Below are positions 1 to 64,000 of a stretch of DNA of 64,000 nt, piece after piece (position 1 is the stretch's first letter; each line of letters begins with the position of its first letter). Below the pieces are notes generated by a model, which saw nothing but the letters and a program-made list of their open reading frames with translations, did no database searches and was not told the origin of the DNA. Location of the stretch: assembly GCA_965223845.1 (NCBI GenBank), contig CBDCXR010000004.1, positions 4,576,001-4,640,000 on the forward strand, in the 5' to 3' direction. The translations under genes and the position numbers were made by a program. This DNA comes from Planctomycetota bacterium. GTDB lineage: Bacteria; Planctomycetota; UBA8108; SXIK01.

Positions 1-2385
1 TTCGCTCGATACTGACTCCGATGCGCGCGCGTTGCGAATCCCCCACCGCCTCGCCATCTCGTGCACGAAGGGACTGTTCATCATCGCGAGGGCCTGCGCC
101 GGACCGAGCGAGACATCTCGGCGGGCCACACTCGCTCCTTGATCGGGAAAATCGAAGGTCCCGAGGAACGGGTTCACGAAGTTGCGCCGCACACGAATGT
201 AGACGCTGCGTCGACCGCTACCATCGAGCGGACCCGAACGCGGGATATGAACAGGCTTGTTGGCCGTCACGTTTGGTGAGAGATACGGGGCAACGCTCTC
301 GCCGCCGAGAGAGTGGCTCAGCGAGCCTGCGATCGCGAGCATTCCGTCTCGAAGCACCTCAGCTTCGAGGCGCCGGACCGGCATGTGCTGGAGCAGGCGA
401 TTCTCGGGATCGATCTCGAGCGCCCGCTCGCTCTCCAGTGAGCTCGAGCGGTAGGTTCGCGTGAGTACGAGCGCCCGGACGAGCGACTTTGTCGATCCCC
501 CGCTCGCATGAAAGCGTAGGGCGAGCCAGTCGAGGAGCTCGGGATGGGTCGGGCGATCTCCGAGGTGCCCGAAGTTGTTCGGTGTGCGGACGATTCCCGC
601 GCCGAAGAGATGCTGCCAAACACGGTTGACGTAGACGCGCGCAGTCAGCGGATTAGCAGGGGACGCGAGACGATTCGCCAAGTAGCGCCGGCCGCTCCCT
701 CGGAGATCGGTTTCGCGCGCCCCAATCGCATCGCCCGAATCGGTGCGTAGGGTAGTGTCATCGGACCGCGGCGATTTCGCCCCAACCGATCCGATGGAAC
801 GATCGAACGCGGAAAGGAATCGGCGCGGAACAATTTCGCCTAGGTTCGAGTGGTCACCGCGACGGTGGAAACGAACGTCGCGACCCTCGACGTCCGTTGC
901 CGCCGGGGCCCAGAGCGCGGATCTCGGATCCAAGCTCGCGAGCTCCGCTCGGAGCTCGCCGAGTTGATTCTGCAGGCCGACATCGAAGTTGATTTCCGTA
1001 ACCGGAACTTCGACCTTCGTCTTGTTCGCTTGCCGAGCGCGCACACGCCCACGAGCTTTCTTCTGAAGCGCGTCGATTTCCCTCCCGAGCTTCGCAATGC
1101 GCGCGGCTCGTTCGTCCGGGACTCCGCCTTCGCGATCGACCGTCTCGGCGACGAGCGCGCGATTCCTCTCCTCCGTGCTGTGAAAGAATCCCGCGAGCGC
1201 GTAGTAATCGCGCTGAGAGATCGGATCGAATTTGTGATCGTGACAGCGCGCGCAAGCGACGGTGAGACCGAGAAATGCTTTTCCAAGGACGTCGATCTGC
1301 GCGTCGACTTGATCCGCTCGCTGGCCGACGGGATCGATCGGACGAAAGTGCATCTCGTGAAACCAAAGAAAACCGGTCGCGACTGGCGCGATGTTCGACT
1401 CGCCGCGGAGTCCCGCTCGCGGCGACAGGAGATCGCCGGCGATGTGTTCTCCGACAAAACGAGCGAACGGCAAGTCTTCGTTTAGAGCATCGATCACGTA
1501 GTCGCGGTAACGCCACGCATTCGGACGAACTCGATCCTGCACGTGCCCGGCCGTTTCGGTATAGCGGACGACGTCGAGCCAGTGGCGCGCCCAGCGCTCA
1601 CCGAATCGCGGGCTCGCGAGGAGGCGATCGACGACTCGTTCGTAGGCGCGCGGTGAACTGTCGCGATCGAATGCGGCAATCTCGTCAAGAGTCGGCGGAA
1701 GGCCGACCAGGTCGAACGAGACGCGTCGAAGCCACACCCGACGCGACGCGAGCGTAGCCCGTGCGAGGCCTTCCCCGTCGAGCTTCGCCCGAATGAACGC
1801 GTCGACGCCGGAGGCAACGGAATCGAAGGGCTTCTCGGCCGTGGACGGAATCACCGCCGAGTCCAACGGCCGAAGGGACCAGAGATCGTCGGCGACCGGC
1901 GTGCCATCCTCGGCGGGCGAATCGCGACCGGCGGTCGTCGCGGCCTTCGCTCCTCGATCGGCCGGCCACGGCGCGCCGAGCGCGACCCAGCGTTCGAGAT
2001 CCGCGATCTCGCGATCCGACAACTTCCCGCCCGGGGGCATCGCAAGCTTCGGATCGAGATAGCGAACCGCGCGAAGAAGAAGACTCCGATCGGGTTCTCC
2101 CGGCGCAACGACCAGACCTCGGTCGCCGCCGCGAAGGACGCTCTCGCGAAGGTCTAGACGAAGCCCAGACTTCTGCTTCTCTGCACCGTGGCAACCGTGG
2201 CAGTGTTCCGCGAAGAGAGGACGGATTCTCTTTTCGAAGAATTCGATGCGGCCTTGAGAACCAAGAGTCCGCGGATTAGCCGAAGTGACAGGTGGAGCGT
2301 TCGACCTTTGGGAAGAGTCGATACGTTCTTCTTCGCCTGAAGCTCCCGCTTCGAGCAGTAACAGGGTGACGACCAGCGTGATCAC
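1..2385 (-). CDS. PSD1/PSCyt2 (DUF1553/DUF1549) planctomycete cytochrome c domain protein; 3' end runs off the window
   Basis: Missing from the ORF track because it has no stop in the window. Manual translation from GTG at 2385 (GGAGGG RBS upstream) gives IEFFEKRIRPLFAEHCHGCHG...SGLRLD and MPPGGKL...RWV..GAPWP. Near base 1 it reads RRSVYIRVRRNFVNPFLGTFDFPD...PAQALAMMNSPFV, the DUF1553 C-terminus. Confidence 0.9.
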   Translation of the reverse strand, partial: MITLVVTLLLLEAGASGEEERIDSSQRSNAPPVTSANPRTLGSQGRIEFFEKRIRPLFAEHCHGCHGAEKQKSGLRLDLRESVLRGGDRGLVVAPGEPDRSLLLRAVRYLDPKLAMPPGGKLSDREIADLERWVALGAPWPADRGAKAATTAGRDSPAEDGTPVADDLWSLRPLDSAVIPSTAEKPFDSVASGVDAFIRAKLDGEGLARATLASRRVWLRRVSFDLVGLPPTLDEIAAFDRDSSPRAYERVVDRLLASPRFGERWARHWLDVVRYTETAGHVQDRVRPNAWRYRDYVIDALNEDLPFARFVGEHIAGDLLSPRAGLRGESNIAPVATGFLWFHEMHFRPIDPVGQRADQVDAQIDVLGKAFLGLTVACARCHDHKFDPISQRDYYALAGFFHSTEERNRALVAETVDREGGVPDERAARIAKLGREIDALQKKARGRVRARQANKTKVEVPVTEINFDVGLQNQLGELRAELASLDPRSALWAPAATDVEGRDVRFHRRGDHSNLGEIVPRRFLSAFDRSIGSVGAKSPRSDDTTLRTDSGDAIGARETDLRGSGRRYLANRLASPANPLTARVYVNRVWQHLFGAGIVRTPNNFGHLGDRPTHPELLDWLALRFHASGGSTKSLVRALVLTRTYRSSSLESERALEIDPENRLLQHMPVRRLEAEVLRDGMLAIAGSLSHSLGGESVAPYLSPNVTANKPVHIPRSGPLDGSGRRSVYIRVRRNFVNPFLGTFDFPDQGASVARRDVSLGPAQALAMMNSPFVHEMARRWGIRNARASESVSSE

Positions 2386-2686
2386 GCGACTCCCTCCGTT
2401 CCATCCGCAATTGTCAGTCATCGGACGGCTTCGATCAACGGGGGCGAGACTCGAGCCAGTCAAGCGAACGCGGTTCGGTGATCCCGGTGCAGCGGCCGGG
2501 GGCGGTCCCGGCCGCAAAGCGCTCAACCGTGATCGCCGTAAGCCCGATCGGCAACCGAACAGACTCGGTGGAAGCGGAGCACGGAATCTCTCGACACCAG
2601 ATTGGAGAATCTCCCGAAATGGCTACGATGAGGCTCCTAGAGATTTCGCGATTGACGACTCTCCTCGCACTCAGGAAGTGAAGCGT

Positions 2687-3544
2687 ATGCAAGACACCCC
2701 ACTAGCCGACGGGCGAGCACCTTGGCGCGAGAAGCTGAGGATCATCATCTTCGAGGCCGACACGCGTGCCGGCAAAGCTTTCGACGTCGCGCTTCTGGTG
2801 TCGATCGTGATCAGCGTGAGCGTCGTTATGGCAGAGAGCGTCGAGGAGATACGCGACAGCTACGGCACCGCGCTCGACGTCGCTGAGTGGATTTTCACGA
2901 TTCTCTTCACCGTGGAGTACGTTCTCCGCCTCCTCACAGTTCGACGGCCCGCCCAGTACGCGAGGAGCTTCTTCGGAATCGTCGACGTGCTCGCGATCGT
3001 GCCGACCTACCTGAGCCTGTTCGTTCCGCGCGCGGAGTCGCTGCTCGTGATTCGTGGCCTCCGGCTGCTGCGAGTCTTCCGCGTGTTCAAGCTGGGACGA
3101 TTCCTCGGCGAGGCAAGCTTGCTGACCCGTGCGCTGGTGGCGAGCCGCCACAAGATCATCGTCTTCCTCGGTGCAGTCATGATCCTGGTGACGATCTTGG
3201 GTACGGCGATGTATCTGATCGAGGGTGAGGAGAACGGTTTCACGAGCGCACCGGCCGGCGTGTATTGGGCGATCGTCACCATGACCACCGTCGGCTACGG
3301 AGACATCACGCCACAGACGCTGCTCGGCAAGACGCTCGCCGCGATGGTCATGGTCCTCGGCTACGGCATCATCGCCGTGCCGACCGGCATCGTCACCGCC
3401 GAGATCGTCGAGTCGGCCGTGGGGCTGAAGGTCTCGACGCGCTGCTGCCCAGAGTGCATGAGCGAGGGACATGCGATTGACGCCGAGTACTGTAAGGACT
3501 GCGGCAAGCCACTAGGCGAGAAGACAACGCCCGCCGGATCTTGA
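2687..3544 (+). CDS. Voltage-gated potassium channel-like ion transporter with C-terminal zinc ribbon
   Basis: Six TM segments, S4-like LRLLRVFRVFKLGR, selectivity filter TMTTVGYGD, C-terminal CPEC...CKDCG. Start trimmed to ATG 2687. Confidence 0.92.
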   Translation: MQDTPLADGRAPWREKLRIIIFEADTRAGKAFDVALLVSIVISVSVVMAESVEEIRDSYGTALDVAEWIFTILFTVEYVLRLLTVRRPAQYARSFFGIVDVLAIVPTYLSLFVPRAESLLVIRGLRLLRVFRVFKLGRFLGEASLLTRALVASRHKIIVFLGAVMILVTILGTAMYLIEGEENGFTSAPAGVYWAIVTMTTVGYGDITPQTLLGKTLAAMVMVLGYGIIAVPTGIVTAEIVESAVGLKVSTRCCPECMSEGHAIDAEYCKDCGKPLGEKTTPAGS

Positions 3545-3592
3545 CTGCTCGCCCCAGCTCCGTCGAGACGAAGGTAGGTCGCTTCCCCAACG

Positions 3593-3880
3593 TCAAAAAC
3601 ACTCGCCGGCAAACATCGGTTCCAGCCGGCGAACCGCACGTGAGAACTTTGTCGCCCGCGTGCGGTGCGAGTGAAGGCTCAGTTCTCGAGATCCTTCGAG
3701 CAGCTCGAGGAATTTGGGACGGAGTGGTTCCTGGAGCTGGTTTGCGAACGACTCTTGAAGACCATTCGAGCGAATCAGTTTCTGCACGTCGACAAGGTCC
3801 TGTGCCCGATGCCCCCAGACGCCGCTCGCGATCTTGAATTCCAGCAACTTTTCTAGCGTTACGACGCGAAGGACATCCCT
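3593..3880 (-). pseudogene. 5'-truncated fragment of a nucleotidyltransferase-like protein
   Basis: LRVVTLEKLLEFKIASG...RAQDLVDVQKLI...FANQL...RPKFLELL resembles the C-terminal helical part of planctomycete NTase-fold proteins. No N-terminal GG...TxDxD half is visible upstream. Confidence 0.5.
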
Positions 3881-4288
3881 GACGGCGCCCCACCTACTCC
3901 ACGCGAACGTCAAACGACGCTCTCGTCGTCCGGGACGGCTCTACCGTCACCTCTCCGAGGTCGCGGCGCTGTTCCGCTCCCACCGGCTCGCTCGGCGCGA
4001 ACCCTGAAGTCGGACCGAGAGTTCGCCAGACGCCGCCGCGTCGGTCGAGCGACATAGGCCAAAAGAGGGTCTCGGGCCACGGCGAAATCGCTCCCGTTCG
4101 GACGAGGAGTGTGCATCCCGGTGAACCGTTCGCCGGGCCCCGTCCTGTGTGTTCACTGAGATGAGGTCGACGAACGGCGGTCCCGGAAGCGAAATCGGCA
4201 ATGGCTCGGCTCTCTCGTCGCGCTCGGTGCGCGAGTCTGGAGCGGGGGTGTGTGTCGTCACAGCGTGGATCGGAGTTGACGCCGTGCG

Positions 4289-6097
4289 TCATTCGTAAGT
4301 GTGCGCGATAAGCATATCCGCAACGCGTACCGCACCCTGGGTGACGCCCGGTATTGAGGCGACAACGTGAAGCCTCAATGCCTCGTCTGAAATGCGCTCG
4401 GGAAGCTCGAAATACTTCTCGAGCGACACCACGCGACTCCACGATCGCCGCGGAGCGATCGTCACGGTGGTCGCGTCGATCCCCGGAGCCGTGTTCCAGA
4501 CGATGTTCGGCCGAGGGACGAAGAATGAATGATCGCAATCGTTGAGTTCGTCGCGCCGCGATACATAGAATCGAAATCGATCGGTCGGTCGACTGAGGTC
4601 GAAGGAAATGGTTTCGTTGCTGTCGTTAGTCAGGGTGATGCGGACGCGCTTGGAAACGATGGCTCGATCGCTGGATGGCGATGGGGCCGGCGAGTCGGAG
4701 TCCACATTCACGCTGAGACGTCCGCCGAACTCCCAGGGAACGAGACGCAAGCGCGCAGCCTCCCGATGACGCGGGGCGTAGCCTGGGTCGGATGCGATCC
4801 GAGCGAGCTCCCGACGCAGTAAGTCGTACGAATCACCGTCCTTCTCCTCGTACTCCCATCGCTGAGCGAGCGACTCGATCGCGTGGTCGATCACCGATCC
4901 GTTCGAATGCGAGGTAAAGCGGGCGAAAAGCTCGAAATCGAACGGCGCGGCGTCGGATCGTGCGGAGTGAAGAAATGCCGTAATACGCAGCAGGTCGTTT
5001 CCTAACGCGAGTTCTTGCGCCCGGCGCCTCCAGGAATTCAGAGCAAGAACACGGATTACGCTGTAGGCGTTTGTGAGTGCCGCCGCACCAGCTCGGTCGG
5101 AATCGATAAATCTCTCGATGATGCGGATCGAACGACGCCGACCTCCGCGTACGCGCTTGGCCTCGTGCTCCAATCTCCCGACGGCGTGAGACTGTGCTGA
5201 TTCGATGAGATCGGAGGGCCCTGGTCCGGGATTCAAGAGGAACCGCCGGAGCCCCTCGAAATCGGCTCCGTGGACCGCCAGGTCGTCAAAGCGCGCCCTA
5301 ACGATGGAGTCGTGGTGGACGCTCCCCCAACCGACGTTCGAAACCAATTTCGCTCCGTTGCCGTTTTCGGAGTCCTCGTCTTTGGACCAGATGTGACCGT
5401 ACACGCGATACCGGACGCGGCATCGCTTACCGGACTCGGGTGCCCACCCGAGGAGACGTAGGAACGTCCCAGGTTCCAAGCTTGTCGCACCATAGCTGTT
5501 TCCGCAGCTACTCGAGTAGTGCGGTTGAGCGCGTATCCACCCGGACTCAGTCAGCTCTCCTTCGAGCTTGACGCGGTGATGGCCATCCTGATGAGGGATC
5601 GCTACCGCGACGGCGGTGCGGTTCACAAGATAGAGAGCGATCCGCTCGCTCAGCACACTCTTGTAGTCGGCCCAAAGGGTGAGCTCGCCGGCCGGAGCGC
5701 GAACGAAATCCGGGAGTTCGATCTCGTGGCGAGGCGGATCGTAGTATCCGAGCCAGTCGTCGAGTTTGACTCGGGCGGGAAAATCGATGAGATCGACGTC
5801 AACAGGGCCCGGCAGCGGGGTCGCCACGCCCCTCCCTAGCTCGTAGTCGCTCTGCGCATGATCGAGGTCCGCGCCGCGACCAGTCACGATCACGGATACG
5901 TAACGGGAATCGAGCTCACGAAGCCGATCGAATGCCGCCCGACGAACGGCGGCGTCGTGGCTCCTGAGTCGGTGGAGGTACCAGCGCTCGCGGATGGGTG
6001 AATAGCCGTACCTGACCAAGACCACAACTGCCATCACCGCCACGCCGGCCAACGAGAGAAGAAGAAGCCGTCGACCTCTCGGGGAACGCATCGCCAT
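4289..6097 (-). CDS. Membrane-anchored hypothetical protein with HEAT-like helices
   Basis: 602 aa ORF; N-terminal TM followed by ERWYLHRLRSHDAAVRRAA (HEAT-like); internal SCGNSY motif. Confidence 0.7.
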   Translation of the reverse strand: MAMRSPRGRRLLLLSLAGVAVMAVVVLVRYGYSPIRERWYLHRLRSHDAAVRRAAFDRLRELDSRYVSVIVTGRGADLDHAQSDYELGRGVATPLPGPVDVDLIDFPARVKLDDWLGYYDPPRHEIELPDFVRAPAGELTLWADYKSVLSERIALYLVNRTAVAVAIPHQDGHHRVKLEGELTESGWIRAQPHYSSSCGNSYGATSLEPGTFLRLLGWAPESGKRCRVRYRVYGHIWSKDEDSENGNGAKLVSNVGWGSVHHDSIVRARFDDLAVHGADFEGLRRFLLNPGPGPSDLIESAQSHAVGRLEHEAKRVRGGRRRSIRIIERFIDSDRAGAAALTNAYSVIRVLALNSWRRRAQELALGNDLLRITAFLHSARSDAAPFDFELFARFTSHSNGSVIDHAIESLAQRWEYEEKDGDSYDLLRRELARIASDPGYAPRHREAARLRLVPWEFGGRLSVNVDSDSPAPSPSSDRAIVSKRVRITLTNDSNETISFDLSRPTDRFRFYVSRRDELNDCDHSFFVPRPNIVWNTAPGIDATTVTIAPRRSWSRVVSLEKYFELPERISDEALRLHVVASIPGVTQGAVRVADMLIAHTYE

Positions 6098-6192
6098 ACT
6101 CCGAACCTCATTGGGCTCGAATCTGCTTTCTCGATTCCCTCGCTATTCTTAGCCCTCGAAGGAGCCGGAGCAACGGAATCGCCCGAACGGTC

Positions 6193-7569
6193 CTACTTCG
6201 AAAGCACCCACGACACCAGCTTCCGCACGCTCGGAGTCTGCCCCTGCGAGAGGATTCCGATGCGGAAGATCTTCGCGCTCGCGGCGACACAGAGAAGCGC
6301 GCATGCCGTCGTCAGGACCACTGAGAGCGCGATCTCCCACCAGGGCGGGCCGGGCGGGATCGCGATGCGGAGCAGCATCAACTTCGGAGTCGCGAAGGGG
6401 ATGAGCGAAATCGTCCGCGAGAACGTGCTCATCGGGGCCTGAAGTACCGCGAACCAACAGAATAGCGGAATGCACACGATCAGCATCGCGGGCGTCATCA
6501 ACGTCTGCGCGTCGCGGATCTCCGAGCAGGCGGCACCGATCGCGATAAAGACGGATCCGAACATGAGGAGCGCGAGTAGCTGGTAGAGGAGGAACCAGAA
6601 GTAGATCGAGACGGGAACGAGGTCGAGGAGTTCGAAGTGATAGAGGAGGTAGACGATCGCCCCGAGGTAGAGCACAGTCAGTGTGGACGCGACGAAAACG
6701 GTCGCGAGGAGTTTCCCGAGCATCAACTGAAAGGGAGTGACCGAGGAGACAAGCACCTCCGAGATCTTCTGCATCTTCTCCTCGAGCACGGAATTGAGGA
6801 GCGCGGGCGCACTCATCATGATCAGCATGAAGAGAAGAAACATCGCGCCGGCGGGGACGCCGAAAGTGACGAGCTCGTTCTCGCTCTCGGCCTCCTTGAC
6901 CTCGCCGTCGTCCTCGACCTCGACGAGCCCGAGCCGCTCGACGCGCACGCGCTGATTGAGCCTGTCGACGAGCTCTCGGTCGACGCCCGCCGCGGCGAAC
7001 CGGCGGCGCTTGATCTCGTCGTTGAGAACTCGGTCGAGCCAACGGGGCAGATCGCGAAAGGTCGGAGTCTGCGTGTAGTACGAAATCTGATCGTCGTCGC
7101 CGCCCTCTAAAACGTTCGCGCCGATGATCACGAAGCCGAAGAGATCCTCTTCCCGCACCCGTTCGGAGAGTGCGAGATCAACGCGTTCCTCGCCACTCGC
7201 ATCCGTGGCGAGCTCCGGCAGGAATCGCGGCTGGACCTGCTCGTTCGACTCGTCTTCCGCGTAGATCTCGTTCGCGTTCCGTTCTTCCGCGGCCGCGGCA
7301 ACGACGTCGAAGAGGCTGCCGGTTCGATCGACGACGGCGAACTTTCGGTCGCGGATGTCAACCTCGTCCTTGAGGAGGGCCTGAACGACGAGAGCGCCGC
7401 CCATCATGACCGGCATCAAGATCACACCCACGATGAACGCCTTCGACTGGACCGCGTTCAGATATTCGTAGCGAGCGACGCTGAAAACTTTAGTTCCAGC
7501 TCGGCGGCCCTTCAGCGGCGCGACCGGCCTTACGCGAGCGGATTCCGGGACGTTGATCTTCTTCGACAT
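6193..7569 (-). CDS. ABC-2 type exporter permease (NatB-like)
   Basis: N-terminal TM, large extracytoplasmic loop, EEKMQKISEVLVSSVTPFQLMLGK signature, five C-terminal TMs. Confidence 0.9.
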   Translation of the reverse strand: MSKKINVPESARVRPVAPLKGRRAGTKVFSVARYEYLNAVQSKAFIVGVILMPVMMGGALVVQALLKDEVDIRDRKFAVVDRTGSLFDVVAAAAEERNANEIYAEDESNEQVQPRFLPELATDASGEERVDLALSERVREEDLFGFVIIGANVLEGGDDDQISYYTQTPTFRDLPRWLDRVLNDEIKRRRFAAAGVDRELVDRLNQRVRVERLGLVEVEDDGEVKEAESENELVTFGVPAGAMFLLFMLIMMSAPALLNSVLEEKMQKISEVLVSSVTPFQLMLGKLLATVFVASTLTVLYLGAIVYLLYHFELLDLVPVSIYFWFLLYQLLALLMFGSVFIAIGAACSEIRDAQTLMTPAMLIVCIPLFCWFAVLQAPMSTFSRTISLIPFATPKLMLLRIAIPPGPPWWEIALSVVLTTACALLCVAASAKIFRIGILSQGQTPSVRKLVSWVLSK

Positions 7570-7747
7570 GTGTGAAATACCCCCAGATCGCCAGAAAACC
7601 GCCGGCCGTCCCTTCGGGAGACGCGAGGATCGCCGATGCCATCGTCCCGTTCAGTCGACGGCGGCCCCCAGCACCGCCTCCTTCACCGAACTTGTCCTCG
7701 CCGATCCTCGCGCCCTCGCGGTCGCTGAATTACCGCCAAGCTCGAAC

Positions 7748-8659
7748 CTACGCATGCCCGTTCTCCGCCGCTGCCTCGGGTCCGGCGATGCGGACGAAAA
7801 TGTCGTGAAGCGACGGCTGCGCGAGCTCGAAGAGGCGCACCTCCGTCTTCTCGTTGAGAACGCGAAGAAGATCGCGCGGCGAGCCCGAAACTCGAAGCTC
7901 TTGATAGCGCCCCAGGTCTCGCATGCTCTCGACGCCAGGCAGATCCGACAAGGCTCTGGTGTCCTCGACGCGGAGTCGAACGGTGTCGTCCCCATACCTC
8001 GATTGAATCTCGTCGAGGCTGCCGTCGAGGACCTTCTTTCCCCGAAAGATCATGAAGATCGAATCGCACATCTTCTCGGCGACCGACATATCGTGCGTCG
8101 AGAAGATCACGGTCGTCCCTTGGTCGCGAAGGCTCAAGATCGCCGCGCGGAGGACGTCGGCGTTCACCGGATCGAGGCCCGAGAACGGCTCGTCGAGGAT
8201 CACGATGTCCGGGCGGGAGATCACGCACGAGATGAATTGAACCTTTTGCGACATTCCCTTCGAGAGCGCCTCGATCTTTTTGTTCTTCCAGTCGCTCAAA
8301 TCGAAACGCTCGAGCCAATCATCGATCGCGGATCTCGCGTCACGCGAGCTCATCCCCTTGATCGACGCGTAATAGGAGAGGAGGCGCTTGACCGACATCT
8401 TCTTATAGAGCCCGCGCTCCTCCGGCAGGTAGCCGATGCGGTCGTTGGCGGCGCGGGACTCGCTCTCTCCGAGGACTTCGATCGACCCGCTGTCGGGATG
8501 AATGATGTGAACGATCATTCGGATCGTCGTCGTCTTTCCCGATCCGTTGGGTCCGATGAAGCCGTAGACGCTTCCTCGGGGAACAGTGAGGGACAGATCA
8601 TCGACGGCCCGATGCGTGCCGAAGGTTTTCGTCACTCGGTCGAGAGTGATCGCGTTCAA
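7748..8659 (-). CDS. ABC transporter ATP-binding protein (NatA-like)
   Basis: Walker A GPNGSGKTT, signature LSKGM, Walker B ILDEPFSGLD, H-loop STH. Confidence 0.95.
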   Translation of the reverse strand: MNAITLDRVTKTFGTHRAVDDLSLTVPRGSVYGFIGPNGSGKTTTIRMIVHIIHPDSGSIEVLGESESRAANDRIGYLPEERGLYKKMSVKRLLSYYASIKGMSSRDARSAIDDWLERFDLSDWKNKKIEALSKGMSQKVQFISCVISRPDIVILDEPFSGLDPVNADVLRAAILSLRDQGTTVIFSTHDMSVAEKMCDSIFMIFRGKKVLDGSLDEIQSRYGDDTVRLRVEDTRALSDLPGVESMRDLGRYQELRVSGSPRDLLRVLNEKTEVRLFELAQPSLHDIFVRIAGPEAAAENGHA

Positions 8660-8762
8660 AGTCGCCCTCCAAACTTGGCCCCGAACTCGCGCACGGTGAG
8701 CCCCGGCGACTCACGTCGTGAGCGCGCACGAACGCTGCAGTCGTAGCGGTAGCCCGAGAGCG

Positions 8763-10178
8763 CTACGTCCCGACGATCTCCGGAATCACGTGCCCGTGCA
8801 CGTCGGTCAGTCGCATGTCGCGTCCGCTGAATCGGTAGACGAGACGTTCGTGGTCGATGCCGAGGAGATGGAGCATGTTCGCGTGGATGTCGTGGAACGT
8901 CAGTTTGTTCTCGATCACGCGATAGCCGTACTCGTCCGTGCTCCCGTAAATCGTCCCCCCCTCGACGCCACCCCCGGCCATCCAGAGGCTGAACCCCTGC
9001 GGATTGTGATCGCGTCCGTTCTTCCCCTGTGCGAACGGCGTGCGCCCGAACTCGCCGCTGAAGACGAGCAGCGTGGAATCGAAGAGACCCCGCTGCTTGA
9101 GGTCGCGGATGAGTGCGCCGATCGGTTGATCGACCGAGAGCGCGTTCTTTTGGTGCCCGTCCTTGAGATTTCCGTGCTGATCCCACCGATCGCCGTTGCC
9201 GCCGCTCGTCGTGAGCTCGATGAAGCGCACTCCACGCTCGACCATTCGCCGGGCGAGAAGACACTGCGCGGCGAACTTGCGGGTGTTCCCCCACTTCGCT
9301 TCGAACCCGTACATGCGCTTCGTCGCTTCCGACTCGCCCGAGAGATCCATCGCCTCGGGAACTTCGAGCTGCATACGAAATGCGAGCTCGTGGTTGCGGA
9401 TCGCCGACTCGATCTGCGGTGCGTGCCCCACCCTACCGAGGAGATGACCGTCGATCTCCGCCAGTCGCGCGAGCTTTCGCGCCTGCGCACTCGCCGATTC
9501 GCGCGGCGTGATGTTCCGCATCGGAGCTCCCGGACGAAGCACGGATCCTTGGTGATTCGCCGGAAGAAATCCGCTCCCGAAGTTCGCGACTCCGCCGTTC
9601 GGCGTGATTCCTCCGTGCAGAACGACGAAGCTCGGAAGATTCTCGTTGAGACTTCCTAAACCGTAGGAGACCCACGCTCCCATGCTCGGCTGCCCCATGC
9701 GCGCGAGGCCGGTGTGAAGCCCGTAGACCGCGTTCGGATGATTCGGCGAGAAGGCCGTCATCGACCGGATCACGCACAAATCGTCCGCGTGCGCCGCGAC
9801 GTGCGGGAAAAGATCGCTGATCGGAATTCCACTCTCGCCGTACCGGCGAAACTCCCACGGGCTCGCGAAGATCGTGCCGAGGTTGTTGAAGACCGTCGCG
9901 TCGATGGAGAACTTCGGCTTCTGGCCGTTCTCGCGGTCGAGTCGCGGCTTCGGATCGAAGCTGTCGACCTGTGATACGCCACCGTCCATGAAGAGGAAGA
10001 TCACGCTCTTCGCTTTCGCGCGGTGGTGCGTTTTCGCGACCGTCGAGATCCCGCGTGAAGCGGCCTCCGCGACCGCGTTCTGATGGAGGATCGATGCGAG
10101 CGCTACCGAGCCAAAGCCGACCGACGCTTCCCGCAGGAGACGACGCCGCGTCATGCGAGTAGAGGCGTCAGTAAACAT
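8763..10178 (-). CDS. DUF1501 domain protein (Tat-like signal)
   Basis: TRRRLL leader; KAKSVIFLFMDGGVSQVDSFDPKP, WDQH and GEFGRTP...GRDH motifs. Confidence 0.93.
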   Translation of the reverse strand: MFTDASTRMTRRRLLREASVGFGSVALASILHQNAVAEAASRGISTVAKTHHRAKAKSVIFLFMDGGVSQVDSFDPKPRLDRENGQKPKFSIDATVFNNLGTIFASPWEFRRYGESGIPISDLFPHVAAHADDLCVIRSMTAFSPNHPNAVYGLHTGLARMGQPSMGAWVSYGLGSLNENLPSFVVLHGGITPNGGVANFGSGFLPANHQGSVLRPGAPMRNITPRESASAQARKLARLAEIDGHLLGRVGHAPQIESAIRNHELAFRMQLEVPEAMDLSGESEATKRMYGFEAKWGNTRKFAAQCLLARRMVERGVRFIELTTSGGNGDRWDQHGNLKDGHQKNALSVDQPIGALIRDLKQRGLFDSTLLVFSGEFGRTPFAQGKNGRDHNPQGFSLWMAGGGVEGGTIYGSTDEYGYRVIENKLTFHDIHANMLHLLGIDHERLVYRFSGRDMRLTDVHGHVIPEIVGT

Positions 10179-13100
10179 AGAGAAGCTCCTTCCGGTTCAG
10201 CATCGTGTGGCACATCGATTTCCAGAATCCGTGATGGTCTCGCGCGGCCTCTTCGCGAAGCTCGTGATCACGGAGAAGCTCGCGAGCCCATGCGATCTCC
10301 CGCTCGGTCGCCTCGCGCGCGAACGCGGTTCGATGAATCGTTCGCACCCGCTCCTCGAATGAATCGACGCCCGACGCGAGAATCCGTTTCGCCCATTCGT
10401 CCGCCATACCCCAAGTCAGCTCGCCGTTAAGAAGCTCGAGCGACTGCGCCGGACTATTCGTGACGTTGCGGCGCCCGAACGGCTGAGTCGCGTCCGGCAT
10501 GTCGAAGAGCATGAGAAACGGCGGCAGCGCCTTGCGCCGAAGCTGGACGTAGATCGAGCGCCGCTTGCGATCGTTTCCTCGGACGCTCGGCCCGAAGAGA
10601 TGCGGTTCGAGAGTTCCTCCGAGCGCGAGGATCGTGTCGCGAATCGACTCGGCCTGGAGGCGACGAACCGGCATGCGCTGAAGCCACACGTTGTCGGGGT
10701 CGAGACGGATCGCCTCTGCCGATCCGCGGCTCGTCATTCGGTACGCGGTCGAGAGAACGAGCTCGCGAATGAGGCGCTTCACCGACCAGCCATCGCGCAT
10801 GAATCTTCCCGCCATGAAATCGAGCAGATCGGGATGCGACGGTGTGTCGCCCATGCGGCCGAAGTCATCGACCGAGGCGACGATCCCACGGCCGAAGAGG
10901 TGGTGCCAGACGCGGTTCGTCATCACTCGCGCCGTGAGCGGGTTCGTCGGATCGACGAGCCCCTTCGCCCACTCGAGCCGACCACTTCCCGACGTTCGGA
11001 ACGGAGTGCCGTCGATTCCGTCGAGAAAATGACGCGGAGTCGGCTCTTTGCTGAGGTTCTTGTGAGAGCCGCGGATGTAGATGGGCTCGTCCTCGCCGCG
11101 ACCGTCAGCTAGGCTGCGAACGTACTGCGGGCGGCGGAGCTCCGCCTGCGCCGCACGGTACGCAGAGACGGCCGTCCGGAGAGCTTCGGATCGCTCGAGG
11201 GAGAAGTCGAGTACCCCTCCTTCGAAGAGCGCCTCGAGAAGATCGCTTTCGGCGAGCGAAAGCGAGCCCGATCGCCACTTTTCGGGGAGCGATTGAAGCG
11301 CCGCCGCGATCTCGTCGAGCGTCGTCGCGGGCGTGCTCGCTTCCACCCAGACACGGCCCGCGGGCGGCACGGGTGGCGCGCCGTGATCGTTGACGGCCGC
11401 TCCGACGACCGCGTACGCGCCGTCGACGTGATCCCCGGTCGTCGCCGCGAAGCGGAATTCTCCTCCGTTTTGGAGAACCTCGAGATACGCCTTGTTTCCG
11501 GTCCAGAGCTTCGTGTCGAACCTGACCGTCGTCCACTTGTCGCTCTTGACGATCTTCGTCAGGCCGCCCGTCGTCGGACCGCGTCCGACCAGCTCGTAGT
11601 GACGAATGATGAGACTCACCCGCGCGTTCTTCCCCTTCACGCGGATCGATACACGATTTCCGAGTCGAAAGGTCGGCGAACGAAACGCGCCCGCAAACCG
11701 CGACGCCAGATGGCCGGACGCCGGATGTCCGCCGGCGAACGACGCGACGGCGCGATCCCCATCAAACGCGACGACGAAGTCGCCCGGCGGCCGCGGGGCG
11801 TGATCGAAGGCAACACCGGAAGGAATCCAGTCGGCGAACGAGTCGCGCGAACGGGCAGGATTTCCGATGAACGGGAGCGTCGGCGGCGAGCGTCGCCCCC
11901 GGATCTCCTTCCACGCTGAATCGAGCGCGCCGGAGTCGCTCGCGCGAACGAGTCGCGCGAGTAGACGCAGCTCCTCGTTTGACTTCTCTTCGAAGGCCTT
12001 GGCCCAGCGCTTCTGCATGGGCGTCGATGGCTCGTTGGTTCGCACGGCGATCAGGTCTTCACGCGCGCTGCGAACATCCTCCGCGAGAACATCCACTAAC
12101 GCAGCGCGCACCGGCTCCTTGAGCGCGCGCAGTCTCGCTCGATCTTCCGCCTGCTTCCCCGGCGAGTTGGTATCGGCGTGATCGAGACGCGAGCTCGCGA
12201 TGATTCCGTAGAGCGAGTAGTAGTCCTTCGTCGTGATCGGATCGAACTTGTGATCGTGGCACCCGGCGCAGGCAACGGTGAGCCCGACGAACGTCTTTCC
12301 GACGACGTCGATCATGTCCTCGAAGATTCGCGCCTCGTCGGCGTGAATATCGGGTGGGCCGTGCTGGCCGTCGGTGAGATAGAGGAATCCGGGGCCGACG
12401 ACCGACTCGTTGTCCCCCGAATCCGGACGCAGGCGCGGCTTCTCGAGCAGATCTCCCGCGAAGGCTTCGAGAACGAACTGCGAGTACGGGACATCCGCGT
12501 TGAACGCGCGGATCACGTAGTCGCGATAGCGATGCGTGTTCGCCATCAGATAGTCGGCCTCGAAGGACTTCGACTCGGCGAAGCGCGTCAAGTCGAGCCA
12601 ATGTCGCGCCCACTGCTCGCCGAAATGCGGTGAATCGAGCAGGCGATCGACGACGATGTCGAACGCCGCCGGCGAATCGTCGGTGAGAAAGCGATCGAGA
12701 TCCTCCGGACGCGGCGGAAGACCGGTGAGGTCGTACGTGACTCGACGGAGCCACGACTCGCGACTCGCCGGCTCTGCCGGCGACCACCCCTTCGCTTCGA
12801 GCCCGGCGAGGACGAAACGATCGTAGTCCGTGCGCGGCCAGTCCGTCCGATCGACCGCCGGGATCTCCACTTCCTTCACCGGGCGAAGCGACCACCAGTC
12901 GCGTCGTGCTTCGAGATCGAATCCTTCCGCCGACGCGTTCGATCGCGTCTTCCTTGCGCGAGGATCCGCGGCGCCCCGTTCGATCCAGCGCACGAAGTCG
13001 GCGATCACCTCGTTCGGAAGCTTCGCGCGCGGAGGCATCTCGAAGGACTCGTAGCGAAGTGCGGAGAGGAGAAGGCTCTCCTCGGGCTTCCCCGGAACGA

Positions 13101-13392
13101 TCGCGGGCCCCGAATCGCCACCCGTTTCCCATCCCCAGCGGCTGTCGAGGAGGAGGCCTCCGCGGAGCTTCTCCGCTGCGGCGGAATGGCACGAGTAACA
13201 GTTCTCGGCGAGAACCGGACGGATCCTCTTCTCGAAGAACTCGAGCTCGCTCGCGGGCGGCCGGTCCGCCGAGGATTCTGTCCCCTCTGAAGGGGACTGA
13301 TCCTCACCGAGAGAAACGGACGACGAAACCGCCGCTAAGGTCGCGACAATCGCGGCACGGACAGTACAAGGGACGTGGTAGGACTTCGCCAC
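10168..13392 (-). CDS. PSD1 and planctomycete cytochrome c domain protein (DUF1549/DUF1553)
   Basis: FFEKRIRPVLAENCYSCH, LRRVTYDLTGLPP, CAGCHDHKFDP, NPLTARVMTNRVW, PSHPDLLD; overlaps the DUF1501 start. Confidence 0.93.
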   Translation of the reverse strand: MAKSYHVPCTVRAAIVATLAAVSSSVSLGEDQSPSEGTESSADRPPASELEFFEKRIRPVLAENCYSCHSAAAEKLRGGLLLDSRWGWETGGDSGPAIVPGKPEESLLLSALRYESFEMPPRAKLPNEVIADFVRWIERGAADPRARKTRSNASAEGFDLEARRDWWSLRPVKEVEIPAVDRTDWPRTDYDRFVLAGLEAKGWSPAEPASRESWLRRVTYDLTGLPPRPEDLDRFLTDDSPAAFDIVVDRLLDSPHFGEQWARHWLDLTRFAESKSFEADYLMANTHRYRDYVIRAFNADVPYSQFVLEAFAGDLLEKPRLRPDSGDNESVVGPGFLYLTDGQHGPPDIHADEARIFEDMIDVVGKTFVGLTVACAGCHDHKFDPITTKDYYSLYGIIASSRLDHADTNSPGKQAEDRARLRALKEPVRAALVDVLAEDVRSAREDLIAVRTNEPSTPMQKRWAKAFEEKSNEELRLLARLVRASDSGALDSAWKEIRGRRSPPTLPFIGNPARSRDSFADWIPSGVAFDHAPRPPGDFVVAFDGDRAVASFAGGHPASGHLASRFAGAFRSPTFRLGNRVSIRVKGKNARVSLIIRHYELVGRGPTTGGLTKIVKSDKWTTVRFDTKLWTGNKAYLEVLQNGGEFRFAATTGDHVDGAYAVVGAAVNDHGAPPVPPAGRVWVEASTPATTLDEIAAALQSLPEKWRSGSLSLAESDLLEALFEGGVLDFSLERSEALRTAVSAYRAAQAELRRPQYVRSLADGRGEDEPIYIRGSHKNLSKEPTPRHFLDGIDGTPFRTSGSGRLEWAKGLVDPTNPLTARVMTNRVWHHLFGRGIVASVDDFGRMGDTPSHPDLLDFMAGRFMRDGWSVKRLIRELVLSTAYRMTSRGSAEAIRLDPDNVWLQRMPVRRLQAESIRDTILALGGTLEPHLFGPSVRGNDRKRRSIYVQLRRKALPPFLMLFDMPDATQPFGRRNVTNSPAQSLELLNGELTWGMADEWAKRILASGVDSFEERVRTIHRTAFAREATEREIAWARELLRDHELREEAARDHHGFWKSMCHTMLNRKELLYVY

Positions 13393-13630
13393 GGTAGGAA
13401 CGGTACTCTGAGAAAACTCGAACTTCGCGTGAACACACTAGTGACGGCGACTTGGCCGGATCCGGGCTATTCTCGGAGATCCCGCGAGAGATTTCCACGT
13501 CGAGGCGCGTGCGCTCGGTCGCCGGTGTCGAACATCACGCAGTGACCGGCCCTCGCTTTCGCCGGCGAGCGACGCGCGGGCCTTCTTCGCTCCGGTTCGA
13601 GGTGCCAGACGCGGCCGGCGGCGCGCGACC

Positions 13631-14950
13631 TCACGGCGCTTGCGCCGAGTCGCTCGCTCTCCACGGAACGAGGCTCGTTCGAATCTCTTCGACGTAGGCC
13701 GCGACGTCGAATGGCACTTCGCTGAGCGTCCGCTCGACGCGAGGAATCCACTCGTCTTCGACGCGTGTCCTCCACGCCTCGCGATCCTCGTCCCACGTCT
13801 CCCACTCGAGGACCAAGCGCGCGAGCTCCTCGCGCTGGCGCCGTCGCTCGGCCTCGGGGTCGAGGAATGCAGACGCGGCTCCGTAAGCGAAGTTTCCGAA
13901 TCGAAAGGCGGGTTGCGAGAGATCGCATCGAACGCGAGGTGTCGCATAAGCGTGTGCGATATCACTGCGCGCAAAGCTCATCCAAAGGTGGCGAGGCTCC
14001 GCGTAGTCGGCCACGGCTCGCGCGAACTGAAACAGCGCTCGGCCCGCTCGCTCCCCGTTCGACGTTCGCCCCCAGAATCGGTCGGCGAAGCTCCGGTGAA
14101 CGACGCGACAGCCCGCGTCTTGAGTTCTCCACACCGAGAACGGCTTCGAGCGAAGGAGCTCGGCGGCGTCCGCATCTTCGTCCCGAAGAAGCAACACGGC
14201 CGCACCCAGGGCCTGACGGGGACGCATGTCTTGGTGAAACTCGGCCTCGAGGATCGACAGCAATCGCTCGGCCGAGGAGAGCGCCCACACGCAACACAAT
14301 CGCGGCGGCAGTCCCGAGCGGAGAGCGAGCTGAACTTCTTTCGGAACCGCGCTCGACGGACGCCGCAAACTCGGCTCCCGTGGCTCGACGTCGAGAGCGG
14401 TCGCAGCGGCATCACCGAGTGCAGATGCGAGTGCGACTCGCTCTTCCGTCAGCGATCCGGCGGCGACCTCACGACGAAGATCGGGAATCGTCAGGCCGTC
14501 CAGCGGGCGACGCAGGGGCGCCAGCTCGAGCCACTCCGCCGCCCGCAAGCCTTCTTCGAGTGCGCGAGCGGACTCGCGAGACCGCGAGACGAGAATGATC
14601 GAAGCAGCGCCGGGTGATCGGTCCAGCTTTCCCGTCGGCGTCTTCGGACAGCGGCAGACGAAGTCCGCCGGCTCGCGTACCCGACGAAGCGCGCCGAGGA
14701 GATAGAACGGCGCCGTGATCAACGTGATCACGAGCGCAAGCCCGACCACACCGCCGATGCCGCCGAGAGCGACCGCTCCAGCGCGAAGCCAAAGACTTTC
14801 GCCGCCGTAGAGGTGGTTTCCGAGAGCGGCTCCCGCGAGAACAACGAAGAGGACGACGACGCACCCGATCATCTCGAGAAGCGTTGCGCCTCGCCCGGCT
14901 GAGCGGGGTCTTCGCGCGGGGACTGCAGTCGGGAGAGTCGAGCGTTTCAA
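13631..14950 (-). CDS. Membrane protein with prepilin-like N-terminus and Imm5-like C-terminal domain
   Basis: RG|ATLLE followed by a hydrophobic helix and a second TM; later VWALSSAERLLSILEAEFHQDMRPRQAL and AERRRQREEL resemble Imm5-like proteins. Confidence 0.6.
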   Translation of the reverse strand: MKRSTLPTAVPARRPRSAGRGATLLEMIGCVVVLFVVLAGAALGNHLYGGESLWLRAGAVALGGIGGVVGLALVITLITAPFYLLGALRRVREPADFVCRCPKTPTGKLDRSPGAASIILVSRSRESARALEEGLRAAEWLELAPLRRPLDGLTIPDLRREVAAGSLTEERVALASALGDAAATALDVEPREPSLRRPSSAVPKEVQLALRSGLPPRLCCVWALSSAERLLSILEAEFHQDMRPRQALGAAVLLLRDEDADAAELLRSKPFSVWRTQDAGCRVVHRSFADRFWGRTSNGERAGRALFQFARAVADYAEPRHLWMSFARSDIAHAYATPRVRCDLSQPAFRFGNFAYGAASAFLDPEAERRRQREELARLVLEWETWDEDREAWRTRVEDEWIPRVERTLSEVPFDVAAYVEEIRTSLVPWRASDSAQAP

Positions 14951-15211
14951 GGGGCGGAGAAAACCCGAATCGAAGACTCAAGCTCGTGGATCACTCGACC
15001 CGTCCGTGGTCCGCTCGGGTCCGGGATCCACGGCTCAAAGTCCATCTCGTCCTTCGTGATTTTGCCTCGTCGGCACCGCCAATTATAATCGAAACGAGAT
15101 CGACGCGAGGACACGTCGCTTCGTCGTTTGCTCGGGCAAACGCTTTCATAGGGAACGGAACGGCAGCCTCGTGTCTCTGGAGATCAACGGCTCTTCCGAG
15201 AGGAAGGGAGT

Positions 15212-16126
15212 GTGCCCATTGAGACCGAGACCACAACGATGAACAAGCTCAGCGTCGCCCTGATCGCCTTCCTCGTCGTCGGGAACATCGTCTCCGTCAC
15301 TCTCCTCGTGCTGCGCGACCCCGGCGAGCCGCTCGGATCAATCGACCGCGTCGACGACGAATCCCTCGTCGCCGCGATCCAGAGTCTCGATGCAAAACTC
15401 GACCGACTCGAGGCGGCGTTCGAGGCGGAGTCATCGCTGGCGAATCGACACCTGCCGGTCTCCGGCGAAGGTGCCCAGCCGATCGTGTCGGCCGCCGCGC
15501 CGGACCTCACACCGGTGCTCGATCGTCTCGCACTCATCGAGCAGACCCTCGCCGAGATGAAGGACGTGAACGATGAGCTGGCCGCCGCGGAGCTGCGCGA
15601 GAAGCGCCAGGCGCAGTTCCGCGCCGAAGATGGATTCTCGGTTGCGGACGAGCTGCTCTCGCAGAAGAAATTCGCCGTTGCGGCGAACGGCTATCTCGAG
15701 TTCCTCAACGCCCACCCTGACCATCCCGACGCCCCCGATCTCACGGACAAGGCCGCCGAAGCGTTTCGTCGGGCCGGATACGAGGAGAAGGCGATCTGGC
15801 TGAAGGAGCAGATGCTCGACCAGTTTCCCGATCGTCGCGGCGACACGCTCCACAGCTTAGCCGTGATGAAGAAGCAGCTCCATCGCTACGACGAAGCGAT
15901 CGCACACGCGACCGAGGCGGCGGAGCTCGCGAAGAACGACGAGAGTCGCCTCTGGCGCCTCCTCTACCGCGCCTATCTGTTCGGGCAGCGCGATGGCGAC
16001 GAGGCTGCCCTCCCCGTTTACCGCGAGATCGAAAGAGCAGCACGGTCCGCGGGCTCCGGTGGACCAGCGAACCAGGCGCGGGAAAAGATCGCTGCCATCG
16101 AGAGACGCCTCGCGGCGGCGCAGTAG
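15212..16126 (+). CDS. Membrane-anchored coiled-coil/TPR protein
   Basis: N-terminal TM, coiled coil, TPR-like helices (FLNAHPDHPDAP; LHRYDEAIAHATEAAELA). Confidence 0.8.
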   Translation: MPIETETTTMNKLSVALIAFLVVGNIVSVTLLVLRDPGEPLGSIDRVDDESLVAAIQSLDAKLDRLEAAFEAESSLANRHLPVSGEGAQPIVSAAAPDLTPVLDRLALIEQTLAEMKDVNDELAAAELREKRQAQFRAEDGFSVADELLSQKKFAVAANGYLEFLNAHPDHPDAPDLTDKAAEAFRRAGYEEKAIWLKEQMLDQFPDRRGDTLHSLAVMKKQLHRYDEAIAHATEAAELAKNDESRLWRLLYRAYLFGQRDGDEAALPVYREIERAARSAGSGGPANQAREKIAAIERRLAAAQ

Positions 16127-16172
16127 CAAGCTTCGAGCGAACCGCGGCTCGCGGGGACACCGAACGCGACCG

Positions 16173-16634
16173 CTACTCGAGTTGCAGAATTCGCCGCGCC
16201 TCCTCGTCGTCTCGATACACTCGCCACTCCTCGACCAGGCCGCGGCGGATCACCGCCCGCCAAATGAACCGCCCGCTCAACGCGGCGTGCGAGCACTCCG
16301 CGCGACCGATCATGATCACCGCATCGCCACGGCTCTCAACGCGCCTGAACACATTGCGGTAGTCGGGAAACGCTTCGAAGAACCGGGCCCAGCTCGCTTT
16401 CATCTCCCGGCGGCCGCGCGTGACGATTCCGGTCGCATCGACGAAGGCGTGCCCTTCGGTCATGAGCTCGACGAGCCCGTCTAGGTCGCGGCGATTGATT
16501 CGCTCGTTGAACGCGATCGCCACGGACTCGGCCGAGGCCGCGTCTACCTGCTCCATCGGTTCCTCGAGCCCTCGACACGCAGACGCGGCGAGCACCGCAG
16601 AAGAAACAGCCGTCGCGAGGCGAATCTCGCGCAT
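16173..16634 (-). CDS. NTF2/SnoaL-like protein
   Basis: FNERINRRDLDGLVELMTEGHAFVD...GRREMKASWARFFEAFPDYRN...VEEWRVY. Confidence 0.85.
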   Translation of the reverse strand: MREIRLATAVSSAVLAASACRGLEEPMEQVDAASAESVAIAFNERINRRDLDGLVELMTEGHAFVDATGIVTRGRREMKASWARFFEAFPDYRNVFRRVESRGDAVIMIGRAECSHAALSGRFIWRAVIRRGLVEEWRVYRDDEEARRILQLE

Positions 16635-16655
16635 TCGTTGCAGCCCGACGTCGAC

Positions 16656-18092
16656 TCAGACGAGGATCTCTCGGACGACTCGTGACGGCTCGACTCCCGT
16701 GAGTCTCTGATCGAGTCCCTGGTGCGGGAACGTAAGGCGTCGGTGATCGATGCCGAGAAGATGCAGCATCGTCGCGTGAAGATCGCGCACGTGGACCGGG
16801 TCCTCGACGATGTTGTAGCTGAAATCGTCGGTTTTCCCGAAGTGCATACCGCCTCGGATCCCTCCGCCGGCGAGCCAACCGGAGAAGCAGCGCGGATGAT
16901 GGTCGCGTCCGTAGTTGTCGCGCGTGATGTTTCCCTGACCGAACACGGTGCGACCGAACTCACCGGCGAAGACGACGAGAGTCTCGTCGAGGAGTCCGCG
17001 AGACTTCAGGTCATCGAGCAGGGCGGCGGTCGGCTGGTCGACGTCGAGGCACTGCCCTCTCATGTTGTCGGGGAGGCGCGAATGATGGTCCCACCCGCGA
17101 TGGAACAGCTGAATGAAGCGCACGTCGCGCTCGACCATCCGGCGGGCGAGGAGGCAGTTCCGCGCGTACGAGCCGGGCTTCTCCACTTCCGGGCCGTACT
17201 TTTCTAGGATCTTCTTCGGCTCGCTCGCGATGTTCGTCAGCTCGGGGACGGACGCTTGCATACGAAACGCCATCTCCTGCTGCGCGATCGTCGTCTGGAT
17301 CTCGGGATCGCCGATCTCCGCGAGATGCTTCTGGTTGAGCGCCGCGAGCGAATCGAGCATCCGTCGTCGCACTCGCGCATCGACGCCGCCTGGATTCGAA
17401 AGAAAGAGCACCGGGTCGCCCGTCGTCTGAAACGAGGTTCCCTGATGCTTTGAGGGAAGAAAGCCGCTCCCCCAGAGGCGCGCGTAGAGTGCTTGGACGT
17501 TGACCTTACCCCGCCAAAACGCCGAGGGAAGAACGACGAAGTCGGGAAGGTCTTGATTGAGCGACCCGAGGCCGTAGCTCAGCCACGAGCCCATGCTCGG
17601 CTTCCCGGGGATCTCGGCTCCCGTGCAGAACGATGTCTTTCCCGGGTCGTGATTGATCGCGTTCGTATTGAACGTGTGAATGAAGCAGAGCTCGTCCGCC
17701 GCCGCCGAAAGGTGCGGGAGGAGCTCGCTCATCCAGACGCCGCTCTCGCCGCGGCGGATGAAGTCGAACCGTGACGGGGCGATGAGCTGCTCCCGTCCCC
17801 GCGTCATCGTCGTGACCCGCTGTCCGCGGCTCACCGACTTCGGAAGCTCGGCGCGAAACAGTCGGTGAAGATCGGGTTTGTAGTCGAAGAGGTCGACCTG
17901 ACTCGGCGCGCCCGCCATGAAGAGAAAGATCACCCGCTTCGCCTTCGCCGGGTGGTGAAGCCCGGTCGGGGCCGCGAGGCCGGCGCGCGGTGCGAGCGAC
18001 GCCAGTGCCGCCACGCCGAGTCCCATCCCCGAGTTCAGCAGGAACGAGCGGCGCGATTGGAGATCGGCCGCGGTCTCAAAGCTAGTCATCAT
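16656..18092 (-). CDS. DUF1501 domain protein
   Basis: SRRSFL Tat motif, AKRVIFLFMAGAPSQVDLFDYKP, GWDHH, GEFGRT...GRDHHP. Confidence 0.94.
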   Translation of the reverse strand: MMTSFETAADLQSRRSFLLNSGMGLGVAALASLAPRAGLAAPTGLHHPAKAKRVIFLFMAGAPSQVDLFDYKPDLHRLFRAELPKSVSRGQRVTTMTRGREQLIAPSRFDFIRRGESGVWMSELLPHLSAAADELCFIHTFNTNAINHDPGKTSFCTGAEIPGKPSMGSWLSYGLGSLNQDLPDFVVLPSAFWRGKVNVQALYARLWGSGFLPSKHQGTSFQTTGDPVLFLSNPGGVDARVRRRMLDSLAALNQKHLAEIGDPEIQTTIAQQEMAFRMQASVPELTNIASEPKKILEKYGPEVEKPGSYARNCLLARRMVERDVRFIQLFHRGWDHHSRLPDNMRGQCLDVDQPTAALLDDLKSRGLLDETLVVFAGEFGRTVFGQGNITRDNYGRDHHPRCFSGWLAGGGIRGGMHFGKTDDFSYNIVEDPVHVRDLHATMLHLLGIDHRRLTFPHQGLDQRLTGVEPSRVVREILV

Positions 18093-18102
18093 TCCGCTCC
18101 GC

Positions 18103-20541
18103 TCACTCGCGAGTCTTCGTGATGTCGAGGTTGTACACTGCGTTCACGAGCATGGTCCACGCGCCGAGCTCCGCCTTGTCCTCGCTCTCCTCCGGCGAGA
18201 CTCCACGACAAATTTCCTCCGCAAGAGCGGGACTTTCGCGGTAGAGAGCGTGCAGCTCCTCGACGAGATCGGAAAGCACCTTACGTTCCCGCGCGTCGGG
18301 CAAGTTCGAGGTCACGATCTCATAGACGAGATCGATTCGTCCCTCGAGCGTCAGGCCTTCCTCCGCGAGGGCGCGCTGCGCGAGATGCCGGGCGGCCTTC
18401 AGGTATTCCGCCTCGTTGAGAAGGAGCAATGCTTGCGAAGGGGTGTTCGTCCGTTCGCGGCGCGCGACGCAGGCGTCGCGAATCGGGGCATTGAGGATCG
18501 TCATCTGTGGCGGAGGCATCCCGCGCTTCCAATACGTGTAGACACTCCGGCGGTAGATGGCGTCTCCTTCGTCCGGCCGGAAGCGCTCGCCGATCATCGT
18601 GACCGCCTTCCAAAGGCCGTCCGGCTGCGGCGGCTTGACGCTCCGCCCGAACATTCGGTTGGCGAGGAGGCCGCTCGTCGCGAGGATTTGGTCACGAATC
18701 ATCTCGGCGTCCATCCGAAAGCGAGACCCGCGCGCGAGCAGCCGGTTCTCCGGGTCCGTCCGAAACTCGTCCGGAGACGCGACGGAACTCTGCCGATAGG
18801 TCTTCGACAACACGATCTCTTTGACGAGGGCCTTTACGTCCCAGCCCGAATTCATGAACGAGACCGAGAGGTAGTCGAGGAGATCGGGATGGCTCGGGAG
18901 CTCGCCCTGAGTTCCCAAGTCCTCCGACGTCTTCACCAACCCGACGCCGAAAAACTGCTGCCAGAACCGGTTGACCGCGACGCGCGCGGTGAGGGGATTT
19001 GTCCGATCGACGAACCACTCGGCCAGATCGAGGCGCGTCGCAACGGCGCCTCGCCGCTTCATCGGCGGCAGGAATGCGGGAGCATCGCGCGAAACTTCCT
19101 CACCGGGATCGTCGTACTGACCCCGTTTCATGACATGAGTCGAGCGGATCTCCTTCCGCTCCTTCATCACCATGGCCCGCGGCATCGCACGATCGAGCTC
19201 CGTGCGTCTCGCTTCGAGCCCGTTCTTTTTCTCGGTGAGTTCGGCCGCCGCGCGCTCGAGCCGCTCCTTGACTTCGTCGCCGCTCGCTTCCTTCGCGGCC
19301 TTCTCGGCTCGCTTGAGCTCGGGGTCGAGTGAGGTCAGTTGCTCCGTCAACGAGCGCAGCTCTCGCTTCTGCTCCGGCGTGCCGATCGTCACGAACGGGG
19401 GTTGGAGGCCGTTCCGCGGCGCGCCGTTCGTCTCCGGCGCCGCGTCGATGTTGTTGAAGAACGCAAAGAGCGAATAGAAATCTCGCTGAGTGAGCGGATC
19501 GAACTTGTGGTCGTGGCACGAAGCGCAGTGCACGGTCATTCCGAGAAACGCCGTTCCGACCGCCGTGACTCGGTCGACGACGTTCTTGAAGAAGCTCTCT
19601 TCGGGGAGCGCCGTTCCCCGGTCGATGATGAGGTGGAGTCGATTGAATCCGGAGGCGACGAGCTGGTCGTCGGTCGGATCGGAGAAGAGATCGCCGGCGA
19701 GCTGGTAGCGGACGAAGTCGTCGTAGCCGAGTCCGTCGTTGAACGCGCGGATCACCCAATCGCGATAGGCGTGAAGATTGCGATAGAAATCTTTGTGCAT
19801 CCCGTTCGTGTCGGCGAAGCGAACGAGGTCGAGCCAGTAGCGCGTCATGTGCTCGCCGTACTGCTCACGCGCCAGCAGACGATCGACGAGGGATTCGTAG
19901 GCGTTCGGGCGATCGTCGGCGAGAAACGCTCGCACCTCTTCGCGGGTCGGCGGTAAGCCGGTGAGGTCGAAGGTCACTCGGCGGATGAGGGTACGCTTGT
20001 CCGCCTCTGGGGAGGGCTTTCGCCCCTCGGCTTCCAGCCGCCGCAGGACGAAAAGGTCGATCGCGCGATCGCTCCACGCGCGATCGGTCACGTCGGGGAG
20101 GGGCGGCATCCGTGGAGTGATGAACGACCAGTAGTCCTCGTAGACCGCACCCGCTTCGATCCACCGCCGGATGACACCCAGCTCGTCCTCGGTGAACGGT
20201 TTCTTGTGGGCGCTCTCCGGCGGCATCCGATCGTCCGGATCGGACGTCGTGATCCGTCGCCAGACCTCACTCTTCTCAGCGGACCCCGGAACGATCGCCG
20301 ACACGCCGCCGCGCGATCGGTACGCGCCGTCGTCTCCCGTCGCGCGGTCGAGCCGGAGCTTCGCATTGCGGCCGTGAGTGTCGGGGCCGTGGCACGAAAA
20401 ACACCGATTCGCGAGCAGAGGCCGAATGTCACGGTTGAACGAGGCTTCGCGCGGGGAAGCGTCCGCCCCGCCGCCGACGGCGAGCGCTACGAACCAAGCG
20501 AGAACCAGCGATGGCCAGGGAAGTCTTCGTCGCGAATTCAT
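18103..20541 (-). CDS. PSD1 and planctomycete cytochrome c domain protein
   Basis: FNRDIRPLLANRCFSCHGPD, CASCHDHKFDP, NPLTARVAVNRFWQ, RRSVYTYWKR, NTPSQAL. Confidence 0.94.
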   Translation of the reverse strand: MNSRRRLPWPSLVLAWFVALAVGGGADASPREASFNRDIRPLLANRCFSCHGPDTHGRNAKLRLDRATGDDGAYRSRGGVSAIVPGSAEKSEVWRRITTSDPDDRMPPESAHKKPFTEDELGVIRRWIEAGAVYEDYWSFITPRMPPLPDVTDRAWSDRAIDLFVLRRLEAEGRKPSPEADKRTLIRRVTFDLTGLPPTREEVRAFLADDRPNAYESLVDRLLAREQYGEHMTRYWLDLVRFADTNGMHKDFYRNLHAYRDWVIRAFNDGLGYDDFVRYQLAGDLFSDPTDDQLVASGFNRLHLIIDRGTALPEESFFKNVVDRVTAVGTAFLGMTVHCASCHDHKFDPLTQRDFYSLFAFFNNIDAAPETNGAPRNGLQPPFVTIGTPEQKRELRSLTEQLTSLDPELKRAEKAAKEASGDEVKERLERAAAELTEKKNGLEARRTELDRAMPRAMVMKERKEIRSTHVMKRGQYDDPGEEVSRDAPAFLPPMKRRGAVATRLDLAEWFVDRTNPLTARVAVNRFWQQFFGVGLVKTSEDLGTQGELPSHPDLLDYLSVSFMNSGWDVKALVKEIVLSKTYRQSSVASPDEFRTDPENRLLARGSRFRMDAEMIRDQILATSGLLANRMFGRSVKPPQPDGLWKAVTMIGERFRPDEGDAIYRRSVYTYWKRGMPPPQMTILNAPIRDACVARRERTNTPSQALLLLNEAEYLKAARHLAQRALAEEGLTLEGRIDLVYEIVTSNLPDARERKVLSDLVEELHALYRESPALAEEICRGVSPEESEDKAELGAWTMLVNAVYNLDITKTRE

Positions 20542-20769
20542 CGGGCAGTCCAGAGGGTCCGTCTCCGGTGGGTACGAGCGTCACACTGAGTCTCCCACCC
20601 CCCGGAGTTTCCATCCTCTTCGAAGGGCGAAGCGAAGTCTACGGGCTGGGCAGAGGATCCGGGCGCGCGCATTTCCCCGCCGCGAACCGGCGGAAGTCGA
20701 GACGATTCGGAGGATGTTTGAGCGGACGAACCACGGACCGGCTCGAGGCCCGGCACGATCTTCTAATTT

Positions 20770-20785
20770 ACTAGAAGATTCTAGT
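20770..20785. promoter_or_regulatory. Candidate BlaI-family operator (perfect inverted repeat ACTAGAA-GA-TTCTAGT)
   Basis: 7-bp palindrome in an AT-rich patch 70 bp upstream of blaI; BlaI/MecI/CopY repressors autoregulate at such palindromes. Confidence 0.6.
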
Positions 20786-20854
20786 GGACCCGGCGCTCGA
20801 TCTCGACCACCTTCTATGAAACTCGAAGATCAGTGGAAAGCGAGGTGCGAACCG

Positions 20855-21247
20855 ATGGCCCGACCCGCAGCCGCCCACCCGACCGAGCTCGAGCTGCAGA
20901 TCCTCAAGATTCTGTGGCACGAGTCCCCCCAGCGCGTGCGCGACATCCGCCTCGCGCTCGCCAACGAAGGGCGGGACGTCGCGCACACCTCGGTCATCAC
21001 GACTCTCAATTCGATGTTCGAAAAGCGTCTCCTCAAGCGGCAGAAGGATGCCAATGCGTTTCTCTTCGCGCCGCGGGTGAGTCGCGAACAGACTTCACGG
21101 CGGATGCTCGGCGACGTCGTCGGGCGGGTGTTCGACGGCTCAGCGAAGCAGGTCATGCTCAGCCTGTTCGATTGCGCGGACATCGACGCGGACGAGCTAA
21201 AGGAGCTGCGGCGGCTGATCAACTCCCGCATTCGGGAATCGTCCTGA
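20855..21247 (+). CDS. BlaI/MecI/CopY family transcriptional repressor
   Basis: PTELELQILKILW...VRDI...AHTSVITTLNSMFEKRLL...VFDGSAKQVMLSL...ELKELRRLI; GAGG RBS before ATG 20855. Confidence 0.93.
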   Translation: MARPAAAHPTELELQILKILWHESPQRVRDIRLALANEGRDVAHTSVITTLNSMFEKRLLKRQKDANAFLFAPRVSREQTSRRMLGDVVGRVFDGSAKQVMLSLFDCADIDADELKELRRLINSRIRESS

Positions 21248-21271
21248 CGGAAACGGAAAGGAGGCCCCACG

Positions 21272-23434
21272 GTGAACGTCTTCGAAGCCCTGAACTCATT
21301 TGTTCCGCTCGATAGCGAACTGTGTGTCCGCTGGACGCAGACGCTCCTCCATTCGGTGTGGCAGGGGATCGCCGCCGCCCTGGTAGTATTCTCCGTGAGC
21401 CGCCTCGGGAGGGCTTCCGCGCAGACTCGGTATTCGGTGAACGTCGTCGCGATTCTTCTGCTCGCGATCGCGTTGCCGGTGACGTTCGTCTCGGTGCCGG
21501 CTCGAGTCGCAGACGCTCCGGACGGGGCGGCGGCGCGAGGCGCGAACGCGTCAGTGACGCCAGAAGCGGCGACGCCCACCGAAGCCGCGACTCGAGACGT
21601 CACCGCATCGGCCGACGAACCGGCTCTCGCCCCGCTCCCTGTTCCCGCAGCTCCGCGGCACCGCTCTCTCGAGCTCGCTGACATCGCGCCGCTCGCCACC
21701 GTCCTCTACGCCTTGGGAGTTTTCTTCATGCTCGCCCGACTCGCGCGGGCGGTGTGGAGCAGCCGCGGTTTGCGGCACCGCGCCACGCCCATTACCGACG
21801 GCGAGGCGCTCGCGATCCTGCGCCGGCAAGCTCGACGCGCAGGCCTCCGGGCGACGCCGGCGTTCGCGACCTGCCGGCGGATCACCGTTCCAGTCGTGGT
21901 CGGCGTCGTTCGACCAAGCATCCTCCTCCCGCTTTCGCTCGCGTCGGGACTCGCTCCGGCCCATCTCGAAGCAATCCTCGCGCACGAGCTCGCTCACGTG
22001 CGCCGTCACGACGTCCTCGTTCATCTGTTCCTGCGCTTGATCGAGGCGCTCCTGTTCTTCCATCCCGCCGTCTGGTACGTGAGCCGCCGAATTCGGATCG
22101 AGCGAGAACGAGTGTGCGACGATCTCGCTATCGCCTCGGGCTGCGAGCGTTCGAACTACGTCGATGCGCTTCTGGGAATCGCCGAACGCACTCGACCGGC
22201 GTGGCCGAGCGAGGCGATCGCGCTCGCTGCCTCCGGAGCTCGCCCTTCGGAGTTCAAGCGCCGGATCCTGCGGCTGCTCGGAGAGCGCGAGGTCGACGAG
22301 CGCTTCACTCGCGCCGCGCTCTGCGTGCACCTCGCTCTCGTCGCGTCGCTCCTCGCCGTTCCCGTCGTCGCGCGAGGTCTCGAGAGCGAACGACCGCCGA
22401 CCGACGTGGTGAGAACCGACGATCGAGATGAGCCTCTCGCGAGCCGGCCGAAGGAGGATCCCGAAGCTCCGCGCCCCGTCGAGGAACATCCCGAGACGCC
22501 GACACCGTCGACCGCGCCGGCGAGCTCGGGAGTGGTCGTCTGGCGGATCGACTGCACGAGCCCCGCGCGGACGAGCGCCGACGCGAGAAAGTTCGGCGAC
22601 AAAAGGTTTCGTTCGATCCTGCAGGTCGCAAAGTCGTTCGACATCCCGCCGACGGACATTCTCATCAGCGACCCCACCATGACGAGTCGGCGAGATCGCA
22701 ACGACGACGAGAGGATCCTTGGACACGAACAGCGGCAGACTCTCTGGATCCTCCAGCAAGACACAACTCAGTTCGATGTGCTCTTCGCGAAGATCGCGCA
22801 GTTCGCATCGGAGCATGTACGGCTCCAGGTCGAGTTCGTGATGAAAGAAGCGTGGACTCTTTCTCCCGTTTCCGACCCCGACGCAGTCTACTGGTCGACG
22901 ACGCTCCGCGGTTCCGCGGACAAACTCTTCCGTGCGAAGGAGTGGTACGAGAAGAGCGAGCGAAGCCTCCGTGAGATTCTCGATTCCTTTGCGATCGGAA
23001 AAACCGAGCTCGCGATCGGTCCCCCGCGCGTGAAGACCCACCTCAGTAAGACGGAACCCACCCGACCGAGCGGGTACTCGTTCACGCGCGATTTAGAGTT
23101 CGTGCTCCGCGACTCCTCGCGCTTCGAAGCGCTGTTCGAGGCCCTCTCGAAGAAGTTGGGGGACGACACCCGACTCGAATACCGCGTCGGAGCACGCGTC
23201 GAGACGCACTCGTCGCGCCGATTCATCGCTCGACTGCGCGAGCTCCAACGCGATCAGTCGCCGACGCTCACGTCCCCGGCGACGGTGAAGCGGATCGAGG
23301 CCTACGAGTGGGCCTTTCGTCTCCAGACGCTCATCGGCGGATCGGTGGGGAGAATGAGAACGCTCGAATCGGTCGAGCGGGCCGAGTCTCGCTCGGACGA
23401 TTCGGCCGACTCGGATTCGAAACTTCGCTTCTGA
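21272..23434 (+). CDS. BlaR1-type M56 metallopeptidase with tandem SIMPL-like C-terminal domains
   Basis: LLHSVWQG, PVVVGVVRPSILLP, ILAHELAHVRRHD, FFHPAVW...ERERVCDD; directly downstream of blaI. Confidence 0.9.
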   Translation: MNVFEALNSFVPLDSELCVRWTQTLLHSVWQGIAAALVVFSVSRLGRASAQTRYSVNVVAILLLAIALPVTFVSVPARVADAPDGAAARGANASVTPEAATPTEAATRDVTASADEPALAPLPVPAAPRHRSLELADIAPLATVLYALGVFFMLARLARAVWSSRGLRHRATPITDGEALAILRRQARRAGLRATPAFATCRRITVPVVVGVVRPSILLPLSLASGLAPAHLEAILAHELAHVRRHDVLVHLFLRLIEALLFFHPAVWYVSRRIRIERERVCDDLAIASGCERSNYVDALLGIAERTRPAWPSEAIALAASGARPSEFKRRILRLLGEREVDERFTRAALCVHLALVASLLAVPVVARGLESERPPTDVVRTDDRDEPLASRPKEDPEAPRPVEEHPETPTPSTAPASSGVVVWRIDCTSPARTSADARKFGDKRFRSILQVAKSFDIPPTDILISDPTMTSRRDRNDDERILGHEQRQTLWILQQDTTQFDVLFAKIAQFASEHVRLQVEFVMKEAWTLSPVSDPDAVYWSTTLRGSADKLFRAKEWYEKSERSLREILDSFAIGKTELAIGPPRVKTHLSKTEPTRPSGYSFTRDLEFVLRDSSRFEALFEALSKKLGDDTRLEYRVGARVETHSSRRFIARLRELQRDQSPTLTSPATVKRIEAYEWAFRLQTLIGGSVGRMRTLESVERAESRSDDSADSDSKLRF

Positions 23435-23463
23435 GCCGGTGCGCACGGAACTACCCTGGGGGC

Positions 23464-23997
23464 ATGCAGCAGAACGAGCCCCGAGACCGACCGCTTCTCG
23501 TTCGATCCGCCGAGCGGGCCGACATCGCCGCCCTCACTCGGATCTTGAATCACTACATTCGAGAGACGCACATCACGTTCAACACAGAGGTGGTCTCCGA
23601 GGATGCTCGTATTGCGTGGCTCGAATCGTTCTCTCCGAGCGGCCCGCATCGTCTGCTCGTCGCCGCGATCGACGAGCGCGTCGTCGGCTGGGCCTCGAGC
23701 CACTCGCTCCGGTCGCAGGCCGCGTACCATCGCTCGGTCGAGACATCGATCTATCTCGACGCCGACAACTGCGGCCGGGGCGTCGGCCGCGCGCTCTATT
23801 CGCGCCTCCTCGATGAGCTTCGCCGCGAGAGCTCGGTGCATCGCGCGTTCGCCGGCATCGCGCTCCCGAATCCGGCATCGATCGCGCTTCACGAGCGACT
23901 AGGCTTCGAGGTCGTCGGGACGTTTCGCGAGGTCGGCCACAAATTCGGCCGGTACTGGGACGTGCGCTGGTACGAGAAAGATCTTTCGGGGAATTGA
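23464..23997 (+). CDS. GNAT N-acetyltransferase (phosphinothricin/methionine-sulfoximine acetyltransferase-like)
   Basis: ILNHYIRETHITF, AYHRSVETSIYL, GRGVGRALY, PNPASIALHERLGF...VGHKFGRYWD. Confidence 0.92.
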   Translation: MQQNEPRDRPLLVRSAERADIAALTRILNHYIRETHITFNTEVVSEDARIAWLESFSPSGPHRLLVAAIDERVVGWASSHSLRSQAAYHRSVETSIYLDADNCGRGVGRALYSRLLDELRRESSVHRAFAGIALPNPASIALHERLGFEVVGTFREVGHKFGRYWDVRWYEKDLSGN

Positions 23998-24792
23998 CGC
24001 CGTTCTCGTTCCCCTACCCGTCCCCGATCAGTCCGCCGCGTCCGAATCGATCTCGGCGATCAACCCGTCGACCTCACTTCGCGATCCGCGCGACTCCGCG
24101 AAATCGAGCAGCGCTTGATCGTGAGCCAACTGCTTCGGCCTGAGCTCGGGCGTGATCGCGGCGCCGAGTCGACGTCTCGCGGTCGACGTCGCAACAGAAG
24201 AGCGACTGTCGCTTCGCGAACCGCGCCGGCGAACCACGTTCGCGAGACGGACCCGCGGTCACGTCATTACTCGAAAGCCTTCGCTGTCCCGATCACCACA
24301 CCGCGCTCGGATGGTTGATCTATTGAGCGAAATATGTCGCGTTTTTAGGTCATATTCGAGTCGGCGCGGGAAAAATCTCCCGATCGTCTGTGAGTTTTAA
24401 CGCACCGCTCTTACCAGCTTCGCAACCGCGCGGCGAAGCGTTGGTATCGATGTCGATCGATGCTACTCTCACGCGTCGAAGCGAGAACCTCGGAAGCGCG
24501 ACACGTACTTCAGAGCGACGTCGACTCGCTCACGCGAATGGAACGAAATCGCTTCCGTTCGAATCCCGCGATCGCCAAGCGAAGACGGCGGTGCTCGTAG
24601 CCGACGACGTCGACGAGACGAGCGACTCGGCCGATCGGCGCGCCAAGCGGCGATCGAAGGAACGTCGACACGCGGCGCGGCTTTCGACGGTTCCGTTCCG
24701 CACTGACTCGCGGCCTTTCGTTGTGTCGGCTCCTCGAGGAGGAGCGCGGATGGTGCGGCGAGTCGATCCCGATTGGAGAAAGCAAGAGACCA

Positions 24793-26154
24793 TTGAACAC
24801 CCGCCGACTCCCTCTCCATCGTCGTTGCCTCACCGGCGCGACGGCGCTTCTTTTCGTTTCTAGCGCAGCTCTCTTCGCCGGTGACGTCGACGCTCCTCAA
24901 AAACCGCTCGGTTCCTCCGGCCCGCCGTCGATCGATACGGTCGCCGCCGCGCCCGCCGCGCCGTCTCCGGCGATCGACGGGGCGAGCGCACCGCCGGGAG
25001 AACCGCATCTCGGGCTGCTCGACTCGCTCTGGGAGGCACTTTCGGAAGGGGACGTTCTTCTCAATCTCCGCGCCCGCGCCGAGATCGTCGAGCAGGACGG
25101 AACGGACACCGCGCAAGCGTACACGGAGCGCCTGCGTCTCGGATACGAGACCGGCTCGTTTCACGGATTCTCGCTCCTCGCCGAGTTCGAGGACATTCGC
25201 TCGGCCGACGAGAGCCTCTACAACGCCGCCGGACTAAACGGTGAGCCGAACAAAGCGATGGTTTTCGATCCCGAAGACACAGAGCTCAATCAGTTCCTCG
25301 CTCGCTACAAGAGTGAGTACGTCAACGTCGTCGCCGGACGTCAGCGGCTCCTGCTCGACGACCATCGCTTCGTCGGCAACGTCGGCTGGCGACAAAACGA
25401 ACAGACCTTCGATGCCTATACGGTGTCGTCCACCCGGATTCCCGATACGTCGCTTCTCTACAGCTACGTCGACGACGTCAACCGCATCTTCGGCCCCGAC
25501 TCGGGTCGCGACTTTGAGTCCGACTCGCACCTCCTCAACGCGTCCTACTCGGGGCTTCCCGTTGGGAAGCTCACGGCGTATTCCTACTTTCTCGATTTCC
25601 CGAACGCCGACGCCAACTCGTCCAACTCCTTCGGCGCTCGTCTGACCGGCTCACAAGAGGTCGCCTCCGATTTCGATCTGCGTTACGCCGCCGCGTACGC
25701 GTACCAGGTCGACGCGGCGAACAATCCGAACGACTACGAAGCTCACTACTACTCGGCCGAAGGAGTCATCGCGAAGAAGGGACTCGGAAGACTCGGCGTC
25801 GGCTACGAGGTTCTCGGGAGCGACCACGGGAACTTCGCGTTCCGCACGCCTCTCGCCACGCTCCACAAGTTCAGCGGCTGGACGGATCTCTTTCTCGTGA
25901 CACCGCCGGACGGACTCGAGGACGTCTACATCCTCGCCGGTGTCGATCTACCGTTCGGAATCCAATCGCTCGCGGTCTACCACTTCTTCTTCTCCGAGGA
26001 TCGCAGCCGCGATCTCGGCGGCGAGATCGATGCCGTCATGAGCAAGACCTTTGCGGATCGCGTCACCGTCCTCGGGAAGCTCGCGATCTTTCACAGCGAA
26101 TCCGAGCTGCCCAAGACGCAGAAGTTTTGGGTCCAGGTCGAGCTCAAGATCTGA
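24793..26154 (+). CDS. Alginate-export-family outer membrane beta-barrel (start uncertain)
   Basis: Signal peptide; GRQRLLLDDHRFVGNVGWRQNEQTFD; FRTPLATLHKFSGWTDLF; C-terminal beta strand KFWVQVELKI. Confidence 0.82.
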   Translation: MNTRRLPLHRRCLTGATALLFVSSAALFAGDVDAPQKPLGSSGPPSIDTVAAAPAAPSPAIDGASAPPGEPHLGLLDSLWEALSEGDVLLNLRARAEIVEQDGTDTAQAYTERLRLGYETGSFHGFSLLAEFEDIRSADESLYNAAGLNGEPNKAMVFDPEDTELNQFLARYKSEYVNVVAGRQRLLLDDHRFVGNVGWRQNEQTFDAYTVSSTRIPDTSLLYSYVDDVNRIFGPDSGRDFESDSHLLNASYSGLPVGKLTAYSYFLDFPNADANSSNSFGARLTGSQEVASDFDLRYAAAYAYQVDAANNPNDYEAHYYSAEGVIAKKGLGRLGVGYEVLGSDHGNFAFRTPLATLHKFSGWTDLFLVTPPDGLEDVYILAGVDLPFGIQSLAVYHFFFSEDRSRDLGGEIDAVMSKTFADRVTVLGKLAIFHSESELPKTQKFWVQVELKI

Positions 26155-26317
26155 CCGGCTCGAGAACGGATGGGGCCCGGCCGACTCCAACGTCGGCTTG
26201 CGCTCTCCCCGCGTTCTCCCTACGATCCCCGTGTCGACAAATTCGTGAGATTCGTAGCATCTGCGTGGACTTCGAGACTTCGGCTGCGAATCGTCCGACA
26301 CGCACGGAGATTCGTGG

Positions 26318-27682
26318 ATGGCCGAAACGCCGAGTGACGACGACGCGCTTCAACCGCTTCGGGACGCCCTCGCGGCCACGCCCCGCAACGTACCGCTCAG
26401 GAAGCACGTCGCGCAGCTCCTAGTCCAGCGAGGTCGCCTCGACGAGGCGGAAGCTGAGTACCGCCGCGCGCTCGGGGATGCGCCGGACGACGAAGATCTC
26501 AAGCTGTGTCTCGTCGACGTCTTCCGGCGCCAGCAAAAGCTCGGCGAGGCGACGGTTCTCATCGAAACGATCGTCGACGGTCCGGCGCCGTCGCCGAAAG
26601 CACTGATCGTGCACGCTCGGATTCTCGCTGAGACGGGCGAAGGGGATCGCGCGGCCCGTCAGTACCGGCGAGCGGTCGAGGAGAACCCCGAGCTGGCGGA
26701 CCCTGCCCTCGCGCTCGAGCTCGGTGTTTACGCGGAAGACGACCCCGAGTGCGTCGTCGACACGCGGCTGCGCGCGGCGGTGGACGGTGGCGCGGCCCCG
26801 CTCTCGGATTCGGGGTTCGAGATCGAGACGTCCGAGCTGACGTTCAAAGACGTCGGGGGAATGGACGACCTCAAGGAGGAGATCTCGATGAAGATCATCC
26901 TCCCGCTCACGCAGCCGGAACTCTTCGAAGCGTACGGAAAGAAAACCGGCGGCGGTATCCTTCTCTACGGCCCGCCCGGATGCGGGAAAACGCATCTCGC
27001 GCGAGCGACCGCCGGCGAGGTCAAAGCGTCGTTCATCTCGGTCGGGATTCACGACGTCCTCGATATGTGGATCGGGGAGAGCGAACGGAAACTGCACGAG
27101 CTGTTCGAGCAGGCCCGCCGCCATACCCCGTGCGTACTTTTCTTCGACGAAGTCGACGCGCTCGCGGCCGCGCGCTCCGACATGCGCGGATCGGCCGGTC
27201 GGCAGCTGATCAATCAGTTCCTCTCTGAGCTCGACGGGTTCAAAACGGCAAACGACGGCCTGCTCATCCTCGGTGCGACCAACGCACCCTGGCATCTCGA
27301 TGCGGCGTTTCGGCGCCCAGGACGATTTGACCGTGTTCTCTTCGTACCGCCGCCCGACCGCGACGCCCGCGCCGCGATCGCGCAAATTCTCCTCGAGGGG
27401 AAGCCGCAGGAGGGCGTCGATGCGGACACTCTCGCGAAGAAGACCGAGGGCTTCTCGGGGGCCGATCTCAAGGCGGTCGTCGAGGCGACGGTCGAAGCGA
27501 AGCTGCGCGAAGCGATCAAGTCGAAGAAGGCCTCGCCGATCCGCACCAAGGACCTCGTAGCGGCGCTGAAATCTGTGAAGCCGACTACGCGCGAATGGTT
27601 TGCGACGGCGAAGAACTACGCGCTCTACTCGAACACCGGCGGCGCGTACGACGACATCCTCGCGTACTTGAAGCTGAAGTAG
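26318..27682 (+). CDS. AAA+ ATPase with N-terminal TPR domain
   Basis: Walker A GPPGCGKT, pore loop MWIGESE, Walker B FFDEVD, SRH GATNAPWHLDAAFRRPGRFDR. Confidence 0.93.
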   Translation: MAETPSDDDALQPLRDALAATPRNVPLRKHVAQLLVQRGRLDEAEAEYRRALGDAPDDEDLKLCLVDVFRRQQKLGEATVLIETIVDGPAPSPKALIVHARILAETGEGDRAARQYRRAVEENPELADPALALELGVYAEDDPECVVDTRLRAAVDGGAAPLSDSGFEIETSELTFKDVGGMDDLKEEISMKIILPLTQPELFEAYGKKTGGGILLYGPPGCGKTHLARATAGEVKASFISVGIHDVLDMWIGESERKLHELFEQARRHTPCVLFFDEVDALAAARSDMRGSAGRQLINQFLSELDGFKTANDGLLILGATNAPWHLDAAFRRPGRFDRVLFVPPPDRDARAAIAQILLEGKPQEGVDADTLAKKTEGFSGADLKAVVEATVEAKLREAIKSKKASPIRTKDLVAALKSVKPTTREWFATAKNYALYSNTGGAYDDILAYLKLK

Positions 27683-27685
27683 TCG

Positions 27686-28921
27686 ATGAACCGAAACATC
27701 GAACGCGCGCAGCTCCTGCTTGAGCGTGGTCGTCCCGAGCTCGCCGAGAAGGAGGCCCGTACGGCTCTCATCGAAGATCCCGAGAGTCCGTACGCGCTCG
27801 CGATGCTCAGCCTCGCCCTCCTCGGGCAGGAGAAAAACGATGAGGCATACCGCACCGCGAAAACGGCGGTGAGCTCGGCTCCCGATTGGGACTACGGGCT
27901 CTTCGTCTTGTCGTCCGCCCTCCTCGGACTCGAGAGGCACGACGAGGCGCTCGACGCGATCGACCGGGCGCTCGAAATCGACCCCGAAGATGCCGACTTC
28001 TGGGCTCGGCGAGCGCATATTCTCATCCATCAGGAAAAGCTAGACGAGGCCCTCCTCGCAGCGAACAACGGCCTCGAGGTGGATCCGGAGGACGTGGATT
28101 GCGCGAACCTTCGCAGCCTGTGCCTTCAATCGCTCGGTCGAGTCCAAGAAGCGGGTGAAGCGGCGAAGCAAGCGCTGCGCTCCGATCCGGGCAGTGCGTT
28201 CGCGCACGCCAACAGCGGCTGGGCGTGTCTCCGGCGCGGCGATCACCGCCAGGCGGAGAAGCACTTTCGTGAGGCGCTTCGCCTCGAACCGGACTTCGAG
28301 TGGGCGCGCGAAGGGGTGATCACTTCGCTGAAGGCGCGAAGTCCGATCTACCGCGGGATGCTCAAGTACTTCTTCTGGATGTCGAATCTCGGAACGGCGA
28401 TGCAGTGGGTCGTCGTCATCGGAATCATCGTTGGGCGACGAGTTCTGCGCTCGATCTCCGAGAACCTCTCCGGTGTCCCTCAGTTCATAGTGATGGCGCT
28501 AGGGGTCGTCCTCGTCGCTTTCGTACTTCTCACGTGGATCGCCGATCCGCTCGCGAATTTCTTCCTGCTCGTCCATCCATTCGGTCGACTCGCGCTCCGC
28601 CGCCGCGAGCGAGCGGTGGCCTTGGTCGTCGGTGCGCTCCTACTGTCCGCGATCGGTCTCCTCTTCGGCTCGGCGGCGACGCTGGATCTGACGTGGGCAT
28701 ACGTTGCAGCGGGAGTCGCAGCCTACACGATTCCCGTCAGCTCGGGCTTCTCCGGCTCCTCGCGCACTCTCGCCATCGGCGCAGTGGCGATCGGAATCGT
28801 CGGTGTCGCCGCACTCGGTGCGTTCGTGGTCGGAAGTGAGCTCGCCGGACCGCTCACTTTGGTTTACATCTTGGCGGTACTCGCATTCACCTGGCTCGGC
28901 GGGGTCCCCGGGAGAGGGTAG
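27686..28921 (+). CDS. TPR repeat protein with C-terminal multi-pass membrane domain
   Basis: About six TPRs followed by about six hydrophobic helices; starts 3 bp after the AAA stop. Confidence 0.88.
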   Translation: MNRNIERAQLLLERGRPELAEKEARTALIEDPESPYALAMLSLALLGQEKNDEAYRTAKTAVSSAPDWDYGLFVLSSALLGLERHDEALDAIDRALEIDPEDADFWARRAHILIHQEKLDEALLAANNGLEVDPEDVDCANLRSLCLQSLGRVQEAGEAAKQALRSDPGSAFAHANSGWACLRRGDHRQAEKHFREALRLEPDFEWAREGVITSLKARSPIYRGMLKYFFWMSNLGTAMQWVVVIGIIVGRRVLRSISENLSGVPQFIVMALGVVLVAFVLLTWIADPLANFFLLVHPFGRLALRRRERAVALVVGALLLSAIGLLFGSAATLDLTWAYVAAGVAAYTIPVSSGFSGSSRTLAIGAVAIGIVGVAALGAFVVGSELAGPLTLVYILAVLAFTWLGGVPGRG

Positions 28922-28984
28922 ACCGATCTCGCGAGAGCACGATTGACCCAGCCGCGAACCCATCACCAACCGAGACACAGTTCT

Positions 28985-30256
28985 ATGAACCGCTTCACGC
29001 TGACGATCACCGTTCTCGCTCATCTCGGGCTTCACACGATATGTCTCGCCGCGGAGAACTGGCCGCGCTTTCGTGGTCCCACGGGACAGGGCGAGACATC
29101 CTCGACCGATCTCCCCACGAAATGGTCTGCGACAGAGAACATCGCGTGGAAGACGCCGATACCGGGCGACGGCTGGTCGTCGCCGATCGTCTACGGCGAC
29201 CGGATCTTCCTCACGTCGACGACGGACGACGGCGAGTCCTGCCGCGTGATTTGCATCGATCGAGCCGGCGGCGCGATCGTGTGGAACCGCGAGGTCTTTC
29301 GGCAGTCGCCCAAGAAGAAAGAGCGCGAGAATTCGTACGCGACGCCCACCCCGGTGACCGACGGAGAGCGAGTGTTCGCGGTGTTCGGAGACGGAAGCTT
29401 CGCGGCAGTGGACTACGAGGGGAAGACCGCATGGACCAATCGCGAAGCGAAGTTCTACAGCCAGCACGGCCTCGGAGCGTCTCCGATTCTCTATCGCGAT
29501 CTCCTCATCATGACGTTCGACGGGAGCCAAGAAACAGGCGAACTCCGAATCGGTTGGCAGCTCCCGTGGGACAAGTCCTACGTGATCGCGCTCGACAAGC
29601 GGACGGGCAAGGAGCGGTGGAAGACGCCGCGCGGGACGTCGCGGATCGCGCATCTGACTCCGGCCGTGCTGCGCGAGGAAGGACGCCCCGACCTTATCCT
29701 CAGCGCCGCGGGAGACGTCGTGCAGACGTTCGATCCGCGAAACGGCGCCATCGTGTGGACAGTTGACAGCAAGGGCGAAGGTGTCGTTCCGTCGCCGGTG
29801 ATCGGCGACGGCCTCGTGTTCACGATCAGCGGATTCATGAAACACCGCATTCGAACGATCCGGACGGGCGGGAAGGGGAACGTCACCGCGACGCACATCG
29901 AATGGGACGACAATCAAGCGGTGTCGCGAATTCCATCGATGATCTACAAGAAGCCGTATCTTTTCTCGATCACCGATCGGGGCGGGATTGCCGTGTGCCG
30001 GGAGGCTAAGACCGGCACCATCGTCTGGCGCGAGCGCATCGGCGGCGACTACTATCCCTCGCCGATTCTCTCGAGTGACAAGATCTACTTTCTCTCGCGG
30101 ACGGGGGAGACCGTCATCGTTCGCGCCGGGCCGAAGTTCGAGATCCTCGCTCGGAACTCGATCGACGAACCGTGCCAGGCGTCACCCGCGGTGTACGGCC
30201 GGCAGATCTTTGTCCGCTCGGAAAAGAACCTGTTCTGTATCGGTGAGTCCGACTGA
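28985..30256 (+). CDS. PQQ-binding-like beta-propeller repeat protein
   Basis: Signal peptide, ENWPRFRGPTGQG, WKTPIPGDGWSSPIV, repeated ALDKRTGKERW and SP motifs. Confidence 0.92.
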   Translation: MNRFTLTITVLAHLGLHTICLAAENWPRFRGPTGQGETSSTDLPTKWSATENIAWKTPIPGDGWSSPIVYGDRIFLTSTTDDGESCRVICIDRAGGAIVWNREVFRQSPKKKERENSYATPTPVTDGERVFAVFGDGSFAAVDYEGKTAWTNREAKFYSQHGLGASPILYRDLLIMTFDGSQETGELRIGWQLPWDKSYVIALDKRTGKERWKTPRGTSRIAHLTPAVLREEGRPDLILSAAGDVVQTFDPRNGAIVWTVDSKGEGVVPSPVIGDGLVFTISGFMKHRIRTIRTGGKGNVTATHIEWDDNQAVSRIPSMIYKKPYLFSITDRGGIAVCREAKTGTIVWRERIGGDYYPSPILSSDKIYFLSRTGETVIVRAGPKFEILARNSIDEPCQASPAVYGRQIFVRSEKNLFCIGESD

Positions 30257-30576
30257 TCCTCGGCCCGCGATCGGTCGAGTCTTTTCTTTCTCACGGCGAG
30301 TGAGTTCAATGGCTCGATCTTTGTCCGGACCGAGTGAGCCCGTAGATCGGCCCGGATGCTTCCGCTGCATCACCGCGTAAGCGCGCTGGGTCCGAACCGC
30401 GCCCATCCGTTCGCTCGGATGGCGAAGCGAGGCGTACCCGCGTTCGCTAGGCGTATGTCGTAGTGAACCATCCGGACTCGCCCTTCGAGCGTGAGAGACG
30501 CGTGTTCCGCTGCACGCAACGGCTCGATGGGAGAGATCGCGCGGGGTCTCTCCTTTTCGAGATAGGAGCACGCCCG

Positions 30577-31905
30577 ATGAGAATCTCCCGCTCGCGACTC
30601 GCCGGAACCGCTGCCGCGCTCGTCGCCTTCTTCGCGTTCGCGTCTCCCGCATACGCGGCGGACGGCGAAATCAACGCCGGGGACACCGCGTGGATCATCG
30701 TCGCGACGACGCTGGTCCTTTTCATGAACATCCCGGCGCTCGCATTTTTCTACGGCGGGCTCGTTCGCACGAAGAACGTCCTCTCCGTCTTGATGCAGTG
30801 TCTCGCTCTCACTGCCGTGATCAGCATCGTGTGGCTCGTGTGCGGCTACTCGCTTTCGTTTGACTCGACGGGAATGGTCGAGGGCGAGACGGGGCTCCAT
30901 TCGTTCATCGGTGGCTTCGGGAAGGCATTTCTCAACGAGGTTACCGCCGATTCCGTGACCGGGACGATCCCGGAAGTCCTGTACTTCGCGTTTCAGATGA
31001 CCTTCGCCGTCATCACGCCCGGACTGATCGTCGGAGCGTTTGCCGAGCGGATGAAATTCTCCGCGATGCTCATCTTTTCCGTGCTGTGGGTTCTGCTCGT
31101 CTACAGTCCGATTTGCCACATGACCTGGGGAGGCGCAGGCGCTTTCTTCGCGGACATGGGCGTCTTCGATCACGCGGGCGGCATCGTGGTTCACATCACG
31201 GCGGGAGTCGCGGCGCTCGTCGCGTGCGTAATGATCGGGAAGCGTCGCGGCTATCCGAACGAACCGATGCCGCCGCACAACCTCACGATGACGTTCGCCG
31301 GCACCGCGATGCTCTGGGTCGGCTGGTTCGGCTTCAACGCCGGAAGCGGGCTCAAGGCCGACGGCGGCGCGGCGATGACACTCGTCGTCACCCACATCTC
31401 GGCGGCGACGGCGACGATGGTCTGGATCGTCATCGAGTGGATCAAGAACGGCAACCCGAGCCTCCTCGGCGCCGCGACCGGCGCGATCGCGGGACTCGCG
31501 GCCGTGACGCCGGCGTCCGGATTCATCGGCCCGGTCGGCGGACTCGTCATCGGGCTCGTCTCCGGAGTCCTCTGCTACTTCTTCGCGACGACGATCAAGA
31601 TGCGACTCGGCTACGACGACTCGCTCGACGTCTTCGGCGTCCACGGCATCGGCGGAATCGTCGGCACCCTGCTCGTCGCGATCTTCGCCGCGCCCTATTT
31701 CGGAGGAAACCAAACCGATCTCGCGATGGGATCTCAGTTCGGCGTCCAGCTCCTCGCGGTCGTCGTGACGATCGTCTACACGGTGATCGTGACGGCCGCA
31801 ATCCTCGTCGCCGTGAGGTCCACGGTCGGACTCCGCGTGAACGATGACGCCGAGAGTCGCGGACTCGATACGAGCCTCCACGAGGAGTCGGGGTACAACT
31901 TGTAA
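30577..31905 (+). CDS. amtB: Ammonium transporter
   Basis: GDTAW, FYGGLVR.KN, FQMTFAVIT, DHAGGIVVH, PHN, WVGWFGFNAGS, DDSLDVFGVHG; AGGAG RBS. Confidence 0.95.
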   Translation: MRISRSRLAGTAAALVAFFAFASPAYAADGEINAGDTAWIIVATTLVLFMNIPALAFFYGGLVRTKNVLSVLMQCLALTAVISIVWLVCGYSLSFDSTGMVEGETGLHSFIGGFGKAFLNEVTADSVTGTIPEVLYFAFQMTFAVITPGLIVGAFAERMKFSAMLIFSVLWVLLVYSPICHMTWGGAGAFFADMGVFDHAGGIVVHITAGVAALVACVMIGKRRGYPNEPMPPHNLTMTFAGTAMLWVGWFGFNAGSGLKADGGAAMTLVVTHISAATATMVWIVIEWIKNGNPSLLGAATGAIAGLAAVTPASGFIGPVGGLVIGLVSGVLCYFFATTIKMRLGYDDSLDVFGVHGIGGIVGTLLVAIFAAPYFGGNQTDLAMGSQFGVQLLAVVVTIVYTVIVTAAILVAVRSTVGLRVNDDAESRGLDTSLHEESGYNL

Positions 31906-32076
31906 ACCGCGACGGCGGAAGAGAAACCGGCGACCGAATCCGCGGTCACGGTCCACGAAAGCCGCAGCATCGACCCGAACACGGCCCCACGAGCTCTTCG
32001 TCGGATCTTTTTTTCGCTCTTTCGCCCAGTCCGGGCGACAAGAAGATGAACGACGAGAGTTCGAGGCCTACGGTCG

Positions 32077-35000
32077 ATGAGCATCCACGCCGAAGAGAGA
32101 GTTCTCTGGAAGCGCTGGCGGGACGAGAAAGATCCCGACGCGTTCACGGAGATCATCTCGCGCCATTCGGGGCTCGTTCACTCGGCCTGCCGGCGAGTGC
32201 TCGGAAGCGCGGCGGACGCGGACGACGTGACGCAGGAGTGTTTCGTCGAGCTTCTCGACGAGCGCCGGGACGTGCGTTCCGTTCCGGCGTGGCTGCACAC
32301 GATTGCCGTACGCCGATCGATCGATCGCCTCCGACGCCGGCGACGCGAGGAGCAAAAGAAGCGGGAGCTCTCCGCGGGCGGCGCAACGGAGACGTCCGAC
32401 CTCGATGAGGCACTCGGCCATCTCGACGCGGTGGTCGAGAGTCTTCCCTCGTCGCTCCGCGTTCCCGTCGTACTCCGCTTCTTCGAAGGGCGAACCCACG
32501 CCGCGATCGGGAAGGAGCTCGGCATCGCTCCGTCCGCCGTGCGCTATCGCCTCGAGAAGGCACTCGCCCGAATGCGGAGCGAGTTTAAGCGGCGAGGCTT
32601 GATCGCCGGAGCGGCGTTCGTCTCGTCCGTTCTCGGTTCGAATCTGGTCGAGGCGGCGCCACCGGCGCTCGCGAAGGCGCTCGGGAAGCTCGCCCTCGTC
32701 CGCAGCCTTCGCGCGAGACCGTCGATCGAACCGGACGCGGGGAGGATTCCTTCCGGACTCGAGCTCGGTGTGAGGTGGTTCGTCATGAGCCTGAAGCTGA
32801 AGTGGGTCGTTGGTGGTCTGGCGCTGGTTTTGGCTCTTCTCCTCTTCTACTTTCGGCCGTCCCCGACTCCGGACGGCGGGGCGGCGAGCGATCTCGCCAC
32901 CGCGGACGACACTAGGAGCACGATCGTAGACTTCGCTGCAAGCGTGCGCTGGAACGACACGGGCGAGCCCGTCGTCGGCGCGCGTCTCGAGTGGACGGCC
33001 GAAGGGATCGAATCCGCAAGTGCGACGACCGATGCGTCGGGACGCGGAGCGGTACGGGTGGAATCGATCTCTGGGGCCGTTCGAGTGTCCGCCGATCATC
33101 CCGGCGCACTCACACCGGTGACCATCGAGCTTGCCGCGGGCGGTGAACTTGCAGCAGAGATCGACCTCGAGCCGCGCGTGTTCGGCGCGACGGTCGTCGA
33201 CGCGCTCAGCGGTGATCCGATCGAGTCGGCGCTCGTCGCCGCGGGTGAAACCTCCGGCGCGACAGACGCGCGCGGGGCGGTCTCGCTCCGGCTCGTCGAC
33301 GCGGCCGTTCGCGTCGTCACCGTTACCGCACGGGGCTACGTCGCCGGGCGACTCGAGCTCGCGCCCGAAGACTCTCGAGAGTCACTTGGGGAAATCCCGC
33401 TCGACCCTGCGCTCACGGTTCGGTGCGTCGACGAGACGGGTGCACCCGTGGCCGACGCGGAGGTCTTCGTCGCGAGCGTTCTCCACCCGATCGCCGGCAA
33501 ACCGATCGACCCCAGCGAAGAGACCGTTCAAGAACACGGTCCCGTGCAATCGGGCGTCGATGGATCGGCTTCGTTCGAGACGATCTCCGTCCTTCCTCGC
33601 GGAGAAAGCGAATCTCGTGTGGTCTTCGCGCGGATTCCCCAAGTTCGATCCGGGTTCGCGCAGCTCTTCACCCGGGAGGATGATCCGCGGGTGGAACCGA
33701 TCGAAGTCGTGCTGCAGCCGATCATGAAGGTCGCCGGCACGGTTCTCGTACCCGACGGGTTTTCACCGACGAAAGCCAGAGTGCGACTCCTCTACACGGG
33801 CTCGCCGCCATTTTCGCGGCTCTCGGATCGGCGGACGCTCTTCTCCGATCACTTCGATGCCGCACCAAACGAGTCGGGCGAGTTCGAGCTCCCCGGAGCG
33901 CCGTGGGGCGCGACCGTCGCGGTTGGCGCCGAAGCGCCGGGGCTCGGCCAAGCCCAGTTCGCGAGCGCCGAACCCGAAGCGCTGCGCGCGATCGTTCTCG
34001 AAATGCGCGCGGAAGGTGTGATCGAGGGGACTCTCGCGTTCGCCGAAAGCGGCGAGCCGGCCGCTGGCGTCGTGCTCGTCGCCCATCCGCACGAAGACGT
34101 TCCGGCCGACGAAAACTTCGAGGCCGTCGTCGGTGAAGATGGCGCGTTCCGGTTCGACGGACTCGGCGTGAACGCGTATACGATCAACCTTCACCGCTCG
34201 CTTCACGGCGGTGAGTACACGATGGCCGTCTCAAAGCTGATTCGAATCGATTCAGGAGAAACCGTGCGCGGAGTCGATCTCGAGCTCGAGCGGGGCGCGC
34301 TCGTTTCCGGCCGGATCGTCGACGAGAGTACGGGAAGGACCGTCGCCTCGGCGATGGTCGGTGCGGTCAGCGGCGCGGGACCGCACACACAGGCCATCGG
34401 ATACGCACCGGCGACGAAGTCCGACGGACGCTGGGAGCTTCGCCTGCCCACCGGCAGAACGAAGGTCTACCTCGCCATGATCCCCCGCGGATTCGCGCGC
34501 GACCGAAACTTGAGCCAGCGGTGGATCGACATCGCACCCGGCGAGGAGTCCAAGGAAGGAATCGATTTCTTATTGCGGCCGGGCGCGCAGCGCATCCCCG
34601 GTTTGCCCGAACCCGGCGAAACCTACGCGAACGTCCACGGTCGCGTCGTCGACACCGACGGAGCTCCGCTCGCCGGCATCGAAGTGGCTGCTCATCGGCA
34701 GTACCACGTGGAAGAGGACGCGAAGAAGCGGAAGTTCTTCGTCAACCCGACGGCGCGCACGCGGACGAGCGCCGAAGGTGTCTACACGGTGCAAGTGATC
34801 GCCGAGAAGCCGTACAAGATCCGAGCGTCGGGAACGAAGTGGAGCTCGACCTGGAGTCCACAGCTGAGCGTCGAGACGAACGACACGACTGCGATCGACG
34901 ACCTCGTGCTTCGCGCGGGAACGAGCACGATCACCGGAATCGTCGTCGACTCGAAAGGACAGCCGCTCGAAGGTGCCCGATTGATCGTCTCGTCGGAGAG

Positions 35001-35679
35001 CAAAGCCCGGCGACTCGACGCGTTTCCCACGACGGACGCGACGGGGTCGTTTCGCATCGAATATCTCATCGCAGGCGAACCCGTCGAAGTCACCGCGACG
35101 CGAGCCGGTTACCATGCAACTCGACGCCGAGTCGCGCCGGGTGCGACCGACATTCGTCTCGAGCTCGACTCGGAATCCGCAAGGTCGGCCGGCGGAGACG
35201 ATCACCGCCCCGCGATCGTGAGCGCCGCGGATGCCATCGGGAGCGCCGCGCCCGAGTGGAGCGTCGCGGAGTGGATTCGCGCCCCGCGCGCTTCCACGTC
35301 CGTGCCACGTGCCGGCAGCGTGCCGACCGTGATCCTGTTTCCCCGGCTGATGGCCGATGCCGAGGGAATCGCCAGCGAGCTGCAAGAGTTCGAGACCATC
35401 TGCCGGGAAGCGAGGACGAATCCGGTCGCGCTCCTTCCGCGCCGCTACGACGCCAGCTACGTAGAGTGGGCACTCGAGGGGCGGCGCCTCTCCCTCGCGG
35501 TCGGCATCGATCGCAGCGTCCCGGGCGTTCACATGGGGGAGACCGCGCTCGCTTTCGGGCGCGCGGGCAACATCACGATCGTGATCCTATCGCCCGAAGG
35601 CATCGTGAGCGCGGTTACGTCGTCCCTAAGCGATCTCCGCGAAAAGCTCGCTGCGACGGAAACGAGCTCGGGCGAGTGA
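32077..35679 (+). CDS. ECF sigma-70 factor fused to a TM helix, carboxypeptidase-regulatory-like repeats and a degenerate thioredoxin-like tail
   Basis: Region 2 DADDVTQECF...WLHTIA and region 4 LPSSLRVPVVLRFFEGRTHAAIG; TM LKWVVGGLALVL; repeated GRVVDTDGAPLAG and TTDATGSFRI modules. Confidence 0.9.
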   Translation: MSIHAEERVLWKRWRDEKDPDAFTEIISRHSGLVHSACRRVLGSAADADDVTQECFVELLDERRDVRSVPAWLHTIAVRRSIDRLRRRRREEQKKRELSAGGATETSDLDEALGHLDAVVESLPSSLRVPVVLRFFEGRTHAAIGKELGIAPSAVRYRLEKALARMRSEFKRRGLIAGAAFVSSVLGSNLVEAAPPALAKALGKLALVRSLRARPSIEPDAGRIPSGLELGVRWFVMSLKLKWVVGGLALVLALLLFYFRPSPTPDGGAASDLATADDTRSTIVDFAASVRWNDTGEPVVGARLEWTAEGIESASATTDASGRGAVRVESISGAVRVSADHPGALTPVTIELAAGGELAAEIDLEPRVFGATVVDALSGDPIESALVAAGETSGATDARGAVSLRLVDAAVRVVTVTARGYVAGRLELAPEDSRESLGEIPLDPALTVRCVDETGAPVADAEVFVASVLHPIAGKPIDPSEETVQEHGPVQSGVDGSASFETISVLPRGESESRVVFARIPQVRSGFAQLFTREDDPRVEPIEVVLQPIMKVAGTVLVPDGFSPTKARVRLLYTGSPPFSRLSDRRTLFSDHFDAAPNESGEFELPGAPWGATVAVGAEAPGLGQAQFASAEPEALRAIVLEMRAEGVIEGTLAFAESGEPAAGVVLVAHPHEDVPADENFEAVVGEDGAFRFDGLGVNAYTINLHRSLHGGEYTMAVSKLIRIDSGETVRGVDLELERGALVSGRIVDESTGRTVASAMVGAVSGAGPHTQAIGYAPATKSDGRWELRLPTGRTKVYLAMIPRGFARDRNLSQRWIDIAPGEESKEGIDFLLRPGAQRIPGLPEPGETYANVHGRVVDTDGAPLAGIEVAAHRQYHVEEDAKKRKFFVNPTARTRTSAEGVYTVQVIAEKPYKIRASGTKWSSTWSPQLSVETNDTTAIDDLVLRAGTSTITGIVVDSKGQPLEGARLIVSSESKARRLDAFPTTDATGSFRIEYLIAGEPVEVTATRAGYHATRRRVAPGATDIRLELDSESARSAGGDDHRPAIVSAADAIGSAAPEWSVAEWIRAPRASTSVPRAGSVPTVILFPRLMADAEGIASELQEFETICREARTNPVALLPRRYDASYVEWALEGRRLSLAVGIDRSVPGVHMGETALAFGRAGNITIVILSPEGIVSAVTSSLSDLREKLAATETSSGE

Positions 35680-35745
35680 GCGGGCCAACCGTCGGACCCG
35701 ATTCAGTGTTGGAAGACGGCCCCGAGCAGGGCAAGATCCGATCCC

Positions 35746-36357
35746 ATGGACCTCGCCCAGATCTTCGGCCCGATCGACATCTACCTCTTCGACCAGATCC
35801 TGCGCGGACGGATCCGCCCAGGAATGCGGATCTTCGACGCCGGCTGTGGCGGCGGCCGCAATCTCGTCTACTTCCTTCGCGAAGCGTACGAGGTCTTCGC
35901 CGCCGACCAGGATGAGTCTGCCATCGCGAGCGTCCGCGAGCTGGCGCGCCGACTCGCGCCGCGTCTCCCTGCCGAGAACTTTCGGCCCGAGAAGCTCAGC
36001 GCGGTTACGTTTCCCGAAGGCTTCGCCGATGTCGTGCTCAGCAATGCGGTGCTTCACTTCGCCCGCGACGACGACGACTTCGCGGCGATCCTCCGCGAAT
36101 CCTGGCGCACGCTTCGCCCGGGAGGACTCTTTTTCTGCCGACTCGCCTCGACGATCGGCATGGAATCCCGAATGCAGCGAATCGCAGGGCGACGATTTCG
36201 CCTGCCCGATGGTTCGGATCGCTACCTCGTCGACGAGTCGATTCTTCTCGACTGGACGGAGAAGCTCGGCGGCGAGCTCGTCGATCCGCTCAAGACGACG
36301 GTCGTGCAGAATCAGCGTTGTATGACGACTTGGGTTGTGCGGAAAGGCTCGCCCTAA
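35746..36357 (+). CDS. Class I SAM-dependent methyltransferase
   Basis: Motif I RIFDAGCGGGRN; DVVLSNAVLHF; LRPGG. Confidence 0.9.
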   Translation: MDLAQIFGPIDIYLFDQILRGRIRPGMRIFDAGCGGGRNLVYFLREAYEVFAADQDESAIASVRELARRLAPRLPAENFRPEKLSAVTFPEGFADVVLSNAVLHFARDDDDFAAILRESWRTLRPGGLFFCRLASTIGMESRMQRIAGRRFRLPDGSDRYLVDESILLDWTEKLGGELVDPLKTTVVQNQRCMTTWVVRKGSP

Positions 36358-36498
36358 ACGAGGCGCGCGAAGAACGGTCGCAGTTCGCACCGCCGGGAAA
36401 CACTCTCGAGTACAATGTGACTCTCTCGAGAAGTCTTCCCATAGGAGCTGCTGGAGTAGACGCGCCGTTCTTACGATCGCGCGATTTGGAAAGACTCG

Positions 36499-37140
36499 AT
36501 GAAAACTGAAGGCCGCGCCACGAAGCGCAGACGCAGGATCGTCACCATCGTGCTGGGCGCCGCCGGTATCGGTGTCCTGCTGCTCTCGCTGGTTTTCTCG
36601 AAGGAATTCTTCGTCGTCTACTACGTTGACCGAATGGAATCCGACGCTGGTTTTCTGAATGAACTCACGGGGGATCTCGAAGACAGCACCAAGCACGAGG
36701 CGTTCCAGCGGTTCGTGAAAAGGCCAGAGGCGGTCCCCTTACTTATCGATGCCCTCCTTGCGCAGCCGTGGGACCCCTTCGAGAACGAGGAAGCACCGCC
36801 TATCGCGAACGCTCTCGTAGTTCTGGGGCCGAGCGCTGTTTCAGAACTCCAGGCATTCCTCGAAACTTGTGACCTCACGACGTATCAGGGCGAAGACAAA
36901 ATCCTCAAGGTGTTGGAACTCATAGGGACGAAAGCGAAATCCACGACCCCGATCGTTTCACAGCAGCTGAAGCATGATTACTGGGAGCTTCGGGAACTAG
37001 CCGTGAGCACATTGGGCGAGTTCGGCAAGGAAAGCGAAGCCGCACGGGCAGTGCTGCGAGCGGCCGTCAAAGAAAAGACGGACGTCAGAGGCGACGCGTG
37101 GGAGGCCCTGAAGAAACTCGGAGAAAAATGGCCTGAGTAG
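36499..37140 (+). CDS. Membrane-anchored HEAT repeat protein
   Basis: N-terminal TM; AVPLLIDAL, LRELAVSTLGEFG, VRGDAWEALKKL. Confidence 0.8.
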   Translation: MKTEGRATKRRRRIVTIVLGAAGIGVLLLSLVFSKEFFVVYYVDRMESDAGFLNELTGDLEDSTKHEAFQRFVKRPEAVPLLIDALLAQPWDPFENEEAPPIANALVVLGPSAVSELQAFLETCDLTTYQGEDKILKVLELIGTKAKSTTPIVSQQLKHDYWELRELAVSTLGEFGKESEAARAVLRAAVKEKTDVRGDAWEALKKLGEKWPE

Positions 37141-37282
37141 TAACGCGAGACCTCTTCTGTAAAGAGTCTCACTGAAGAGATGAGACTCCAGACGAGTTGC
37201 AATCGCGAATTACGCGACCGATCGGCGAAACGTCAAAAGTCGGCCACCCTCTCTGGCTATCCGAAAGAGCGAGGAACCGCGC

Positions 37283-37900
37283 TCACCGATACTTCTCGTG
37301 CATGCGCTCGCCTCGCGCTAGCTGATCGAGCGCCTTCGCGAGTCGTCGCTTCCTTGTCTCCTCTCGCTTCGCTGAGGCGATCCACTCGCAATACTCGCGC
37401 TGCGCCGAAGGCGGAAGCGAGTCGAAAAAAGCTCGTGCCTTCGCGTTCTTCTTGAGGCCGAACGCCTCTTCGAACTCAGCCGGAACCGCGACGGGCGGTT
37501 TCACCCTCTTCTTCCCCTGAGGCTCTACTCCTTCCGCGTCCAGTCGCGCTGCCTGCCGCACGAGCGCGACGAGAGACGCCTCGGGAATCGAGTCGCCCTC
37601 GAGCAACTTCACGCCGCGCGACTTGGCGTTGTCGAGGCCGTGGTTGAACACTCCGTCCGGGTCGTCGATGAACGCGCCGCGAAAGAAGTCGACGGTGAGG
37701 TGCTTCTTGAACGCCGCGAACCCGCACACGAGCGACTCGCCGGCGAAGCAGGGACAACCCCACTTCCAGTCTTCCTCGAGATCCGGCGCCGCGCGGTGGA
37801 CGATCGCCCGTAGGCGAGTGCACACCTCATCCCAGGGCGCGGGGAGCGCGGCGATGTAGGTATCGATTTTGGCGGAGGCTTCGGGGTGGCGCTGAGTCAT
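37283..37900 (-). CDS. DUF1801 plus YdeI/OmpD-associated domain protein
   Basis: IDTYIAALP...LEEDWKWGCP; FFDSLPPSAQREYCEWIASAKREETRKRR. Confidence 0.9.
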   Translation of the reverse strand: MTQRHPEASAKIDTYIAALPAPWDEVCTRLRAIVHRAAPDLEEDWKWGCPCFAGESLVCGFAAFKKHLTVDFFRGAFIDDPDGVFNHGLDNAKSRGVKLLEGDSIPEASLVALVRQAARLDAEGVEPQGKKRVKPPVAVPAEFEEAFGLKKNAKARAFFDSLPPSAQREYCEWIASAKREETRKRRLAKALDQLARGERMHEKYR

Positions 37901-37951
37901 TCGGGCTCGCCGCGGCGGCGCTTGGGTTTTTTGGGTTTCTCGGGAAGAGGT

Positions 37952-38207
37952 TCACACGAAGGACGCGAAGGACCGCGAAGGCAGACGAAGGGAGGAGAGA
38001 AGAGAAGAGAGATGGATGGGGAGGAGCCTGGGCGTACAAGACGAAGGGTGGAATTCCGCGACGGGATTCTCACGCCCCTGGTTCCGCGAGGTGGAGAAGA
38101 CGCGTCTCACTCTAACGCCTAAGCGATCGAGATCGATCATCTGCGAGTGCACTCTCTCATTCACTCTTCTTCGTCTGCCTTCGCGGTCCTTCGCGCTCTT
38201 CGTGTGA
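37952..38207. repeat. 39-bp inverted repeats (37/39 identical) around a 178-bp spacer; MITE-like or intervening-sequence-like remnant
   Basis: TCACACGAAGGACGCGAAGGACCGCGAAGGCAGACGAAG at 37952-37990 and its reverse complement, with 2 mismatches, at 38169-38207. Confidence 0.85.
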
Positions 38208-38234
38208 GTTCTTATCCCCATGCGCCCCACCGCA

Positions 38235-38591
38235 CTAGGAGTTTGCGATCTCGACGAGCACGTCCGCATGGCAATGTCCCGGCGGCGCACCGCACGGACA
38301 ACCGAGGTCGAACCCGCGGAGCTCCTCGCGGACCGTGTCCGTCGAGTAATCGAGTCGACCGCTCTCGAGAGCCTCTCGGTAACGCGCGATCGATTCGGCG
38401 TTCGTCTCGCACAGAAGATCGGCGACGGCGATCCCCCACTTCTCGGAGTATTTCCGAACGAGGCGCGGAGGCTTCTCGAGGTCGACTTTGCCGACCGGGA
38501 ACGGATTCCCCCACCTCGTGTTGCGCCCGACGAGTCGCTGGCGGTCCTTATCGACGCGCTGAAACCGCTTCGCGGCAAATCGCTTTGGCAT
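38235..38591 (-). CDS. DUF4326 domain protein
   Basis: VGRNTRWGNPF...ELRGFDLGCPC...CHADVLVEIAN; ATG 38591 after an AAGGGG RBS. Confidence 0.85.
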   Translation of the reverse strand: MPKRFAAKRFQRVDKDRQRLVGRNTRWGNPFPVGKVDLEKPPRLVRKYSEKWGIAVADLLCETNAESIARYREALESGRLDYSTDTVREELRGFDLGCPCGAPPGHCHADVLVEIANS

Positions 38592-38774
38592 CTGTTCGGC
38601 CCCCTTTGCGATGGCGCAGATGACGTCCGGCTCACCGTCCCTCGAAAGCGCGGCGGCACAAGGCGCGGAGTCAGCCGAACACCTCGTGGATTTCGTCCGC
38701 CCGCTACCCGACAATGCGGTCTTCTCGATAACCGATCTGCGCCGTAGCTCGCCCTCTCACTCGGAGATTCGTTC

Positions 38775-39911
38775 ATGTCCCACGCACGCTGGATTCTCAG
38801 CCTACTCTTTCTTCCCGGGCTCGTCTCGTTCGGATGGACGCAAGTCCCCGAGAGCGCGTTCAATCGCGACCCTTGGCCGATGGTGAAGGAAGGTCCCGTC
38901 AAGGTATTCATCCTGGCCGGGCAGTCGAACATGCAGGGGCACGCCTCGCTCCGCACGCTCGAGTATCTCATCTACAACGAAGAGACCGCGGCGGACTACG
39001 AACACTGGAAGACCCACGACGGACGGTGGCACGAACGGCGCGATGTGTGGATTTGGACCACCGACGGCAAGCGAGGCGGCAACCTGAAACCCGGCTACGG
39101 TGCGAACGAGATGAAGCTCGGACCCGAGCTCGCGTTCGGCTGGGAGCTCGGGAAGCATCTTCCCGAGCAGGTCCTCCTCATCAAAACGTGCTGGGGCGGG
39201 CGCAGCGTGAAACGCGACTTTCTTCCACCCTCGGGGGACATGCCGCCGGACGAAGTGCTCGCGGCGGAGCTCGAACGCGGACAAAAGCGCAATCCGAACC
39301 TCACCCTCGACGAAGTGAAATCTCGCTACGGGAAGGCCTACCGCGACATGATCGCGCACGTGAAGGATGTACTCGGGAATCTAAAGGAGCATTTCCCGGA
39401 CTACGACGCGGAGCGAGGGCACGAGCTCGCGGGCTTTGTCTTCTTTCAAGGCTGGAACGACATGGTGGACGGGTCGCAGCGCGGCGAGAAATACGTCAAC
39501 TACACGACGCGCCTCGCGCACCTCATCCGGGACATGCGTCGGGACCTCGGCGCACCGAAGCTTCCCGTCGTCATCGGCGAGCTCGGCGCGAACGGGAAGC
39601 GCGGCGATTTCCAAACGGCGCAGAAAGCGGTTGCGGCGATCCCCGAATTCGCGGGGAACGTCCAGTTCGTCGAGACCTGTGAGTTCTGGGAGCCGGAAGT
39701 TGCCGAGCTCGTGAACCAGGGCGTGTGGAAGGGTCCCGATTGGGTGAAGTTCTACAACGTCGGCTCCGACCGCGGATACCACTACCTCGGGAGCGCAAAG
39801 ATCTACTCCCGGATGGGGAAGGCGTTCGGCGAAGGGATGATCTCGCTTCTCGACGCGAGTGCGTCCTCTTCCGCCGGCGACGACTCGGAGGCGACGTCCG
39901 GCTCAGAGTAG
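38775..39911 (+). CDS. Sialate O-acetylesterase (SASA/SGNH) domain protein
   Basis: VFILAGQSNMQG, GPELAFG, LIKTCWGG, FFQGWND, YHY. Confidence 0.88.
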   Translation: MSHARWILSLLFLPGLVSFGWTQVPESAFNRDPWPMVKEGPVKVFILAGQSNMQGHASLRTLEYLIYNEETAADYEHWKTHDGRWHERRDVWIWTTDGKRGGNLKPGYGANEMKLGPELAFGWELGKHLPEQVLLIKTCWGGRSVKRDFLPPSGDMPPDEVLAAELERGQKRNPNLTLDEVKSRYGKAYRDMIAHVKDVLGNLKEHFPDYDAERGHELAGFVFFQGWNDMVDGSQRGEKYVNYTTRLAHLIRDMRRDLGAPKLPVVIGELGANGKRGDFQTAQKAVAAIPEFAGNVQFVETCEFWEPEVAELVNQGVWKGPDWVKFYNVGSDRGYHYLGSAKIYSRMGKAFGEGMISLLDASASSSAGDDSEATSGSE

Positions 39912-41201
39912 CAACTCGAGTGCGTCGGAGGCTGTCTTCGCGCCGTCTTCCTCGGCGATCTCGCGCGCGACGCGTTCCGCCGACTCGAGGTAGGATTCGT
40001 TCTCGAGGAGGGCGCGCAGCTCCGCCGCGACGCGCCTCGCGCGATACTTCGCTGGCGCGAGAACGCGCACTGCGCCGAGACGTTCCGCGCGAAACGCGTT
40101 GTCGTTCTGGTCGTGGGCGTGCGGCACGATAAGAGCCGGACGCGCGCTCCGGAGCGCCATGCCGGTAGCTCCTATGCCGCCCGCGTGAACGACCGCCGCG
40201 GCGCGAGCGAAGAGGGGAGCGAACGGAGCGTAGGCGATGCAGAAGATTCGCTTCGAGTCGACCGGAAAGAGATTTCGCTCGTCGGGGCCCGCGATCAATA
40301 CAGCGCGACGACCGAGGATCTCCGCGGCCGAGGCGCTTTCGCGAAAAAACCTTCCGGCGACCATCGCCGCCGATGAGCCGAGCGTAAAGACGATCGGCGG
40401 CTCACCGTCCGAGAGGAAACTCTCGAGCTCACGCGGCAAGTCGCCGTCCGGCCCCTCGCCGTACCACGGAAAGCCGGTGAGCTTCGTCTGCGGCGGCCAG
40501 TCGCGCTGTTTCTCGCCGAGAAGCGGCGAAAAGAGCGCAAGGTGAAGCGCCGGTGAAAGGCTGTCGTAGATCGGGCTCTCCGCGCGAACCGGCGGGAGAT
40601 CGATGCTCGCTCGGAGTCGATCCCAAGGTTTGGCCCAACTCCGCGTCGCTCGCTTGGCGGTAGCGACGAAGGGTTTCCAAAACGGCGGACCGAGTCTCCG
40701 CAAGCCCTTCGACAAACCGGGAGCGAGCGGAAGGATCGATGGATCGTACGCAGAGAAAAAACCGAGCGGCTGAAGCGCGGCCGTCACCCACGCGATCCCT
40801 GTTTTCTCTGCGACGAGCCGCGCCGCCCAAGGGACATGCGCGACGAGCAGGTCAGCGTTTTCCGTCGCAGCTAGAGTGTCTTCGTAGGTGGCCCCGACGT
40901 TCGGAAGTAGGATTTCGCGGACGACGCGCACCGTCCCCGTTCGCGGCGCCATGATGCGCTTCATGAGCGCGGGATCCGTCGTCCAGTCCGCGTCGGGCCG
41001 CACGCGACGAAACTCGAGGCCGTGCGCCTCGACTTTCTCTCGGTAGCACTCGGCGGTTCCCACGACCGTTTCGTGACCGCGGGCACGGAGTTCCATCCCG
41101 AGAGCGAGGTACGGATGGAGATCGCCGAACGAGCCGGTCGTCGTCAGAACGATGCGACGCGGAACTCTCCGATTCCCGTCGGGTGCGGCGCGGTCACGCA
41201 T
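39903..41201 (-). CDS. GT1-family glycosyltransferase (RhlB-like)
   Basis: IVLTTTGSFGDLHPYLALG, PIVFTLGS, VVHAGGIG...PHAHDQNDNA; the ATG overlaps the upstream DUF1501 stop (TGATG). Confidence 0.9.
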   Translation of the reverse strand: MRDRAAPDGNRRVPRRIVLTTTGSFGDLHPYLALGMELRARGHETVVGTAECYREKVEAHGLEFRRVRPDADWTTDPALMKRIMAPRTGTVRVVREILLPNVGATYEDTLAATENADLLVAHVPWAARLVAEKTGIAWVTAALQPLGFFSAYDPSILPLAPGLSKGLRRLGPPFWKPFVATAKRATRSWAKPWDRLRASIDLPPVRAESPIYDSLSPALHLALFSPLLGEKQRDWPPQTKLTGFPWYGEGPDGDLPRELESFLSDGEPPIVFTLGSSAAMVAGRFFRESASAAEILGRRAVLIAGPDERNLFPVDSKRIFCIAYAPFAPLFARAAAVVHAGGIGATGMALRSARPALIVPHAHDQNDNAFRAERLGAVRVLAPAKYRARRVAAELRALLENESYLESAERVAREIAEEDGAKTASDALELLL

Positions 41202-42532
41202 CAAAACAAACCGAGGACGGGCTTCCCCTCGACGACTCGATGCGGCCGTCCGTTCATGTCGTGGACCACGGTCTCTGATGACATTCCGAGCGCGTGGTAG
41301 ATCGTCGCGACGAAGTCCGTGACGTAGACGGGGTCGTCGACCGGTTCCGCGCCATCCCGATCCGACGATCCCCACACCTGGCCGCCGCGCACCCCACCCC
41401 CAGCGAGGACCGTGCTGTAGACGTTTCCCCAGTGGTCGCGGCCCGCCTTCTTATTGATCTTCGGCGTCCGCCCGAACTCTCCCGTCCACGCAACGAGAGT
41501 TTCGTCGAGCAATCCGCGGTCGTCGAGATCTTCGAGGAGAGCGGAGAAGGCGCGGTCGAGGGTCGGAAGCAGTAGGTCCTTCATGACGGTGAAGTGCTTC
41601 TCGTGCGTGTCGAAGTTCTTCGTCGAGTGTAGGAACGTCCACGGCACGGTGACGAGTCCCACTCCGGCTTCGATGAGCCTCCTCGCGACGAGACAACTTC
41701 GGCCGAATTTGTTGTCGCCGTAGCGCTCGACCGTCGTGGCGTTCTCATCGTCGATGGCGAACGCGCTCCACGCATTCGACCGAGCCGAGAGGATCTCGAG
41801 CGCTTGACGTCTGAACCGCTGCGAATCGCGCACCGCATCGCCCGGTGGATCGATCGCTCGAGACTCGAGCGCCCGGAGAAGACGCGCTCGGTCGCGGCGC
41901 CGCTCGGCTCCGATCTCGGGCGACGGCTCGAACGAAGGGAGCAAGGTGCCCGGCGTCCAGGTCTCGTCGATCAGCATGAGCGGATCGTACTTCGGACCGA
42001 GATACCCCGCATGCTGGCCCGCCCACTGAAAGTTGTTCTGGTCACCGATCCGCACTGGGAGCTGGACCGCACCCGGGAGATCACCGCGGTCGCCGAGGAC
42101 CTGCCGGATCACCGAGCCGACCGACGGGGGATCCTTCCGGGACGCCTGCGGCTCACCGCGGGGGCGCGGTGCGTGCTTCAGCCCCGTGAGGTTGTAGTGA
42201 ACGCCGACGCCGTGGAGGGAGCTCTCGTGATGGACCGAACGAAGGATCGCGTAGCGATGCGCCGAGCGGGCGAGACGCGGAAGATGCTCGCAGATGCGAA
42301 TGCCGGGGACGGACGTCTCGATCGCCGCGAACTCGCCCCGCGCACCATCCGAAGCCTCCGGCTTCGGATCGAACGTCTCCTGCTGCGCCGGCCCGCCCGT
42401 CCCGTAGAGCAGGATGCAGCTCTTCGCACGGCCACCACCCGCGGCCGGGGCAGCTCGACTCTGCAGGACGCCCGGAAGATGGAGGCCGAGGGCACCGATC
42501 GTGCCGACTTGGAGAAACGTGCGGCGACGCAT
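41201..42532 (-). CDS. DUF1501 domain protein
   Basis: MRRRTFLQVG Tat leader, AKSCILL..GGPAQQETFDPKP, FDTH, GEFGRTPKIN..AGRDHW. Confidence 0.93.
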   Translation of the reverse strand: MRRRTFLQVGTIGALGLHLPGVLQSRAAPAAGGGRAKSCILLYGTGGPAQQETFDPKPEASDGARGEFAAIETSVPGIRICEHLPRLARSAHRYAILRSVHHESSLHGVGVHYNLTGLKHAPRPRGEPQASRKDPPSVGSVIRQVLGDRGDLPGAVQLPVRIGDQNNFQWAGQHAGYLGPKYDPLMLIDETWTPGTLLPSFEPSPEIGAERRRDRARLLRALESRAIDPPGDAVRDSQRFRRQALEILSARSNAWSAFAIDDENATTVERYGDNKFGRSCLVARRLIEAGVGLVTVPWTFLHSTKNFDTHEKHFTVMKDLLLPTLDRAFSALLEDLDDRGLLDETLVAWTGEFGRTPKINKKAGRDHWGNVYSTVLAGGGVRGGQVWGSSDRDGAEPVDDPVYVTDFVATIYHALGMSSETVVHDMNGRPHRVVEGKPVLGLF

Positions 42533-42706
42533 GGACGGCTCCGTCGAACGGCAGTTGACTCGCTCGCCATCCTTCCTAGCGCTTCCGTGCGGCGCAAGAG
42601 GAATCCTTTTCGGAGCCGGAGGGAGATCGGTATGCGTTCGACTGTTCTCGAACGTCCTCAAACGCGATAGGCTTGCGAGAGGCCTTCGAGCCGATCCGCG
42701 ACCGCG

Positions 42707-42722
42707 TGGAACATGGTTTGCA
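42707..42722 (+). promoter_or_regulatory. sigma54 (-24/-12) promoter TGGAACATGGTTTGCA
   Basis: Exact GG-N10-GC spacing with TTGCA at -12; 14 bp before the M50-CBS start. Confidence 0.7.
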
Positions 42723-42736
42723 CCGGATGATCTCGC

Positions 42737-43888
42737 ATGTTTCGTCACGCGATTCGTCTTCCCTTTCGCCTCCTCGGGATTCCGATCCGTCTCGATCTAT
42801 CGCTCGTCATCATCCTTCCGCTTCTCGCTTGGAGCATCGGCAGCAATCTCGAGCTCTACGCAAAGACGTTTAAGCTCGACATCCCGCTAGAGCCACTTCA
42901 GCGAGGCAGCGTCCCCTTTTATATCGGGCTGGGGGGCGCGGTCGGGCTCTTTGTCAGCGTCCTCATCCACGAGCTCGGGCACTCGGCAGTCGGTCGCTTC
43001 TACGGCCTCGAGATCAAGAGCATCACCCTCTGGCTTCTCGGCGGTGTCGCCGAGTTCAAGCAGATGCCGCGGCACGGAGGAATCGAAGCGATCATCGCGA
43101 TCGCTGGTCCGCTCACGAGCTACGCGCTCGGCGGAGTGTGCTGGGGTCTCCTCGCCACGACGCCGCCCGATGCGCCTGCGATGCAGTTCATCTTCACCTA
43201 CCTCATGTGGATGAACGTCGTCCTCGCCACGTTCAACCTGCTCCCCGCGCTGCCGCTCGACGGGGGGCGCGTACTCCGGTCGCTACTCGCTCTCCGGACG
43301 AGTTACCTGCGCGCCACCCTCTCGGCCGCGGCGATCAGCAAAGGCATCGCGTTCGCGCTCGGCCTCTTCGGATTTCTCTCGGGGAACCTCTTTCTCGTCC
43401 TCATCGCGTTCTTCGTCTACATGGCGGGCGCCGCCGAGGCGCAGATGGCGACAGCGGCGAGTCTTCTCCAAGGGATCCGGGTGCGAGACCTCATGACGAC
43501 AGAAGTCAAGACGATCGCCGCAAACACCACGGTTGCGGACCTCATCGAGCAGATGCTTTCCGACGGCCCGCTCGCGTACCCGGTCGTCGGAAACGCCGGA
43601 GACGTTCAGGGAATTGTCTCGCTGCGTGATCTTCAGAGAGATCGCGAACTCGCTGCGACGGACGGAGCGACTCCCGTCACGGCGATCATGAGGACGGAAT
43701 ACGAGTCGATCGCGCCGGACGCCGACGCCATGGATGCGTTCCGCCAGATCGCGCAGAACGAGATCGGAAGAATCCTCGTCGAGGACGAGCGCGGTGGTCT
43801 CGCGGGGATCATCAGCAAGACGGACCTCGTACGCGCCGTGCAGGTCCGGCTCGTCGGGCAGACGCTCGGTGGGTACGGGGGCTACTGA
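42737..43888 (+). CDS. Site-2 protease (M50) with CBS pair
   Basis: SVLIHELGH, AIAGP, FNLLPALPLDGGR; two C-terminal CBS domains. Confidence 0.94.
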   Translation: MFRHAIRLPFRLLGIPIRLDLSLVIILPLLAWSIGSNLELYAKTFKLDIPLEPLQRGSVPFYIGLGGAVGLFVSVLIHELGHSAVGRFYGLEIKSITLWLLGGVAEFKQMPRHGGIEAIIAIAGPLTSYALGGVCWGLLATTPPDAPAMQFIFTYLMWMNVVLATFNLLPALPLDGGRVLRSLLALRTSYLRATLSAAAISKGIAFALGLFGFLSGNLFLVLIAFFVYMAGAAEAQMATAASLLQGIRVRDLMTTEVKTIAANTTVADLIEQMLSDGPLAYPVVGNAGDVQGIVSLRDLQRDRELAATDGATPVTAIMRTEYESIAPDADAMDAFRQIAQNEIGRILVEDERGGLAGIISKTDLVRAVQVRLVGQTLGGYGGY

Positions 43889-46335
43889 GCGACCGCGCCG
43901 GAGTTTCGAGGTCGGCGTCGTAACCTCTTCTCCACTTCGAGTACGCGGAGCGTCGTTTTCAGCACGGTGTCGGGGTTGAGACTCATCGAGTCGATCGCCT
44001 GCTCGACGAGGAACTCGGCGATCTCCGGGTAGTCGGACGGCGCCTGCCCGCAGATCCCGCAGTGGCGACCACTTCGCCGGGCGCCTTCGATCGCTTGGCG
44101 AATGAGCGCGAGCACGCCCGGATCGCGCTCGTCGAAGTCGAACGCAACTTGCTCGGAATCGCGATCGACGCCGAGAGTGAGCTGCGTGAGGTCGTTCGAT
44201 CCGATCGAGAAACCGTCGAAGATCTCGGCGAACGCGTCGACCTGGACGACATTGTTGGGGATCTCGCACATCACATAGACTTCGAGACCGTTTTCTCCCC
44301 GGCGGAGACCGTTTCGGGCGAGCTCCTCGAGTACCTTCTTACCTTCGTCGACCCGCCGGCAGAAGGGAACCATGAGCTTCACGTTCCTGAGCCCCATGTC
44401 GTCGCGGACGCGGCGGAGCGCCGCGCATTCGAGCGCGAAGCCTTCGGAATACGCCGGGTGTGCGTACCGTGACGCGCCGCGGAATCCGATCATAGGGTTG
44501 CTTTCGACCGGCTCGAAAGCGCTTCCGCCGAGAAGCCCGGCGTACTCGTTCGTTTTGAAGTCGGAAAGGCGCACGACAACTGGACGCGGGTAGAACGCGG
44601 CCGCGATCATGCCGACGCCCTCGGACAACTTCTCGACGAAAAACTCGGCCGGCGTAGTGTAGAGCCGAGTCAGCTCCTCGACCGCTTCGCGTTCAGCGGG
44701 GTCGAGGACGCGCTCGGGATGGACGAGCGCCATCGGATGCGCGCGGATCGATTCCGAGATGATGAACTCGACGCGAGCGAGCCCGACGCCGTCCGAAGGG
44801 AGGCGACTCGTACTGAAGGCGAGCGCGGGATTCCCGAGATTGACGAGGATTTCCGTCGCGGGTCGCTCGAGACCCGCGAGGTCGATCTGCTCGACGTCGA
44901 ACGGCACTTCACCCGAATAGACCTTACCGACGTCGCCTTCCGCACACGAAACGGTCACTATGTCGCCGGGGCGCATGCGCTCGGTCGCGTCCTCGGCACC
45001 GACGACCGCGGGGATGCCGAGCTCGCGCGCAACGATCGCGGCGTGACACGTACGCCCCCCGCGGTTCGTCACGATCGCCGCCGCGCGCTGGAGGACCGGC
45101 TCCCAGTCGGGAGTCGTCGCGTCTGCGACGAGAACGTCCCCCGTCTCGAACTGATGGAGATTCTGCGCGTTCGCGATGGCTCGCACGGGTCCGGTCGCGA
45201 CTTTCTCGCCGACGGCGCGGCCCGTCACGATGACGGGAGCCGAACCGCGTACGACGTACTCTTCGAGAACCGCCGCGTCTCGCTGCGACACGACCGTCTC
45301 GGGACGGGCCTGGACGAGGTAGAGTTTTCCGTCGATGCCGTCCTTCGCCCACTCCATGTCCATCGGTTGATCGCGGTCCGCTTTCTCCGAGTAGTGCTCC
45401 TCGACGCGAATCGCGTAGTCCGCGAGCGCGAGAACCTCGTCGTCGCGAATCGAGTACTGTTCGCGCTCGTACCGAGATGTCGGCACGTTTCGGGTCGGCT
45501 CGCGTGTGCGTCCGTGCGAGTAGATCATTTTGATCTTCTTCTCGCCGAGGACACGGCGAAGGACGCAGCGGTAACCCTCGCGGAACGTCGGCTTGTGGAC
45601 GTAGAACTCATCGGGGTCGACGCTTCCCTGAACGACGTTCTCGCCGAGACCGTACGCGCTCGTGATCAACACCGCGTCCCGGTAGCCCGATTCGGTGTCG
45701 ATCGAGAACATGACGCCGCTCGATGCAAGATCCGAGCGAACCATGCGCTGGACTCCGATCGAGAGCGCGACGTCGAAGTGGTCGAAGCCCTGATCGATGC
45801 GGTAGTGAATCGCGCGATCGGTGAAGAGGCTCGCGAAACATCGGCGGCACGCGTCGAGGAGCGCGGTGTCGCCGCGCACGTTGAGGTAGGTGTCCTGTTG
45901 GCCGGCGAAGCTCGCGCTCGGAAGATCTTCCGCGGTTGCCGAGCTCCGCACGGCCACGCTGAGGTCGGAGCCGTAGGTCTCCTCCAGTCGATGGTACGCG
46001 CGGAGAATGTCCCGGCGGATTTCTTCGGGGAGCTCCACGGCGAGAACGATCTCTCGCGCGGCCCTCCCGCGTTCGGCGAGATCCTGGACGTCGCTCGGGT
46101 CGAGGCCTGCGAGCGCATCACGGAGGCGCGGAAGCGCGCGCGCTCGCTCGAGGGCGCATCGGTACGCCTCCGCCGTCACCGCGAACCCGTCCGGGACGAG
46201 AACGCCGCGGGGAGTGAGCTCGCGGTACATCTCGCCGAGCGAAGCGTTCTTCCCGCCCACCAGCGAGACGTCGTCGATCGTGAGCTCTTCGAAGCGGCGG
46301 GTGAACATCCTTCCGGTCGCACTCGATCCAGGCAT
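43882..46335 (-). CDS. ppsA: Phosphoenolpyruvate synthase
   Basis: VGGKNASLGEM, AVRSSATAEDLP.ASFAGQQ, phospho-His GGRTCHAAIVARELG, GFSIGSNDLTQL, GICGQAPSD. Confidence 0.97.
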   Translation of the reverse strand: MPGSSATGRMFTRRFEELTIDDVSLVGGKNASLGEMYRELTPRGVLVPDGFAVTAEAYRCALERARALPRLRDALAGLDPSDVQDLAERGRAAREIVLAVELPEEIRRDILRAYHRLEETYGSDLSVAVRSSATAEDLPSASFAGQQDTYLNVRGDTALLDACRRCFASLFTDRAIHYRIDQGFDHFDVALSIGVQRMVRSDLASSGVMFSIDTESGYRDAVLITSAYGLGENVVQGSVDPDEFYVHKPTFREGYRCVLRRVLGEKKIKMIYSHGRTREPTRNVPTSRYEREQYSIRDDEVLALADYAIRVEEHYSEKADRDQPMDMEWAKDGIDGKLYLVQARPETVVSQRDAAVLEEYVVRGSAPVIVTGRAVGEKVATGPVRAIANAQNLHQFETGDVLVADATTPDWEPVLQRAAAIVTNRGGRTCHAAIVARELGIPAVVGAEDATERMRPGDIVTVSCAEGDVGKVYSGEVPFDVEQIDLAGLERPATEILVNLGNPALAFSTSRLPSDGVGLARVEFIISESIRAHPMALVHPERVLDPAEREAVEELTRLYTTPAEFFVEKLSEGVGMIAAAFYPRPVVVRLSDFKTNEYAGLLGGSAFEPVESNPMIGFRGASRYAHPAYSEGFALECAALRRVRDDMGLRNVKLMVPFCRRVDEGKKVLEELARNGLRRGENGLEVYVMCEIPNNVVQVDAFAEIFDGFSIGSNDLTQLTLGVDRDSEQVAFDFDERDPGVLALIRQAIEGARRSGRHCGICGQAPSDYPEIAEFLVEQAIDSMSLNPDTVLKTTLRVLEVEKRLRRRPRNSGAVAQ

Positions 46336-46347
46336 CGATCGAAACCG

Positions 46348-46809
46348 TTACGGATACGGATAGTAGAGGTCGTCGTGTCGCTTGATCTTGTAGCGATCTT
46401 GGAGGAATGCGACGACGTCGATGAGCTGCTGGACGGTCATCGCCTGATTGAAGTTCGGCATCTTCGATTTGCCGTCCTCCGAGACTTTCTCCTTCGGCTC
46501 GCCCCTCTTGAGAGTGTGCGAAGGATTGATGACGGCCGTCACAAGCTCACCGTAGGTTTTGATTCGGCTCACTTCGCCACCGAGAGAAACCTTGGATTCA
46601 ACACTTCCGTCGACGGCGGGAAGCTCGCGACCGAACACCGTGTGGCAACTGTGACAGTTGAGGGCGACGAATGTCGCCTCTCCCGTCGAGACGTCACCGT
46701 CGGGAAGTCGAAATCCTCGCGCCGACTTTTTCCCGCTGCACCCGGAAGCGAATGCGAACGTGATCGTCACTCCCGCGCAGAGGACGAAGAAAACGCGTGC
46801 GAACTTCAT
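46348..46809 (-). CDS. Monoheme c-type cytochrome (probable lipoprotein)
   Basis: FASGC lipobox-like motif, CHSCH, YGELVTAVINPSH, distal Met in SKMPNFN. Confidence 0.87.
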   Translation of the reverse strand: MKFARVFFVLCAGVTITFAFASGCSGKKSARGFRLPDGDVSTGEATFVALNCHSCHTVFGRELPAVDGSVESKVSLGGEVSRIKTYGELVTAVINPSHTLKRGEPKEKVSEDGKSKMPNFNQAMTVQQLIDVVAFLQDRYKIKRHDDLYYPYP

Positions 46810-47315
46810 GAGACCAGCTCCTTCTCAGGCTCGATCGCGACCGATTCGCAGGTGCACTCCCGTTCGGGGCACCGACAGATCGCGACGAGCGTGTCCGAAA
46901 CTTCCTCGGCGGAAACGCTCGGCCTCCGCGCCCCCCGATCGTGATCTGCTCGGAGAACGAGATCGCGAAGCGAGAGAATTCCGACGAGGTGGCCATCGCG
47001 GCTCGTGACGGGAAGGCGGCGAACTTGCGCCTCCTTCATCGTCTGTTCGGCGTCTTGAAGACTCTCCTCGGGGTGGCAACACGAGAGCTGCGTCGCCATG
47101 ACTGACCAGACGGGGATTTCGTCGAGACGCTTCCCTTGGGTGTACGCCGCCATACAGATATCGCGATCGGTGAGCATGCCGACGAGCTCCGTCCCGTCCC
47201 GGCAGACCGGTACGCACCCACAGTCGCGCTCCCACAGAATCTGGGCGGCACAGTTGAGTGAATCCTCCGGGTGACATGAGGAGACATCGCGCGTCATAAG
47301 TTCGGAAACTTGCAT
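46806..47315 (-). CDS. CBS domain protein
   Basis: MQVSELMTRDV...DCGCVPV...GMLTDRDI...QVRRLPV...GILSLRDL; GGAGG RBS; ATGA overlap with the cytochrome. Confidence 0.92.
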   Translation of the reverse strand: MQVSELMTRDVSSCHPEDSLNCAAQILWERDCGCVPVCRDGTELVGMLTDRDICMAAYTQGKRLDEIPVWSVMATQLSCCHPEESLQDAEQTMKEAQVRRLPVTSRDGHLVGILSLRDLVLRADHDRGARRPSVSAEEVSDTLVAICRCPERECTCESVAIEPEKELVS

Positions 47316-47374
47316 CGGTCCTCCCTCCATGTGTATCGCAGCGCCCCACGCGGCTGCGGCGGGAGAAACGAGAG

Positions 47375-47390
47375 AGCAAAGGGTGTTCCA
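47375..47390 (-). promoter_or_regulatory. sigma54 promoter TGGAACACCCTTTGCT
   Basis: GG-N10-GC with TTGCT, about 60 bp upstream of the CBS-cytochrome-ppsA operon. Confidence 0.75.
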
Positions 47391-47495
47391 TCGACGCCTG
47401 TCCGCGGTGATCGACGAATCGAACCGCGAGGATCTCATTCACTGCGTCTCGCGACGACGCGAAGAGCCACGAAAAATCCCCCTGCACTCGAGGAA

Positions 47496-48104
47496 TTACC
47501 CGATGGGCGGCCCAGAACGGAGCCCGGAACGCGGCACAAATCGCGGTACCCGGCTCGCGTACTCCCGGTACGCGTCCCCGAAACGAGCACGAAGCTCGCG
47601 CTCTTCGAGCTTCGCGATGACGAAAACGGCGGGGACGCTCAGCGCGAAGGCTACGTAGGCTGCGGCGTAGTTGCTGAAAAGAGAGAACGCGAGGACCACG
47701 ACGATGAGCTGCACGTATCGCGGGTGGCGGATTCGCGAATAGATGCCGGTCGTGACGAGCTCCGACGGGTTCGCTCGCTGCTCGAGCTCGGTCGAGCCGA
47801 CGAGCGTCCGGAGGGGTATCTCGCGCGCGATCGCGCGACGAAGCAGCACGGAGACGATCAGAAGGAGCGCCGAGACGACGATCAAGACCGGGTTCGCGCC
47901 GAACTCGAGCGCGAGAAACACGTCCCGGGCGAAGTACACGATCGCCCCGACCGTCGCGACGAATGCGAGGTGAACGGCCAGCGCCAGCGAGCGGTTCACT
48001 CTCCGCCAAAAGACGATCCCGCCGTGCATCGAGAGCCAGTACACGAAAACCGCGGGGACGGCCGCGACGACGACGTAAGCGATCCAGAATCTTGCGGTGT
48101 CCAA
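47496..48104 (-). CDS. Isoprenylcysteine carboxylmethyltransferase/PEMT family membrane protein
   Basis: ELVTTGIYSRIRHPRY...EERELRARFGDAYREYASRVPRFVP. Confidence 0.9.
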   Translation of the reverse strand: MDTARFWIAYVVVAAVPAVFVYWLSMHGGIVFWRRVNRSLALAVHLAFVATVGAIVYFARDVFLALEFGANPVLIVVSALLLIVSVLLRRAIAREIPLRTLVGSTELEQRANPSELVTTGIYSRIRHPRYVQLIVVVLAFSLFSNYAAAYVAFALSVPAVFVIAKLEERELRARFGDAYREYASRVPRFVPRSGLRSGPPIG

Positions 48105-48107
48105 GCT

Positions 48108-49333
48108 CAGCTCCGTAGAAGCAGCGTCATTACCGTCGATTCCCGAGGAGAATTTCGGCTTGCGAATCGCGTTCTCCCGACAGAGCTCTGGTCAGACGTC
48201 TGTTCCGCGTCGATGCGTCGTCGGGAATCGATCCCGACCCAGCGGAGCGAGACGGCGTTCCGGTCCGCGTCGAGTGCGCACCTCGTTCCCGCGGACAGAG
48301 TCGACGATGCTCTTCGCCGGGACTTGCGACCGGCCACGCCCCGCCTCATCCTACTCATGCCCGGCTTGTCGCTTCGAACCCCGATGCTGCCTTGCTTCTA
48401 CCTTAGGGGGTCGTGGTGCAGCCTCGGCGTATTCTTCCGGACGCGACGTATCTCATCACTCGGCGCTGCAGTGAACGGCGGTTTCTCCTTCGCCCCGAAG
48501 AGAAAGTGAACCGTGCCGTGCTCTACTGCCTCGCGTACGCGGCGGCAGAAACGGGTGTGGAGGTGCACGCGTTCGCGACTTTGTCGAATCACTACCATTT
48601 GGTGGTTACCGATCCGGCGGGGCGGATCCCGCGCTTTCTGCACCGACTCAATTCCCTCCTCGCGCGCTGCGTGAACTCTATGCGAGCGCGATTCGGCAGC
48701 CTGTTCGAGCCTTCGGGGCCGAGCTGCGTGCGGGCGATCGAGTCGGGGGACGTGGTCGGGCAGCTCGTCTACACCTACTGCAACCCGGTGTCGTCGGGGC
48801 TCGTTCCCGATGCCAAGGAGTGGCCGGGCGTGCGGAGCGACCCGAGCGACTTCGGGTCGACGCTCTACGCGGAGAGGCCCGAGTGGTTCTTTTCGGAGTT
48901 CATGCCGGACGAGGTTCCGCTCGAGATCACGCCGCCCCCTTGCTTTGCCGAGCGCGATCTCGGGGAGTTGATCGCGGACCTCGAGGCGCAAGTCGCCGAG
49001 CGCAATGCGAAGTGCAAAGCGGAGATCGAGAGTTCGGGAACAGGATTCCTCGGGATGCGGCGGGCGCGAAATCAGAGCCCCACCGACTCACCCCAGAGCT
49101 ACGAGAAGAAATGGAAGCTATCGCCAACCGTCCAGGCGAAGCGGCCTGCCGCGCGGATCAAAGAGATCCGAGAGCTCGTCACCTTTCGAAAACGCTATCG
49201 CGTGGCACTCGAGCAGTATCGCGACGGAGTGAACGACGTTCCCTTTCCGGCCGGAACCTACTGGATGCGGGTCTTTCACCGCCAGAAGTGTGAGCCGCTG
49301 ATCTCTGGAGCGGTACCGGCAGCTCCGTAGAAG
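48108..49333. repeat. 14-bp exact direct repeat CAGCTCCGTAGAAG at 48108-48121 and 49320-49333, bracketing the transposase
   Basis: Both copies read directly from the sequence. Confidence 0.7.
48413..49330 (+). mobile_element. IS200-like/REP-associated tyrosine (Y1 HUH) transposase
   Basis: YLITRRC, HUH motif SNHYHLV, catalytic YTYCNPV..GLV...W; lies antisense within a minus-strand gene cluster. Confidence 0.88.
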
Positions 49334-49551
49334 GCTCGGGCGAGTTCGCTCCGGTCTCGAACGCACCAAGACCGGGTGCTTTGGCGGGGAACGAATGTCT
49401 GCCGGCCGACGGTCTGAATTGAGAATTGGTGCGCGGCGTGAGCCTTCTGTTGATTCGGCGGACGGCGGACGGGATCCCTGTCCCCCGGCCGTCGCGAAAC
49501 GCCCCAATACAATCTTTTATGATTACTCTTTTCTGGATGAACCCCGTTAGT

Positions 49552-52344
49552 TCAAATGGGAACCCGGTTCGGGGCTGTCCTGTCCGGGCTCGGAAACCAA
49601 ACCCGCACCACCGTCTTTCCCAGCTCGATGACGGTCACCGGAACGAACGCGAGCGCACCGACCCACCCCCACTCGCCCGCCCGTAGCGTGCTTACCTCAA
49701 ACACCGATTGCGCGACCGGAATCACGATCACACCGACCTGGAGCAGCGTCGAGATCGCGATCGCACCCCAGAGGTGCAGGTTCGAAGTCCACCCGAGCTC
49801 GCCCAGGGTTTCGGTTCGACTGCGACAGCTGACGGCGAAGAGGAGCTGCGAGAACGCGATGACGCAAAACGCCGCGGTTCGCGCGCGCGGTAGATTCGCC
49901 GCGTCGCCGCCGTAGATGATCCCGAAGCCGACCGCCGCCGTCCCTCCGAGGAGAAGACCGTGCGCGAGCATCGCTCGTCCGCGTCGCCCGTCGATCACGG
50001 GGGCCTTCGGCGGTCGAGGTGGCCGGCGCATGACGTCCCTCTCCGGCGGCTCCATCGCGAGCGCGAGCGCCGGGAGACTGTCCGTCACGAGATTGATCCA
50101 GAGGATCTGAATCGCGACGAGCGGGATCGGCCAGCCGATGAGCGTCGCAAGAAACATGAAGGCAACCTCACCCGCATTGCACGCGAGGAGGTAGTGAACG
50201 AACTTCTGAATGTTGTCGAAGATCCCGCGCCCTTCTTCGACCGCGGCGATGATCGAGGCGAAGTTGTCGTCGGTGAGCACCATGTCCGACGCTCCCTTGG
50301 TCACGTCGGTACCGGTGATTCCCATCGCCACGCCGATGTCGGCGCTCCTGACGGCCGGGGCGTCGTTCACGCCATCCCCGGTCATCGCGACCACTTGGCC
50401 GCGGGCGCGCCAGGCGCCCACGACGCGAAGCTTGTGCTCGGGTGAGACTCGGGCGTACACCCCGATCGTTTCGACGGCGTCCTTCAGCTCCTCGTCGGAG
50501 AGACGATCGAGCTCGGCGCCGGTGACGACACGGTCGCCTTCGCGCAAGATTCGCAGCTCGCTCGCAATCGCACGCGCCGTCTGCGGGTGGTCTCCCGTGA
50601 TCATAATCGGGCGGATTCCCGCGGTTCCGCACTCCTCGACCGCGCGCTTCACCTCTTCCCGCGGGGGATCGATCATTCCCGCGAGGCCGACGAACGTGAG
50701 ATCACGCTCCTCGACCTCTCGTACACGCTCGAGAGCGACGTCGCGGAGCGCGAAACCGAGAACGCGAAGCGAGCGCGAAGCCATTTCCGACGCCTCCGCG
50801 AGGATCGCGCGACGCCGCTCGTCGTCGAGTGGCTCGATCCGCCCGCCGCGATGTTCGCTCGTACACCGCGCGACCACGGCTTCGACCGCGCCCTTCGTAT
50901 AGAGAACGGGGCGTCCGGGCTCTTCTTCGACCACGACCGACATCGCGCGACGCTCTGAGTCGAACGGAATCTCGAAGAGAGTCGGACGACGCACTTGCGC
51001 GGCCTCGAGTCGCGCCTTAAGCGCCGCGACGACGAGCGCCCCCTCGGTGGGGTCGCCGATCACCTGCCAGGTCTTTGCCCCCGCGGTCGGATGGACGCTC
51101 GCATTGTTGCAGCGAGCGGCGACCGTGAGGAGGCGCGCGAGGTCACCTGCATCGCCGAGTGTCACTTCCGACTCGCCGGCCTCGTCGCTTCTTGAGCTCG
51201 AGTCCTCCGCGCGTCGAAGGAACTTTCCCGATGGCGCGTAGCCGACTCCCGTCACCGAAAACGCGGAGTCCGGAGTCCGGATCTCCCGGACGGTCATCTC
51301 GTTCTTCGTGAGTGTCCCCGTCTTGTCGGAGCAGATCACCGTCACCGAGCCGAGCGTCTCGACGCTCGGAAGTCGCCGAACGAGCGCGTTTCGTTCGACC
51401 ATGCGGCGGAGTCCTAGAGCGAGGGCGATCGTGACGACCGCCGGCAATCCCTCCGGTACGGCTGCGACCGCGAGGCTCACCGAGAGGAGGAAGACTTCGA
51501 AGATGTCGCCTCCGCGCAGTACCTGGAGCGTAAAGATCACCGCGACAAGTGCGAGACAGACGACGACGAGCACGCGACCCAGCTGACGCAGCCGAATTTG
51601 AAGCGGTGTCGGCTCGGGCTCGTGCCTCCGCAACATCCCGGCGATCCGCCCGAGCTCCGTCTCCATCCCGGTCGCGGTGACGATGGCTCGCGCCTTGCCC
51701 GCCGCCGCCACCGTCCCGAGATAGACCATGTTCACGCGGTCGCCGAGCGCGGTGTCGACGGCGAGCTCGGCGTCGGCAGCCTTCGACTCGGCGACGGACT
51801 CGCCCGTGAGCGAAGCCTCCTGCACGCGAAGATCGTAGGCTTCAACGAGGCGCGCGTCCGCGGGCACCGCGTCGCCCGCTTCGATCTGAATGACGTCCCC
51901 GCCGACGAGGTCGCGCGCCGGCACGGTCTCGAGGATTCCGCCGCGGAACACGTGCGCGAGCGGCGCTGAGAGCTCTCGGAGCGCGCTCAGCGAGCGCTCC
52001 GCGCGCTCTTCTTGAAGAAAACCGAGAATGCCGTTGAGGAGCACGATCGCGAGGATCGCCGCCGTGTCGGCCCAGTCGCCGATCACTCCCGAGATGATGG
52101 CCGCGGCGATGAGGATCCAGACGACGAGATCGGAGAACTGACGGAAGAAACGCCGCCACGTCGGAATCGGCGGTGCTTCCGGAATTTCGTTCGGCCCGTC
52201 GCGCTCGCGACGCTCGATCGCGACCGTGCCAGATAGACCCTCCGCGGGGTCGACACCCGCTGCGCGCGCAACGTCCGTCGCGGGTCGAGTGTAAGCTGCG
52301 TCCTCCTCGGTGCGCGCGCCGATCTTCGGAGCATGCTCCGTCAT
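49552..52344 (-). CDS. Cation-transporting P-type ATPase (P2A, Ca2+-type)
   Basis: [43 protein letters not shown]; true start is ATG 52344, overlapping the antiporter stop (ATGA). Confidence 0.95.
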
Positions 52345-53348
52345 CGCGGCCCCTCGCCCAGCCAGTAGAGAACGACGAGCGCCGCTACGACCAGTCCGAT
52401 GACGAGAAGCGCGTCCGGCTCGACGAAACGCTTCCGTGCTTCGATGTGGTAGAGCTGCCCGAGAACAGCGACCGCAGTGATGAGAATGGCCGCGAGACAA
52501 GTGACGATCTGCACCGGCGACGCCGCGCCGAGAAGAGGCGCCCCCGACGAGAGCTCGACGACGGCGAGGAGCACGATATTGAACGAGTTGCTTCCGAAGA
52601 TGTTCCCGAGCGCGAGATCGAACGCGCCTAGGCGAACCGCCGTGATCGTCGTCACGAGCTCGGGAAGCGACGTCGCGGCTGCGACGAATGTCGATCCGAC
52701 GAACGTCTCTCCGAGACCGGAAGTCTCGGCGAGTTCCCCGGCAGACGACGCCAGAAACGGTCCGGCGACGAGGATGACTCCGGCCGTCGCGATATACCCG
52801 GCGACGGCCTGCGCGAGCGTGAGGCGCGGCGGAGGAGCCGATGGATCTGGCTCCGTCCGACTCGCATCCGTTCCTTGCTGATCGCAGTAGACCATGCGCA
52901 CTCCAAACGCGTACGCGGCGAGGATCCCGACGCTCCCCGCGCCGATCGGACCGATGTATCCGCGAAGCCCGATCGCGATCGCGCCGGCGGCGATGCTCAT
53001 GAGCGCGATGCTCACGACCCCCGAGAGCGCGTGCGCGGCCGATATCCGCGAGAGAAGACGGCCGCGGGAATGATGCGTGAGGTCGAGCACGCCCAAAATG
53101 AGAAGGTTGAACAGGTTGCTCCCGACGAGGCCGCCGACCGCGACATCGATGAACCCCTGCCGCGCCGCGGCGATATCGACGGACAACTCGGGAAGCGATG
53201 TCGCCCCCGCGAGGAACACGCTTCCTACCCAGAGCCGCCCGAACCCCGTCCGGCGCGCGATTCCGTCGGCGAACCAGGTGAGCGCGGCGCCGCACACGAT
53301 GATGGCGATGGCGAAGAGACCGAACTCGACCAGGACTCCAAGCTGCAC
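52341..53348 (-). CDS. Sodium:calcium antiporter (CaCA/YrbG family)
   Basis: Two alpha repeats: ATSLPEL...GSNLFN and ATSLPEL...GNIFGSNSFN. Confidence 0.92.
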   Translation of the reverse strand: MQLGVLVEFGLFAIAIIVCGAALTWFADGIARRTGFGRLWVGSVFLAGATSLPELSVDIAAARQGFIDVAVGGLVGSNLFNLLILGVLDLTHHSRGRLLSRISAAHALSGVVSIALMSIAAGAIAIGLRGYIGPIGAGSVGILAAYAFGVRMVYCDQQGTDASRTEPDPSAPPPRLTLAQAVAGYIATAGVILVAGPFLASSAGELAETSGLGETFVGSTFVAAATSLPELVTTITAVRLGAFDLALGNIFGSNSFNIVLLAVVELSSGAPLLGAASPVQIVTCLAAILITAVAVLGQLYHIEARKRFVEPDALLVIGLVVAALVVLYWLGEGPR

Positions 53349-53419
53349 CGCGATCGTCCCCTTCCGCGTCGCACCGTCACTTCCCGCGCGAGCATCCGAA
53401 TCACGCGCGGAGGTCGCAG

Positions 53420-53435
53420 CGCACATCCTATTCCA
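53420..53435 (-). promoter_or_regulatory. Probable sigma54 promoter TGGAATAGGATGTGCG
   Basis: GG-N10-GC with the same TGGAA variant, about 72 bp upstream of the antiporter start; weaker -12 element. Confidence 0.5.
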
Positions 53436-53615
53436 CGGACGGCGATTCGGATTACGGCCACGCGAACGAATCCAGGGCGGCGCGGGAACTACCGCACACG
53501 CTATGGAATATTACCCAGCCGCTCGCCGGCCGAACTCGGCCCGAGGACGCCCCATCCAGCGAGGGACGTGCGTCCACGCCACGATAACAACGTTCACCGA
53601 TCTCGTCAGGAACGA

Positions 53616-53631
53616 GGGAACGCCCTTTGCA
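53616..53631 (+). promoter_or_regulatory. sigma54 promoter GGGAACGCCCTTTGCA
   Basis: GG-N10-GC with TTGCA, about 97 bp upstream of hsp20; 13/16 identical to the site at 47375-47390. Confidence 0.7.
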
Positions 53632-53727
53632 GTTACTCTCTGCGACCGGCGCGTCGCCAACGATCGGGGCGGCGCGGAGTGGTCCTGGATGTTTAGAGCG
53701 GCCTTTCAGTGAAGGAGGTCAAAGGCC

Positions 53728-54207
53728 ATGAAACTCACCGATCTGATGCCCTGGCGCAGCCGCGAGCTCGGAGCTCGGCCCGCTAACGGAGAGTCCCTCG
53801 CGTCGTTTCGCCGAGAGATGAACCGACTCTTCGACGATTTCCTCGCCGATCCTTGGGGAACGGAGGCCGGAAAGACCTTCGCTCCGAAGCTCGACATCAC
53901 CGAAACCGAGGGAACGATCGAGGTGAAGGCGGAGATTCCCGGCGTGGATGAGAACGACGTCGAGCTTCTCCTCGACGACGCGTCGCTCACGATCCGCGGC
54001 GAAAAAAAGGAAGAGAAAGAGACCGAAGACGAAGGCTGGCACGTCCGCGAGTCGTCGTACGGAAAGTTCGAGCGCGTCGTGCCGCTCCCGTGCGGCGTCG
54101 ATTCGGGGAAGGCCAAGGCTAGACACAAGAAGGGCGTGTTGACCATCACGCTGCCGAAATCGGAGGACGCGAAGAAGGCCCGAAAGCGCATTCCAGTGAG
54201 CGGTTAG
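53728..54207 (+). CDS. Hsp20/alpha-crystallin small heat shock protein
   Basis: PKLDITET...AEIPGV...LTIRGEK...YGKFERVVPLP...GVLTITLPK...IPV; AGGAGG RBS. Confidence 0.96.
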   Translation: MKLTDLMPWRSRELGARPANGESLASFRREMNRLFDDFLADPWGTEAGKTFAPKLDITETEGTIEVKAEIPGVDENDVELLLDDASLTIRGEKKEEKETEDEGWHVRESSYGKFERVVPLPCGVDSGKAKARHKKGVLTITLPKSEDAKKARKRIPVSG

Positions 54208-54467
54208 TCCATCTATGCAGCGTGGGGACTCGCGGCCGCGGCTCGCACTCGAGCTAGCCGCGACCCTAAGGGTTTGGGCGGGCTGGTCGACGAGGAACGG
54301 GCGAGGCGTTCACGGCGTCCTCGCCCGGTTTTCGTTCTGACGAGTGCGCGGACGCATCACGCGACGAGGCGAATCACTTGGGGCGTCGGATGGACTGGGG
54401 TACGATCGGACGCTCGAGACTTGACGACCGACCGCCGCTGCGCGGCGGTTCTCCGATCTGATCACCA

Positions 54468-56162
54468 TTGAGAGACGCCATCGCCTTGGTTCGATCACGC
54501 AGCCGTTCACGTCGAGAGGAGCTGGGGCTCTCCAAGCTTGCTCTTCTCGTCACCATCGTCGTCGCCCTTTTCGCCGAAACGAGCCTCGCGACCACGGAGC
54601 GAGCGGAGGAATCCCTCACCCTCCGCGGCTCGATCGTCGATGCCGATTCGGGAGCCGCGCTCCCGGCGAGGCTCTACATCCGCTCCGGTGGCGGCAAGCT
54701 CTTCCTCGCCCGTTCGGCGGACGAGAAGAAAGGGTCCGCCGTTCCCTACGAGCGAAGTCGATCGGCAACGAGCATCGAAGTGCACACGGCGCTGTCGGCG
54801 CACGACTTCGTCGCGGATCTCCCTCCGGGGACGTATACCCTCACCGCCGAACGCGGAAAGGAGTACCTCCCCGCGACGGCGACGGTCGTGCTTCCGGCCC
54901 CGAGCGGCGAACGCACGCCGAAGGTCGTCCTTCGCCTCCGCCGCTGGATCGATCTCCGCGCGCTCGGTTGGTACTCGGGCGAGACTCACGTTCACCGCTC
55001 GCTCGACGAGCTTCCGACCGCGATGCTCGCGGACGATCTCAACGTCGCGCTCCCGCTTACCTACTGGGTAACAAAGTCGCACACGCCGCCCAGCGCCGGC
55101 GACAAGAACTCCGGCGCGGCAACGGCCGAGCTCATTCGCGTCGACCGCGAGCACGTGATCTATCCGCTCAACACCGAATACGAGATTTTCACTGTTCGCG
55201 GGCGGCGCCACACGCTCGGCGCCGTGTTCGCGCTTCGCCACCGCACGGTGCTCACCGAGGGAGTCCCTCCCGTTCGCGCTATCGCCGAACGAGTTCACCG
55301 CGAAGGCGGTCTCCTCGAGCTCGACAAGCACAACTGGCCGTGGTCGATGATGCTGATTCCGGTGATGGGCGTAGATCTCTACGAACTGACCAACAACCAC
55401 GTCTGGCGCACGGAGTTCCATTTCAAGGGCTTCGGAGTCGCGGCGGCCGACTATATGAAAGTCGAGCGCGGTCCGCACGACTGGACGGAACGCGGCTGGA
55501 TCGACTTCACGCTAAAGAACTACTACGCGCTCCTCGACTGCGGCTTTCGCCTTCGTCCGACCGCGGGAACGGCTTCGGGTGTCCACCCGGTGCCGCTCGG
55601 CTACGGTCGCGTGTACGTCTACCTTCCCGGCGAGTTCTCCTTCGACGCGTGGATGGACGGACTCGACGCGGGACGCAGCTTCGTCACAACCGGCCCTCTC
55701 CTCGACGTTCAGATCGATCGCGAGCGTCCGGGCGCGACGCTGCGCGGAGTGCGACCGCGCCAGATCACCGGCTGGGCGAAGAGCGCCTCGCCCCTCTCGC
55801 GCATCGAGATCGTGTCGGCGCGCGGCGGCATCCTGAAGGTGACGCCCGCGAATCGAAAGACGACGAACGGCAGCTACGAGTCACGGATCGACCTCGTCGT
55901 GGCTCCGCGCGAATCCACTTGGTACGCCGTCCGCTGCTTCGAGCCGCAGCCCGGCGGGCGCGAGCGATTCGCTCACTCCGCTCCGTTTCACGTCGAGATC
56001 GAAGGAAAGCCGCTCCGTCCGCGCCCGGAGGTCGCCGCGTATCTCGTCGAGCGAGTGCGCGCCGAAATCGAACGGAACAAGAACGTCCTCGACGACGCGG
56101 CCCTCGCGGAGTATCGCTCCGCCCTCGAAGCGTACGAAGCGATCGCTAAGACCGCTCGGTGA
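54468..56162 (+). CDS. CehA/McbA-family PHP-like metallohydrolase (start uncertain)
   Basis: GWYSGETHVHR, LDKHNW, PTAGTASGVH..PLGYGRVY, GRSFVTTGP. Confidence 0.8.
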   Translation: MRDAIALVRSRSRSRREELGLSKLALLVTIVVALFAETSLATTERAEESLTLRGSIVDADSGAALPARLYIRSGGGKLFLARSADEKKGSAVPYERSRSATSIEVHTALSAHDFVADLPPGTYTLTAERGKEYLPATATVVLPAPSGERTPKVVLRLRRWIDLRALGWYSGETHVHRSLDELPTAMLADDLNVALPLTYWVTKSHTPPSAGDKNSGAATAELIRVDREHVIYPLNTEYEIFTVRGRRHTLGAVFALRHRTVLTEGVPPVRAIAERVHREGGLLELDKHNWPWSMMLIPVMGVDLYELTNNHVWRTEFHFKGFGVAAADYMKVERGPHDWTERGWIDFTLKNYYALLDCGFRLRPTAGTASGVHPVPLGYGRVYVYLPGEFSFDAWMDGLDAGRSFVTTGPLLDVQIDRERPGATLRGVRPRQITGWAKSASPLSRIEIVSARGGILKVTPANRKTTNGSYESRIDLVVAPRESTWYAVRCFEPQPGGRERFAHSAPFHVEIEGKPLRPRPEVAAYLVERVRAEIERNKNVLDDAALAEYRSALEAYEAIAKTAR

Positions 56163-56172
56163 GGAAACTGCC

Positions 56173-57801
56173 GTGGCGAACGCGCCGAACCGCGATCTAA
56201 CGGGCCGTCACTCGGCGAACATCTCTCCGGCCATTCTCGCCGTGACGATGTTCATCGCCGCGCGCGTCCCGCTCGTCTCAGTGGCGATTGCCGACGAGGC
56301 GCCCCCAGCGCCCGACTCGCCGCAGGTCGTCCGGCCGCCGGAGTCGTTTTTCGAGCTCGTTCCCGAGCGCGACCGCGAGACCGCGCGTGGGTTCTACGGA
56401 AAATACGTCGACGTCGACGGCATATCCGTCGCCGCCGCACCCGAAGTCGACGACGCCGCGCTCGTTCGAACTCACGAGATCGTGAGCCACATGCTCGCCG
56501 GGCGCCCCGACGTGCGCCGCGCGATGATCGAGCGGCGGACCTACCTCATCATCATCGGAAAGGGCCAGGTCTACACCGAGATGCCGGAGTACCGGCATCG
56601 CTCGAACAAGGAGTACTGGAACGAGCGCGTCCGCGGCACAGGAGGGAACCCGACGAGCTTCGGCGAAGAGAACCTCCTCAGCCTTCCCGTCGATCGCTAC
56701 GACGACGAGAGCATCGCGGTCCACGAGTTCGCGCACACGATCGACGGCGCGCTCCGTGCGCTCGATGCGACGTGGAACGAACGGAAACGCGGGGTCTACG
56801 ACGAAGCGATCGCCAAAGGGCTCTATCGCGGAGCCTACGCCGCGACGAGTCCCGGCGAGTACTGGGCCGAGATCGTCCAGTCGTACTTCGATTCGAACCG
56901 CGTCAACAACTGGAACCACGGGCCGGTCGGAAAGCGCGAAGAGCTCAGGGAATACGACCCGGCGGGATACGAGCTCGTGCGTTCGACGTTTCGCCTGACG
57001 CCCGAGACGGACTGGCGGTACTCGTTTCGTCAGTCGCTCCCGCGAGTGAGCGCGCCGCCGGAGCGATTCGGAATCGACCCCTATTACAAGAAGTTCACCT
57101 GGGCGCGTGAGCTGATCGTTCTCGGTCGGGAGGCGAGCGACGAAGCTCTCCTCGCGGCGAACGATACGATCCGAAAGCTCTTCGCGTACCGTCACGACAT
57201 TCTGAAGGCGCTCATCAACGACGGCGTTCGCGTCGTCATCCTCGGAAGGACGGAGCGCCTCGCCGACCTTCCCGAGCTGCGCGAACGCGCGCCGGGAACC
57301 ATCGATCTCGGTGGCCGCACGCTCGACTACGCACCGGGGGTGCGGCGCGTCGTCATCGGAGAAGAGGCCATCGTTCGCCCCGAATCGGGCGGGTCGCGGA
57401 GCGAAGTGATCCGCGCGCTCGCCGTCGCGTCGTACCGCGTTACGTCAAGCCGGCCCGTAGATCCCAATTGGGACGACCGTCCCCGCCGGCAGCGGCAGCA
57501 GTACGAGCTCAACGTTTCCCGGCTCGATCGAAGATTCGGCGAGCGCGTCGCGCAGCTTCACGCCGCGGCGATGGCGGAGCGGCGTTGGCGGGGAACTCCC
57601 GCCGTTCACCGCCCCGAGACGTACTGGGCCGAAGGCGTCCTCGCTTACTTCGACGCCGTCGGGCGCGCTCTTCCCCCCGAGGGAAGCGAGACGGCGATCG
57701 ACACCCGCGAGAAACTCAGAGACTACGATCGGCCGCTCTACGAGCTCGTCCACGAGACGATGGCTTACGCCGGTCGCGTCGAGTGGCGGTACCGGGGCTG
57801 A
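56173..57801 (+). CDS. Secreted duplicated zincin-like metallopeptidase (first domain HEFAH, second degenerate)
   Basis: HEFAH...EYWAEIVQSYFD...REELREYDP is repeated as IRALA...TYWAEGVLAYFD...REKLRDYDR. Confidence 0.75.
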   Translation: MANAPNRDLTGRHSANISPAILAVTMFIAARVPLVSVAIADEAPPAPDSPQVVRPPESFFELVPERDRETARGFYGKYVDVDGISVAAAPEVDDAALVRTHEIVSHMLAGRPDVRRAMIERRTYLIIIGKGQVYTEMPEYRHRSNKEYWNERVRGTGGNPTSFGEENLLSLPVDRYDDESIAVHEFAHTIDGALRALDATWNERKRGVYDEAIAKGLYRGAYAATSPGEYWAEIVQSYFDSNRVNNWNHGPVGKREELREYDPAGYELVRSTFRLTPETDWRYSFRQSLPRVSAPPERFGIDPYYKKFTWARELIVLGREASDEALLAANDTIRKLFAYRHDILKALINDGVRVVILGRTERLADLPELRERAPGTIDLGGRTLDYAPGVRRVVIGEEAIVRPESGGSRSEVIRALAVASYRVTSSRPVDPNWDDRPRRQRQQYELNVSRLDRRFGERVAQLHAAAMAERRWRGTPAVHRPETYWAEGVLAYFDAVGRALPPEGSETAIDTREKLRDYDRPLYELVHETMAYAGRVEWRYRG

Positions 57802-58006
57802 GCAACTCGACACGAAAGGTCGCTCGAGGCGAGTCGGGTCGACAGATACGGGATCTGTTCGGCGGACGCACCGCGACTTTCCGGAAAGAAACCGGGGAAC
57901 ATTCCTCGGCCCTCTCTCGACGACCCGTCGTTGCCGACCGGCCCCTGTCTGGTACCATCGCACGTATCGTCGAGAACGAATCAAGCTCTCCCCGAGTTCC
58001 GAAGTT

Positions 58007-59296
58007 ATGCGAATTTTCTGCGTCCTCCTCTTGACCCTCGTCGCGGTGAGCGGCGTCGCGCTGTGGGGACCGTTTTCGTCGGCCGAACACCACGCGGACG
58101 TCACCGGCGATTTCGGCGATCCGATCCCGGGCCTCGCGCCATTCGAGCTCGTCTCGTTCCAGCGCGGTCGCGACGTCTTCATGAGACGCTGGCCGCGCGA
58201 CGAAGGTCTCGGCCCTCACTTCAACGCCGTGTCGTGTATGTCGTGTCACGAGGATCCCGCCCCCGGTGGTTCCTCGCAGCGCTACCGCGATTTCTACATC
58301 GCCGTCCAATCGGAATCGCCGGCGAGTAAAGTCTACGGCGATTGCACCGACGAGAACGCGCAAACGCAATCGACCGAGCTCTGCCTGCCGAGCATCGTGA
58401 TGCCGCACTACGGGCCGATCCAGTCCCGCACCGATCCGGTCGCGGCGAGCGTGGCTCACCCGCCGATTCCGTACGACGGCACCATCGCCGCGCTCCGGAA
58501 CGCGCCCCCAATCTTCGGTGTCGGTCTCTTTCGACTGGTCTCCGACGACGAGATCAGTTCGCGAAACGATCCGCTCGACCTCGATGGCGACGGCATCTCC
58601 GGCCGCTTCAATCTCGTGGCGAGCGAAGACTTCGCGATCGGCCGTTTCGGCTACAAGGCACAAACCGCGAGCATCGAGGCCTTCAACCGCGGCGCGCTCC
58701 ACAATCAAATGGGGATCACGAGCGACTCGCTCGAGCTCGCCGCCGCGTTCGAGTCGGATGATCGCGGCCTCCTCGACCGCTTGCTCGGCACGGAGACGGC
58801 GTACGCCCAGGTCGCAACTCCGACCGATCGCATCACCGATCAGGATCCGATTCCCGATCCGGAAATCAGCCGACAGGATCTCTTTGACCTCGTCTCCTTC
58901 CAAGAGAAGCTCGCTGCGCCTCGTCGCGGTCGCATCACTCCGGCCGTGCGGCGCGGAGAGCGCGTCTTCGAAGACATCGGATGCACCGGCTGCCACACTC
59001 CGTCGCTCAGCATTCCGCAGGGACTGATCTTTCCCTACACCGATCTGCTCCTTCACGACATGGGAGAAGAGCTCGCCGACGGAGTCGCGATGGGGGCCGC
59101 GAGCGGAAGCGAGTTCCGTACGCAGCCGCTCTGGGGACTCTGTGCGCACCCGCCGTTTCTCCACGATGGGCGTGCGGACACCGTCGCCGAGGCGATCCTC
59201 GCTCACGGTGGCGAGGGACAGGCCTCGCGCGATCGGTACGCCGATCTCGACGACCGAGATCGCGCCGATCTTCACCGCTTCCTGGAGTCGCTCTGA
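58007..59296 (+). CDS. Di-heme oxidoreductase (DHOR) family protein
   Basis: GLGPHFNAVSCMSCH, PPIFGVGL, DPLDLDGDGISGR, GRFGYKA, CTGCH, TDLLLHDMG, FRTQPLWG, LHDGRA. Confidence 0.92.
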   Translation: MRIFCVLLLTLVAVSGVALWGPFSSAEHHADVTGDFGDPIPGLAPFELVSFQRGRDVFMRRWPRDEGLGPHFNAVSCMSCHEDPAPGGSSQRYRDFYIAVQSESPASKVYGDCTDENAQTQSTELCLPSIVMPHYGPIQSRTDPVAASVAHPPIPYDGTIAALRNAPPIFGVGLFRLVSDDEISSRNDPLDLDGDGISGRFNLVASEDFAIGRFGYKAQTASIEAFNRGALHNQMGITSDSLELAAAFESDDRGLLDRLLGTETAYAQVATPTDRITDQDPIPDPEISRQDLFDLVSFQEKLAAPRRGRITPAVRRGERVFEDIGCTGCHTPSLSIPQGLIFPYTDLLLHDMGEELADGVAMGAASGSEFRTQPLWGLCAHPPFLHDGRADTVAEAILAHGGEGQASRDRYADLDDRDRADLHRFLESL

Positions 59297-60759
59297 TGTC
59301 GCGCCGACGAATTCGCGCCTGGGTGATCGGCGCCGCCAATTTTGGCCTTCTCATCGCGATCGCGCTCGTCAGCTATCACATCCCGTTCGGCGGAGCGCGC
59401 GGATTCGACGATCGATTCCGAACGGACAACGAGTTCATCCGCGGCGACTCGAACGACGATGGTTTCGTCGACATCTCCGACCCGCTCCATATCCTCGGCT
59501 TCCTCTTCGGAGGCGGCGAAATCCCTCCCTGCCGCGCGGCGTCGGACGCGAACGACAGCGCGCGGATCGACATCTCGGACGCACTCCTTCTCCTCAATTT
59601 CCTCTTCGGTGATGGATTCCCGCCGTCGGCACCGTATCCCGAACCCGATCGCGACCCGACCTTCGATCTCGGGTGTCGTGAGGCGCCGGCGCCGCCCGTG
59701 CCCGCGGTCGGCGAGCTCGGCGGTCCGGATCGGGAGCTCACGGACGCAGAGATGCAGTCGTGGCTCCGCGGGCGGCAGCTCTTCGATCGTCGGACGACCC
59801 TCGCCGAGGGGCTCGGTCCGATGTTCAACGGCGACTCCTGCCGCGGATGTCACCTCGATCCCGTCATCGGGGGCTCGGGCGGACTCGACGTCAATGTCGT
59901 TCGTTTCGCCAACGAGGATCCGGAGAGCGGTGAGGTCACCTTCGTCGAAGGCGGTCCCGCCACGTCGCGCTTCGCGCTGCTCACGCTCCAGCGTGAGGAG
60001 ATTCCCCCGGACGGCAACATCATCGAATCGCGACAGACGCCGACCGTTCTCGGCCTCGGACTCGTCGACCGACTCTCAGACGATGTCTTGCTCGCGAACG
60101 CGGACCCGGACGACTCGGACGGCGACGGAATCTCGGGGCGCGCGAAGATCGTCAACGGCCGCGTCGCGCGATTCGGGCACAAATGCGACGTGCCGACCCT
60201 CCTCGACTTCACCGCGGATGCGCTCTTCAACGAGCTCGGCGTGACGGTCGGCGCACACCGCTCGACGTTCGCCGTCGCCGAGGACACCGACGGCGCCGAG
60301 GACCCCGAGCTCTCCGACGAGCAGCTCGACGACCTCGCGTTCTTTAGCTCGCACCTCGCGCCCCCGCCTCGGCTCCTCCCCGACTCACCGAACGCGCTCG
60401 CGCTCATCGCCGAGGGCGAATCGCTGTTCGCCGAGATCGGCTGCGCCAAGTGCCACGTTCCAGCGCTCGAAGGCGCCGACGGCCCGGTCCCCGCGTACTC
60501 GGATTTCCTGCTCCACGACGTCGCCGACCCGCGCCGGTATCAAGTCATGAGCACCGACGCCGAACCGCGCGAGTTTCGCACCGCGCCGCTGTGGGGGGTT
60601 CGAGACACGGGACCGTACCTTCACGATGGGTCCGCGGAGTCGCTGCGGAACGCGATCCTCATCGGCCATTGGGGTGAAGCAGAGGCGGCACGCGACGCCT
60701 ATGAGGCTTTGCCCATCGTGGAAGCGCAGAAGCTCGAAGCGTTCTTGCTCAGCCTCTGA
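59296..60759 (+). CDS. DHOR family protein with N-terminal dockerin/EF-hand-like domain
   Basis: FIRGDSNDDGFVDISD...DANDSARIDISD, then CRGCH, CAKCH, SDFLLHD, FRTAPLWG; TGATG overlap with the upstream DHOR. Confidence 0.9.
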   Translation: MSRRRIRAWVIGAANFGLLIAIALVSYHIPFGGARGFDDRFRTDNEFIRGDSNDDGFVDISDPLHILGFLFGGGEIPPCRAASDANDSARIDISDALLLLNFLFGDGFPPSAPYPEPDRDPTFDLGCREAPAPPVPAVGELGGPDRELTDAEMQSWLRGRQLFDRRTTLAEGLGPMFNGDSCRGCHLDPVIGGSGGLDVNVVRFANEDPESGEVTFVEGGPATSRFALLTLQREEIPPDGNIIESRQTPTVLGLGLVDRLSDDVLLANADPDDSDGDGISGRAKIVNGRVARFGHKCDVPTLLDFTADALFNELGVTVGAHRSTFAVAEDTDGAEDPELSDEQLDDLAFFSSHLAPPPRLLPDSPNALALIAEGESLFAEIGCAKCHVPALEGADGPVPAYSDFLLHDVADPRRYQVMSTDAEPREFRTAPLWGVRDTGPYLHDGSAESLRNAILIGHWGEAEAARDAYEALPIVEAQKLEAFLLSL

Positions 60760-61239
60760 TCAGCTCCGATCGTTCAGCCGTCTCGTCTCCGAGCCTGCCG
60801 GCCGGCGCGTCGGTCGAAAGCATGCTCGGACGGCCGAGCCCTAAGTCGACCGACCGGTGTAGGACCGCGAACGCGGACAACCCGCGACACGTCGACGTCT
60901 GTCGACCGAGCTCCGTGACTCGCTCCGAAGTCGGGGCCCTCGCGACAAACCGCGACCGCACGGCAACATTGTCGAGTGAGGATTCCGGGGATACGAACTT
61001 CAATCCGATCATCGTCGTCAACAACGGACTGGATCACTTCGAGGGTTGGTCGGAACGGCAGAACCCAACAAATTCGTTCGGTTTAAGCGGCTCGAAGTCT
61101 AGACCGTCGACGAAGCGAGCGCACTCGAGCTTGTTCTGATTCTCTCGCGCTGAAGCAGCCGAGCGGCAGCGGAGGACGTCGCTTCCCGCTCGCGCTCGCG
61201 ACGGGCCGTCACTCGAAGCTTGCTCTATCCGCCGTTCGG

Positions 61240-64000
61240 TCAATCCGCCGATCGAATCTTCGCTCGATAGACCGCCCGCGGCGCCCCGAGTGGCGCGACG
61301 CGTTCGACGCCCTGCGGTGAACGAGCAACGAAGTAGTACCCGACGACGCGCATGGAATCGTCGAGGGGGAGTTTGACTGCCGCCGTGACTCGCCCGGACC
61401 CGGGCTTCGTCGGCGTCACCGCCGGAATCGGCATCTCGATCTCGCGCCATTCCGATTCGCCACCACGACCCGAAACGCGGCAGTGAAGCGTGAGAGCGGC
61501 GATCCGATCAGCGGGAACCCAGTCCTCAAGATTCACTCGGACTTCGAGCTCGTCGGATTCGCCGCGCCGGCCGCGAAGCTCTCCGTTCGTCATGACGGGC
61601 GGCGCTAGCTGCGCATTCCGCGCGTTGTCGCGGCCTGGTGTCGGTTCGAGAAATCCGAAACCCGCTTTGGTTCGTCCGTACGAAAAGCCGGGCGACTGCC
61701 GACCGTAGACGTACCAGTCGTAAACGATCGCGCGATCTCGATCGTCGTCGTCATGACGACCGGAGCGCTCGCGATCCTCGTCGAGCTCGCGCTCGTCACG
61801 CGTGGGCTCGTCATCGCGACGGTCCCGTTCGACTCGCTCCGATTTCCCATCGTCGCCTCGACGCTCGACAACGGGGCCGAGAAGCGCGACCAGCCCGCCC
61901 TCGGGGGCGAACCCCGGAAAAGAATCGCGGCGCCGCTCGCGCTCGTCTCTGTCGCGACGTTCGAGCTCCTCGCGCTCTCGGCGTTCGAGCTCCTCCTCGT
62001 CCAGCTCCTCGCGTCCGCGTCGATCGAGTTCCTCACGCTCGCGACGTTCGAGTTCCTCACGCTCACGACGTTCGAGCTCCTCCTCGTCCAGCTCCTCGCG
62101 TCCGCGTCGATCGAGTTCCTCACGCTCACGACGTTCGAGCTCCGCTCGCTCACGCCGCTCGAGCTCCTCGGCGTCGACCTCCTCGTCGGCATCTGGTGCC
62201 TGCGGCGGACCGAACCGAACGACTCGAAACTCCCGTGGATCGAGAACGCCGTTCCCGAGCTCGTGCCGCGGCCCCCGGAGACGGTCGTCCGCCGCGAGCT
62301 CGAACCCGCGGAGATCGACGCGTCGATCTCCCCGATTGTAGAGCTCAACCCAACCGCCCGAGCTCGAGAACTGAAACTCGTTGATTACGATCGGCGGGCG
62401 AAGGCGAGCGCGCTCGGTCGCGATCTGCTCGAGAAGCGACGCGGCGTGCTCGCGCACGAACCGCCGAAGCATCTCGGGCGATCGGCGAAACGGGTCGTGA
62501 TCTCCCGGCGGCCAGTGATTCGGATCCGCCTCGGCTTCCGGCGCGAGCGCCGCGAAATTGCGCTCGACGAGCGGCGTGACGAGTCGCTCTAGCCCCTGCG
62601 CGGCATCCCCGAGGCGGTCGAGGTACTCTCCGCGCAGCGCGGCGTCGTTCAAAACGCGCGAGTAGAGCATGAACCAGTAGGGCCGGGATGGCCCGAGCCC
62701 CTGAAGCGTCTGACCGAACACGGAGAGGTGCGGCCTCTCGAGGCGGCGCGACGGCCCCATGATGCCGAAACTCCCGTTGTTGTGATCCCAAGGGAGGAAA
62801 CTCCAGCGCCGTGACGGGCTCGCGTAGGAGTAGAAGAAATCGTTCGCCTCGATCTCCGACCGGTGGCAGAGAACCGACGCGATCCAGAAGTCGCGCACCG
62901 CTGGCCAGTCCGTCGCGGCGCGGACGAACGCGTGGAACTCGCCGCGGTCGATGCGGTTGATCTGCCAAAAGAACTCGTCGAGGTAACGCCGGCGGCGGTA
63001 GCTGCGGTCGCCGCCGAGTGAACCGGCGCTCGCCTCCTGAAACGATCCCGCGCGGTAGACGTAACCTTTCGGGAGTCCCAAATCCTTTCGAAGCGCGCGA
63101 TCGACCGGCGATATGTCGAGGTAGACGCCTTCGTAGCGGCCGTTGAGCACGAGGTGGACGAACGCGGCCGACGACGCTGGGACACCGAGCGCAGCGAAGA
63201 CATCGGTCGCGAGCTTCTCCTGCTGAAACGTAAAGTCGATCGGCTCCGCCTTCAGATAGAGCTTCCTCCCCGCGCGGGGACCGTGCGTTGCGGGCGGAGC
63301 ATCGCCGCCGCGAAACTCGATTCGGTAGCTCTTCTTCGCGGCGTGCCGGCTGCTGGCGCCGCGAAGACGAACCGTCACTCGGCTCGCCTCGCCGCGATAA
63401 CGGAGGAGGCCCTCGAACTCTTGATCGTCGAACGGCTCGACGAGAAGCCGGCGCAGACCCGGAGGGGAAATCTCGAGCTCGTACACGGGAAGCGCGGCCG
63501 CGGCGAGAGCTCGCGGCGCGAGCGTCACCGTCTCGCTCCACGCGCCGGCGCGCATTTCGTTCGCCCCCCGCTGGAGGCTCGCGATGCGGTACGTGTACTC
63601 GCGCCCGGGAACGACGTCGCGATCGATCCACCGCGAGACCCGCGCGCCCGACTCCCAGACGACGCGGAAGTCTCCACCATCCGTCCGCCGTTCGATGCGA
63701 AACTCAGAGACGCCGGCGCAGCCGGGCCCATTCCAGAAGAGATGGTTCTGGCCAAAGCTCGCGTCGCCGCGAAATCTCTTCGGCGGCGAAAGCGCGGCGC
63801 GGCGGGGAGACGGCGAGACCCAAATCGCACTCACGATCGATTCTCCCTGCCGGGCATCGGAGGGAACGAACCGAACGGTCAGAAGCTCTCCCGGTGCGAC
63901 GGCTCCGATTCCGCTCACTCGAAACGCTTGACCGACGCCGGCGAGCGCGAACGGATCGATCGCACTCGCGATTTTCTGGTTCTGAACGTAGACGTCGAAC
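61240..64000 (-). CDS. CotH kinase family protein with malectin-like, FN3 and lamin-tail domains; 5' end beyond the window
   Basis: The frame stays open to the window edge (FDVYVQNQKIA...SAIWV, malectin-like). FN3 WIDRDVVPGREYTYRI; CotH VRLRGASSR..KKSYRIEF, LNGRYEGVY, FLPWDHN; LTD IVINEF..WVELYN...PTPG. Confidence 0.88.
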   Translation of the reverse strand, partial: FDVYVQNQKIASAIDPFALAGVGQAFRVSGIGAVAPGELLTVRFVPSDARQGESIVSAIWVSPSPRRAALSPPKRFRGDASFGQNHLFWNGPGCAGVSEFRIERRTDGGDFRVVWESGARVSRWIDRDVVPGREYTYRIASLQRGANEMRAGAWSETVTLAPRALAAAALPVYELEISPPGLRRLLVEPFDDQEFEGLLRYRGEASRVTVRLRGASSRHAAKKSYRIEFRGGDAPPATHGPRAGRKLYLKAEPIDFTFQQEKLATDVFAALGVPASSAAFVHLVLNGRYEGVYLDISPVDRALRKDLGLPKGYVYRAGSFQEASAGSLGGDRSYRRRRYLDEFFWQINRIDRGEFHAFVRAATDWPAVRDFWIASVLCHRSEIEANDFFYSYASPSRRWSFLPWDHNNGSFGIMGPSRRLERPHLSVFGQTLQGLGPSRPYWFMLYSRVLNDAALRGEYLDRLGDAAQGLERLVTPLVERNFAALAPEAEADPNHWPPGDHDPFRRSPEMLRRFVREHAASLLEQIATERARLRPPIVINEFQFSSSGGWVELYNRGDRRVDLRGFELAADDRLRGPRHELGNGVLDPREFRVVRFGPPQAPDADEEVDAEELERRERAELERREREELDRRGREELDEEELERREREELERREREELDRRGREELDEEELERREREELERRDRDERERRRDSFPGFAPEGGLVALLGPVVERRGDDGKSERVERDRRDDEPTRDERELDEDRERSGRHDDDDRDRAIVYDWYVYGRQSPGFSYGRTKAGFGFLEPTPGRDNARNAQLAPPVMTNGELRGRRGESDELEVRVNLEDWVPADRIAALTLHCRVSGRGGESEWREIEMPIPAVTPTKPGSGRVTAAVKLPLDDSMRVVGYYFVARSPQGVERVAPLGAPRAVYRAKIRSAD
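61930..62180 (-). repeat. Coding tandem repeat (24-bp ELERRERE units within an 87-bp higher-order period)
   Basis: GCGTCCGCGTCGATCGAGTTCCTCACGCTC occurs at 62011 and 62098; it encodes E/R-rich helical repeats. Confidence 0.9.

Follow-up and report, generated by a model that had tools for sequence, protein, structure and literature searches.

Gene content and order of the cluster

The window, which is the whole stretch of 64,000 nucleotides analysed, carries a cluster of four units: an M50 metalloprotease gene with CBS domains (M50-CBS); a CBS gene followed by cytochrome c and ppsA; an antiporter gene followed by a P-type ATPase gene; and hsp20. Profile searches return the gene families that the first-pass annotation had named, and the cluster reads as follows:

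42737-43888, plus strand: M50 metalloprotease, site-2-protease-like, with a C-terminal CBS pair (Pfam Peptidase_M50, CBS)
43882-46308, minus strand: PEP synthase (pyruvate, water dikinase), last gene of unit 2 (Pfam PPDK_N, PEP-utilizers, PEP-utilizers_C)
46348-46809, minus strand: small monohaem c-type cytochrome (Pfam Cytochrom_C, 27.3 bits)
46806-47315, minus strand: stand-alone CBS-pair protein, first gene of unit 2 (Pfam CBS)
47477-47494, minus strand: weak terminator-like hairpin with a T-run, 3' of the methyltransferase gene (5-pair stem; consensus scan only)
47496-48104, minus strand: PEMT/ICMT-like membrane methyltransferase (Pfam PEMT, ICMT; NCBIfam isoprenylcysteine methyltransferase below cut-off)
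48413-49330, plus strand: REP-associated tyrosine-transposase-like gene (Pfam Y1_Tnp, weak; NCBIfam REP_Tyr_transpos 38 bits, cut-off 80)
49552-52344, minus strand: P2-type (Ca2+-ATPase-like) P-type ATPase, second gene of unit 3 (Pfam cation-ATPase domains)
52341-53348, minus strand: membrane protein of the Na+/Ca2+-exchanger family (CaCA), first gene of unit 3 (Pfam Na_Ca_ex)
53728-54207, plus strand: Hsp20/alpha-crystallin small heat-shock protein (Pfam HSP20, 80.4 bits)

The M50-CBS protein matches MJ0392 (E 1.1e-34) and a site-2 protease CBS domain in the PDB, and its N-terminus aligns from Met1 with the orthologue in the nearest relative, G003, a member of the same family (54% identity). 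The PEP synthase passes two NCBIfam equivalog cut-offs (NF005057, 1145 bits vs 598; TIGR01418, 1114 vs 740); an alternative start for it lies at 46335. The cytochrome shows, on inspection of its translation by eye, a lipoprotein-type signal (..FASGC) and a CHSCH motif; its gene shares a 4-nt overlap with that of the CBS-pair protein, which is cysteine-rich and has Rv2626c among its PDB matches (E 1.5e-13, 54 bits). The ATPase and antiporter genes likewise overlap by 4 nt; the best PDB matches of the ATPase are the Listeria Ca2+-ATPase (E about 1e-185), SPCA1 and SERCA, and it reaches 716 bits against the NCBIfam PMR1-type model, under the 798 cut-off.

The longest open reading frames of the CBS gene and the antiporter gene extend across promoter sites 2 and 3 (see below), respectively. 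The CBS gene likely starts at ATG 47315, with GGAGG just 5' of it, and the antiporter gene likely at GTG 53348, the start chosen by our gene caller and the one to which the start of the G003 orthologue aligns; ATG 53426 is disfavoured, the corresponding ATG being out of frame in G003. The methyltransferase and transposase-like genes lie within the cluster but carry no sigma-54-type sites, and the latter interrupts it, which corrects the first-pass annotation; the hairpin would separate the methyltransferase gene from unit 2. GC content is uniform at 0.62-0.68, so that the locus is a cluster and not an island in the compositional sense.

Four sigma-54-type promoter sites

Each unit is preceded by a 16-mer of the -24/-12 type, found in the sequence on the strand and at the coordinates first proposed for it:

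42707-42722, plus strand: site 1, TGGAACATGGTTTGCA, 5' of M50-CBS; strict match
47390-47375, minus strand: site 2, TGGAACACCCTTTGCT, 59 nt 5' of the CBS start; strict match
53435-53420, minus strand: site 3, TGGAATAGGATGTGCG, with a weaker -12 element (GTGC), about 71 nt 5' of the antiporter GTG 53348
53616-53631, plus strand: site 4, GGGAACGCCCTTTGCA, 96 nt 5' of hsp20; strict match

Sites 1, 2 and 4 follow GGAAC-N5-TTGC and are the three strict matches of the window, where 0.33 would be expected and none of 100 shuffles reaches three; on a genome-derived matrix, whose seed sites include these three, they score 17.3, 18.6 and 18.6 bits, respectively, and site 3 scores less than 8. The relaxed form GGAAY-N6-TGC occurs 8 times (expectation 3.3), a total that 3 of 100 shuffles attain. 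In neither form is the loose motif informative: TGG-N10-GC occurs 150 times in the window (112 expected), and GG-N10-GC has a genome-wide density of 8.1 per kb in the direction of genes and 7.7 per kb in the opposite one.

Two of the sites have peculiarities. The GC of site 1 lies just 15 nt 5' of ATG 42737, the shortest site-to-start distance among 55 strict sites of the genome, and leaves about 4 nt between the expected transcription start and the ATG; since an in-frame TGA at 42728 rules out an earlier start codon, M50-CBS would need leaderless translation. Site 3 belongs to a class, GGAAY-N5-GTGC, that points toward genes 5 times and away 6 times genome-wide, and is thus at background by sequence alone.

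Genome-wide behaviour of the motif and the sigma-54 machinery

All 19 intergenic copies of GGAAC-N5-TTGC in the genome point toward the adjacent gene and none away, as judged from our own crude gene calls (5096 genes), which also underlie the matrix. With any base at -23 (GGNAC-N5-TTGC), 55 copies point toward a gene and 8 away, the strand open to the search amounting to 1.09 Mb and 0.73 Mb, respectively; variants with A, C or T behave alike. Strict sites occur at 10.6 per Mb-strand in intergenic and 0.57 in coding DNA, and 8 of the 55 lie at most 5 kb from an enhancer-binding protein gene, against a random mean of 1.9 (0 of 1000 draws reach 8). Two complete rpoN genes, both with AID, CBD and DBD domains, provide the sigma factor that the first-pass annotation presupposed, alongside about 30 enhancer-binding proteins (30 Sigma54_activat matches at E<=1.7e-30).

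The motif is not confined to the cluster. The GGAA(C/T) variant had been taken as its shared signature, but 16 of the genome's 19 strict sites are found outside the cluster, preceding dnaK, a prkA operon, dockerin protein genes, an enhancer-binding protein gene and others. Sigma-54-type sites precede dnaK, groES-groEL, groEL2-3 and clpB, and, with GTGC at -12, also lon and a tandem USP gene; the fructose-1,6-bisphosphatase gene has one, as does ppsA. Those of dnaK and groESL each lie after an enhancer-binding protein gene: dnaK has a kinase and a REC-type enhancer-binding protein as neighbours, and groESL adjoins a different one. No strict site was found at the genome's other two hsp20 genes. 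In this assembly, 91.7% complete, neither HrcA nor an RpoH above the family cut-off was found (best 177 vs 323 bits).

Conservation in relatives

In G003, hsp20 (56% identical) is again divergent from the antiporter gene, which is followed by an ATPase fragment and then ppsA; sites of the sigma-54 type are present on either side. The hsp20 site there is GCGGCACATGTTTTGCT, of the GGCAC type; site 3 corresponds to CGTGGAACGAAATGTGCGCT, a conserved block that is non-coding in G003 since the upstream ATG is out of frame; and M50-CBS has GGGTATGTCGTTTGCT about 78 nt upstream. Sigma-54-type sites are thus kept at the orthologous hsp20, antiporter and M50-CBS genes; the GGAAC variant at hsp20 is not. 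The cluster as a whole is not conserved: in G003, a distance of about 112 kb separates M50-CBS from the hsp20/antiporter/ppsA group, and the CBS gene is part of a groESL operon.

In other relatives such sites precede CBS-hsp20-lon (G009), three hsp20 genes (G001) and, in G007, CBS-PFOR, tandem USP genes and a cNMP-binding gene. Among 80 metagenomic loci fetched for CBS homologues, the 71 whose upstream sequence spans 220 nt or more were scored for sites: a strict site lies on the sense strand in 15 and on the antisense strand in 2. Of the 80 loci, 9 also hold Hsp20, 8 USP and 7 the ATPase; neither the cytochrome nor the antiporter was found in any. At M50-CBS homologues in relatives, just 1 of 12 loci has a sense-strand site.

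A candidate activator element

No convincing upstream activator site shared by the four units was found, and none of the 30 Sigma54_activat matches lies inside the window. The nearest candidate is an AT-rich element in two related copies:

53505-53515: near-palindrome rich in A and T, GGAATATTACC, lying between the divergently oriented sites 3 and 4; candidate site for an activator or for bending
47492-47500: related copy, GGAATTACC, upstream of site 2

In the whole genome the pattern GGTAAT(0-2 A/T)TCC has only these two intergenic copies, at distances of 75-112 nt to sites 2, 3 and 4. The copies differ in length by 2 nt, that at 47492-47500 overlaps the methyltransferase stop codon, and site 1 has only a loose GGAATCC as counterpart; as the motif was picked post hoc, it is a lead only. 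The sigma-54 site itself carries no regulon information, because its GGAAC variant also precedes unrelated genes.

Interpretation

The reading we prefer, with a probability of roughly 65%, is that each of the four units is read from a predicted sigma-54 (RpoN) promoter, as part of a lineage-wide wiring of stress genes. The proposal of sigma-54 control is strengthened by the 19-to-0 orientation of the strict motif, by the two rpoN genes and by the recurrence of sites at orthologous and homologous genes; the first-pass interpretation is partly supported. Promoters of this type would mean that each unit depends on an ATP-driven enhancer-binding protein whose gene lies elsewhere in the genome, be it one activator or several. 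Three of the promoters would be near consensus (GGAAC-N5-TTGC[A/T]) and that of the antiporter and ATPase weaker at -12; transcription would be expected to start about 12 nt 3' of each GC. The leader would then be roughly 50 nt long for CBS, 60 nt for the antiporter and 85 nt for hsp20, and the M50-CBS transcript would have almost none. This group of planctomycetes would then place protein quality control and general stress genes (dnaK, groESL, clpB, lon, hsp20, USP, CBS) under sigma-54, and the cluster would extend the habit to a CBS-gated membrane protease, Ca2+ export, a periplasmic cytochrome and PEP synthesis.

A narrower reading, that the four units form a single dormancy-like regulon for low oxygen or energy limitation, run by one enhancer-binding protein as a sigma-54 counterpart of the actinobacterial DosR regulon, appears unlikely. 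Four of its gene families are indeed those of that regulon (see below); the module in G007 adds USP and pyruvate:ferredoxin oxidoreductase genes; Hsp20, USP and ATPase genes recur around metagenomic CBS homologues; the sites at ppsA and the fructose-1,6-bisphosphatase gene point to a metabolic switch; and the rare AT-rich element lies near three of the four sites. However, neither a sensor of oxygen, NO or redox state nor an enhancer-binding protein is linked to the cluster, the copies of the element are unequal, the GGAAC variant is shared with unrelated genes, and most of the companion genes in relatives are of the heat-shock class (groESL, lon, hsp20). No pointer specific to low oxygen was found; sigma-54 sites lie 5' of the main chaperone genes, and heat or proteotoxic stress is therefore at least as likely a trigger.

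That the motifs are chance matches or sites of another factor, such as an ECF sigma factor, and that the genes are read from ordinary promoters, is very improbable. In its favour, GGAAC is the usual -35 core of ECF-type promoters, site 1 lies improbably near its start codon, site 3 is at background frequency, and a consensus scan of 42400-54400 finds no sigma-70-like promoter, a null that says little since planctomycete housekeeping promoters are poorly known; but TTGC follows at a constant 5-nt spacing in 19 of 19 GGAAC sites, which is sigma-54 geometry and not the 16-17 nt spacer of ECF promoters, the A, C and T variants at -23 do not differ in behaviour, the sites tend to lie close to genes for enhancer-binding proteins, and orthologous promoters alternate between GGAAC and GGCAC.

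Comparison with known systems

Sigma-54-dependent stress promoters occur elsewhere, at ibpB and the psp operon of E. coli and, in Myxococcus xanthus, with HsfA/HsfB and lonD; in these cases sigma-54, together with an enhancer-binding protein dedicated to the task, drives a gene for a small heat-shock protein or a protease. The predicted wiring resembles them in that enhancer-binding protein genes adjoin dnaK and groESL. It differs in that those are single promoters beside an RpoH regulon, whereas here most chaperone genes have such sites and the genome yielded neither HrcA nor an RpoH above cut-off.

The parallel to the DosR/DevR regulon of M. tuberculosis, drawn by the first-pass annotation, holds for four families: in the parts of PMC3177182 considered, the DevR regulon includes the Rv2626c operon with Rv2625c, ctpF and the alpha-crystallin gene, to which correspond the CBS pair (Rv2626c), M50-CBS (Rv2625c, in the same operon as Rv2626c), the ATPase (ctpF) and the small heat-shock protein (HspX). 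USP genes accompany the module in planctomycete relatives, a further likeness. The likeness is at gene-family level only; the examined rows of Table 1 in that paper contain no counterpart of PpsA, the cytochrome c or the antiporter. DosR/DevR is a NarL-type response regulator acting at tandem Dev boxes on sigma-70-type promoters, in contrast to the -24/-12 sites of the planctomycete cluster.

The closest comparison is within the phylum. The passages of PMC12316311 (PLoS One 2025) considered here predict sigma-54 control in Planctomycetia of chaperones (the COGs of GroEL, IbpA, GroES, GrpE, DnaJ and DnaK), proteases, UspA and CBS proteins (COG0517), and thus agree with the present genome in promoter type and gene classes (Hsp20/IbpA, GroEL/ES, DnaK, ATP-dependent proteases, UspA, CBS); the evidence is computational prediction both there and here. 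The general trend had thus already been predicted there, and the cluster fits that pattern, which is seen in this genome and in four relatives. In the passages searched, there is no match by COG number to the P-type ATPase, PpsA, the Ca/Na antiporter or the M50 protease; those units, and their clustered arrangement, may therefore be additions to the pattern that PMC12316311 predicts.

Genes of the cluster

The cluster occupies 42.7-54.2 kb of the window, within a genome of 7.9 Mb and 65% GC. Profile searches against Pfam and NCBIfam, combined with our own gene calls, give the following genes:

42737-43888, + strand: M50 protease with a CBS pair
43882-46308, - strand: PEP synthase (ppsA), passing the NCBIfam equivalog cut-offs (NF005057, 1145 vs 598 bits; TIGR01418, 1114 vs 740 bits)
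46348-46809, - strand: monohaem cytochrome c with a lipoprotein-type signal and a CHSCH motif
46806-47315, - strand: cysteine-rich CBS-pair protein
47496-48104, - strand: PEMT/ICMT-like methyltransferase, within the cluster, no matching site
48413-49330, + strand: REP-tyrosine-transposase-like gene, within the cluster, no matching site
49552-52344, - strand: P2-type ATPase, whose best solved relatives are Ca2+ pumps
52341-53348, - strand: Na/Ca-exchanger family protein (the antiporter)
53728-54207, + strand: Hsp20

Overlaps of 4 nt join the cytochrome gene to the CBS gene and the ATPase gene to the antiporter gene; the division of the cluster into four transcription units in the first-pass annotation (M50-CBS, CBS-cytochrome c-ppsA, antiporter-ATPase, and hsp20) is thus reasonable. 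The ATPase scores below both NCBIfam Ca2+-ATPase cut-offs (716 vs 798 bits for the PMR1 type, 661 vs 703 bits for the SERCA type), and we infer Ca2+ as the ion that it moves. The CBS-pair protein carries 12 cysteines, counted from the translation, including those of a C-terminal CRCPERECTC tail that may be a metal or redox module; its homologues match residues 1 to ~147 only. Horizontal transfer of the cluster was considered and rejected, as GC content hardly varies along this stretch.

The four sites as candidate sigma-54 promoters

Each unit is preceded by a 16-mer of the sigma-54 -24/-12 type, at the position and on the strand first proposed: 42707+ (site 1, M50-CBS), 47390- (site 2, CBS-cytochrome c-ppsA), 53435- (site 3, antiporter-ATPase), and 53616+ (site 4, hsp20). 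The GG and GC doublets are exactly 10 nt apart in all four. Sites 1, 2, and 4 depart from TGGCAC-N5-TTGC[A/T] mainly through A for C at -23, and in site 3 position -22 is T and the -12 element reads GTGC. The motif GGAAC-N5-TTGC occurs three times in the 64 kb, at sites 1, 2, and 4, against 0.33 expected, and none of 100 shuffles reaches three. Matrix scores are 17.3 bits for site 1 and 18.6 bits for each of sites 2 and 4, from a matrix seeded with these same sites. Site 1 is unusual in that M50-CBS has a single possible start codon, 15 nt downstream of the GC; the message would thus be nearly leaderless. About 215 nt upstream of this site, inside or at the start of a divergent DUF1501 gene, a perfect palindrome, GGCACCGATCGTGCC (42491-42505), forms a GG-N10-GC on both strands. 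Sites 3 and 4 are divergent and have 180 bp in common. An RNA thermometer in the hsp20 leader was rejected: at E<=1, Rfam gives nothing but a spurious miRNA, and the fold does not outdo shuffled sequence (z-score of -0.16).

For the whole genome, we scored whether each intergenic site points at its adjacent gene (1.09 Mb of strand toward, 0.73 Mb away), a test that depends on our crude gene calls, made from codon-usage log-odds (5096 genes, 88% coding). The loose GG-N10-GC pattern is rejected as a promoter criterion, occurring at 8.1/kb toward genes vs 7.7/kb away at 65% GC, and the signal of TGG-N10-GC is likewise not separable from background. GGAAC-N5-TTGC, by comparison, is found 19 times toward genes and never away, at an intergenic density 18 times that in coding sequence; for GGNAC-N5-TTGC the counts are 55 toward (hereafter the strict sites) and 8 away. 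The 5-nt spacer is fixed and A, C, and T at -23 behave equally, which fits sigma-54 and not an ECF-type GGAAC box. On the same gene calls, eight of the 55 strict sites have a gene for an enhancer-binding protein (EBP) no more than 5 kb away, compared with a random mean of 1.9 and with 0 of 1000 draws reaching eight.

The expectation that the genome encodes sigma-54 proved correct, with two complete rpoN genes, each comprising AID, CBD, and DBD domains (G000:C4:7042305-7045775 and G000:C4:638335-641811, G000 being the studied genome; 473 and 557 aa, 42% identical). Two Sigma54_DBD matches occur in four of the five relatives searched, the fifth genome having a completeness of 80%; within this order the duplication thus seems to be an old one.

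In a by-eye count over the 55 strict sites, TTGC is preceded by T in 11 of the 19 GGAAC sites vs 5 of the 36 with other -24 variants (GGCAC 2/23, GGTAC 2/10, GGGAC 1/3); this TTTGC bias could be a compensation for a weaker -24 element, or could mean that each RpoN paralogue has its own promoter class. The GGAA(C/T) variant itself, first taken as a shared mark of the cluster, does not hold as such: 16 of the 19 strict GGAAC sites lie elsewhere, and the orthologous hsp20 promoter in the relative G003 has GGCAC, which also leaves unsupported the idea that GGAAC marks the regulon of the second sigma-54 paralogue.

Conservation in relatives

G003 is the nearest compared genome with orthologues and belongs to the same family (identities of 54% for M50-CBS, 56% for hsp20, and 47-61% for the ATPase). 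Its gene order has hsp20 divergent from the antiporter, a 272-aa ATPase fragment, and ppsA, with GCGGCACATGTTTTGCT preceding hsp20 and CGTGGAACGAAATGTGCGCT preceding the antiporter. Motifs of the site-3 type point toward genes 5 times and away 6 times genome-wide. The CGTGGAACGAAATGTGCGCT block aligns with site 3 at 15 of 19 positions by eye, and since the ATG within it opens a reading frame other than that of the antiporter gene, one that ends at a stop after 30 codons, the conservation is non-coding; this rescues site 3 and places the start of the window antiporter at the GTG at 53348, not at the ATG inside the site. The M50-CBS gene of G003 has GGGTATGTCGTTTGCT ~78 nt upstream and lies ~112 kb off, among other neighbours. 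The expected conservation of the motif in orthologous loci is thus borne out for the hsp20, antiporter, and M50-CBS sites of G003 and fails for the more distant M50-CBS homologues in other relatives, 0 of 11 of which have a sense-strand site. Judged from sequence, sigma-54 wiring is well supported as a prediction for the three units behind sites 1, 2, and 4, and reasonably supported for the fourth, behind site 3.

The ATPase beside the G003 antiporter is the N-terminal 272-aa fragment (L054:9508-10326, on an extracted G003 locus), with ppsA directly after it; a deletion looks to have taken the ATPase remainder together with whatever genes separate ATPase and ppsA in the window. A full-length ATPase copy is found elsewhere in G003.

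Related combinations recur behind such sites in several relatives. In G003, TGGCGCCACGTTTGCT lies upstream of CBS-hsp20-groES-groEL; in G009, a site is followed by CBS-hsp20-lon; in G007, one 12.7-kb contig has sites before CBS-PFOR, a tandem USP, and a cNMP-binding gene; and in G001, three tandem hsp20 genes stand behind one site. Among 80 metagenomic loci with a CBS homologue (39-55% identity; 41 of them at least 5 kb long), 71 have at least 220 nt upstream, and a strict site is found there on the sense strand in 15 and on the antisense strand in 2. In tblastn searches of the 80 loci, Hsp20 is found in 9, USP in 8, the ATPase in 7, GroEL in 3, Lon and PFOR in 2 each, and PpsA in 1; cytochrome and antiporter are found in none of the 80, 41 of which reach 5 kb. 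One 20.5-kb metagenome contig of 55% GC (L088) carries groEL and CBS-hsp20 in divergent orientation with a sigma-54-type site before each, and beyond them a second divergent site pair, an M50-CBS homologue, and a P-type ATPase; this contig shows the module again, in a less closely related organism.

Search for a shared activator

A sigma-54 site itself gives no information on which activator fires it. Planctomycetes have many such activators, and in this genome the Sigma54_activat profile has 36 matches (30 at E<=1.7e-30), none of them inside the window. EBP genes lie near the CBS homologue in 5 of the 80 metagenomic loci and in one G003 locus, and no activator candidate emerged from these neighbourhoods.

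The upstream regions of the cluster have only two short, chance-level 9-mer matches in common and no shared inverted repeat, the search for which gave one weak palindrome. An AT-rich near-palindrome, GGAATATTACC, lies at 53505-53515, midway between the divergent sites 3 and 4, and a shorter copy, GGAATTACC, at 47492-47500, ~100 nt upstream of site 2, where it shares bases with the TAA that ends the methyltransferase gene. These are the only intergenic copies of GGTAAT(0-2 A/T)TCC in the genome. The element is within the expected activator distance (~70-150 nt) for sites 2, 3, and 4, but the motif is post hoc, having been derived by comparing these same regions, and the copies are unequal in length; we regard it as a lead, the best candidate for a shared activator site. 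GGATTTT(T), noticed by eye upstream of several relatives' sites, is rejected for this genome: it is upstream of just 1 of the 55 strict sites, and most of its 16 intergenic copies directly follow gene ends, like terminator T-runs.

A probable wider sigma-54 stress network

Elsewhere in the genome, GGAAC sites precede dnaK, the prkA-yeaH-spoVR operon, several dockerin proteins, a giant EBP gene, and CHAT, FHA, TonB-like, and ProRS genes, among others. Genes behind the other strict sites include a REC gene with groES-groEL, clpB, fructose-1,6-bisphosphatase, and an adenylate kinase-like gene; groEL2-groEL3 is preceded by TGGCGTGCGGTTTGCA, and TGGCAC-N5-GTGC sites lie upstream of lon and of a tandem USP. 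In this 91.7% complete genome, no RpoH reaches the family cut-off and HrcA was not found. Since its chaperone and stress genes are sited likewise, the cluster appears to belong to a broad network of stress and proteostasis genes under sigma-54.

The dnaK locus (G000:C4:7737975-7742553) comprises a small histidine kinase, a REC-type EBP of 491 aa, a sigma-54 site, and dnaK; the groESL locus (G000:C4:3432848-3437496) comprises an EBP of 565 aa with an unassigned 235-aa N-terminus, a sigma-54 site, a REC-only gene, and groES-groEL. The two EBPs are candidates for dedicated chaperone activators. Dockerin/cohesin-tagged secreted proteins with GGAAC-, GGCAC-, or GGTAC-type sites are found at G000:C4:4513831-4522503 and 4768176-4779020, two of these sites being back to back at 4517539/4517549; a 1590-aa EBP with AAA_16 and TPR domains, among these loci, is likewise sigma-54-sited. 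PEP synthase (43882-46308) and fructose-1,6-bisphosphatase (G000:C4:3784922-3786036), two committed gluconeogenic enzymes, both stand behind sigma-54-type sites.

Comparison with known systems

That sigma-54 serves stress genes in Planctomycetia is, as a general phenomenon, already predicted in print: the computational prediction in PMC12316311 (PLoS One 2025) names among its targets chaperone COGs including IbpA, ATP-dependent proteases, UspA, and the CBS COG0517. The pattern named there is matched here by the sites before hsp20, CBS, dnaK, groESL, groEL2-3, and clpB, and by the GTGC-type sites of lon and USP; it is also present in G001, G003, G007, and G009. Our literature search found no experimentally mapped planctomycete sigma-54 promoter, and the cluster offers four close, well-defined candidates on which to test the printed prediction; at stake is whether the stress and chaperone genes of this phylum run via sigma-54 and not via RpoH or HrcA.

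The cluster had first been read as a DosR-like hypoxia island under sigma-54. The parallels drawn (CBS pair, M50-CBS, P-type ATPase, and alpha-crystallin) are correct at the level of gene families only, going by the DevR regulon in Table 1 of PMC3177182, whose rows include ctpF, the gene for alpha-crystallin, and the operon that holds Rv2626c along with Rv2625c and Rv2624c; the CBS protein also matches Rv2626c in sequence. USP, a further family of the DosR regulon, is missing from this cluster but occurs in the relatives' module. The promoters differ as well: DosR/DevR is a NarL-type regulator acting on tandem Dev boxes, whereas the cluster has sigma-54-type sites. No oxygen sensor was found linked to the cluster, and the companions of the module in relatives are heat-shock genes (groESL, lon) as often as USP or PFOR. 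A role in hypoxia or dormancy is best taken as a candidate function, and control of the four units by a single activator as a candidate mechanism.

In its fullest form, such a reading would have a DosR-type gene set (CBS-pair protein, CBS-gated M50 protease, Ca2+-type P-ATPase, alpha-crystallin, USPs, and a pyruvate-node enzyme, PpsA here and PFOR in a relative) assembled independently in Planctomycetota under sigma-54, with one EBP firing it at low energy or oxygen through the GGTAAT(AT)TCC-like element. We consider this unlikely, with a probability of about 0.15; if true, it would make the set a convergent 'quiescence kit', and a non-pathogen could then serve for testing the core that the two groups share. 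The recurrence of CBS-pair protein, Hsp20, USP, and Ca-type ATPase together, across phyla and under different regulators, suggests that they work jointly in non-growing cells, and a tractable non-pathogen would help to show how they cooperate.
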